From positions 4,170 through 36,423 of the forward strand of contig CAZSHK010000004.1 in NCBI GenBank assembly GCA_964606965.1: DNA of 32,254 bases, read 5' to 3'. Every line of letters starts with the position of its first letter. Position 1 is the first letter of the stretch. Origin of the DNA: an uncultured Candidatus Saccharibacteria bacterium. Lineage in GTDB: Bacteria; Patescibacteriota; Saccharimonadia; Saccharimonadales; CAYVSP01. A program made the translations under genes and the position numbers. The notes under the pieces are model-generated. The model was given only the letters and a program-made list of their open reading frames with translations. It ran no database searches and was not told where the DNA came from. This document shows positions 1 through 32,254 of the stretch, one piece after another.

Positions 1-5
1 TTGGT

Positions 6-491
6 TTGGCCAAGCCGAGGTTACTTGATGTCGGATATGCATTAAGCGGCTTTGCTGTTTATTTCCCACTCTATATAGCCACATTGGCTGCCGTCCATGC
101 ACTTGTACCAAGTATTAATATTGATCAGAAACAGCAGCTCGGTTTTCAAAATGCCAATAACAGCATGTTGTTTTTAGTGTTTATAGGGCTAGTGATTTTA
201 GCGCCAATAACGGAGGAAATAATGGTCCGAGGCTTTTTATACGGCAGTCTAAAAAAACAGTGGCCTAAAATTTACGCTGTTCTTTGTACTAGTGCGCTTT
301 TTGCAATCGCACATTTGCAATTTGGCAGTGGGGCACCGCTGTTATGGGTGGCGGCAATTGATACTTTTATACTTTCACTAGTTCTTATTTATCTACGGGA
401 TAAAACTGGTAGCCTAGCAGCTTCTATAATGCTGCATATGCTTAAAAATAGTCTAGCCTTTGTGGCTTTATTCTTGTTGCACGCTGGGTAA
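6..491 (+). CDS. CPBP-family intramembrane protease (CAAX protease-like), probably 5'-truncated by the window edge
   Basis: Polytopic membrane ORF with CPBP motifs EEIMVR (EExxxR), FAIAHL (FxxxH) and HMLKN (HxxxN). The frame is open back to the window start, and the listed start is TTG. Confidence 0.75.
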   Translation: MAKPRLLDVGYALSGFAVYFPLYIATLAAVHALVPSINIDQKQQLGFQNANNSMLFLVFIGLVILAPITEEIMVRGFLYGSLKKQWPKIYAVLCTSALFAIAHLQFGSGAPLLWVAAIDTFILSLVLIYLRDKTGSLAASIMLHMLKNSLAFVALFLLHAG

Positions 492-507
492 GGTACAATT
501 AATTCCT

Positions 508-1758
508 ATGAGACGCTCACAACTCTTTACTAAAACGCGCAAAGACGCACCGGCAGATGAAAATGCTAAAAACGCCCAGCTGTTAATTCGGGCTGGCTAT
601 GTTCATAAGGAAATGGCTGGAGTTTATGCTTATTTACCTCTCGGGAAAAGGGTCTTAGACAATATATCCCAGATTATTCGCCAGGAGATGAACGCTATTG
701 GGGGGCAAGAGCTACAGATGACTACCTTACAGCCTCGGGAAATCTGGGAAAAGACCAACAGATGGGACGACGCCGTTGTAGATAACTGGTTTAAGACAAA
801 ACTTAAAAATGGCACCGAACTTGGTGTCGGATTAACTCATGAAGAACCGATTGTTGACGTGCTTAAGGATTACATTAATTCATACAAAGATTTACCGCTG
901 TTGGTATATCAAATTGGGCCAAAATTCCGCAACGAGTTGCGTGCCAAAAGCGGCTTACTGCGCGGACGTGAATTTGTAATGAAAGATATGTACACATATG
1001 CTCGGTCACAAAAAGAACACGACGAACTTTACGAAATAATTGCCGCCGCCTACGTCAAGATTTATGATCGACTTGGTATTGGCGATATAACTTACCGCTG
1101 TTACGCAGACGGTGGTTACTTTACGCCCCGTTTTAGTGATGAGTTTCAGATGCTAAGCCCAATAGGTGAAGACACCATTTACGTAGACGAGAAGCGAAAA
1201 ATTGCCGTTAATAAAGAAATAATTAATGATAAACGGCTATCCGACACTGATATAGATAAAACACAGCTAGTTGAAAAAACTGCTATTGAAGTCGGTAATA
1301 TATTCCCACTTGAGAGTAAATATACCAATGCGCTGGGTCTTTATTACACAGATGAAAAAGGTAAGCAACAATCAATAATTGAGGGTTGTTATGGAATTGG
1401 TATAAGTCGTGTGATGGGCGCTCTGGCTGAACATTTCGCCGATGATAAAGGTTTGGTCTGGCCGGAAAACATCGCCCCAGCCAAAGTCTATCTTGCCGCG
1501 TTAGGTGATATATCACATGTGATATCCGAAGCCGATAAAATTTACGAGACGTTGACTAATTCAGGCATTGAAGTACTATATGACGACCGGAAGGGTAGCG
1601 CCGGCGACAAGTTCTCCGATGCTGACCTGATGGGCCTGCCGTATCGCTTAGTTGTTAGCGAACGAACCATGAAAGATGGTAAACACGAGCTGAAGGCACG
1701 CACTGAAGAGCAGGCGAAGCTGCTCACCACCAGCGAGATCATTAAAAGTCTAACCTAA
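508..1758 (+). CDS. proS: Prolyl-tRNA synthetase, bacterial-type core without the INS editing domain
   Basis: Class II aaRS motif 2 (FRNELRAKSGLLRGREFVMKD), motif 3 (GCYGIGISRVMGA) and a C-terminal anticodon-binding domain. ATG 508 (MRRSQLFTKTRKD...) is chosen because the 16 upstream codons overlap the CPBP gene. Confidence 0.92.
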   Translation: MRRSQLFTKTRKDAPADENAKNAQLLIRAGYVHKEMAGVYAYLPLGKRVLDNISQIIRQEMNAIGGQELQMTTLQPREIWEKTNRWDDAVVDNWFKTKLKNGTELGVGLTHEEPIVDVLKDYINSYKDLPLLVYQIGPKFRNELRAKSGLLRGREFVMKDMYTYARSQKEHDELYEIIAAAYVKIYDRLGIGDITYRCYADGGYFTPRFSDEFQMLSPIGEDTIYVDEKRKIAVNKEIINDKRLSDTDIDKTQLVEKTAIEVGNIFPLESKYTNALGLYYTDEKGKQQSIIEGCYGIGISRVMGALAEHFADDKGLVWPENIAPAKVYLAALGDISHVISEADKIYETLTNSGIEVLYDDRKGSAGDKFSDADLMGLPYRLVVSERTMKDGKHELKARTEEQAKLLTTSEIIKSLT

Positions 1759-1784
1759 TCTTATCGCTTTTGTCGCGAAAGCGA

Positions 1785-1811
1785 TTGACTATACAGATTT
1801 GCTGGTATAAT
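1785..1811 (+). promoter_or_regulatory. Candidate sigma70-type promoter upstream of greA (TTGACT, 15 nt spacer, TGgTATAAT extended -10)
   Basis: TTGACT at 1785-1790 and TATAAT at 1806-1811, with TG at 1803-1804. An 8 bp hairpin (1763-1770/1778-1785) lies just upstream, after proS. Confidence 0.45.
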
Positions 1812-1873
1812 AGTCAACAACTTAAGGGGAGTGAGATAGTACCTAAAATAACGTAAGGGTAGTTTTTAGTCTC

Positions 1874-2317
1874 ATGAAAAAGAAATTTTACCTAACTCAA
1901 ACTGGCGTTGACGAGCTCAAAGGCGAGCACGGTGTTTTAATTGCCCAAAGAGGACCAATTGCTGAGCGCTTACAGGCAGCTCGAGCACAAGGTGACTTGG
2001 CTGAAAATGCTGAATATATTGCTACCCGTGAAGAACAAGAACGCACTGAAGGACGCATTGCTGAGATTGAGCATATTCTTATGAACGTCGATATTATTAA
2101 AAAGCCGCATGGTGACACAAAGGTGCAGCTCGGTTCTACTGTTACGCTAAAAAATAGCGAAGTTAAGACTTTTCAGGTAGTTGGTACTGTCGAAGCTGAT
2201 CCGGTAAATGGCAAGATTTCTGATGAATCACCGCTGGGCAAAGCTGTTATGGGCAAAGCTGTTGGCGATGAGGTTGAAATTAAAGCTAATATCTTCAAGA
2301 TTACCAAGATAAGCTAA
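1874..2317 (+). CDS. greA: Transcription elongation factor GreA
   Basis: 147 aa. N-terminal coiled coil with the acidic tip DLAENAEY, and a C-terminal GreA/B domain (ISDESPLGKAVMGKAVGDEVE). Confidence 0.93.
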   Translation: MKKKFYLTQTGVDELKGEHGVLIAQRGPIAERLQAARAQGDLAENAEYIATREEQERTEGRIAEIEHILMNVDIIKKPHGDTKVQLGSTVTLKNSEVKTFQVVGTVEADPVNGKISDESPLGKAVMGKAVGDEVEIKANIFKITKIS

Positions 2318-2321
2318 CGTA

Positions 2322-2729
2322 ATGTCGGACGAAGTACCTCAGGGTGGTGAAATAAGTCCCTGGGCTGATGTACTAGGACCGCTCTACGCGGTGACTGCGC
2401 TGGTACGCAATGGACTAGCTGGACGACCCGATCTTATTACTATAACTACCACCGACAAAGTCACACTATGGCCGCAATGGCAGTTTGAAGTCGGTGAAGA
2501 TGGTTCAATTGTGCCTAGAGAACCAGTTGTTCGTTTCTGGAATGACCACGTGGTGCCGGCAATGCAAAAGGGGATAATTGATGATTACATGGCTGCGGAA
2601 TTGTTTTTCCAAAAAGACGACGATGGCCTATCTTGGGCCGACAAATATGCGGACGAAACTTTAGATCCTGCCAAAAGGCTAGTTTTGGAAGAAAGAATTA
2701 CTAGAACTTTGAGTCACATGGCGCAATAA
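2322..2729 (+). CDS. Hypothetical protein (135 aa, acidic, no recognised domain)
   Basis: Clean ORF starting 4 nt after the greA stop. No motif I can name. Confidence 0.55.
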   Translation: MSDEVPQGGEISPWADVLGPLYAVTALVRNGLAGRPDLITITTTDKVTLWPQWQFEVGEDGSIVPREPVVRFWNDHVVPAMQKGIIDDYMAAELFFQKDDDGLSWADKYADETLDPAKRLVLEERITRTLSHMAQ

Positions 2730-2750
2730 TTTCTATTTATTTCTGACTAG

Positions 2751-2777
2751 AACCTGTAACCTAAAACCTGTAACCTA
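2751..2777 (+). repeat. Tandem direct repeat AACCTGTAACCTA x2 (1 nt apart) just upstream of lysK
   Basis: Identical 13-mers at 2751-2763 and 2765-2777, 9 nt before the lysK ATG. Confidence 0.9.
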
Positions 2778-2785
2778 GGTTTGTT

Positions 2786-4318
2786 ATGCAGTGGTTGAAT
2801 AAAATTGTCGATGACGTTGTGGCCAAGCAGCCCAAAGGCGAGATTCTGATTGAGTCGGGTAGTTCGCCCTCCGGGACGTACCATCTTGGTCATTTACGCG
2901 AGCTAGTAACTTGTGACGCTATTTTATTGGAACTGCAAAGGCGGGGAAGGCAAGCTCGTCATATCCAATTTGTGGATGATTTTGATGCTTTCCGTAAACT
3001 ACCAATTAGTTTACCGGCCGACTATGAACAATATCTAGGTGTACCGCTTTGTGATATTCCGGCTCCTGACGGCTCAAAGCAGTCTATGGCAGATTATTTT
3101 TTGCAGGGATTGAAAGATGCCTGCACAGAACTAAACATAGAAGTGGAGTATGTGCGTGCGCACCAGAAGTATCGGTCAGGTTGGTATGTGCCAGCTATCG
3201 AAAAAGCATTGTCTAAGGTGCCAGAGGCGCGCAAAGCCCTGGAAACCGTTTCCGGGCGCAAACTCGAAGATACCTGGTCACCAATACAGGTTAGAGAAGG
3301 CGAGCGATTAGTCAAACGAGCTTTTGAATCAATTGACATGGCCACTAAGAATCTAGCTTATAAATCTACCGAGGGCCAGTCTAAAACAGTGGCCTATGAT
3401 AAAGGAGGGGTCAAGCTAGACTGGCGCTTGGACTGGCCTGCACACTGGTGGCTACAAAAAGTTGCGGTTGAACCCTCGGGACGTGATCACATGACCAAGG
3501 GGGGCAGTTTCGATACAGGCGTAGAAATTGTACGTGATGTTTACGATGCTGAGCCACCATACCCAGTGGCTTATGATTTTATAAACATGGTCGGTGACAC
3601 CAAAAAAATGAGTGCCAGCAAAGGCACTGGTCTTGATGCTGTAGAAGGCGCCAAACTAATGCCTCCAGAAGTCGTACGCTATTTTATTTTGCGCCCACCG
3701 CCTAGTAAACGACTCTATTTTGATCCGGTTAACGGTGTTGTTCAGATGATGGACGAATATGCCGCCTTTAGTGCTAAACCTGATAAAACTGCCGACGAAG
3801 AACAGTTGTTGTACATTGCTACCAGAGGCAATACTACCCGAACAGTTAGTAGGATACCGTTCTCTCATTTGGTAGCCAGCTACCAAGCATCGTTGAAGGA
3901 TGTAGATAAGACCCTGGCAATCATTAAACGGACTGAACATGCTAAATTGGCGACCGAAGACGCCGATATCATCAGGAAAGAACTGAAATTTGTAGGCGAG
4001 TGGCTCAAGTTGCGTGCTCCTGAGGAGGTTAAATTCGAGTTGACCAGCAAAATTGACTCTAATCAATTCAACGAAAAACAAAAGCAATTCTTGCGCGACT
4101 TGGCTGAAAAAGTCGAGCAAGCACCGGCTGAAGCTGATGGCGAATGGTTTCACAAGACTATTTATGATTTCAAAGAAACTAGCAATCTGGAGCCAAAAGA
4201 ACTTTTTAGCACGCTTTATACTGCCCTGATCGGTAAAACCGCTGGCCCGCGTGCCGGTTGGTTCTTAAGTATTTTGCCGCGCGACTGGCTAATCAAACGC
4301 CTAAGACTGGAAGAGTAA
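2786..4318 (+). CDS. lysK: Lysyl-tRNA synthetase, class I
   Basis: Class I aaRS signatures HLGH (HIGH-like) and KMSAS (KMSKS-like). The 510 aa architecture is typical of class I LysRS rather than the class II LysS. Confidence 0.9.
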   Translation: MQWLNKIVDDVVAKQPKGEILIESGSSPSGTYHLGHLRELVTCDAILLELQRRGRQARHIQFVDDFDAFRKLPISLPADYEQYLGVPLCDIPAPDGSKQSMADYFLQGLKDACTELNIEVEYVRAHQKYRSGWYVPAIEKALSKVPEARKALETVSGRKLEDTWSPIQVREGERLVKRAFESIDMATKNLAYKSTEGQSKTVAYDKGGVKLDWRLDWPAHWWLQKVAVEPSGRDHMTKGGSFDTGVEIVRDVYDAEPPYPVAYDFINMVGDTKKMSASKGTGLDAVEGAKLMPPEVVRYFILRPPPSKRLYFDPVNGVVQMMDEYAAFSAKPDKTADEEQLLYIATRGNTTRTVSRIPFSHLVASYQASLKDVDKTLAIIKRTEHAKLATEDADIIRKELKFVGEWLKLRAPEEVKFELTSKIDSNQFNEKQKQFLRDLAEKVEQAPAEADGEWFHKTIYDFKETSNLEPKELFSTLYTALIGKTAGPRAGWFLSILPRDWLIKRLRLEE

Positions 4319-4319
4319 C

Positions 4320-4622
4320 ATGAAAGCAATCTGGCAGGGCAAAATTGTGGCCGAATCACCACAAGAAGATTTAATTTTTATTGAAGGTAACTGGTATTTT
4401 CCACCAAGCAGCGTCAATAAAGAGTTTCTAGAAGACAGCGATACGCCCTATAACTGTCCCTGGAAAGGCGACTGCAGCTATTACAATATTTGTGAAGGAG
4501 AGAAGTGTAGCGTAGACAGCGCCTGGACATATAAACAACCCCTAGCCAGTGCTATCGATAAGGTCAAACAAGACTTTAGTAACTACGTGGCTTTCTGGCG
4601 TGATGTCCGTGTCGAGGAATAA
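4320..4622 (+). CDS. DUF427 domain protein
   Basis: 100 aa with the family pattern CPWKGDCSYYN ... AWTYKQP ... VAFWRDV. Starts 1 nt after the lysK stop. Confidence 0.8.
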   Translation: MKAIWQGKIVAESPQEDLIFIEGNWYFPPSSVNKEFLEDSDTPYNCPWKGDCSYYNICEGEKCSVDSAWTYKQPLASAIDKVKQDFSNYVAFWRDVRVEE

Positions 4623-5201
4623 ATGCTAACAGTTAAATTACCTGCTATTGAAGCGGCGCCAAAGCTTTTAGGCTGCCAATTGGTGCGTCACACGTCGATA
4701 GGTACTTTAAGTGTTAAAATTGTCGAAACTGAGGCTTATAACCAAGATGATCCAGCCAGCCATAGTTTTAGAGGTTTAACCAAACGCACAGCGCCGATGT
4801 TTAAGGCTGGTGGCTATTTGTATGTATATTTTACCTACGGTATGCATTACTGCCTGAATATTGTGGTCGGGCAAGCTGGCAGAGGGGAAGCAGTTCTTAT
4901 CCGAGCCGCTGAGCCGCTTGAGGGCACTGAAATTATGATGCACAATCGTGGCACAGATAATGTATTACAGCTAACAAATGGCCCCGGTAAACTTACTCAG
5001 GCCCTGGGAATTAGAGATACCAAGTTATCTGGTCATATGCTCGGCAAAGAGAGCCTAGAACTGTTACCACCTGCTGAACCGATGTCTGAAGAAGAAATTG
5101 GCATTTCCGCACGCATCGGTATTACCAAGGCGACTGATCAACTTTGGCGGTTTTATATCAACGACAATCGATATGTTTCCAGGCAGACTATTTCAACTTA
5201 G
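4623..5201 (+). CDS. mpg: DNA-3-methyladenine glycosylase (Mpg/AAG family)
   Basis: ETEAY, DPASHSFRG and YVYFTYGMHYCLN motifs. Starts immediately after the DUF427 stop. The 3' end overlaps convergent msrA by 14 nt. Confidence 0.9.
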   Translation: MLTVKLPAIEAAPKLLGCQLVRHTSIGTLSVKIVETEAYNQDDPASHSFRGLTKRTAPMFKAGGYLYVYFTYGMHYCLNIVVGQAGRGEAVLIRAAEPLEGTEIMMHNRGTDNVLQLTNGPGKLTQALGIRDTKLSGHMLGKESLELLPPAEPMSEEEIGISARIGITKATDQLWRFYINDNRYVSRQTIST

Positions 5202-5715
5202 CTGCAAATTTTTGCTGAAGTTTTTGGATTTTAGGATCAATAACTATTTGGCAGTAGGCCTGACCAGGATTATTGTTATAAAAATTCTGGCTATTTTCGT
5301 CAGCCGGCCAGAACTTTTCATACGGTGCTAACTGAGTAACGATCGGATCTTTGTAAAGTGTAGGTACAAAATCTTTTATCATAGCTTGTGCAACTTTTTT
5401 CTGCTCCGCGTCATGATAAAAAATAACCGACCGATAAATTTCGCCGACATCTGCGCCCTGACGGTTTAGGGTAGTAGGGTTATGCATGGCAAAAAATATT
5501 TCCAATAGTTCTTTATAGGTAACTATCTCTGGATCAAAAGTTATCTGTACGACTTCAGCATGGCCAGTTGTCATAGTGTAGACCTGTTGACTGGTCGGAT
5601 TATCTAAGTGTCCGCCGCAGTAGCCCGAAACTACCTTTTCGACACCTTTAACGCGTTGGTAGAACGCCTCGAGGCACCAGTAGCAGCCGCCACCTAAAGT
5701 TGCCAGAGAATTCAT
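5188..5715 (-). CDS. msrA: Peptide-methionine (S)-S-oxide reductase MsrA
   Basis: N-terminal GGGCYWC active-site motif and the GHAEVV motif; 175 aa. Confidence 0.93.
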   Translation of the reverse strand: MNSLATLGGGCYWCLEAFYQRVKGVEKVVSGYCGGHLDNPTSQQVYTMTTGHAEVVQITFDPEIVTYKELLEIFFAMHNPTTLNRQGADVGEIYRSVIFYHDAEQKKVAQAMIKDFVPTLYKDPIVTQLAPYEKFWPADENSQNFYNNNPGQAYCQIVIDPKIQKLQQKFAAKLK

Positions 5716-5740
5716 GCATTTAAGTGTAAACCAGATTCCA

Positions 5741-5749
5741 TGGTATAGT
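5741..5749 (+). promoter_or_regulatory. Extended -10 element (TGgTATAGT) 7 nt upstream of the heliorhodopsin ATG, implying a leaderless or near-leaderless mRNA
   Basis: TATAGT at 5744-5749 preceded by TG at 5741-5742. ATG at 5757 with no SD in between. Confidence 0.45.
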
Positions 5750-5756
5750 CTAAGAA

Positions 5757-6548
5757 ATGGCTAAGAAGTCGAATAAAGAGGTTTTGAATTATCAGTTGCA
5801 GCGCTTGCACCTAGTCAGTGCAATTATATTTGGTTTCTTGGGTTTAGCTGTCTGGTTCTTAATGAAGCCAACTAGTTATCCATTTGTTGTCAGTCATGCC
5901 ACAAGCGACGAACTGGCCAGCCAAAGCACCACCGTATTTGCGCCAGCCATTCATCACATTATTGATATAGACATGCGCTGGCCGGCGGCTGCCCTGATGG
6001 TAGTCGGCCTTGTAACAGCCATTCTTGCATTAACCCATTGGCGCAAACAGTACGTTAAGCAAATGGGGAATCGTTTATCGCCACTGACATGGGTGAGCAT
6101 GGGCGGAATCATGCCGGCGTTGATGTTTGAAATCATAGCCATATTCAGCGGTGGACAAGACATTTTATACCTCAAAATGATAGCCGGGCTGGTCTTACTA
6201 TCCGGCATCTTAGGCTACATGGCCGAACGCGAGAATATGCGTGTACGCCGTCCGCAATGGATAAATTTCTGGTTGGTTTTTGCTAGTGGGGCGCTAGCTT
6301 GGTTCGCTTTGGCTACAATGATAGTGTCTACGTCATTGTTTGGAATGGTTCGTCTGCCATGGTTCGTCTACGCTCTTATGGTTGTTTTAACGGTCGCCTC
6401 ACTATCAGCAGTTACCAACCTGTGGTTTGAGTTAAAGGCCAAAAATTGGGCTAAAGATTTCAACACCGTGGAGCGTAACTATCTACTTATAAATCTGTTA
6501 GCTAAAGCTTCTTTTGTGTTGATAATGGTGCTAGGTTTGAAGAAATAA
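5757..6548 (+). CDS. Heliorhodopsin-like 7-TM retinal protein
   Basis: 263 aa, 7 predicted TM helices, and a long loop between TM1 and TM2. By manual alignment to heliorhodopsin 48C12 (recalled from memory), ERNYLLINLLAKASF matches ERAYIVLSLVAKSAL, placing the Schiff-base Lys at K250 (codon 6504-6506). PWFVYA matches PGFVYG, and His18 and His94 align with H23 and H80. Confidence 0.8.
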   Translation: MAKKSNKEVLNYQLQRLHLVSAIIFGFLGLAVWFLMKPTSYPFVVSHATSDELASQSTTVFAPAIHHIIDIDMRWPAAALMVVGLVTAILALTHWRKQYVKQMGNRLSPLTWVSMGGIMPALMFEIIAIFSGGQDILYLKMIAGLVLLSGILGYMAERENMRVRRPQWINFWLVFASGALAWFALATMIVSTSLFGMVRLPWFVYALMVVLTVASLSAVTNLWFELKAKNWAKDFNTVERNYLLINLLAKASFVLIMVLGLKK

Positions 6549-6594
6549 TTTATTCGGCTTCTTGCTCGTGAATTACTGATAGAATAGGCTAACC

Positions 6595-7392
6595 ATGGCA
6601 AATACTTATTGGCGACAGCGCTCACAGCCCTATAAACCAGGCCAACAGACGCCGTTTAAAATCAGTCGTTCTAAAATAGAACTTTTTAAGCAGTGTCCAC
6701 GCTGCTTCTGGTTAGATGCCCGACTCAAGATTAAGCGCCCCGACGGCCCGCCATTCCAAATCAATAAAGCAATTGATGAGCTACTTAAGAAAGAGTTTGA
6801 TGTTTACCGACAGAAAGCTGAACCACATCCTTGGATGACTGAATATGAGATAAAAGCTGTACCAATGCAGCACCCCGAACTAGACAAATGGCGGCAGAAT
6901 TTTACAGGGGTTTTTACGCTGCATAAGCCTACTAATTTGCATGTATTTGGTGCCATTGATGATATTTGGATAGACGAGAACGGACAGGCGATTGTAGTCG
7001 ATTACAAGGCCACGGCCAAAGCATCAGAAATAAATATAGATGCCGATTGGCAAATAAGCTATAAACGCCAACTTGAAGTCTATCAATGGCTTCTCAGGCA
7101 GAACGATCTGAATGTAAATAATACTGCTTATTTTGTGTACACCAACGGTCGGCTAGATCTGGATGGTTTCTTTGATAAAGTTGAATTCCGTACCAAGATA
7201 ATTCCGTACCAAGGCGATGACAGTTGGGTTGAACCCACACTGGCCGAGATGAAAGAATGCTTGGAAGGCGATATGCCGGCGGTCGGTACAGCGGCAATGG
7301 GAGGTGAATGCGATTATTGTAGCTACGCCAGAGCTCGTACCGAACTTACTCTAAAAAATATTCAATCACGAAGCCAAACTAAGCTAGTCTAG
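6595..7392 (+). CDS. PD-(D/E)XK nuclease, Cas4/RecB-like, with four Cys (putative Fe-S cluster)
   Basis: GAIDDIW ... VVDYKAT (D...DxK), QLEVY (QhxxY), N-terminal CPRC and C-terminal CDYC cysteine pairs. Confidence 0.75.
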   Translation: MANTYWRQRSQPYKPGQQTPFKISRSKIELFKQCPRCFWLDARLKIKRPDGPPFQINKAIDELLKKEFDVYRQKAEPHPWMTEYEIKAVPMQHPELDKWRQNFTGVFTLHKPTNLHVFGAIDDIWIDENGQAIVVDYKATAKASEINIDADWQISYKRQLEVYQWLLRQNDLNVNNTAYFVYTNGRLDLDGFFDKVEFRTKIIPYQGDDSWVEPTLAEMKECLEGDMPAVGTAAMGGECDYCSYARARTELTLKNIQSRSQTKLV

Positions 7393-7427
7393 TTGCGGTT
7401 CAGCTTTAAGCGGTTTAGGATTAAGGT

Positions 7428-7808
7428 GTGATTAAAAAAATTCTTTTTATTGAGGACGAAACGCAACTAGCCGACCTGTATGCCATGGTACTACGCAAAG
7501 AGGGCTATGGGGTCACAGTTGCGAAAGATGGTCTGGAGGGCTTCAAGTTAGCCCAAAATGGCGATTTTGATCTGTTATTACTTGATTTAATGCTGCCTAA
7601 TATGTCCGGTTTTGATATTTTGAAAGCGTTGCGTGACCCACAGAAATCACCTGACTTTAAAGCCCGGATTATTGTTTTGACAAACTTTGGGGAAGATCCC
7701 GAAACTCGTCAAAAAATGGAAGCCCAAACCGACGGCTATCTGCTAAAAGTAAACTACACACCCCGCGCTCTGGTGGAATATATAAAGAATCTTCCATCTA
7801 AAAATTAG
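7428..7808 (+). CDS. Single-domain response regulator (receiver only, CheY-like)
   Basis: GTG start. Canonical receiver residues are present: ED pair (IEDE), phospho-acceptor Asp in LLLLDLMLP, Thr in VLTN, Lys in LLKV. No output domain. Confidence 0.88.
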   Translation: MIKKILFIEDETQLADLYAMVLRKEGYGVTVAKDGLEGFKLAQNGDFDLLLLDLMLPNMSGFDILKALRDPQKSPDFKARIIVLTNFGEDPETRQKMEAQTDGYLLKVNYTPRALVEYIKNLPSKN

Positions 7809-7843
7809 CCAAGAAGACAAACTCTATACGTTATACTAACTTC

Positions 7844-9139
7844 ATGCTTGATATACAGTTTATCCGCGATAATCCAGAATTTGTTGCAGAAAAGTCCGCC
7901 CAAAAAGGCTATAAGGTTAGCATCACCGATTTGCTGAAGCTCGATAATGACCGCCGCGAATTAATAGCCAAGATTGAGGCACTGCGTGCTGAGCGTAATA
8001 AATTAGCAGACGCACTAAAAGGTGGCAACCCATCACAGGAGCAGTTGGAGCGAGGTAGGGAGGTCAAGGAACAGGTCAGTCAGGCGGAAGCGCTGCTAGG
8101 CCCTCTTAATGACAACTTCCTACAGCTGCTTAAACAAGTTCCTAACATGCCGACAGCTGATGTGCCGGTGGGGGCCAGTGAAGATGAAAATGTCGTGGCT
8201 AAAACTGTGGGCGACAAGCCTACTTTTGATTTTGAACCCCAAAACCATTGGCATATTGCCGAAGCCAAAGGCTGGATTGATAAGGAACGTGCCGCCAAAG
8301 TTACTGGTGCGCGCTTTTTATATCTAAAAGGTGACTTGGTAAGGCTGCAATTCGCCCTAATGCAGTTTGGGTTGGATGTGCTTAGCAATGAGAAGACTCT
8401 ACAACAAATTATCGATGATAATAAGTTAAAAGTTGGTAATAAAGCATTCGTGCCGGTTCTGCCGCCGGCCATGGCACGTACCGAAGCCTTTGAGGCTACA
8501 GGGCGGCTTAATAAAGAGGAGCAGACCTACAAGCTTGCCGACGAAGACTTATGGCTCAATGCCAGTGCCGAACATACAATGGCGCCGATGTACTTGAATG
8601 AAATCCTGGATGAGGCAGATCTGCCAATTCGCTATGTAGGCTATACCACTGCTTTTAGGCGCGAGGCCGGCACCTATGGTAAAGACGTGGAAGGCATGTT
8701 GCGCCTCCATCAGTTCGATAAACTGGAGATGGAAAGCTTTGACTTACCGGAAAACTCGCTGCAAGAGCATTTATTTATGATTGCCGTTCAGGAATACTTA
8801 ATGTCTGCTCTCAAATTACCATATCAAGTGTTGCTCAAATGTACCGCCGACATTGGTGGACCCAATGCTAGAGGTGTAGACATAGAGGCTTGGTTGCCGG
8901 GTCAAAATCGCTACCGGGAAACGCATACGGCCGACTACATTACCGATTATCAGGCACGCCGCATGCAAACTCGCGTCCGTCGCGCCGATGGAAGGATTGA
9001 GCTCATACACACCAATGATGCTACGGCGTTTTCTCAGCGTCCGCTGATAGCAATTATAGAAAATTACCAGAATAAGGACGGGTCGGTACGGGTTCCTGAC
9101 GTTTTACAACCATACATGGGAGGGAGGGTCGAAATATGA
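7844..9139 (+). CDS. serS: Seryl-tRNA synthetase
   Basis: N-terminal coiled-coil arm plus class II core (FRREAGTYGKDVEGMLRLHQF motif 2, ENYQ near the C-terminus). Confidence 0.94.
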   Translation: MLDIQFIRDNPEFVAEKSAQKGYKVSITDLLKLDNDRRELIAKIEALRAERNKLADALKGGNPSQEQLERGREVKEQVSQAEALLGPLNDNFLQLLKQVPNMPTADVPVGASEDENVVAKTVGDKPTFDFEPQNHWHIAEAKGWIDKERAAKVTGARFLYLKGDLVRLQFALMQFGLDVLSNEKTLQQIIDDNKLKVGNKAFVPVLPPAMARTEAFEATGRLNKEEQTYKLADEDLWLNASAEHTMAPMYLNEILDEADLPIRYVGYTTAFRREAGTYGKDVEGMLRLHQFDKLEMESFDLPENSLQEHLFMIAVQEYLMSALKLPYQVLLKCTADIGGPNARGVDIEAWLPGQNRYRETHTADYITDYQARRMQTRVRRADGRIELIHTNDATAFSQRPLIAIIENYQNKDGSVRVPDVLQPYMGGRVEI

Positions 9140-9495
9140 TTCAAAAACTGGAAATCTCAGGTGTTCACACCGAAGTCGATAAGAAACTGCGAGAATACGT
9201 CACCAAAAAAATTGGCAAATTAGATCGTTTTACGCCACGTAAAACCCGTGAAGCATTGCACGCTGAAGTTATCCTCAAAAACACCAAAGCAAAAGATAAA
9301 AAACACTGTGTGTGCGAGGTGGTGATGATTCTGCCGCACGATAAAATTATCGTTACTGAAGCAACTATGAACATGTATGCTTCCGTCGATATAGTTGAAA
9401 CCAAGCTCAAAAATTTACTCAAAAAGTACAAAGAGACGCATTCTACGCTTGCACTGCATAAAAGAATGCTCTCACGCATGCGCCGCCGCGTATAA
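9136..9495 (+). CDS. hpf: Ribosome hibernation promoting factor / RaiA family (short form)
   Basis: S30AE-family N-terminus (ISGVHTEVDKKLREYVTKKIGKLDRF), 119 aa. ATGA overlap with the serS stop. Confidence 0.8.
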   Translation: MIQKLEISGVHTEVDKKLREYVTKKIGKLDRFTPRKTREALHAEVILKNTKAKDKKHCVCEVVMILPHDKIIVTEATMNMYASVDIVETKLKNLLKKYKETHSTLALHKRMLSRMRRRV

Positions 9496-9502
9496 TATTC
9501 AT

Positions 9503-9928
9503 ATGGTTTATCTATTTCTAGCAATGGTTTTCTATAGTACGGCGTTGCTCTTTATTGCGGCCGCTTCGCGTCATACCAGCGCGACACTGGCCACAGCTAT
9601 TGTTAACGGTATTTCGGCCATAATTCCTATTATTCTGGCCGTTGCGTTACTCAATAAGAAAGAAGTTATTGGTCATCGTTTTGGGGTGGTAATGGCCCTA
9701 TGTGGTGGTGTTGCCATAGCCTTTTTTGGTCTTTCTCTAACTAAAGCCTTAACCCAGAATAAGGTCGGTATTGTTTCGCCGGTTGTCTTTGGTGGCGCTA
9801 TTTTTGCCTCCACCATTGCCAGCTTCTTTATCTTTAAAGAGAAAACGACACCTGTTCAAAGCTTGGGACTAATGTTAGTTGGCTTGGGCTTGATAGCCAT
9901 TATCTATGCCCGCGCCACCGCGAAATGA
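9503..9928 (+). CDS. Small EamA/DMT-superfamily-like membrane protein
   Basis: 141 aa with 4-5 TM helices and an EamA-like C-terminal pattern. ATG 9503 is preferred because the longer ORF (from 9395) overlaps hpf. Confidence 0.5.
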   Translation: MVYLFLAMVFYSTALLFIAAASRHTSATLATAIVNGISAIIPIILAVALLNKKEVIGHRFGVVMALCGGVAIAFFGLSLTKALTQNKVGIVSPVVFGGAIFASTIASFFIFKEKTTPVQSLGLMLVGLGLIAIIYARATAK

Positions 9929-9988
9929 CTGGCGTGCGTAGGGCAGCATCAGGTACAATATAATCCAGCGCGAATCTGATGGAGGTTA

Positions 9989-12598
9989 TTGATAGTGAAG
10001 AAAATTCTGAAGCGTGTATTAGGTGATCCGCAGGCAAAGACTCTTAAGCGACTAACCCGAAGGGTTAAAGAGGTCAATGCCATGGCCGATTCTTACAAGA
10101 AGCTGACAGATAAGCAGCTGCGTGCTAAGACAGACGCATTCAAAAAACGCTTAGCCAAAGAGAGCTTGGACCAGTTATTGCCAGATGCTTTTGCAGCCGT
10201 GCGCGAAGCCGCCACCCGCACATTAGGACAACGCCACTTTGACGTTCAGTTAATTGGTGGCATGGTTATGCACGAAGGCAGCGTGGCCGAAATGAAGACC
10301 GGTGAAGGTAAGACTCTGGTGGCCACCTTGCCGGTATATCTTAATGCCCTGACCGGTAAAGGGGTCCATTTGGTGACCGTTAACGACTACCTGGCGCAAC
10401 GTGATGCCGGCTGGATGGGGCAGGTTTATGATTTTCTTGGTCTGAGTACAGGCGTTATTATCGCCGATGAATCCTATGTCTACGACCCAAAATTTAGTAA
10501 TACTAAGCACCAAGATCCACGTTTCCATCACCTAAAACCGGCCACTCGCCAAGAAGCCTATAATGCCGACATTACCTATGGCACCAACAATGAATTCGGT
10601 TTTGACTATTTACGCGATAACATGGTGCGTGAAATTGACCAGCTACGTCAACGACCATTGCATTACGCCATCGTTGACGAAGTTGACTCGATCCTTATTG
10701 ACGAGGCCCGGACGCCGTTGATTATCTCTGCTCCAGCCGTCACCAGTGGTAGTGCCTACGCCCAGTTTGCTAAAGTAGTGCGCAAACTCAAAGATGACGA
10801 ACATTATGAGAAGGATGAAAAACACCGTTCAGTCATACTGACCAACGAAGGTATTGCCTTGATGGAAAAGACTCTGGGCATCCAAAATCTATACGACACT
10901 GAAAATATACGGACTATTTACCATCTTGATCAGGCACTCAAGGCTCACGCCCTTTTTAAGCGCGACAAAGACTATGTTGTTACTAACGATGGTGAAGTCG
11001 TAATTGTTGACGAGTTCACTGGCCGTTTACTAAAAGGGCGGCGCTATAACGAAGGTCTACACCAGGCCATTGAAGCTAAGGAAGGTGTAGAGGTCCAGGA
11101 AGAATCAATGACGCTGGCGACTATTTCTTTCCAGAACTACTTCCGTTTATACGATAAACTGGCCGGCATGACAGGTACAGCCAAAACCGAAGAAGAGGAA
11201 TTTCATCAGGTCTATAAGCTTGAAGTCGTGGAAGTACCATCTAATAAAAAAATAACTCGTGAAGACCGCACTGACCGCATATACAGAAGCGAAGAAGGCA
11301 AGTTCCGGGCTATTGTAAAAGAGGTCAAGGTTGCGCAGCAGCGTGGCCAGCCGGTATTGCTAGGTACAGTATCGGTTGAAAAAAACGAGGTCTTGAGTCG
11401 TTTGTTTACGAAGGCCAAGATTAAGCATGAAATACTAAATGCCAAGAATAACGAACGTGAAGCCGGCATCGTGGCCCGGGCAGGTCAAAAGGGTGCTGTG
11501 ACGCTGGCTACGAACATTGCTGGTCGTGGTACCGACATTGTGCTTGGTGATGATGTCAAGGAATTAGGTGGCCTGTTTGTCTTAGGTTCTGAGCGTCATG
11601 AATCACGTCGTATTGATAATCAGCTACGCGGACGAGCCGGCCGACAAGGCGACCCTGGTACAACCCAGTTTTTTGTCAGTACCGATGACGATCTGATGCG
11701 TATTTTCGGTGGCGAACGGATTGGCTCTATCATGGACCGCTTGAGGGTTGACGACGAAACGCCAATTGAAAATCGCATGATTAGTAAGAGCCTGGAAGCT
11801 GCTCAGAAAAAAGTTGAGGGCTTCAACTTTGATGCCCGCAAGAATGTTGTCCAGTACGACGATGTTATGAACCGGCACCGGCGGGCTATATATGCTATGC
11901 GCAGCGAAATTTTGCACGATGCTGATATTAAAGCTCGTATCAAGATTTTTATTGAAGAAGAGGCTCAAGCGCTAGCTAATTCGCCACTAAACACTAGCGA
12001 TCAATTCGAGGATATCATTAAAGACGTCTTTGCCTTTGATGAGGCCATTCTTGACCGTCTATTTGATAGCGACACTAACAGTTTTGGCAAAGTGCTGTTG
12101 CAAGAGGCTAATGAGTTGTATGACGCTCGTGAAAAGGCGTTTGGTACTGATATATTGCGTAAGGTAGAGCGCGATGTCTACTTGCAGGTGCTTGATAATC
12201 TTTGGATGCAGCATCTAGAGAATATGGATCACTTGAGGGAGGGCATTCACTGGATTAGCGTTGGGCAGAGGGATCCTTTGGTCGAATATCGTCGTCAAGG
12301 CCAGATTTTATTCGAGACTATGCAAAATGATTTACGTCATGATGTTGTTCAGGCTTTATTCCATGCTGAACCGGTTGATGCCAGTGAGCTTGAACAGCCA
12401 ATCGAAACAGAATTAACCCGGGCGGCTCGTAAATCAGTCGATAATGCCGATACGGTTATTGAAGCTGAAGAATTTGAAGTCGGTGATTTTTCGTCTAGCG
12501 ATGAAGAACAGCAGACTAAACGTAAGCAACAAGACAAACGCAAAAAAGCTCGAAAAGCCGAGCGCCAGCGTAAAGCAAAAAATCGCAAACGTAAATAG
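9989..12598 (+). CDS. secA: Preprotein translocase ATPase SecA
   Basis: Walker A MKTGEGKT, DEVDSILIDEARTPLIIS, TNIAGRGTDI and LRGRAGRQGDPG motifs. GGAGG at 9981-9985; start is TTG 9989 or GTG 9995. The C-terminus is a Lys/Arg-rich tail without zinc-finger cysteines. Confidence 0.95.
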   Translation: MIVKKILKRVLGDPQAKTLKRLTRRVKEVNAMADSYKKLTDKQLRAKTDAFKKRLAKESLDQLLPDAFAAVREAATRTLGQRHFDVQLIGGMVMHEGSVAEMKTGEGKTLVATLPVYLNALTGKGVHLVTVNDYLAQRDAGWMGQVYDFLGLSTGVIIADESYVYDPKFSNTKHQDPRFHHLKPATRQEAYNADITYGTNNEFGFDYLRDNMVREIDQLRQRPLHYAIVDEVDSILIDEARTPLIISAPAVTSGSAYAQFAKVVRKLKDDEHYEKDEKHRSVILTNEGIALMEKTLGIQNLYDTENIRTIYHLDQALKAHALFKRDKDYVVTNDGEVVIVDEFTGRLLKGRRYNEGLHQAIEAKEGVEVQEESMTLATISFQNYFRLYDKLAGMTGTAKTEEEEFHQVYKLEVVEVPSNKKITREDRTDRIYRSEEGKFRAIVKEVKVAQQRGQPVLLGTVSVEKNEVLSRLFTKAKIKHEILNAKNNEREAGIVARAGQKGAVTLATNIAGRGTDIVLGDDVKELGGLFVLGSERHESRRIDNQLRGRAGRQGDPGTTQFFVSTDDDLMRIFGGERIGSIMDRLRVDDETPIENRMISKSLEAAQKKVEGFNFDARKNVVQYDDVMNRHRRAIYAMRSEILHDADIKARIKIFIEEEAQALANSPLNTSDQFEDIIKDVFAFDEAILDRLFDSDTNSFGKVLLQEANELYDAREKAFGTDILRKVERDVYLQVLDNLWMQHLENMDHLREGIHWISVGQRDPLVEYRRQGQILFETMQNDLRHDVVQALFHAEPVDASELEQPIETELTRAARKSVDNADTVIEAEEFEVGDFSSSDEEQQTKRKQQDKRKKARKAERQRKAKNRKRK

Positions 12599-12609
12599 AG
12601 GACTAATTT

Positions 12610-13896
12610 ATGAAACATTCGGTCACTGAACTGACTCTAAAAAATGGTGCCAAAGGGCTGCTGATACACGTACCTGATGCCAGTGTTATGACCTTTGACC
12701 TCAACTTTAGAGCCGGTGAATATTTGGTACCGAAGCATAAATGGGAAACGCCGCATCTTATGGAGCACTTATTGCTCGGCGCCAATGAGTTGATTCCTAA
12801 GGCGCGCGCCTTTCAGGCTGAGTTTGAGAAAAATGGTGCCTATAGTAATGCCAGCACCGGCACCTATGAAATAACTTATGAAGCAGAGTGCGCAGATTTT
12901 GAGTGGGATAGGGTACTTAGCTTAATACTCACCGCCATTACCAAACCACTATTCTTAGCCGAAGAGTTTGAGGCCGAGTTCGGTAATGTTCGTGAGGAGT
13001 TGATGGCCAGGAGCAATAATCATTTTCGCTATTTGAGTCTGGCGCTACGTCAGGCCTATGGTTTCATGGTACTAACTGACCAGCATCGTTTTGCCCTTAT
13101 GGATAATGTAAACGTTGAGGATGTGCGCGATCATTACAAACAAACGCATACCACCAGCAATTTACGGTTTGTGATTGCCGGCAATTTACCGCCACAGCGT
13201 CGACGACTGGTAAAACAATTACTTGCCAGCTTAGAGCTACCTAGTGGGGAAGGCCGCACGCCTCTGCCGCTTGAAAAGCCGCAGCGTTTACTCAGCCCGC
13301 TTTATCTGCACAATGAAAGTGTCGATAACCTCTATTTTTATATGGATACTTTTCTGCAACGGCGTTTAGATGATGCTGAAGGAGATGCTTTAGGTCTCAT
13401 AAATGCCATGCTAACCGAAACACTTTATTCGCGCATTTTGGGCACAGCCCGAGAGCGCGGCTTGGTTTATCACATGAGCTCCGGTTTTGGACTGACTGAG
13501 CAGACCAGTAACTGGTGGTTTGGGGCCCAGATTTTGCCTAAAAATGCGCCCGCTCTTTTTGACATAATGATCCAAGAGCTTCAAGAAGTTTTTGCTGGTA
13601 AGCTTAATAAATCTGATATTGAAGCCGCCAAGCAGTATGCGCTGGGCCGTTTCCAGCGTAGCGGTCAAACAGTTGGTGGTACAGCTAACGGTTACTCGCA
13701 ACGCTATTTCTTTGACGATAAAATTGACGATTATTACGAAATACCTGACCGCATCAATGCTATTACTAAAGAGGGAATAATTAAGATTAGCCGGGCGCTG
13801 TTTGAAGAAAATGTCTGGGGCTTTGGCACGCTGGGTAATGCTGGCGAAGATTTCAACGCCAGGCTTCACAAACAGCTATTACCACTCTGGAAATGA
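12610..13896 (+). CDS. M16 (pitrilysin/insulinase) family zinc peptidase
   Basis: HLMEH (HxxEH) zinc motif near the N-terminus. Two-lobed 428 aa architecture typical of M16. Confidence 0.8.
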   Translation: MKHSVTELTLKNGAKGLLIHVPDASVMTFDLNFRAGEYLVPKHKWETPHLMEHLLLGANELIPKARAFQAEFEKNGAYSNASTGTYEITYEAECADFEWDRVLSLILTAITKPLFLAEEFEAEFGNVREELMARSNNHFRYLSLALRQAYGFMVLTDQHRFALMDNVNVEDVRDHYKQTHTTSNLRFVIAGNLPPQRRRLVKQLLASLELPSGEGRTPLPLEKPQRLLSPLYLHNESVDNLYFYMDTFLQRRLDDAEGDALGLINAMLTETLYSRILGTARERGLVYHMSSGFGLTEQTSNWWFGAQILPKNAPALFDIMIQELQEVFAGKLNKSDIEAAKQYALGRFQRSGQTVGGTANGYSQRYFFDDKIDDYYEIPDRINAITKEGIIKISRALFEENVWGFGTLGNAGEDFNARLHKQLLPLWK

Positions 13897-13916
13897 TTGT
13901 CCTGTAAACTACAAGC

Positions 13917-14999
13917 ATGGACTTAGAAAAACAGGCCTCCACACTAGGCGTAGATATTGGGCAGGCTATTGAGCGCCTGCATATTGCCGAGCTTGAAACC
14001 GAACTTCAAAAACTGCAACTAGCCAGTCAGGCAGCTGATTTCTGGAAAGATAATTTGATGGCTCAGGACGTTATGAAACAGATTAGTAAATTAGAGGCAC
14101 GCATTGCTCCATGGCGTGAACTAGAGCTGATGGTAACTGACGTGCGCGACTTGATTGCTCTTAAAGACAGTAGTTTAACGGCTGATCTACAGCAGCAAAT
14201 AAAAGCGGCAGAACAGACGTTTGCTGGTCTAAAGAATGAATTGAAATTTATTGGTCCATATGATGATCATGACGTCATTGTCAGTATTTACGCCGGTGCC
14301 GGTGGTACTGATGCTCAAGACTGGGCACAGATGCTCCTAAGAATGTATACGCGCTGGGCAGAAAGTAATAACTATCAGCTCAAAACTTTAGAACAAAGCA
14401 GTGGCGATGAAGCCGGTCTAAAAAGCGTCACCTTAGAAATCAGTGGAAATTTTATCTACGGCAAGCTTAAGGGTGAGCAAGGCGTGCACCGCTTGGTGCG
14501 ATTGAGCCCATTTAACTCTGATCACTTGCGGCAGACTAGCTTTGCCAAAGTCGATATTTTACCTAAAATTGATGCACCTCAAGAACTAGTTGTCGATGAA
14601 AAAGAATTAAAAGTAGATGTTTTTCGGAGTGGTGGTCACGGTGGTCAGTCGGTAAATACTACTGATTCAGCTGTACGCATAACTCATTTACCAACCGGTA
14701 TTGTGGTATCAATACAAAACGAACGTTCTCAGCTACAGAACAAAGAAACGGCCCTGACTATTTTGCGCTCAAAACTAGCAGCTTTACAGCTTGAACAGCA
14801 TGTTGAACAAATTTCTGAGCTCAAAGGTCCCAACGAGCAGGCCGCTTGGGGTAACCAAATTCGTTCCTATGTTTTGCATCCGTATAAGCAGGTAAAAGAT
14901 TTGCGCACCAATTACGAGACATCAGATATTGAGGCTGTCTTAAGTGGCAAGCTGGAACCCCTAATAGAGGCATACTTAGAGTCATCCTTTGGGCAGTAG
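13917..14999 (+). CDS. prfB: Peptide chain release factor 2 (single continuous ORF, no programmed frameshift)
   Basis: SPF tripeptide (LSPFNS) and GGQ motif (SGGHGGQSVNTTDSAVRITHLPTG). 360 aa in one frame. Confidence 0.93.
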   Translation: MDLEKQASTLGVDIGQAIERLHIAELETELQKLQLASQAADFWKDNLMAQDVMKQISKLEARIAPWRELELMVTDVRDLIALKDSSLTADLQQQIKAAEQTFAGLKNELKFIGPYDDHDVIVSIYAGAGGTDAQDWAQMLLRMYTRWAESNNYQLKTLEQSSGDEAGLKSVTLEISGNFIYGKLKGEQGVHRLVRLSPFNSDHLRQTSFAKVDILPKIDAPQELVVDEKELKVDVFRSGGHGGQSVNTTDSAVRITHLPTGIVVSIQNERSQLQNKETALTILRSKLAALQLEQHVEQISELKGPNEQAAWGNQIRSYVLHPYKQVKDLRTNYETSDIEAVLSGKLEPLIEAYLESSFGQ

Positions 15000-15071
15000 T
15001 AGCCTTGACACTAAGCAGCGTAAATTGTTAAGGTTTAAGAGTTGTTTATAAAAATAAGCGAGGGTATTACA

Positions 15072-15302
15072 ATGCAAGACGACCAAGGAAATCCAGCCGC
15101 AGCACCAGATCAGAATGATCAGCCAGTGCCCGCCGGCCCAGATCCGATGCCAAGTGAACCAAGTGATGAGCCAACCGGTGGCGATAACGGGGCAGCACCT
15201 GCTCCATCACCATCTTTTGACCCGGCTCCACCAGCTTCAGACCCAGGCACACCATCAGAAAGCCCGGTTCCAGAAGATCCAGCCGCGCCCGCTCAGCAGT
15301 AA
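15072..15302 (+). CDS. Small acidic proline-rich low-complexity protein (76 aa)
   Basis: ATG 15072 is preceded by GAGGG (15060-15064) and followed by a strong terminator. Composition is P/A/D/S-rich; coding status is uncertain. Confidence 0.45.
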   Translation: MQDDQGNPAAAPDQNDQPVPAGPDPMPSEPSDEPTGGDNGAAPAPSPSFDPAPPASDPGTPSESPVPEDPAAPAQQ

Positions 15303-15317
15303 TTTTTCTGCAGCCCT

Positions 15318-15351
15318 AAACCCCTTATGAATAAAACCATAAGGGGTTTTT
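15318..15351 (+). terminator. Rho-independent terminator
   Basis: Perfect 12 bp stem AAACCCCTTATG / CATAAGGGGTTT (15318-15329 / 15338-15349) with an 8 nt loop, running into a T-tract. Confidence 0.85.
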
Positions 15352-15384
15352 GTATACCCGCATAACGCTATATAATAAGAGAAC

Positions 15385-16068
15385 ATGATTCTACTCGACA
15401 GAGTTACCAAGTCTTACAATCGTACAATTAGTCCGGCTCTGGACCGTGTTTCACTACACGTTGAGCCGAAGGAGTTTGTAATTGTGGTTGGGCAAAGTGG
15501 CGCTGGTAAATCAACACTTCTTAAGTTATTGACCCGGGAAGAACGGCCGACCAGTGGCAAAATCATTGTTGGTGGCATAGACTATGACAAATTAAAAGAT
15601 AAAGAAATCCCATTGCTGCGCCGCAAAATCGGGGTGGTATTTCAGGATTTTAAACTGTTACCTAATAAGACAGTGTTTGAAAATGTCGCATTTGCGCTGG
15701 AACTGGTTGGCTATGCCAACCGTGAAATTAACCACACGGTGCCAAAAGTGCTAGATATTGTCGGACTTGTCGGTAAAGAAAAACGTATGCCACTGGAACT
15801 ATCCGGTGGAGAACGTCAACGGGTGGCAATTGCTAGGGCAGTGGTGCGACAACCACGGATATTAATAGCCGACGAGCCAACCGGAAACCTCGACCCAAAA
15901 CATGCTTGGGACGTTATTAAAGTACTGGAAAAGATTAATAAATACGGGACTACAGTATTGCTGACCACGCATAACCAAGACATCGTAAATAAACTGCAAC
16001 GCCGCGTCATAACCATTAAAGATGGCAAGATTTCCAGCGACAAAGCCAGGGGAGACTACAAGGGATGA
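15385..16068 (+). CDS. ftsE: Cell division ATP-binding protein FtsE
   Basis: ABC ATPase: Walker A GQSGAGKST, signature LSGGERQR, Walker B ILIADEPT. Followed by ftsX with an ATGA overlap. Confidence 0.92.
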   Translation: MILLDRVTKSYNRTISPALDRVSLHVEPKEFVIVVGQSGAGKSTLLKLLTREERPTSGKIIVGGIDYDKLKDKEIPLLRRKIGVVFQDFKLLPNKTVFENVAFALELVGYANREINHTVPKVLDIVGLVGKEKRMPLELSGGERQRVAIARAVVRQPRILIADEPTGNLDPKHAWDVIKVLEKINKYGTTVLLTTHNQDIVNKLQRRVITIKDGKISSDKARGDYKG

Positions 16069-17027
16069 AGCCGACCGGTATGCGTCGCCGCATGATTACG
16101 CTCGAGCGGATTATAACAACCGGTATTGCTAATTTTGTGCGCAACGCCTGGCTGGCCATTGCAGCCATAGCCATGATGCTAGTCACCCTGACTATAGTTC
16201 TTTTTTTAGTTATATCTAACGCTACCTTCACGCATACGATTTCGCAGATTACCGATAAAATTGATATCTCAGTCTACCTAAAAGACAGCGTAGAACCTAA
16301 AGATCGTGACAAGCTTATCAGCGACATAAAAAAAGTCCCAAATGTTAAGTCCGTTGTGTACGTTTCTAAAGATGAGGTTCTGAAAACTTACCAACAACAA
16401 AACAAGAATAATCCTGATCTACTAGCGGCCATTGGTGCGACCGGCGATAACCCACTACCTGCCACCATTCAAATTAAGCCTAGAGATCCCAACAAGATCA
16501 ACGAAATTAAAGATTATCTTGAGGAACCAGTCGTTAAGCGTCTGCAATCGGACGAGACTTCGTATAGTGGTGATCGCAAAGAGGCTATAGACAAAATTAC
16601 TCAAGCGACTCGGTTCATGCGTGAAGCTGCCTTAATAGGTGTCATTGTCTTTACGATTATATCGACACTGATAATTTTTAATACAATACAAATGGCTATA
16701 TTTAACCGACGTGAAGAACTAACAATTATGCGTTTACTCGGTGCCAGTACCTTGTTTATTCGTGGTCCTTTTGTGGTTGAAACTATGTTGTACGGGGTTA
16801 TTGCCTCGATTGTCTCAGTTATTCTGGTAGGCAGCTTATTTACTGTAACCTCGCAAACATTTGAAGCAACCAGCCTAGGACTACTAGATATTGGCTTTGC
16901 CAGCGACTACTTTAGTGAGCACTTTTGGCTCATTTTGACAGGCCAAATGGCCATTGGTATACTCATCGGTGCCTTTTCTTCTATATTGGCTACGAGGCGT
17001 TATCTCAAATTTAAAACAACTAAATAA
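16065..17027 (+). CDS. ftsX: Cell division permease-like protein FtsX
   Basis: N-terminal TM, large extracytoplasmic loop, three C-terminal TM helices (FtsX fold). Translationally coupled to ftsE. Confidence 0.9.
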   Translation: MKPTGMRRRMITLERIITTGIANFVRNAWLAIAAIAMMLVTLTIVLFLVISNATFTHTISQITDKIDISVYLKDSVEPKDRDKLISDIKKVPNVKSVVYVSKDEVLKTYQQQNKNNPDLLAAIGATGDNPLPATIQIKPRDPNKINEIKDYLEEPVVKRLQSDETSYSGDRKEAIDKITQATRFMREAALIGVIVFTIISTLIIFNTIQMAIFNRREELTIMRLLGASTLFIRGPFVVETMLYGVIASIVSVILVGSLFTVTSQTFEATSLGLLDIGFASDYFSEHFWLILTGQMAIGILIGAFSSILATRRYLKFKTTK

Positions 17028-17137
17028 AGCTCTGCTTAATAACTAACTGAGACTACTTGTTTTAAGCAGTATACTTAAGGTACAGCTAGGGCAGATTGCC
17101 AGGTTTCGATCAATTGCAAAAGCTTAAGAGGTATGGT

Positions 17138-18280
17138 ATGATTCCGAGGGTTATAAAAAAACTAAAAATGAAACGAAAAGCAGGCCTCACTCGCTATTCA
17201 GTTGTGCCGCTGGCAATTATGACGGCGGTCTTTGGCTTTACTGTAATTGCGCACCCTCTGGTGCTAGCAGACCGTTTTGATGATCAAATTAATGCTCTTA
17301 GGGCTCAAAATAACCAGAACAGTGCAGCTCGAGCTCAACTAGGTGCCGAAGCTGCCAGTTTGGCTGATGCTGTGTTTAAGCTGCAACAACAAATTGACAC
17401 ACTTCAAGCTCAGATCAATGCCAATCAAGCAAAAAGTGATGATTTACAGCGACAGATTGCTGCTGCTCAAGCAGAACTAGAACAGCAAAAAGCAATTCTA
17501 GGTGAAAACATCAAAACCATGTACTTGGAAGGACAGATTAGTACGCTTGAAATGCTGGCTTCTAGTAAAGACTTGAGTGATTTTGTTGATAAGCAGCAAT
17601 ACCGAAATTCGGTGTCGGATAAGATTAAATCAACCGTTCAAAAAATTACTGACTTAAAACTACAATTAGCTAAGCAACAAGAAGAAGTCGATAAGTTATT
17701 AGTTGATCAACGGGCCATGAATGTCCAGTTAGATGGTCAACGGGCTGAGCAAGCTGCCTTATTGGCTGCTAATGAGGGTCAACAGGCCAATTTGAGCTCC
17801 CAGATTAAGTCTAATAACGGTCAAATATCTGAATTACGCCGCCAACAGGCCATTGAAAACTCCCGCTACAACATAGGCAGCATGAAAGGTGATCCCAACA
17901 ATGGTGGTTATCCATCAGTCTGGGCAAATGCACCGCAAGACAGCCAGATAGATAACTGGGGCATGTATAACCGAGAATGTGTTAGCTTTACTGCCTGGAA
18001 AGTTTGGAACAGTGGACGGCACATGCCTTATTGGGGCGGCATCGGTAATGCTAACCAATGGGACGACAATGCTCGGGCTTCCGGTATTCCTGTTGACGGC
18101 ACACCTCGGGAAGGCGATGTGGCCATTAGTAATTCTGGCCCATACGGTCACGCCATGTATGTTGAATCTGTTGGTGGCAACGGAACCATTTACGTTTCTC
18201 AGTACAATGCTGCGTTGAATGGTCAGTACTCAGAGGGCTGGAGGTACACCACCGGCCTAGTCTTCATCCATTTCCAGTAA
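17138..18280 (+). CDS. PcsB-like secreted peptidoglycan hydrolase: signal anchor, long Q-rich coiled coil, C-terminal CHAP domain
   Basis: CHAP catalytic Cys (NRECVSFTAWKV) and His (GHAMYVESV). About 200 aa of heptad-like Q/A/L-rich sequence. ATG 17138 has AAGAGG 6 nt upstream. Confidence 0.85.
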   Translation: MIPRVIKKLKMKRKAGLTRYSVVPLAIMTAVFGFTVIAHPLVLADRFDDQINALRAQNNQNSAARAQLGAEAASLADAVFKLQQQIDTLQAQINANQAKSDDLQRQIAAAQAELEQQKAILGENIKTMYLEGQISTLEMLASSKDLSDFVDKQQYRNSVSDKIKSTVQKITDLKLQLAKQQEEVDKLLVDQRAMNVQLDGQRAEQAALLAANEGQQANLSSQIKSNNGQISELRRQQAIENSRYNIGSMKGDPNNGGYPSVWANAPQDSQIDNWGMYNRECVSFTAWKVWNSGRHMPYWGGIGNANQWDDNARASGIPVDGTPREGDVAISNSGPYGHAMYVESVGGNGTIYVSQYNAALNGQYSEGWRYTTGLVFIHFQ

Positions 18281-18447
18281 AAGCTACAGGCCGCGATCGT
18301 CCTGCTGGCTAGCGGAGCTGGCCACCTGACGATCACTCTTGGCGCATTACGGCGCCAGCCGTTCCAGTACTCATTCACCGTATTACCTATACGCCTCATT
18401 CCGTGCTTCACGGCTTCCTTGTGCTGCAACCAAGCCTGTAGCCTTTA
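18278..18447 (+). repeat. Copy 1 of a ~170 nt structured intergenic repeat (candidate ncRNA family)
   Basis: Homologous to 24511-24679 and 29614-29785. Helices: P1 18283-18291/18434-18442, P2 18295-18301/18328-18334, P2a 18306-18312/18318-18324, P3 18341-18345/18352-18356, P5 18357-18362/18410-18415, P4 18379-18383/18389-18393. Confidence 0.8.
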
Positions 18448-18553
18448 AGCTTTATAGGATAGTAGCTAGCCAAAATTGTTAATTGAGTTGAGCTAAGTAA
18501 TTTATGGGGTTTTCAGCTGGGGTTCAGGAATAGTATGCGATAATGGTTAGCGA

Positions 18554-19768
18554 ATGTCAGAAATAGAGACTGAAGTTAAAAAGCAACGGCAGTGGCCACG
18601 CTTACTGATAGGCTCGTTCCTAGCTTTAGCTATTTTTATTGCTGGGATAGGAGTAGGTAACGGTAGTATTCATGTGTCACTCGGACGTTTTACATCGAAA
18701 CCAGTTGCCAAGAACTTACCGGCCAATTTGGATTATCGGGCAGTTGAACAAGTTTATGATTCACTTAAGGCCAACTACGATGGCCAACTCGATATCAATA
18801 AACTGCTTGATGGCCTGAAGCAGGGTCTGGTGACGGCCAGCGGTGATCCTTACTCTGAATACTTTAATCCCAATCAGGCGACAGATTTCAGTAACGAGCT
18901 CAGCGGCACTTTTACTGGCATAGGAGCCGAGTTGGGCAAAGATGCCAATGATAATATTGTCGTTATTGCCCCCATTAGTGGCTTTCCGGCTGAAAAGGCT
19001 GGCCTAAGACCTAAAGATATAGTTGTTGAAGTTGATGGTAAGAGCACCGCGGATATGACGGTCAGTCAGGCTGTAGATAAAATTCGCGGTCCTAAAGACA
19101 CACAGGTGAAATTAAAAATTATTCGCGGCACAACCCCACAAGAAATTTCAATTACACGTGCCACCATCACTGTTCCAAGTGTTACCTCAAAAATTTTAGA
19201 GGGCAACGTTGGTTATCTTAAGATCAGTCGTTTTGGTGAAGATACAGTCAGTTTAAGTCAAAAAGCCGCCCAGGACTTCAAAGACAAGAATGTTAGGACT
19301 GTGGTCCTAGATATGCGCAGTGATCCCGGTGGTTTGCTCGAAGCCGCCGTCAAAGTGTCTAGTCTTTGGCTGCCGCCTGGCAAGACGGTGCTGACTGAAA
19401 GGCGAGGTGGCGTAGTCGATCGCACGTATTCATCTAGTGGTAATGCAATCTTGCAGGGCCTAAAGACAGTCGTACTGATAGATGAAGGCAGTGCCAGTGC
19501 CAGTGAAATAACAGCCGGTGCTTTAAAAGACAACGGTGCAGCTACGCTCGTGGGCAAAAAGAGCTTTGGTAAGGGTAGTGTTCAGCAGTTGATTAATTTT
19601 AAAGACGGCAGCGAACTAAAAGTTACTGTTGCTCGTTGGTACACACCAAACGGACGCAATATTGATAAAGAAGGCATTGAACCAGATAAGAAAGTTGATC
19701 GCAGCGCGGACGACATTAAAAATAACAAAGATCCGCAACTCGATGCGGCCATAGCATCTCTAAAGTAG
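18554..19768 (+). CDS. ctpA: Carboxy-terminal processing protease (S41 family) with PDZ domain
   Basis: N-terminal TM anchor, PDZ (GFPAEKAGLRPKDIVVEVDG), S41 catalytic region (DMRSDPGG, GSASASEI, KSFGKGSVQ). Confidence 0.9.
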   Translation: MSEIETEVKKQRQWPRLLIGSFLALAIFIAGIGVGNGSIHVSLGRFTSKPVAKNLPANLDYRAVEQVYDSLKANYDGQLDINKLLDGLKQGLVTASGDPYSEYFNPNQATDFSNELSGTFTGIGAELGKDANDNIVVIAPISGFPAEKAGLRPKDIVVEVDGKSTADMTVSQAVDKIRGPKDTQVKLKIIRGTTPQEISITRATITVPSVTSKILEGNVGYLKISRFGEDTVSLSQKAAQDFKDKNVRTVVLDMRSDPGGLLEAAVKVSSLWLPPGKTVLTERRGGVVDRTYSSSGNAILQGLKTVVLIDEGSASASEITAGALKDNGAATLVGKKSFGKGSVQQLINFKDGSELKVTVARWYTPNGRNIDKEGIEPDKKVDRSADDIKNNKDPQLDAAIASLK

Positions 19769-19831
19769 TATTTTAGCTTGCTGCCTCAAGCGGTATGGGG
19801 TAGGATAGTAACGAACAAATAGGGGAGCGGT

Positions 19832-21433
19832 GTGTCCAAGAAACCGACTAAGTACATATTTGTAACAGGCGGCGTGCTTTCTGGATTAGGAAAGGGTATT
19901 ACTGCCGCTTCAATTGGCAACCTCCTCAAAGCCCGCGGGCTCAAAGTTAATCTGCAGAAATGTGACCCATATCTAAATGTGGATGCTGGTTTATTAAATC
20001 CGCGCGAACACGGCGAATGCTTTGTTACTAAAGATGGCGCCGAGACCGATCTTGACCTTGGCCATTACGAGCGTTTCATTGACGAAGAAATGACCACCGC
20101 CAGCAGCCTAATGAGCGGGCGTGTGCTGCTGAAGCTAATTCAAGATGAGCGGGCCGGCAAGTTTGACGGAGATGACGTACAGATAATCCCACACCTAACA
20201 GGGGCAATTCAAGACTGGATCATTAGTGCTGGTGAGGGTTTTGATGTTCATATTGTGGAAATTGGGGGCACGGTAGGTGACTACGAATCACTGTCATTTA
20301 TTGAAGCTATTCGCGAACTGGGCGTAAGAGTCGGGCTTGATAACTGTCTATATATTCATGTGGTCTACTTGCCATATCTTGGTGCCAGCAATGAGACCAA
20401 GACAAAACCGGCACAAAACTCGGTGCGTGAACTACGCGCGCTGGGTATTGCACCGGATATTTTGGTAGGGCGCAGCGAAAAACCGGCCAACGCTAATGTT
20501 AAGCGTAAGCTAAGTCTGTTTAGCGGTGTGCCACAAGAAGCTATTGCATTATTGCCCAATGCCCGCAGCATTTATGAGGTGCCCCTGACTATTGAAGACA
20601 GTGGAATAATCAACGTCATAACTAAAAAACTTGACGTCAAAGCATCTAAACCCCATTTAAAAGAATGGCGGGCAGTTGTTGAGCGGGCAACCGCCAAGCA
20701 TCCGCAGACTATCAAGGTTGGGTTTGTGGCTAAGTACATGGATAACACCGACACCTATATGTCGGTGTTTGAGGCGCTCAAATCGGCCGCTTGGCATCAG
20801 GACGTTGATATAGACATAACTTGGATTGATGCTGCGCAGTACGATGAAACTAAAAACATTACATCTGAGCTTAAAGGCTACGATGGCATAGTTGTACCCG
20901 GTGGTTTTGGCAAGCGTGGTCTAGAGGGCAAGATTAAAGCCGCCCAATATGCTTTGGATAAAAAAGTGCCATATTTAGGGCTCTGTTTAGGTTTGCAGAT
21001 GGCTGTGATTGGTGCAGCCCGTAATGCTGGCCTTAAAGATGCTACAAGTTTTGAGCTTAATCCAGATGGTCCGGATTTAATCATCAATACAATGGCCGAT
21101 CAAAAAGATAAATTACAAACCGGCGGTACTATGCGCCTGGGTAACTACGACTGCCATTTAGAAAAGGGTAGTCTGGCAGCTAAGATCTATGGCAGTACTG
21201 ATATTGTGGAGCGACATCGGCACCGCGGGGAATGTAATAATGCTTATCGTGAACAGTATGAAAAATGGGGTATTCGGGCCACCGGCGTAAACCGTGCCAA
21301 TGATTTAGTTGAGATTATTGAAGGCATTGACCATCCATTTTTACTAGCCAGTCAGTTCCATCCTGAATTTAAATCGCGACCTAATCGGCCGCACCCAATG
21401 TTCCAAGGTTTTGTTAAGGCATGTCTTAAATAA
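19832..21433 (+). CDS. pyrG: CTP synthase
   Basis: GTG start with GGGGAG upstream. N-terminal synthetase domain (KYIFVTGGVLSGLGKGI) and C-terminal glutamine amidotransferase (GLCLGLQ, FHPEF). Confidence 0.95.
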   Translation: MSKKPTKYIFVTGGVLSGLGKGITAASIGNLLKARGLKVNLQKCDPYLNVDAGLLNPREHGECFVTKDGAETDLDLGHYERFIDEEMTTASSLMSGRVLLKLIQDERAGKFDGDDVQIIPHLTGAIQDWIISAGEGFDVHIVEIGGTVGDYESLSFIEAIRELGVRVGLDNCLYIHVVYLPYLGASNETKTKPAQNSVRELRALGIAPDILVGRSEKPANANVKRKLSLFSGVPQEAIALLPNARSIYEVPLTIEDSGIINVITKKLDVKASKPHLKEWRAVVERATAKHPQTIKVGFVAKYMDNTDTYMSVFEALKSAAWHQDVDIDITWIDAAQYDETKNITSELKGYDGIVVPGGFGKRGLEGKIKAAQYALDKKVPYLGLCLGLQMAVIGAARNAGLKDATSFELNPDGPDLIINTMADQKDKLQTGGTMRLGNYDCHLEKGSLAAKIYGSTDIVERHRHRGECNNAYREQYEKWGIRATGVNRANDLVEIIEGIDHPFLLASQFHPEFKSRPNRPHPMFQGFVKACLK

Positions 21434-21471
21434 ACGTAGGCTGTTTGAAAATTACATGTAACTAAGTTACC

Positions 21472-21894
21472 ATGATGGTTATGGATAACGCTGCACCTGT
21501 TACGCCACCTGCCAATGCGGCACCACCTAAAAAGATTCTACTGGTCGAAGACGATGACGCTTTGGCGGCGGTATATCAAACGCGCCTAGAGGCTGAAGGC
21601 TTTGCTATTAAGCGTGTTCCGAATGGAGAAGACGCCCTGGCTTCTGCCCAAGCCTATCGGCCCGATTTAATTCTGCTTGATGTCATGATGCCCAAAGTCA
21701 GTGGTTTTGATGTGCTTGATATTTTGCGTAATACGCCGGAGACGGCCAACATAAAAGTGGTTATGCTTACGGCTCTAAGTCAGGAAAGTGATAAGGAGCG
21801 AGCCCGCTCTTTAGGAGTTGACGACTATTTGGTAAAAAGCCAGGTGGTAATTGCAGACGTGGTTGAACGAATTCGACACCATTTAGGCCTATAG
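21472..21894 (+). CDS. Single-domain response regulator (receiver only)
   Basis: VEDDD acidic cluster, phospho-acceptor Asp in LILLDVMMP, Thr in MLTA, Lys in YLVKS. Paralogous to 7428-7808. No output domain. Confidence 0.88.
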   Translation: MMVMDNAAPVTPPANAAPPKKILLVEDDDALAAVYQTRLEAEGFAIKRVPNGEDALASAQAYRPDLILLDVMMPKVSGFDVLDILRNTPETANIKVVMLTALSQESDKERARSLGVDDYLVKSQVVIADVVERIRHHLGL

Positions 21895-21935
21895 AACAAA
21901 CAGGCGGTATTAAAGGCCCACACAACCTCGGCAGA

Positions 21936-21964
21936 TTGACCAAGCATTTAGCTTATGTTATAAT
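21936..21964 (+). promoter_or_regulatory. Promoter of orphan gene 1: TTGACC, 17 nt spacer, TATAAT; ATG begins 8 nt after the -10 (leaderless or 1-2 nt leader)
   Basis: -35 at 21936-21941, -10 at 21959-21964, ATG at 21973. Shares CAGATTGAC and GCTTATGTTAT with the next promoter. Confidence 0.6.
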
Positions 21965-21972
21965 ATAACTAT

Positions 21973-22524
21973 ATGTCTGATCTTCCCGAATTTGATCCTA
22001 GTTTCGACCCATCTGCTGAAGCAGCTGAACTTGATAATGGGCTTACAACTATGACGGAAAATAATATTGAAGCTGTGAAACAACTATTTGAAACGCCTCC
22101 AAGGATTATTGCCGATATAGAACTGGAACATCTACCCGAAATGTATGATCATCAAGTTACGGTAGTGAGTGACGATGCACGTCACCGGGCTTTGCTTGAT
22201 GATCAGTTGAAGGTACTCGGCGTAAGACAGTTAGTGGTCGAAGAACCATACCTAAGCGGAACACGTCGTTTATATGAAGCTGAGATGCTAGTTGGTAAAG
22301 AGTCGAAGCAAGTAGGACTAGCTTACTGGTTGGACGAGCAGCACACTCAGGATACTAAAAGGGGAGCGGTTCTTAGATTACGGGCAACTCGTGATGACCC
22401 ACGTCAGCCAACAGAGTTTCAAAAGGCAGCAAGCTCGCTGAGACAAGAAGTGGGAGCCAGGATTGGTTTGAGACGCCGTATTGGTCAACACCTACTTACG
22501 CCAAGCCCACGACGCTGGGAATAA
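21973..22524 (+). CDS. Hypothetical protein (183 aa; acidic N-terminus, Arg-rich C-terminus)
   Basis: Clean ORF directly behind a near-consensus promoter. No recognisable domain, TM helix or signal peptide. Confidence 0.6.
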   Translation: MSDLPEFDPSFDPSAEAAELDNGLTTMTENNIEAVKQLFETPPRIIADIELEHLPEMYDHQVTVVSDDARHRALLDDQLKVLGVRQLVVEEPYLSGTRRLYEAEMLVGKESKQVGLAYWLDEQHTQDTKRGAVLRLRATRDDPRQPTEFQKAASSLRQEVGARIGLRRRIGQHLLTPSPRRWE

Positions 22525-22526
22525 CA

Positions 22527-22568
22527 CCGTAACATCAGATTGACTTTTCATTATGCTTATGTTATTAT
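22527..22568 (+). promoter_or_regulatory. Promoter of orphan gene 2: conserved 18-mer CCGTAACATCAGATTGAC including the -35 TTGACT, 17 nt spacer, TATTAT; leaderless
   Basis: 18-mer at 22527-22544 (identical at 23291-23308). -10 at 22563-22568; ATG 22575 is the 7th nt after the -10. Confidence 0.6.
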
Positions 22569-22574
22569 AGAATC

Positions 22575-23279
22575 ATGAACGGTTCAGAAAAGCGCGCAGA
22601 AATAACCGAACCCAAACTCACTAGTGGCAGACGGATAGCTAGAGGACTCCGTCAAATCTTTAAATCAGGTAAATCAGAACGTGCCATACCAGCACATACT
22701 ACCGATACGGACGAGCCATCTCTTAAAGGTTGGGCAGATGCCCGTAATCGAATTGATGAAAGGTTCAGAGAATCGGCTGAAATGCATAAGTTGATCGAGG
22801 AGGGTGGACCAGTAGCTGAGCTTCTAGGCAAGTTTAATAGTCGCTTGGCCGATATTGCCGGTGGTAAGATTGCTGCCGCGAAAGTTATGTTGTCGGCTAA
22901 CGAGGTTACCACTCAAGAAGCAGTGAAGGGTCTGACGGGAGCGCTATTACCCGAACCTATGGATATAAGCGGATTGTTCAGTATGCTTTACGGTGGAAAC
23001 ACCCAAGATATAGAACTTGAGCCCGTAAGACATTATAGAGAGAGGCCTTTTTCTGCGACCGATGCCTACGGACTTTCGTTATTTAGCGCACAGCCCATCG
23101 CAACATATGTGATGGATGGTTATCACAACCGGGCAATGAAAGAACTAATTGTTCCCACTGAAGTGGCTGGGGTATCATTGGTATTTTCATCACTCGGTCT
23201 CACGCATCCAGATAATATGTCAGAAAATCCGTTTACGATTGGCTTGGTCATTGGTGATCCGGCACTCGGCGTAGCATAA
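22575..23279 (+). CDS. Hypothetical protein (234 aa)
   Basis: Clean ORF behind its own promoter. No recognisable domain. Confidence 0.6.
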   Translation: MNGSEKRAEITEPKLTSGRRIARGLRQIFKSGKSERAIPAHTTDTDEPSLKGWADARNRIDERFRESAEMHKLIEEGGPVAELLGKFNSRLADIAGGKIAAAKVMLSANEVTTQEAVKGLTGALLPEPMDISGLFSMLYGGNTQDIELEPVRHYRERPFSATDAYGLSLFSAQPIATYVMDGYHNRAMKELIVPTEVAGVSLVFSSLGLTHPDNMSENPFTIGLVIGDPALGVA

Positions 23280-23290
23280 AAACAACAACG

Positions 23291-23332
23291 CCGTAACATC
23301 AGATTGACAATACATAGAATTTATGCTAATAT
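23291..23332 (+). promoter_or_regulatory. Promoter of orphan gene 3: the same 18-mer with -35 TTGACA, 17 nt spacer, TAATAT; short leader with AGGA
   Basis: 18-mer at 23291-23308, -10 at 23327-23332, AGGA at 23341-23344, ATG at 23355. Confidence 0.6.
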
Positions 23333-23354
23333 GTGTTTTTAGGAAACAAAACAA

Positions 23355-24233
23355 ATGTCTCTAGCCGAAGCATCATCGTCACCACCCCCAGAATTGAGGC
23401 AAGCGCCTTTTGGTAGCGCTAATCTTCGTCCGGAGGAACTGGCGTTTGTAGAAGCCAGAATGCAAGAGCGCGATGCTCAACCACCCCAAGCTTATGAACA
23501 ACCTATTAATCATGAGGAATACGCGGAAGATTTCAGTAACTGGCTTAATGGTAACCTTGATCCGGAAACGGGGATGCAGACCTTCTACCGCTTTGTTTAT
23601 GAACCGGCAGTGGAGGCCGTTCAACAGTATGGCGGCGTAACTTCACGGGTAGTTCAAAATTTTGGAGCTGGTAGTGAGGTAGCTGCCTATGACGCTCTAA
23701 GGCAACTTTCTGAGGGACAGGTAACTGAGGATATAAAAGCCGTTTTTGCTAACTTCAGACCGTTTATGGACAGGCACCGGCACAGTGGAGGTCGTTTGAA
23801 AGACCAAAGAGATGCCGTAGACAACCTGTTGAGCGATGGCCAAGTAGGTGATCTGATTAAGGAGTACGCTGTTCAAGCGGCTGCCGAAATAGCTGCTCCA
23901 GCTGATCCGGATGCTTTGTTTGGTATGGCTATTCATGATAGCAATAGTGGTTCGCCTAGGCGTGGTACTTTTGAGGAGCTTTTTTATGGCGCACTTCACT
24001 TTACGAGTAAGGCAGATTTGAACAAGGCAGATGCGTCATGGAATCATGCAACACATCGTATTACCGTCAAAGTCTACCCCGGCCAGCTAGCACCAACCGG
24101 TAGGTTTGAGGATGGTGCATTTGTTGGCGAATTTCACGATATAGAGTGGGAATGGACAGGCTTCGGAGCCATCTATCCCATAAATGATGAACAAATTATT
24201 GTCGAGCGGGTGCAGGACATTAAGTCAGATTAA
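23355..24233 (+). CDS. Hypothetical protein (292 aa, acidic)
   Basis: Clean ORF with no recognisable domain. Ends 4 nt from the stop of convergent rpmA. Confidence 0.6.
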   Translation: MSLAEASSSPPPELRQAPFGSANLRPEELAFVEARMQERDAQPPQAYEQPINHEEYAEDFSNWLNGNLDPETGMQTFYRFVYEPAVEAVQQYGGVTSRVVQNFGAGSEVAAYDALRQLSEGQVTEDIKAVFANFRPFMDRHRHSGGRLKDQRDAVDNLLSDGQVGDLIKEYAVQAAAEIAAPADPDALFGMAIHDSNSGSPRRGTFEELFYGALHFTSKADLNKADASWNHATHRITVKVYPGQLAPTGRFEDGAFVGEFHDIEWEWTGFGAIYPINDEQIIVERVQDIKSD

Positions 24234-24237
24234 TAGA

Positions 24238-24510
24238 TTATTCGACGGTGACTTCAGTGCGTGAGACAGATTTACCTGAGAATAAGCGAACTCGACGCTG
24301 TTTGAATGTGACTACGCCATCTTTAGCAGCATGGATGGTAAAGTTGCGGGAAGTGAAGGTGCCTACGCCACCGCGCTTAGAAGCACCAACCTGTCGAATA
24401 ATAACCTGACCACGCTTAACAGCTTGGCCGCCGAATAGCTTAACACCCAGGCGCTGACCGGGACTATCATGGACATTTTTGGCTGTTCCACCAGCTTTAA
24501 CATGTGACAT
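24238..24510 (-). CDS. rpmA: 50S ribosomal protein L27
   Basis: MSHVKAGGTAKN...RLGVKLFGGQ...IIRQVG matches the L27 family pattern. SD AAGAGG is 6 nt upstream, on the complement of 24517-24522. Confidence 0.93.
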   Translation of the reverse strand: MSHVKAGGTAKNVHDSPGQRLGVKLFGGQAVKRGQVIIRQVGASKRGGVGTFTSRNFTIHAAKDGVVTFKQRRVRLFSGKSVSRTEVTVE

Positions 24511-24679
24511 TTAGAACCTCTTGCCAGTCAGCCTGCTTCCATGCAGAGCATGAAACTCTGCTGACTTCTTGGCGCATTGCGGCGTCAGCTTAGCTCTGTC
24601 ACTCGTTCACCGTACAACATGTACGACTCACTCGTTCCTCGCTAGCTTCCTTGCACTGCATCCAAGCAAGAGGCTCTAA
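24511..24679 (+). repeat. Copy 2 of the structured intergenic repeat (candidate ncRNA); + strand orientation, antisense to the flanking genes
   Basis: Helices: P0 24511-24515/24675-24679, P1 24517-24524/24666-24673, P2 24526-24532/24560-24566, P2a 24540-24544/24548-24552, P3 24571-24575/24582-24586, P5 24587-24594/24641-24647, P4 24611-24615/24621-24625. Confidence 0.8.
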
Positions 24680-24700
24680 AGACTGGACTGTTAACTTACA

Positions 24701-25939
24701 TTACGTTCTGATTAGAACGGCTAGTTCGCGCCCGACAATTTGATTTTCTCTGTGATAGATCAGGTCGTCGTTATTAGCGTGAACAAAACTTGCTCGAGTA
24801 TAGCCCAATTCAGCTAATTTATCAAGGGTAGGGAGGTGCTTAAAGCCATTTTCTGTCTTCCAAGCCGGTACCGCCAAACACATCCGAAAGCCAGGTTTTG
24901 TTTGGGTGGCCATATTTTGTAGAAATTTTTTATGAATTGTGTTGACGTCGCTAATAACCTGTTTAAGCGTTTGTTGATCGGGCAGTTTAGAAAACGCCCG
25001 TCCCAGATAGGTCTCGCAGGCCAGCGTGCGGCTATCACCTAGACTGGTCTCGGTCGCATCCGCAATATATATCTTCCAATCAAGGTTATTTAGCTGGAAT
25101 CTATCGGCTAACCAAACCAAATTATCTGTACTGTATTGGACCATGCGAGCGTCTTTATCACCACCCAGAACAGGGTAACCCATCAATAAGGCTTCCTGTA
25201 GGATAACACCGGTGCCACAGAACGGATCGAACACACGGAAGTCTTTGAAATGCATTTTTGGAATTGGCTGGTCAGGTGGAATTTCGCAAACCGATTGTTT
25301 GGCTTCATCTGGTAATGCGCCAACTGCTAAGTTTACGATTATTTGGGCTAATTTAGGCGGCAACATACCTACTTTAGTGTCGCGCTTAGGCCGCGCTTGG
25401 TCACGGGCGGCGTAGGCGTCTATATCCTGCACTTTAACTGTTTGGGCAATATATGTTTTGCCGCCTTCGCGTATAAGTATCAGTTCCCAGCCGGTCTGGC
25501 TGGTTAATTTATTGTGATATACCTGGGCGCTACTGAGCTCCAATTCATTATTAGGCACTACGTGAACTGAGCGACCGGTTTTACGAATAACTTTTTTAAG
25601 TGACAGGGCAGTAGCTTGTAGCTGCTGAATAGTAATGTCAAAACCAATAACGCTAAGTCCTAGGTGCATTTTGCCAGTTGGCATACGCTCAGAATGCCCA
25701 GGCGAAACTTCCACCAGAAATTTTTCAATATGTCGCCAATGGGTAGTTTCAAGAATGGTTAGCATCTTGCAGAACTTGATTGAACCACCTAAGCGGTCGA
25801 ACGCTAGCAAGCAAGGGTCTACATCTACTAATACAGCTTTTTCGCCCAACGGCGCTAGCTTGGCCGGACCATATAAACTTTCTAGCTCGGCCAAACCTAG
25901 GGCAGGCTGTCGCCCCACAACACACAAACTACGCATCAT
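24701..25939 (-). CDS. Class I SAM-dependent methyltransferase, UPF0020/Trm11-like (putative RNA m2G methylase)
   Basis: MLPPKLAQIIVNLA and motif I VFDPFCGTGVILQEA preceded by a ~180 aa N-terminal domain. The motif IV position reads ETYLG rather than the canonical (D/N)PPY, so the substrate is uncertain. Confidence 0.65.
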   Translation of the reverse strand: MMRSLCVVGRQPALGLAELESLYGPAKLAPLGEKAVLVDVDPCLLAFDRLGGSIKFCKMLTILETTHWRHIEKFLVEVSPGHSERMPTGKMHLGLSVIGFDITIQQLQATALSLKKVIRKTGRSVHVVPNNELELSSAQVYHNKLTSQTGWELILIREGGKTYIAQTVKVQDIDAYAARDQARPKRDTKVGMLPPKLAQIIVNLAVGALPDEAKQSVCEIPPDQPIPKMHFKDFRVFDPFCGTGVILQEALLMGYPVLGGDKDARMVQYSTDNLVWLADRFQLNNLDWKIYIADATETSLGDSRTLACETYLGRAFSKLPDQQTLKQVISDVNTIHKKFLQNMATQTKPGFRMCLAVPAWKTENGFKHLPTLDKLAELGYTRASFVHANNDDLIYHRENQIVGRELAVLIRT

Positions 25940-25983
25940 AAGAGTAAGTATAACGGCTTTTCGTATATAATGTTTCCTGAATC

Positions 25984-27075
25984 ATGGCCGAGAAAATGCA
26001 TGCCAATCGTTGGAAATTGATTCTGACATGGGTTACCGTTGTCGCTCTGGTAGCGCTTCTGTTTGCTTTACGGCGCCAAATAATAGATACCGGACAGAAA
26101 CTAAACGAAGTAAATATCTTTTTTGTCCTACTGATTGTGCCGCTGGAAATTATCAACCACTTTTCCGACGGAAAAATGTATCAGGCACTTTTTCGTATTT
26201 TAGGGGATCGGTTTCGTACCAAGTCGATGTTTCGACTTAGCCTGGAACTAAACTTTGTAAACACCGTCTTTCCAAGTGGGGGAGTTAGTGGCTTTTCTTA
26301 TATCGGGCTGCGAATGCGTGATGAACAAGTCTCGGGTGCCAAGGCAACGCTAGTACAAATGATGCGTTTTGTGCTGATTTTTATATCTTTCCAGTTTTTC
26401 TTGTTTCTTGGACTAATTATGTTGGCAATCGGTGGCAAGGCCAATGATGTCGTAATTCTGGTAGCCGGCTCACTTACGACATTACTTTTTGTTTCTACAC
26501 TAGCAGTTACTTATATCATTGGCAGCAAGCAGCGAATTAATAGCTTTTTTACTTTTATCACTAAACTTATTAACCGGCTGATTCATGTGTTTAGGCGCAG
26601 TAATCCGGAGACAATTAATATTGCCCGGGCCCAGGCGCTGTTTACCGAATTGCACGAACACTATATGCATATTCGGCGTAATCTTGATGTATTACGCCGG
26701 CCACTACTTTTTAGCATACTAGCTAACCTTACAGAAATGACTTGCATCTACGTGGTCTATCTAGCGTTTGGCCACTGGGTAAATCCGGGCGCTGTAATCC
26801 TGGCATATGCCATTGCCAATTTTGCCGGGCTAATATCGGTTTTACCTGGCGGTATTGGCATTTATGAAGCTTTAATGACTGCCGTGCTGGCAGCCGGGGG
26901 TGTACCGGCTAGCCTCAGTTTGCCGGTGACTATTATGTACCGTGTTGTCAATATGGCCATTCAATTGCCACCGGGGTGGTATTTGTACCACCGAGCGCTT
27001 AATGCCGAGCCCATCCAGCAGGATTTACCTGAACATATTGTTAACCCGCCTGACGATCTAGACGTTAAGCTCTAA
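25984..27075 (+). CDS. Polytopic membrane protein, UPF0104 / LPG-synthase-TM (flippase-like) family
   Basis: 363 aa with about 8 TM helices and family-like organisation, including a central cytoplasmic loop. Assigned by overall resemblance only. Confidence 0.55.
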   Translation: MAEKMHANRWKLILTWVTVVALVALLFALRRQIIDTGQKLNEVNIFFVLLIVPLEIINHFSDGKMYQALFRILGDRFRTKSMFRLSLELNFVNTVFPSGGVSGFSYIGLRMRDEQVSGAKATLVQMMRFVLIFISFQFFLFLGLIMLAIGGKANDVVILVAGSLTTLLFVSTLAVTYIIGSKQRINSFFTFITKLINRLIHVFRRSNPETINIARAQALFTELHEHYMHIRRNLDVLRRPLLFSILANLTEMTCIYVVYLAFGHWVNPGAVILAYAIANFAGLISVLPGGIGIYEALMTAVLAAGGVPASLSLPVTIMYRVVNMAIQLPPGWYLYHRALNAEPIQQDLPEHIVNPPDDLDVKL

Positions 27076-27093
27076 ACGCTATACGCTTGAATT

Positions 27094-28212
27094 ATGCTGG
27101 AGCAGGTGTGGTCGGTCTCAGACTTTGTAGCGGTTCTAAACCAAACGCTGGAGTTTGCCTATCCCAGCGTAATTATTACTGGTGAACTAGCCAACTTTAG
27201 AGTCAGTAAAAACCGCTGGGTTTATTTTGATCTGAAAGACGAGGCATCAAGCGTTAAATTTTTCGGTACGATTTACAATCTGCCTGGCCCACTTGACGAC
27301 GGTATGCTGCTGCAGGTCCGCGGTGCGCCCAGGCTACACTCTCTCTATGGATTTAGTGTTAATGTTCAGACAATTCAACCGGTGGGCGAGGGTAGCATTA
27401 AAAAAGCGTCCGAATTATTGCAGGCCAAGCTAGCTGCCGAGGGTCTCTTCGATGAATCACGTAAAAGACCTTTGCCATATCCGCCACGGCGAATCGGACT
27501 GGTAGCTTCGGCTGAATCCGCCGCCTACCGCGATTTCATGAAAATTATAAATGCACGGTGGGGCGGGGTAGAAATTGACCACATTGATGTACAGGTACAG
27601 GGCGAACTGGCACCGCCGCAGATTGTGGCAGCTTTGAGCTATTTCGAAACCAGTGAACTAGTTGACGTTATTATAGTGACACGTGGCGGTGGCAGTGCTG
27701 AGGATCTAGCCGCTTTTAGTACCGAACAAGTTACGCGCGCGGTGGCCGGCAGTAGAGTGCCGACGCTTGTGGCGATTGGTCATGAAGTAGATGTTAGTCT
27801 GGCTGAGCTTGCCGCTGACCAACGCGCCAGCACACCATCTAACGCTGCCGAACTTTTGGTACCAGATAAAAAAGATGTTCTAAAACAACTTCATTTAGCA
27901 AAAACACTACTATTTCAACGGGCTGAACACAGGCTGGTTGCAGCTGGGCAAGCGATCGCCGATTCAAAGACATCAGTTCAGGAATTATGGGATCGACTAT
28001 TTGCCAACCAGCAACAATCGCTTTCGCTCCGGCGACAATTAATTGAAGCATTTAGTCCGCAAACTGCGCTTAGGCGGGGTTACGCCATTGTGCGTAGTGG
28101 ACAAGGTCGCTTAGTAAGGTCTGGAAAAATGGTTAAACCAAATGATGTAGTGGTCTTACAGCTTTACGATGCTTTAGTTGATACCGTAATTAAGAAAATT
28201 AAACTAAAATAA
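27094..28212 (+). CDS. xseA: Exodeoxyribonuclease VII large subunit
   Basis: N-terminal OB fold (WSVSDFVAVLNQTLE ... ITGELANFRVSKNRWVYFDLKD), catalytic core (RGGGSAEDL, IGHEVD). Followed by xseB. Confidence 0.92.
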   Translation: MLEQVWSVSDFVAVLNQTLEFAYPSVIITGELANFRVSKNRWVYFDLKDEASSVKFFGTIYNLPGPLDDGMLLQVRGAPRLHSLYGFSVNVQTIQPVGEGSIKKASELLQAKLAAEGLFDESRKRPLPYPPRRIGLVASAESAAYRDFMKIINARWGGVEIDHIDVQVQGELAPPQIVAALSYFETSELVDVIIVTRGGGSAEDLAAFSTEQVTRAVAGSRVPTLVAIGHEVDVSLAELAADQRASTPSNAAELLVPDKKDVLKQLHLAKTLLFQRAEHRLVAAGQAIADSKTSVQELWDRLFANQQQSLSLRRQLIEAFSPQTALRRGYAIVRSGQGRLVRSGKMVKPNDVVVLQLYDALVDTVIKKIKLK

Positions 28213-28216
28213 GTAT

Positions 28217-28420
28217 ATGGCGAATAATAAAACGAAATCATATCAGCAACTAAGCACCGAGCTAGATGACATCATGGCGCAATTACAAACAGACGACGTT
28301 GATATTGAAGCGGCAGTCAAAGCCTATGAACAGGGTATGACCATCGTGACGGAACTTGAAAAACAACTCAAAACGGCCGAAAACAAAGTCAAGCGCATCA
28401 AACTGAAATTTGATGCCTAG
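28217..28420 (+). CDS. xseB: Exodeoxyribonuclease VII small subunit
   Basis: 67 aa helical protein (SYQQLSTELDDIMAQLQ...IEAAVKAYEQG) immediately after xseA. Confidence 0.88.
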   Translation: MANNKTKSYQQLSTELDDIMAQLQTDDVDIEAAVKAYEQGMTIVTELEKQLKTAENKVKRIKLKFDA

Positions 28421-28438
28421 TAATAAGCAAGTTCCAGA

Positions 28439-28924
28439 ATGGATATAGTACTAATTGTAATAACAATATTTGTATTGTTATTTGGTTTTGTATTGTTTTT
28501 TGGAGCTCCTTACTTGCCAACTTTAAAGAAACAGTCAGAAGAAGCCTTGGATTTATTAGATCTGAAAACATGCCAAACTTTATTAGAGCTTGGTTGTGGC
28601 GATGGCCGTGTGCTCAAGGCGGCCGCCAAACGTGGCCTGCAAGCTATCGGCTATGAGTTGAACCCTATATTAGTAATTATCGCTAAAATTTACACACTGC
28701 CGGAGCGTAAAAGCGTCAAAATTATCTGGGGTAATTATTGGTCTAAATCATGGCCAAAAACTGACGGCATATTCGTCTTTCTACTTAATAAATACATGGA
28801 AAAACTGGATTCAAAAATTATTCAAGAATGCGATAAGCCTATTAAATTAGTTAGCTTTGCATTCAAAGTTCCAAACAGAAAAATCCTTAAAGAAAAGGAT
28901 GCTCTTTATCTCTATAAGTACTGA
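28439..28924 (+). CDS. Small class I SAM-dependent methyltransferase with an N-terminal TM helix
   Basis: Motif I LLELGCGDGRVL preceded by a hydrophobic N-terminus; 161 aa. Confidence 0.7.
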   Translation: MDIVLIVITIFVLLFGFVLFFGAPYLPTLKKQSEEALDLLDLKTCQTLLELGCGDGRVLKAAAKRGLQAIGYELNPILVIIAKIYTLPERKSVKIIWGNYWSKSWPKTDGIFVFLLNKYMEKLDSKIIQECDKPIKLVSFAFKVPNRKILKEKDALYLYKY

Positions 28925-28961
28925 GTGCAGAGTAGAGCCTAAATATGTTACCATTAGCAAT

Positions 28962-29618
28962 ATGATTAATCGTGACGAACGTGGCTCGGTTGCTTTGTTT
29001 ATTGCCCTGGGAATTTCAATATTGTTAATTGTGATCATTGCTATTTTTGGCATTTGGGCCTTTAGCAGCCGACAGGATTACAAAGATAACTCTGACCAGA
29101 AGGCCGCCGCAGCCGTAGCTGCTGCCGTAAAGAAAGAAGATGCCAAGAAAGACGCTGATTTTGTCGAAAAAGAGAAGAATCCATTCAGAACTTATACTGG
29201 TCCCGAGCAGTATGGTAAAGTAACCATTCAATATCCTAAAACCTGGAGTGCTGCCATTAATGAAGGCACCAGTGGAACCGTTATTGACGGTTATCTACAC
29301 CCTAACTTCGTACCATCACTTCAGTCAGCTACAAACTTTGCACTACGGGTTCAAGTTGTTCAGAGCACATATGATGCGGTCTTAAAGGGGTTTGATTCAT
29401 CGGTAAAAACTGGACGGGTAAAGGTTACGCCTTATGTTGCGCCGAAGCAGTCTGGCGTTACCGGTGCGCGCCTGGACGGGCAGCTGACAACGCAAAAGAG
29501 CGGCACCATGGTTCTATTGCCGCTGCGCGATAAAACCATCAAGATCTGGACCGAATCAGATCAGTTCGTTGGTGATTTTAATAATATTATACTCGCCAAT
29601 CTAACATTCCAGCCTTAA
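28962..29618 (+). CDS. Membrane-anchored hypothetical protein with a TadE/TadG-like N-terminal segment
   Basis: N-terminus RDERGSVALFIALGISILLIVII resembles the Tad pilus-assembly N-terminal motif; the rest is unassigned. ATG 28962 is preferred because the longer ORF overlaps the methyltransferase. Confidence 0.55.
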   Translation: MINRDERGSVALFIALGISILLIVIIAIFGIWAFSSRQDYKDNSDQKAAAAVAAAVKKEDAKKDADFVEKEKNPFRTYTGPEQYGKVTIQYPKTWSAAINEGTSGTVIDGYLHPNFVPSLQSATNFALRVQVVQSTYDAVLKGFDSSVKTGRVKVTPYVAPKQSGVTGARLDGQLTTQKSGTMVLLPLRDKTIKIWTESDQFVGDFNNIILANLTFQP

Positions 29619-29785
29619 AGCTTGCACCGCGCCAGCCTGCCGTCTAGCGTAGCTGGCCGCACCGCTGGCGCTCTTGGTCCGCCTTAGGCGGATCAGCTGT
29701 CTCAGTCACTCACTCACCGTACCACTTGTACGACACGCTCGTTACTAGTTGCTTCCTTGTACTGCATCCAAGTGCAAGCGTTAAG
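29614..29785 (+). repeat. Copy 3 of the structured intergenic repeat (candidate ncRNA)
   Basis: Helices: P0 29614-29618/29781-29785, P1 29620-29627/29772-29779, P2 29629-29636/29664-29671, P2a 29639-29646/29650-29657, P3 29676-29683/29687-29694, P4 29718-29722/29728-29732, P5 base 29695-29697/29751-29753. Confidence 0.8.
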
Positions 29786-29853
29786 TAATTGTAAATTGAA
29801 CATTCAACAAGCTACTTTTGCGATGGTATACTGACCTTACTACTGGAGGGTAA

Positions 29854-30555
29854 ATGGCGCACAAGGCAACGGTGGATCAGCGTTTGCTTTTAGCACTAGC
29901 CGAGCAGCTCAAAGTGCCACTGCTTCAGATTGCCCGTCGCGCAGAATTATCACAAAACAGTCGTCGGCCAAAGCAGCAGCTGGAAGCCATTGAATTAACG
30001 GCCGATAATGCCCTTAGCCTGATTGATCATTACTTATTAAGTACCCGTTTGGCCATGGAAGGTGCTGTTTTAGAACCCGTATCAGTTGCTTCTGTATTGC
30101 ACGATACGGCACAATCTCTGAGTAAGTTGGCAAGCGACTATCACTGCAAGCTAGAACTACATTTGAGTGGCCGGTACGAGCCAGTCATGGCCCATCGAGA
30201 AGGCTTGGCGGCAGCCCTTTTAGATATTGGCCATGATATGATCGAGGCCGAAGTACAGCAAAGTAAAAAACCCGTCGTAACGCTAGCTGCTCACCGGGGC
30301 AAAAAGGGAATTGTGGCCGGGGTATTTGGTGATACTGAAGGTCTAACAGCTGACATGTTTCGCCGCTCGCGCAAGCTATACGGACAAGCTAAACAACCGC
30401 TTAACACTGTCTCGGCTCATCCGGTGGCGGGTATTTTTGTCGCTGATTCGCTTCTACATTCAATGGCCACACGCCTGCGTGTAGCTCACCACCACAAACT
30501 AAGTGGTCTAGCTGCAACCTTGCTCCCCAGTCAGCAACTAGCTTTACTGACATGA
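29854..30555 (+). CDS. Histidine-kinase-like protein (DHp plus CA-like fold) lacking the phospho-His and key ATP-binding residues (pseudokinase)
   Basis: LALAEQLKVPLLQI aligns to the H-box SHELRTPL with His replaced by Glu. The N-box position reads LLDIGHDMIEA (no Asn). G1-like FGDTEGL and G2-like PVAGIFVA are degenerate. No TM or sensor domain. Confidence 0.6.
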   Translation: MAHKATVDQRLLLALAEQLKVPLLQIARRAELSQNSRRPKQQLEAIELTADNALSLIDHYLLSTRLAMEGAVLEPVSVASVLHDTAQSLSKLASDYHCKLELHLSGRYEPVMAHREGLAAALLDIGHDMIEAEVQQSKKPVVTLAAHRGKKGIVAGVFGDTEGLTADMFRRSRKLYGQAKQPLNTVSAHPVAGIFVADSLLHSMATRLRVAHHHKLSGLAATLLPSQQLALLT

Positions 30556-30929
30556 AAATTATGCTCATTGAACCGGATATGCAATTGGGCCGAATCTATG
30601 CGAAGGCACTTCAGCGAGTGGGTCACCAAGTCCACTGGCAGCGTAATGCTCAAGAGTCTATTGATGTAGCCGATAAGGTTCATCCAGAGGCGGTAATTCT
30701 TGAAGTGCAGCTGGCGCGACACAATGGAATTGAATTCTTGTACGAGTTTCGTAGTTATCCCGACTGGCAACAGGTACCCGTCATACTCCACACCAATGCA
30801 ATTGAACTGCCAGCAGATGAGCGTTTGTTAGCTCGTCTGGGTGTGCAGGCAATTCTTTACAAGCCACAGACAACACTGGCTACTTTAATTGCCACTGTCG
30901 AGCGGTTGCGCGATACTGCCTTAGTATGA
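30552..30929 (+). CDS. Receiver-domain protein with Glu in place of the phospho-acceptor Asp (pseudo-receiver)
   Basis: PEAVILEVQLARHNG aligns to PDLVLLDxxMPxxDG, giving D to E. The conserved Thr (ILHTN) and Lys (LYKPQ) are retained. ATGA overlap with the upstream kinase-like gene. Confidence 0.7.
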   Translation: MKIMLIEPDMQLGRIYAKALQRVGHQVHWQRNAQESIDVADKVHPEAVILEVQLARHNGIEFLYEFRSYPDWQQVPVILHTNAIELPADERLLARLGVQAILYKPQTTLATLIATVERLRDTALV

Positions 30930-31621
30930 GCCAAGCAGTAAATACCGAAGCTATTGTCCTAACACGCACTAACTTTGGCGAGGCCGACCGTATACTTACG
31001 GTGCTAACACCTGACCATGGCAAACGTCGCCTAATGGCTAAGGGTGTCCGCAAACAGCAGTCTAAGCTGGCTGGGGGCATTGAACTTTTTAGTATCAGCC
31101 ACATATCTTATATTCCTGGCAAGAGCGAGATTGATACTCTTATTTCGACCCGCCTTAAAAAACACTATGGGCACATTGTTGAAGATGTCGAACGTACCAT
31201 GTTGGGTTATGAACTGCTCAAGAGACTGAACCGTGCCACAGAAGAAGCCACCGGTGAAGAATATTTCAACTTGCTCGACAATACTCTAGCGGCACTCGAT
31301 GATAGCGAAATTCCGAACGGGCTTGTAGAGTCTTGGTTTAACGCCCGTGTTCTTAAGCTGGGCGGGCACCAGCCGAACCTCAGGACTGATATTAATAATA
31401 AAAAACTGACCGCCGACCAACGTTATTTCTTTGATAATGAGGCCATGGCTTTCAGACAACATAATAACGGCACATACACGGCCAATCACATAAAATTAAT
31501 ACGATTACTGTTTGGGGCAGAGGACCCACTTTTATTCAAGCAACTCAAAGACGTATCTAAAACGTTGCCAATCTGCCACCAGTTTGTTTACAGTATCTTA
31601 GAAGAATATATACGGCTATAA
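30926..31621 (+). CDS. recO: DNA repair protein RecO
   Basis: N-terminal OB-fold pattern (EAIVLTRTNFGEADRILTVLTPDHGKRRLMAKGVRK), 231 aa. ATGA overlap with the upstream gene. Confidence 0.85.
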   Translation: MSQAVNTEAIVLTRTNFGEADRILTVLTPDHGKRRLMAKGVRKQQSKLAGGIELFSISHISYIPGKSEIDTLISTRLKKHYGHIVEDVERTMLGYELLKRLNRATEEATGEEYFNLLDNTLAALDDSEIPNGLVESWFNARVLKLGGHQPNLRTDINNKKLTADQRYFFDNEAMAFRQHNNGTYTANHIKLIRLLFGAEDPLLFKQLKDVSKTLPICHQFVYSILEEYIRL

Positions 31622-31650
31622 TTGACTATCTGACAATAATCTGCTATAAT
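31622..31650 (+). promoter_or_regulatory. Near-consensus promoter: TTGACT, 17 nt spacer, TATAAT
   Basis: -35 at 31622-31627, -10 at 31645-31650, 36 nt upstream of ATG 31687. Confidence 0.6.
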
Positions 31651-31686
31651 TCTAATAGTTATTTTAAAACTAAAAAGATAAATACT

Positions 31687-32070
31687 ATGTCAGAATTTGA
31701 TAAGCATGCATTCGGTAAAGGCGCAGAAGGCCTAAGTGACGAACAGAAAGTAACAATGGCTTCCAAGGCTGAAGCAGATACTGCCGCGGATTTGGCTGAA
31801 AGTGGTGGGGCATCATTAGAAGAGCATAGAAGTAAAGCAAAAGAAATCATAGGTCAAATAGCAATTGATGATGAAGTTGCCCAAGGGGTTGCTGAGCAAG
31901 TAGAAGTTAGACTTGGTCTGCCAGATTTCGAGAAAGACAACCGACCATTAGATGAATCTCCAAATGCTTCTCCGCATGACGTAGAAAAACTTAATTCAGC
32001 TTCTTTACGCGCGCTTGATAAAAAAATAGGCGACACAAAACCCGGTACTAGTAGCAGCTTAGTAGCTTAA
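31687..32070 (+). CDS. Hypothetical small acidic protein (127 aa)
   Basis: Clean ORF behind a near-consensus promoter. No recognised domain. Confidence 0.55.
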   Translation: MSEFDKHAFGKGAEGLSDEQKVTMASKAEADTAADLAESGGASLEEHRSKAKEIIGQIAIDDEVAQGVAEQVEVRLGLPDFEKDNRPLDESPNASPHDVEKLNSASLRALDKKIGDTKPGTSSSLVA

Positions 32071-32111
32071 TCTAGCCGTTCAGTCTGTATTCAGATATAA
32101 TCCATAAAGAT

Positions 32112-32254
32112 ATGGCAGATTTAGTTGTTGGTGGTAGCTCAGGGTTGGGGCTTGAATTAGCTCGGTCTTTACACGGGCAGGGTTCGGACGTAATTGTAAC
32201 TGGACGTACAGATCCAGAGATTGATTTTGCAACTTTTGAACATTTTGAACTAAC
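32112..32254 (+). CDS. Short-chain dehydrogenase/reductase (SDR), N-terminal fragment cut by the window end
   Basis: My own translation: MADLVVGGSSGLGLELARSLHGQGSDVIVTGRT. This is a Rossmann GGxxGxG motif followed by a beta-strand and basic residue. TATAAT at 32096-32101. Confidence 0.6.
   Translation, partial: MADLVVGGSSGLGLELARSLHGQGSDVIVTGRTDPEIDFATFEHFEL

Follow-up and report, generated by a model that had tools for sequence, protein, structure and literature searches.

Does a heliorhodopsin-like gene of a Candidatus Saccharibacteria bacterium encode a retinal-binding photoreceptor, and can the repair genes at its side tell us what it acts on? The function of heliorhodopsins (HeRs) is largely open and few partner-specific roles are known. 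The initial annotation of this locus described a HeR-like protein of 263 aa with seven transmembrane (TM) helices and a retinal-binding lysine, and raised the idea that its neighbourhood might serve a light-linked damage response. In this analysis, "the window" is the whole stretch of 32,254 nt (contig CAZSHK010000004.1, positions 4,170 to 36,423) and all coordinates are those of the window. The HeR gene and its surroundings include the following features.

4623–5201, plus strand: MPG (ORF, Pfam)
5188–5715, minus strand: msrA of the GGCYWC subtype, direct divergent neighbour of the HeR gene (PF01625, 197 bits)
5716–5756, no strand: intergenic spacer of 41 bp that separates the divergent msrA and HeR genes (sequence read directly)
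5757–6548, plus strand: heliorhodopsin-family CDS, 263 aa, N-terminus predicted to be cytoplasmic (ORF, PF18761, AF2, Foldseek, loop charges)
6595–7392, plus strand: PD-(D/E)XK nuclease (ORF, Pfam)
7428–7808: single-domain REC, 880 bp downstream of the HeR gene (ORF, Pfam)

The ORF runs from an ATG start through the stop codon and its product matches the Pfam Heliorhodopsin family (PF18761) with an E-value of 1.5e-21 and 77.3 bits, above the gathering cutoff of 26.7 bits, over residues 15–253 and 233 of the 242 profile positions. TaHeR and 48C12 were retrieved by phmmer among PDB chains (E = 1.2e-8 and 4e-7, respectively). The AF2 model, for which a 74-sequence alignment was used as input (pLDDT 93.9, pTM 0.89), displays seven TM helices and, between TM1 and TM2, a long A-B beta-hairpin (strands 40–50 and 61–72). 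TaHeR (6is6) superposes on this model with a TM-score of 0.89 and an rmsd of 1.6 Å, and the top ten PDB matches found by Foldseek were HeR entries only (0.81–0.89). The protein is not a type-1 microbial rhodopsin, as judged by PF18761 as the sole family match, a TM7 motif NLLAK rather than DxxxK, and TM-scores of 0.5–0.6 (at most 0.61) for type-1 structures. Loop charges are asymmetric, with 12 K+R and 1 D+E on the cytoplasmic side and 3 K+R and 5 D+E on the outer side, which fits the inverted HeR topology with the N-terminus predicted inside. The seven-TM, HeR-like protein proposed initially is thus borne out both by the family profile and by the structure prediction. With TaHeR and 48C12 (6su3), to which it is about 19–20% identical, the query shares the Pfam family, the 7TM fold (TM 0.85–0.89), the N-terminus-inside topology, the long A-B hairpin, the TM7 Schiff-base Lys and the equivalents of W105, Y92, E149 and E230.

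The gene is a genuine heliorhodopsin homologue of a Saccharimonadales (CPR) bacterium. A contig scan of genomes yielded one locus (L001), from a MAG labelled uncultured Candidatus Saccharibacteria, with a HeR 77% identical to the query. A word-index protein search returned 15 HeR relatives, a profile search 76 proteins, some of them labelled Candidatus Saccharimonadales, and an exhaustive HMMER search 455 representative clusters, 66 with E ≤ 1e-30; over 120 MsrA homologues were found at 68–81% identity, several labelled Saccharimonadales. The CPR/Saccharibacteria host suggested at first is supported by these labels. Saccharimonadia are an already published source of HeRs, accounting for 80 of 98 CPR HeRs, which form clades of their own (Chiriac et al. 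2022, PMC9166423). The query comes from the same host group as those proteins, whose commonest TM7 motifs are SLVAK, SLIAK and SFVAK, whereas its own clade carries NLLAK and has no counterion.

The neighbours named initially (mpg, divergent msrA, the nuclease and a single-domain response regulator) are all present as described; three orphan REC genes occur in the window, and neither Rfam families nor tRNAs were detected in it. An extended -10-like element, TGGTATAGT, lies in the spacer shared with msrA and ends 8 nt upstream of the ATG of the HeR gene. Scans for consensus promoters and terminators around the HeR gene gave nothing above shuffled controls. We compared 22 HeR-bearing loci (L001–L022, L002 being the window's own contig). 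Their order is ProRS-GreA-LysRS-(DUF427, MPG)-MsrA-HeR on the 5′ side and HeR-(RsmE, PDH, CM/PDT, aminotransferase)-PD-(D/E)XK-(REC)-SerRS-HPF-SecA on the 3′ side.

MsrA lies directly upstream of HeR in 18 of the 19 loci with upstream sequence, the exception being L004, which has a HeR without MsrA. This position is taken by either of two MsrA subtypes, 35–50% identical to each other, one divergent (GGC[YF]WC) and the other co-oriented (GCFWG), and both subtypes and orientations occur inside the HeR clade of the query; in L003 the gap is 13 bp, which would permit co-transcription. Such an arrangement could point to a HeR that binds the adjacent MsrA and boosts the repair of photo-oxidised Met in the light. 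There are precedents for the general idea, since HeRs regulating neighbour-encoded enzymes are published (PMC9529153, PMC9769723, PMC11109279) and a link between HeRs and oxidative stress has been proposed (PMC8612252). In AbHeR-glutamine synthetase, TfHeR-photolyase and OcHeR-OmrDE, the HeR modulates the product of the neighbouring gene, the same idea as posed here. MsrA is outside the ten published HeR neighbour classes, and a literature search returned no paper pairing heliorhodopsin with methionine sulfoxide reductase.

The comparison with HeR-less relatives changes this picture. In two such Saccharimonadales, on five contigs (L023–L027, of which L027 and the window's contig share a source sample), MsrA, the nuclease and SerRS are found in their usual places, the position of HeR is taken by a HAD hydrolase, and tblastn gave no match for HeR on any of the five. 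The MsrA proteins of these relatives are of the same subtype and orientation and are 75% and 71% identical to that of the window; their flanks are as similar to the window (63–75%) as those of HeR-bearing relatives. The positions of MsrA, PD-(D/E)XK and SerRS are therefore not HeR-dependent, and MsrA adjacency is mostly inherited gene order. Moreover, class I and class II LysRS also interchange in place in the same block, so the swap of MsrA subtypes alone is no proof of selection for adjacency. Orthologues that have lost the Schiff-base Lys still adjoin MsrA. Functional coupling deduced from adjacency and the two subtypes was downgraded after this control, and unlike in the partner-regulating HeRs cited above, the candidate partner here keeps its place where HeR is missing. 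We thus regard a light-regulated MsrA partnership as unlikely.

The other neighbours fared no better as members of a HeR module. The nuclease tracks SerRS, from which it is at most one gene away with or without HeR, and lies 3–4 kb from HeR in L005 and L019–L022. MPG is limited to the window, L001 and L004, and REC to the window, L003 and L009, i.e. to a few close relatives, in a window with several orphan RECs. What is conserved around the gene is a housekeeping block with the same order in HeR-less contigs, and the idea of a light-linked damage-response neighbourhood is not supported; MPG and REC are lineage-specific. The HeR gene, itself intact and selectively maintained, occupies one variable slot of this block. 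More generally, guilt by association with repair genes stems here from background synteny, exposed only by the HeR-less comparison. The Met-richness of the HeR (5.7% versus 2.2%) was also considered as a link to MsrA and was not robust, since clade members range from 2.0 to 5.6% and TaHeR reaches 4.4%.

We then turned to the retinal pocket. Residues were mapped on a 158-sequence L-INS-i alignment including 48C12 and TaHeR; the positions on which the argument depends are given below.

6504–6506, plus strand: K250, putative retinal Schiff-base lysine (48C12 K241; phmmer, alignment, codon checked)
6087–6098, plus strand: T111-W112-V113-S114 in place of R-W-x-E, with Arg104 replaced by Thr and the counterion Glu107 by Ser (alignment columns)
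6102–6116, plus strand: TM3 right behind the counterion position, with one inserted residue (G116) and Pro120, clade-specific (alignment)
6390–6431, plus strand: TM6 segment with T212, S215 and A218 for F203, F206 and F209, and E225 for Q216 (alignment)
6471–6473, plus strand: E239 (48C12 E230, TaHeR E227), candidate distal counterion (invariant in the 13-sequence alignment A1; mapping)
6492–6494, plus strand: N246 at the Ser237 position of the SxxxK motif (alignment)

K250, within LLAKASF, aligns with 48C12 K241 both by phmmer and in the 158-sequence alignment, in keeping with the Schiff-base assignment first made by eye. It is kept in all sequences of the query clade that cover the position (P0001–P0009, L010 and L011), which are 52–77% identical. 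Their HeR genes differ by a dN of 0.16–0.43; with saturation at synonymous sites and NG86 undefined, dN is the only value given. The two histidines described as conserved, H18 and H94, align instead with 48C12 N16 and N87, and the positions of 48C12 H23 and H80 are occupied by F25 and A88. Hence, the initial annotation was right on the ORF, the family, K250, the neighbours, the lack of a retinal-pathway gene in the window and the CPR host, and wrong on the two His alignments; its damage-response neighbourhood is not supported, and it did not mention the changes at the Glu107, Arg104 and Ser237 positions.

Around K250, the clade departs from known HeRs at several positions, within a subfamily whose active-site residues vary to an unusual degree. 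The Arg104 column is R in 143 of the 158 sequences, T being limited to the query clade and P0018. The counterion column is acidic in 94 of the 158 (D 67, E 27) and otherwise includes Y 15, S 14, G 10 and F 6; Ser is present at the Ser114 position in 9/9 clade proteins and L011 has Met. Outside the clade, 146 of 147 sequences lack a residue in the G116 column, and P120 stands for G/S/A. At the Ser237 position (N 49, S 40, D 28, G 25), N is the commonest residue in the CPR subfamily; the TM7 motif of the clade is NLLAK and not SxxxK. The TM6 alignment is ungapped and anchored by P-FVY and K-K, and the loss of the aromatic wall was read against the retinal-pocket residues of PMC7049168. T111, S114, the G116 insertion, Pro120, S215 and A218, together with E225 (Q216), F235 (Y226) and Y154 (W146), distinguish the clade from the rest of the subfamily. 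Among 17 polar residues listed as highly conserved across HeRs by Kovalev et al. (PMC7049168), 12 are changed in the query, the survivors being the equivalents of Y92, W105, E149, E230 and K241. Compared with TaHeR and 48C12, the query thus shows counterion Glu to Ser114, Arg104 to Thr111, His23 to Phe, His80 to Ala and Ser237 to Asn, the TM3 insertion with its Pro, and F203/F206/F209 to T/S/A. The equivalents of W105, W173, M115, F162, Y92, E149 and E230 are retained (among them W112, W182, M123 and F171 in query numbering), and most pocket substitutions are toward smaller residues.

What could such a pocket do? In canonical HeRs, two ion pairs cap the Schiff-base cavity, in TaHeR those of the protonated Schiff base with Glu108 and of Arg105 with Glu227 (PMC9385722); the latter pair normally sits at the cavity's far end. 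In the query clade, the Arg104-Glu230 pair is absent, with Thr111 for Arg and E239 kept, so that the conserved carboxylate still present in the cavity is E239. Glu to Ser removes one negative charge and Arg to Thr one positive charge, so that E239 or an imported anion could balance the Schiff base. HeRs with a neutralised counterion admit chloride or other anions and keep their Schiff base protonated (PMC9385722). These are mutants or acid forms (48C12 E107A/Q; TaHeR E108A or low pH) which share with the query a neutral counterion residue and have Arg104/105 intact, whereas in the query clade the change is natural and clade-fixed, the Arg is lost too and TM3 is remodelled. The book-keeping of charges is incomplete because of the extra carboxylate that E225, in place of Q216, brings near E157.

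With moderate confidence, we favour a HeR that is probably a non-pumping photoreceptor using scavenged retinal, with an anion or E239 stabilising its atypical Schiff base, and acting with some partner. According to this scheme, the HeR would bind retinal obtained from the surroundings or from the host; the protonated Schiff base would be stabilised by an anion entering the cavity or by E239 at a distance; and the protein would then work as a slow photoreceptor modulating a partner protein. Retinal binding is not assured, given that TM3 has gained a residue and a Pro next to the Schiff base and that TM6 has lost its aromatic wall. A clade in which the loss of both the Glu counterion and the cavity Arg is naturally fixed would be a ready-made test of Schiff-base stabilisation by an anion versus a distal carboxylate. 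This clade, which lacks both the canonical counterion and the cavity Arg, is uncharacterised; the HeR subfamily to which it belongs is restricted to CPR and evolves fast.

As for the source of retinal, no match to carotenoid or retinal biosynthesis families was obtained among all window ORFs of at least 90 aa, consistent with what had been noted from the start. The suggested dependence of Saccharibacteria on external retinal agrees with work on the type-1 rhodopsin carriers of this phylum, in which no blh was found and host-supplied retinal was proposed (PMC9296517); TaHeR has been documented to take up retinal via an opening of its pocket (PMC9296517). The Saccharibacteria SacR proteins (DTS proton pumps; Jaffe et al. 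2022) share with the query the host phylum and the proposed external retinal, and differ from it by family and by their opposite topology. For CPR biology, the locus adds further evidence for Saccharibacteria photoreceptor genes without a visible retinal pathway.

Observations that bear on retinal binding as such fall on both sides. Conservation of K250 in the clade, retention of pocket residues and widening of the pocket speak for it; the extent of change among conserved polar residues and the loss of Lys elsewhere in the subfamily speak against it.

This loss of Lys is frequent. Of 146 subfamily members outside the clade, 38 (~26%) have another residue in place of the Schiff-base Lys (R, Q, L, T, A, V, I and others). 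Positional orthologues carry Arg (L006/7, L013-16 and L019) or Ile (L018) instead, and nevertheless retain the fold, the genomic slot, MsrA adjacency and the tip of the hairpin:

5907–5921, plus strand: D51-E52-L53-A54-S55, extracellular tip of the A-B beta-hairpin (no variation in the 13-sequence A1)

This DELAS tip is near-invariant across related loci; polar tips of the xDEx type are known among HeRs (PMC9385722). The intactness of Lys-less members in other respects suggests a core role without need for retinal. One could therefore imagine the query as a retinal-free, light-independent membrane protein with the HeR fold, in which K250 is retained but non-chromophoric and whose conserved job would be that of a scaffold, a regulator, or an envelope or host contact via the DELAS tip. 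We hold this reading, taken as a whole, to be possible though doubtful. Besides the many replacements of Lys, it would account for a clade without counterion, R104, H23, H80 and the TM6 aromatic wall, and for the lack of a retinal synthesis family among the window ORFs. It also has a precedent in rhodopsins that have Lys and bind no retinal, the flotillin-associated rhodopsins (FArhodopsins), where bulky side chains fill the pocket and exclude retinal. These and Rh-noK are cases of natural loss of retinal binding, as may apply to the many Lys-less relatives of the query. However, they belong to another rhodopsin family (type-1 relatives), and the query clade keeps its Lys, with a pocket which the substitutions widen rather than fill while W112, W182, M123 and F171 are kept. 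In addition, one would expect drift at a buried TM Lys that serves no purpose, and such drift is seen in other parts of the subfamily; in this clade the Lys is strictly kept despite the dN values above.

A more far-reaching reading can be put forward tentatively: a natural counterion-less HeR whose chromophore depends on an anion from outside, such as chloride, or on E239, and whose Schiff base may be deprotonated and UV/blue-absorbing, within a Saccharibacteria-specific subfamily whose core function is light-independent. The last part would follow from the Lys-less positional orthologues and what they keep. Were it true, retinal would be an add-on regulator of a membrane function. The subfamily, with its repeated Lys loss, would also be a means to learn whether light-independent roles exist among HeR-fold proteins. 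HeR identity across loci (29–39%) is far below that of the LysRS, SerRS and PD-(D/E)XK flanks (56–81%), a fast divergence consistent with relaxed or shifting constraint.

The query also differs from TaHeR and 48C12 by a pair of charged residues in the outer half of the protein:

6129–6176, plus strand: E125 (TM3) and K140 (TM4), in the outer half, which is normally hydrophobic (covariation)

Outer-half charged residues have been flagged as possibly functional by Kovalev et al. (PMC7049168) and some viral HeRs are reported to transport protons (PMC9448325). With E125 and K140 in the outer half, T212 and S215 on TM6 and Ser at the counterion site, a light-gated proton or anion pathway could be envisaged, comparable to halide-binding D85S bacteriorhodopsin. 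However, acidic 125 and basic 140 go together in 80 of 81 sequences, and the two residues probably form a structural salt bridge, as their covariation suggests. As read from the sequence, the outer half is otherwise hydrophobic, and a subfamily that tolerates Lys loss fits poorly with light-driven transport. Ion transport thus appears highly improbable, and the non-pumping photoreceptor with an anion- or E239-stabilised Schiff base is retained as the preferred reading. As a minor observation from the subfamily alignment, a non-acidic residue at the counterion position is often paired with Asp at the 237 position, which yields a type-1-like DxxxK motif.

The heliorhodopsin (HeR) gene of the window lies at 5757-6548. 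The mpg and msrA genes are convergent and overlap by 14 bp (5188-5201), and only 41 bp (5716-5756) form the divergent spacer between msrA and HeR. This short spacer contains TGGTATAGT, which ends 8 nt upstream of the HeR ATG, suggesting that the HeR transcript would be nearly leaderless.

Among related loci, the Schiff-base lysine (K250 in the window HeR) is absent from the positional HeR orthologues of L006/L007, L013, L014-L016, L018 and L019, where Arg or Ile is found. Their ORFs are nevertheless intact and the DELAS motif of the extracellular loop is retained. These are 'HeR-noK' proteins. Such proteins are apparently common in CPR; the lysine is missing in 38 of 146 representatives of the fast-evolving HeR subfamily, counted outside the clade of the window HeR. 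The window HeR is Met-rich, with 15 Met (5.7%) compared to 2.2% in other window proteins, and this enrichment is patchy within its clade (2.0-5.6%).

Two contigs come from one sequencing run, SRR9179560: L002, which is identical in sequence to the window and carries HeR, and L027, a related Saccharimonadales contig that has the same syntenic block without HeR. HeR carriage therefore varies between co-occurring Saccharimonadales populations. In HeR-less Saccharimonadales relatives, a Pup-ligase family gene (PF03136) is located between the nuclease and SerRS genes, and a WhiB-family gene (PF02467) adjoins MsrA. Genes of these two families are characteristic of Actinobacteria, the group in which Saccharibacteria usually find their hosts.

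L023 4082-5509, Pup-ligase family
L024 2567-3994, Pup-ligase family
L026 7555-7893, WhiB family
L027 2126-2383, WhiB family

Other positions of the block also vary. In the window, as in most relatives, the GreA-MsrA slot is occupied by a class I LysRS (PF01921); L003 and L023/L025 have a class II LysRS (PF00152 and OB fold) there instead. The LysRS class is exchanged in place inside one Saccharimonadales syntenic block.

Window 2786-4318, class I LysRS
L003 1862-3370, class II LysRS
L023 9707-11215, class II LysRS

Similarly, the single MsrA slot accommodates two subtypes sharing 35-50% identity: GGC[YF]WC, always divergent from HeR, and GCFWG, always co-oriented with it. The L010 copy, whose alignment splits into two pieces, may be frameshifted.

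Window 5188-5715, MsrA
L001 2883-3347, MsrA
L003 3367-3852, MsrA
L010 1543-1991, MsrA

A DUF427 gene (PF04248) recurs close beside MsrA in several loci, HeR-bearing and HeR-less alike.

Window 4320-4622, DUF427
L006 52-354, DUF427
L015 4224-4523, DUF427
L023 7617-7919, DUF427

Three single-domain response-regulator (REC) genes are present in the window, where no histidine kinase domain was detected; the second is followed by three ORFs without Pfam match (21973-24233).

7428-7808, REC
21472-21894, REC
30552-30929, REC

Finally, the mechanically called EamA ORF (9395-9928) and the HPF gene overlap by about 100 bp (region 9136-9928). On contig L002, which is identical, the gene was called with a later start, at window position 9524, so the true EamA start is probably located downstream of the mechanical call.

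Follow-up and report, generated by a model that had tools for sequence, protein, structure and literature searches.

An intergenic element that occurs three times in the window (the whole 32,254-nt stretch of DNA analysed here) belongs to a previously uncatalogued family of approximately 175-nt (175-180 nt) non-coding intergenic repeats of certain Saccharibacteria lineages, and its relevant strand is most likely the minus strand of the window. The candidate-phyla-radiation bacteria have tiny genomes, and to our knowledge almost no non-coding RNAs have been described in them besides the universal ones. The three homologous intergenic stretches that a first-pass annotation of this DNA had pointed out are indeed present and can be aligned with a mean column identity of 76%. 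Scored with a covariance model of the family, they extend as follows:

18279-18446, minus strand: copy 1, from outer P1 to outer P1 (142 bits, E 6e-39)
24512-24678, minus strand: copy 2 (167 bits)
29615-29784, minus strand: copy 3 (141 bits)
24517-24521, minus strand: putative rpmA Shine-Dalgarno sequence AGAGG, read from the sequence, within the 3' strand of copy 2 P1

The sites of these copies are the three largest intergenic gaps of the window, and all three copies share one orientation, whatever the local gene direction. Copy 1 fills most of the gap between a CHAP-domain gene (17096-18280, +) and an S41 protease gene (18554-19768, +), with the 3' strand of its P1 helix on minus-strand reading (18279-18290) overlapping the CHAP stop codon TAA (18278-18280), and copy 3 is flanked on either side by a gene of unknown function (28857-29618, + and 29854-30555, +). 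Copy 2 is located between the stop of a methyltransferase gene (24701) and the start of rpmA (24510), which encodes L27; since both flanking genes are on the minus strand, its minus-strand fold is sense and stands in the rpmA 5' leader, and, as a promoter would not fit between the element and the start of rpmA, co-transcription is implied. The window contains exactly three instances of the 22-nt block GCTTCCTTGNNCTGCANCCAAG, also when up to 3 mismatches are allowed, versus 0 in 100 shuffles; CTCNNTCACCGTA likewise has three occurrences in the window. A full-model scan with filters off detected no fourth copy or fragment in the window.

The family search, which used the 22-nt pattern and two covariance models (R1 and R2), found 48 copies, almost all from Saccharibacteria MAGs, as covariance-model matches in about 1 Mb. 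Among 185,579 species genomes, 31 of the 35 exact matches to the 22-nt pattern belonged to Saccharibacteria or Patescibacteria MAGs. Copy density in related MAGs is about one per 10-20 kb, and just one of the 48 copies is a truncated fragment. The anticipated high-copy family is thus real in being multi-copy across Saccharibacteria MAGs, but it is lineage-specific, with only 5 copies in 829 kb of syntenic loci of other Saccharibacteria, and because it is nearly absent from most syntenic relatives, any partner or function would be dispensable.

The novelty suspected from the first three copies held up in database searches. None of the 4227 models of Rfam 15, which include 6S, SRP, 5S, tmRNA, RNase P, riboswitches, HEARO and r-protein leaders, matched anywhere in the window at gathering thresholds, and at E up to 10 only 10-13-bit noise was seen over copies 1 and 2 and the copy L006 of a relative. 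ARAGORN predicted 0 tRNA or tmRNA genes in the window, in agreement with the earlier view that the element is neither. In IMG/VR there were 0 matches to the 22-nt pattern and 8 to a looser P4-core pattern, each of them the hairpin alone, by chance, and literature searches on structured RNAs, non-coding RNAs, MITEs and repeats of Saccharibacteria, Patescibacteria or CPR bacteria turned up no account of the element.

According to the covariance model, the element folds into a long rod (P1, CUUGG/CCAAG, P6, P5 and P4) carrying a single side hairpin, P2. Beyond P1, the rod runs through CUUGG/CCAAG (P1'), P6, P5a, P5b, P4b and P4, interrupted by purine-purine mismatches, with P2/P2a as a variable hairpin branching from a three-way junction. 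The modelled parts are:

24667-24678, minus strand: P1 5' strand of copy 2, with partner 24512-24523
18435-18446, minus strand: equivalent P1 strand of copy 1, with 18279-18290
29773-29784, minus strand: equivalent P1 strand of copy 3, with 29615-29626
24662-24666, minus strand: P1' CUUGG of copy 2, with CCAAG at 24568-24572
18430-18434, minus strand: P1' of copy 1, with 18338-18342
29768-29772, minus strand: P1' of copy 3, with 29673-29677
24653-24660, minus strand: P6 5' strand of copy 2 (UGCAGUGC), with partner 24573-24580 (GC-AAUGCG)
18421-18428, minus strand: P6 of copy 1, with 18343-18350
29759-29766, minus strand: P6 of copy 3, 5' strand only, partner absent
29678-29692, minus strand: local 6-bp hairpin tccgcc-tta-ggcgga, in copy 3 only
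24584-24650, minus strand: long arm of copy 2, P4 hairpin at 24609-24627
18354-18418, minus strand: long arm of copy 1, P4 at 18377-18395
29691-29756, minus strand: long arm of copy 3, P4 at 29716-29734
24526-24566, minus strand: side hairpin P2/P2a of copy 2
18293-18336, minus strand: P2/P2a of copy 1
29629-29671, minus strand: P2/P2a of copy 3

The closing helix P1 (12-26 bp), which is stacked on the conserved rod in the model, has a different sequence in each copy and is variable family-wide, and all 12 of its modelled pairs covary, showing 4-6 pair types each among the 48 copies. The P1' helix CUUGG/CCAAG is nearly invariant, being replaced by CUGGUGG/CCGCCAG in two copies (L098 and L112), and the key pair of P6 is G-C in 21 copies, A-U in 17, U-A in 3 and C-G in 1. 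In copy 2 the long arm consists, in order, of P5a (AGC/GCU), P5b, a GA/GA tandem mismatch, P4b (a 2-bp helix), a G·A/A·G/G·U stack and the P4 hairpin, while P2/P2a has a 4x4 internal loop and a 3-nt apical loop with GC/GC closing; this side hairpin is missing from four copies (L009b, L015, L098 and L112).

The complementary pairs originally listed for P1, P2, P2a, P4 and P5 were all found, with sequences that differ among the copies, but the blocks proposed to be single-stranded turned out to be mostly conserved helices: the CTTGG of 'CTCTTGG' pairs with CCAAG, the AGC of 'CAGC' pairs with the GCT of 'GCTTCC', CCGTA is the P4 stem, and G-YR-CTGCA pairs with GCGCA-TT-RC to form a new long-range helix, P6. 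This helix competes with the hairpin formerly named P3, which is not the main fold of the family; the long 'P3' of copy 3 is the local hairpin listed above, standing where the other copies have the 3' strand of P6. The 'TAA/TTA' triplet assigned to an outer helix P0 is the stop codon of the neighbouring gene, or its complement, absorbed into the outer end of P1. Our first structural model, on the + strand and with either the P3 hairpin or a plain CTTGG/CCAAG extension, was superseded by the minus-strand model with P6, and diverged copies gain 10-20 bits under the revised covariance model relative to the first.

Once relatives were included, pairing was far above chance, supporting the proposal of a genuine multi-copy element under selection on structure. 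In 30 sequences aligned with MAFFT, with 500 shuffles and slid partners as controls, 88-91% of the cells were paired versus 72-75% in the shuffles, and the covariation score was 0.47-0.48 versus 0.17-0.19, a value reached by 0 of the 500 shuffles and falling to 0.05-0.12 with partners slid. For the revised fold, the MAFFT-based count put 91.1% of cells in pairs; double-change cells numbered 296, versus 98.5 in shuffles, and the score was 0.478, versus 0.187 in shuffles and 0.06-0.12 with partners slid. In the model-fitted set 93.6% of cells were paired, with double changes at 50 of the 56 pairs. Covariation support for this 56-pair fold exceeds that of many curated Rfam families.

Because of G-T pairs in P3 and P2a, the + strand had been called as the folding strand, and the larger set favours the opposite assignment. 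The minus-strand fold was the stabler one in 41 of 42 copies, the + strand being on average 11 kcal/mol weaker, and the consensus energy was -55.4 kcal/mol on the minus strand versus -32.8 on the + strand. Likewise, the z-score was better on the minus strand in 30 of 41 copies (mean -5.24 versus -3.97). Family-wide, A-C outnumbered G-U in P1, P2 and P2a on the + strand (41 versus 19), whereas on the minus strand G-U prevailed over A-C (114 versus 47). Unpaired bases of the minus strand are 76% purine (A 40%, G 36%), with tandem G·A motifs. We infer that what is under selection is a single-stranded transcript. When only three copies are at hand, a few G-T pairs can mislead on strand. The idea that the folding strand is the sense strand was also considered and rejected, given that the G-U versus A-C counts by orientation ran opposite.

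The methyltransferase-rpmA gap measures 7-14 nt in 17 of 21 syntenic loci versus 190 nt in the window, and copy 2 is an insertion relative to these 17 relatives. In the syntenic FKBP-grx-trxB region the element occupies different gaps in different genomes (L005 and L013 versus L006), and it has thus been gained or lost at orthologous sites. Copy 3, on the other hand, has orthologs at the equivalent spot in two genomes (L019 and L041). Relative to L019, four-fold sites are only 29% identical (n=573), that is, saturated, although the orthologous copies retain 69% identity where bases are unpaired and 72% where they are paired, which agrees with the earlier view that this is not a recently spread repeat. 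The further statement that it does not look like a MITE stands in so far as there was no recent burst, but the empty orthologous sites and differing insertion gaps reveal gain or loss. No consistent direct repeats were found in the flanks of 40 copies with defined P1 ends, for which boundaries are inexact and relatives too diverged, and there is no conserved terminal repeat, the outer P1 sequences being unrelated between copies. Even if the element is only a structured repeat, it is a useful marker and a clean case of a fold selected for longer than the silent-site signal lasts.

Tabulation of the contexts (same-same 16, opposite-opposite 8, convergent 6, divergent 5) indicated that the element is independent of the direction of neighbouring genes, and both orientations occur inside one rpsF-ssb-rpsR operon (L001). 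One side abuts a gene end within about 10 nt, and the gap on the minus-strand promoter side is larger (median about 50 nt, many below 35 nt). The neighbours checked are housekeeping genes, with no transposase or reverse transcriptase among them, and all-against-all clustering of 281 flanking proteins yielded no recurring neighbour family other than synteny groups and two-component paralogs. In the 90-nt flanks of 42 copies, searched on both strands and with consensus scans, no promoter or terminator motif was present at a fixed distance: there was no -10/-35 at a consistent distance and no consistent U-tract after P1 on either strand, in accordance with the previous conclusion that the element is not a simple terminator. 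Terminator scans detected an internal 5-bp hairpin only in copy 1 and nothing at copy 3; canonical terminators are present elsewhere in these genomes, and two copies (L017 and L001a) lie directly behind that of the upstream gene, which shields their + strand from read-through. Because the element has no recognisable promoter or terminator of its own and abuts a gene end, it is most likely transcribed within neighbouring mRNAs.

Among known systems, bcr1 of the Bacillus cereus group is a repeat of ~155 bp with a non-conserved distribution that is transcribed and shows compensatory changes (Delihas 2011, PMC3184786). The Saccharibacteria element resembles it in its size, in being chromosomal, intergenic, multi-copy and non-coding, in a distribution that differs between related genomes, and in a fold held by compensatory changes and read at the RNA level (PMC3184786). 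There is no sequence relationship, however; bcr1 is flanked by 5-bp direct repeats, none of which were seen here, it forms two independent stem-loops instead of one extended rod that carries a side branch and includes a long-range helix, and its transcription has been demonstrated, whereas that of the Saccharibacteria element is predicted. Similarly to ERIC/IRU (~127 bp), which occupies transcribed intergenic regions, the element is an imperfect long palindrome in probably transcribed regions between genes, in either orientation and with strongly lineage-dependent copy number (PMC3184786), and ERIC is known to affect mRNA decay (Delihas 2011, PMC3184786). ERIC-type sequences possess terminal inverted repeats, target duplications and flanking TA (PMC3184786), whereas the terminal helix of the Saccharibacteria element differs in each copy. 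Unlike ERIC, it further contains a three-way junction and, on one strand, conserved purine-purine mismatches. A multi-copy intergenic repeat with a fold kept by compensatory changes, as found here, is a feature of the bcr1/ERIC type of transcribed structured repeats, a functional class and not a homology family. REP, BIME and REPIN sequences are extragenic, hairpin-forming and high-copy, occur in both orientations and show long vertical inheritance. The Saccharibacteria element is also extragenic and hairpin-forming and occurs in both orientations, but REPs measure 20-40 nt, their palindromic stem is conserved and they bear a GTAG or CGTC tag, in contrast to the variable stems and conserved loops of the Saccharibacteria element; a GTAG/CTAC tag was present near the ends of only 5 of 48 copies, and the flanking genes checked included none that is RAYT-like. 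Like MITEs (Correia, RUP, Nezha) and the Rickettsia palindromic elements, it is small, non-autonomous and foldback, with insertion polymorphism in compact genomes; unlike MITEs, it lacks conserved terminal inverted repeats, its stems are dissimilar between copies, and its orthologs are held at about 70% identity with silent sites saturated. No transposase indicating a parent insertion sequence was present among the flanking genes examined. An integron attC site was rejected, given that RYYYAAC and GTTRRRY boxes are both present in only 1 of 48 copies per strand, and an attC cassette array because the neighbours are syntenic housekeeping genes; bridge RNA, omega-RNA and retron were likewise rejected, with no IS110, TnpB, IscB, reverse transcriptase or integrase nearby.

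The interpretation we favour, to which we give about an even chance, is that these are transcribed, structure-constrained intergenic repeats, bcr1/ERIC-like in kind, which are inserted, kept copy by copy and serve as a cis RNA module. The element would have been inserted in intergenic gaps of certain Saccharibacteria lineages, and each copy would be maintained under selection for a single secondary structure. As a compact, nuclease-resistant RNA module acting in cis, it would determine where transcripts end, how they are processed or how stable they are, and at times whether ribosomes gain access, in the manner of bcr1, ERIC and REP, and its conserved purine-rich loops could bind a putative protein; the cis role, suggested by analogy, is the weakest step of this explanation. 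The minus-strand fold is antisense to the neighbours in two thirds of co-directional contexts, a placement that fits a cis role in mRNA poorly, and it is not obvious why a module for stability or processing should require a conserved core of about 100 nt. Several of the data could instead be accommodated, though this is rather unlikely, by a family of independent trans-acting small RNA genes, each copy being its own minus-strand gene for a ~175-nt product that scaffolds or titrates a protein via its purine-rich loops (tandem G·A; GGA, AAGGAAG), with P1 and P2 doing no more than support the structure and drifting freely. Stems that vary while loops are conserved, and orthologs that outlast silent-site saturation, would be as in paralogous RNA genes, and this idea also suits the indifference to neighbouring gene direction, the larger gap on the would-be promoter side with the other end abutting a gene, the two copies just behind a canonical terminator and the near absence of truncated fragments. 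Against it are the absence of a consistently spaced -10/-35 and of a consistent U-tract in 42 copies, the many promoter-side gaps below 35 nt, the scarcity of the family in syntenic relatives, and the cost of tens of near-redundant genes in a genome of ~1 Mb.

A functional + strand RNA, as originally proposed, would be a 3' UTR or intercistronic element whose pyrimidine-rich, anti-Shine-Dalgarno-like loops (CUUCCUU, CUCCUCC, UCACC) would base-pair to purine-rich stretches or serve to load Rho. In 25 of 38 contexts the + strand reads in the sense direction of the upstream gene, beginning at its stop codon; 13 of 30 copies have a G-U or U-G pair at the centre of P5b on this strand, G-U pairs also occur in P5a of one subtype, and copy 1 has the better z-score on the + strand (-5.5 versus -4.6). 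We nevertheless regard this reading as improbable, given the weaker + strand folds and poorer mean z-score, the excess of A-C over G-U in the variable helices, the 76% pyrimidine among unpaired bases, and the conversion of the conserved internal loops into tandem U·C/C·U rather than tandem G·A; moreover, the G-U pairs of 'P3' lose weight because the long-range helix P6 has been recognised. Still less probable is that selection acts on DNA, with a single-stranded fold on which a nuclease or recombinase, belonging to the host or domesticated, would act, in the way that REPs serve RAYT and IS200/IS605 ends serve TnpA. Such an enzyme would also account for the spread of copies, and gain or loss at orthologous sites, both orientations relative to genes with uniform orientation in the window, and the high stability of G·T and G·A, which rank first among mismatches in DNA too, are in line with it. 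However, the flanking genes checked did not include any HUH or other transposase, the GTAG/CGTC tag is lacking (5 of 48 copies), the termini are not conserved, and the hairpins that recombinases are known to use are far simpler than this branched structure of 56 pairs. In addition, judging from the positive GC skew of the + strand, the better-folding strand is the leading-strand template in the window, and this template is the less exposed strand in replication. Three further explanations, namely chance resemblance, an artefact of assembly and the remnant of a protein-coding gene, are refuted: a 68-aa ORF (18223-18429, minus strand) does overlap copy 1, but copies 2 and 3 do not retain it, the shuffles contain 0 occurrences of the pattern, the 48 copies come from independent assemblies, and indels and compensating changes track helices, not codons.

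Beyond the preferred cis-acting repeats, there is a tentative possibility that each copy, as a paralogous gene or a domesticated repeat, encodes a member of a new class of ~175-nt structured RNA confined to some Saccharibacteria, whose core recruits a dedicated protein or the ribosome. Such a class might comprise tens of loci per ~1 Mb genome, with private stems and a common purine-rich core made up of tandem G·A motifs, a long-range helix and a three-way junction. If the element does bind a protein or the ribosome, it would constitute a new RNA class, and this reading would imply an RNA-based layer of gene control or processing in reduced episymbionts, with no counterpart among described bacterial RNAs. 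Genetic manipulation is now possible in Saccharibacteria. As in 6S, SRP 4.5S, 5S and Y RNA, the ends of the element form a closing helix and the rod has conserved purine-rich internal loops, but those RNAs have one or few copies, whereas the Saccharibacteria element occurs several times per tens of kb and is missing in most relatives. The AAGGAAGCA motif of the element is presumably also present in E. coli 4.5S RNA, which we take as a lead only.

The element, an intergenic structured repeat of about 175 nt, is consistent with a new family of intergenic repeats under structural constraint. The three homologous stretches singled out by the first-pass annotation were all confirmed, with 76% column identity in the alignment:

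18279-18446, read on the + strand by the first-pass annotation: copy 1
24512-24678, same orientation: copy 2
29615-29784, same orientation: copy 3

The window contains the conserved 22-mer GCTTCCTTGNNCTGCANCCAAG exactly three times, and still only three times with three mismatches permitted, whereas 100 dinucleotide shuffles never yield it, and CTCNNTCACCGTA behaves in the same way; no fourth copy or fragment was found in the window by a full covariance-model scan with filters off. Each of the window's three largest gaps between genes is filled by one copy, and the genes around the copies are ordinary, encoding FtsX, a CHAP-domain hydrolase, an S41 protease and CTP synthase, as well as ribosomal protein L27, a methyltransferase, an LPG-synthase-like membrane protein, XseA and single-domain response regulators. 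The neighbouring genes include no transposase, reverse transcriptase or integrase, and no tRNA was found in the window. G+C content is 51-57% in the elements and 44-47% in the window. Weak model matches (about 6 bits, both strands) at 15311-15356 and 5273-5325 correspond to simple hairpins between closely spaced genes and are probably ordinary terminators.

The complementary segments that had been listed for P1, P2, P2a, P4 and P5 are all present and differ in sequence between copies, and compensatory change was borne out in an unbiased MAFFT alignment of 30 sequences on the + strand, using the helices as first drawn. In this alignment 88.4% of cells pair, and the covariation score was 0.473, against 0.166 in shuffles and 0.06-0.09 with slid partners, with P1, P2, P2a, P4 and P5 covarying strongly. 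Additional helices were recognised from diverged copies and from the reverse-complement alignment. Most blocks formerly taken as single-stranded turned out to be helices: within the CTCTTGG block, CTTGG pairs with CCAAG from the opposite end (P1', CUGGUGG/CCGCCAG in L098 and L112), and GCGCA-TT-RC forms the long-range helix P6 with G-YR-CTGCA. The central pair of P6 is G-C in 15, A-U in 13, G-U in one and unpaired in one of the 30 sequences, and G-C in 21, A-U in 17, U-A in three and C-G in one of 48. P5a changes from AGC/GCU to UUCUC/GAGAG in diverged copies, and the 2-bp helix P4b takes the forms GC/GC, GU/AC, AA/UU, CC/GG, AU/AU and CU/AG.

The predicted overall fold is a single long rod, P1-P1'-P6-P5a-P5b-P4b-P4, from which a side hairpin, P2/P2a, branches at a three-way junction; P2 is missing from L009b, L015, L098 and L112. 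In the revised structure 91.1% of cells pair in the MAFFT alignment, and 93.6%, with double changes in 50 of 56 pairs, in a 48-copy model-fitted alignment that is biased towards the model; diverged copies gain 10-20 bits over the first model. The P3 hairpin, proposed earlier as a family helix, competes with P6 and is the main pairing only in unusual copies, copy 3 among them. Here the 3' strand of P6 is missing and a local 6-bp hairpin (29678-29692) stands in for it. The first model gave this copy 161 bits and the revised model 141; the copy may represent a structural variant, or one in which the family fold is being lost.

The earlier preference for a functional + strand is probably wrong. 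Across the family, P1, P2 and P2a hold 41 A-C against 19 G-U combinations on the + strand, whereas the revised structure on the minus strand has 114 G-U against 47 A-C (61 against 36 if only the variable helices are counted). In 41 of 42 copies the complement gives the more stable fold (-67.7 versus -56.3 kcal/mol), in 30 of 41 its shuffle z-score is the better one (means -5.24 versus -3.97), and RNAalifold gives -55.4 kcal/mol for minus and -32.8 kcal/mol for plus. Read on the minus strand, the conserved 2x2 loops form 5'-GA/GA tandem mismatches, P4 is closed by G·U (G-U 18, A-U 5, G-C 4) and 76% of unpaired bases are purines; the plus-strand equivalents of these loops and of the closing pair are U·C/C·U and A·C. 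Two features point the other way: the + strand has G-U or U-G at the centre of P5b in 13 copies, and copy 1, taken by itself, scores better on +. If only one strand matters, we consider the minus strand a good deal likelier to be the relevant one. GC skew is positive on + along the whole window, so + is probably the leading strand; copies 1-3 all lie in one orientation.

The position of the element makes co-transcription with neighbouring genes likely. In most copies its 3' end, read on the minus strand, is no more than about 10-20 nt from a gene end, stop or start codon, while the median gap at the other end is near 50 nt. The last codon and stop codon of the neighbour are regularly part of outer P1, which accounts for the TAA/TTA triplet of the former outer helix P0: the triplet is a stop codon, or its complement, taken into P1. 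The downstream Shine-Dalgarno sequence lies inside P1 in copy 2 and L005a and outside it in other leader-side copies. Among 42 copies examined, 25 have an upstream gene (in the + orientation) that runs the same way as the element and 13 one that runs the opposite way, and contexts are same-same (16), opposite-opposite (8), convergent (6) and divergent (5); one rpsF-ssb-rpsR operon holds the element in both orientations. No promoter-like or terminator-like signal was found at a fixed distance on either strand. The main rival to a co-transcribed repeat, and the more novel outcome if true, is an independent minus-strand small RNA family. A role as single-stranded DNA is possible but less likely.

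Among known repeats, bcr1 and ERIC are the likest in kind, being transcribed, 127-155 bp long and non-conserved in distribution; bcr1 shows compensatory changes and ERIC acts on mRNA decay (Delihas 2011, PMC3184786). Membership in the tested families was not found: the element has no conserved terminal repeats, and its copies carry neither a tag of REP type nor the boxes of integron attC sites. The novelty claimed earlier held up, with no match in Rfam 15 at any threshold applied and no published description in full-text literature searches. Candidate roles would include stability, processing, ribosome access and protein binding, and the family should interest RNA-discovery and CPR specialists. 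Overall, a real, novel, multi-copy structured element stands from the first reading, but P3 and most of the single-stranded blocks do not, its strand is probably wrong, and gain and loss are evident.

Scanning the 22-mer against 185,579 species genomes yielded 35 loci, 31 of them Saccharibacteria or Patescibacteria MAGs and all 31 true homologs; the remaining four, in unrelated phyla, were chance matches. A covariance model, trained on 30 sequences and run over these loci, recovered 11 more copies without the exact 22-mer in about 220 kb, roughly one copy per 10-20 kb. A metagenome scan anchored on XseA, picked to place copies 1-3 inside the flanks, gave 80 syntenic loci (829 kb; proteins 57-65% identical to those of the window) with only five copies. 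The element is thus frequent in some lineages and all but missing from others, and the suggested high copy number applies only to the former. No family member was found in IMG/VR. At L014:6481-6731 a full diverged copy is directly followed by a 5'-truncated 3' fragment (~70 nt) of a second copy, which holds the exact 22-nt pattern; L028:4119-4369, another contig of the same MAG, is identical.

Locus L019 is syntenic with 24.7-31.6 kb of the window and carries a copy at the copy 3 site. Across seven flanking gene pairs, identity at four-fold degenerate sites is 29% (n=573), which means saturation, whereas the orthologous copies share 69% of unpaired and 72% of paired positions; the P4 loop is common to both, and P1 and P2a differ with compensation. 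Since the ortholog outlasts four-fold saturation, fold and core are maintained either through selection at one fixed locus or through gene conversion. There are also clear signs of gain and loss across genomes. Gain is seen in the methyltransferase-rpmA gap: 17 of 21 syntenic loci have 7-14 nt there, the rpmA Shine-Dalgarno falling within the last methyltransferase codons, whereas the window has 190 nt and L098 has 170 nt. In the syntenic FKBP-grx-trxB region the element occupies one gap in L005 and L013 and the other in L006. No target duplication was recognised in the flanks of 40 copies, and no source of mobility among the flanking genes checked; the ends of the element are approximate.

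The methyltransferase-rpmA gap seems insertion-prone; AT-rich short repeats (TAGATTCTAAAATCT-like), unrelated to the element, occur there at L085:7614-7680, L090:7542-7637 and L113:7549-7579. In element-free relatives (L040, L041, L047 and others) the rpmA Shine-Dalgarno is AAGGAAG in the methyltransferase gene end (...ACAAGGAAGTAA), a heptamer that is also a conserved loop (CAAGGAAGC) on the minus strand of the element. The window further holds three response-regulator paralog genes (Response_reg only, 125-140 aa) within 32 kb:

7428-7808, response-regulator paralog
21472-21894, response-regulator paralog
30552-30929, response-regulator paralog

Histidine kinases adjoin their homologs in several element-bearing loci. 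The palindrome ACACAATATATNGTGT, conserved upstream of the glutaredoxin gene in two genomes (L005:750-790, L006:1480-1520), looks like a candidate operator; in L006 the element lies between it and the FKBP stop codon. Just beyond this copy (L006:1480-1535), TGGTGCGAATT resembles the 3' end of the family consensus (…GGUGCGAA) and may be the footprint of an earlier copy.
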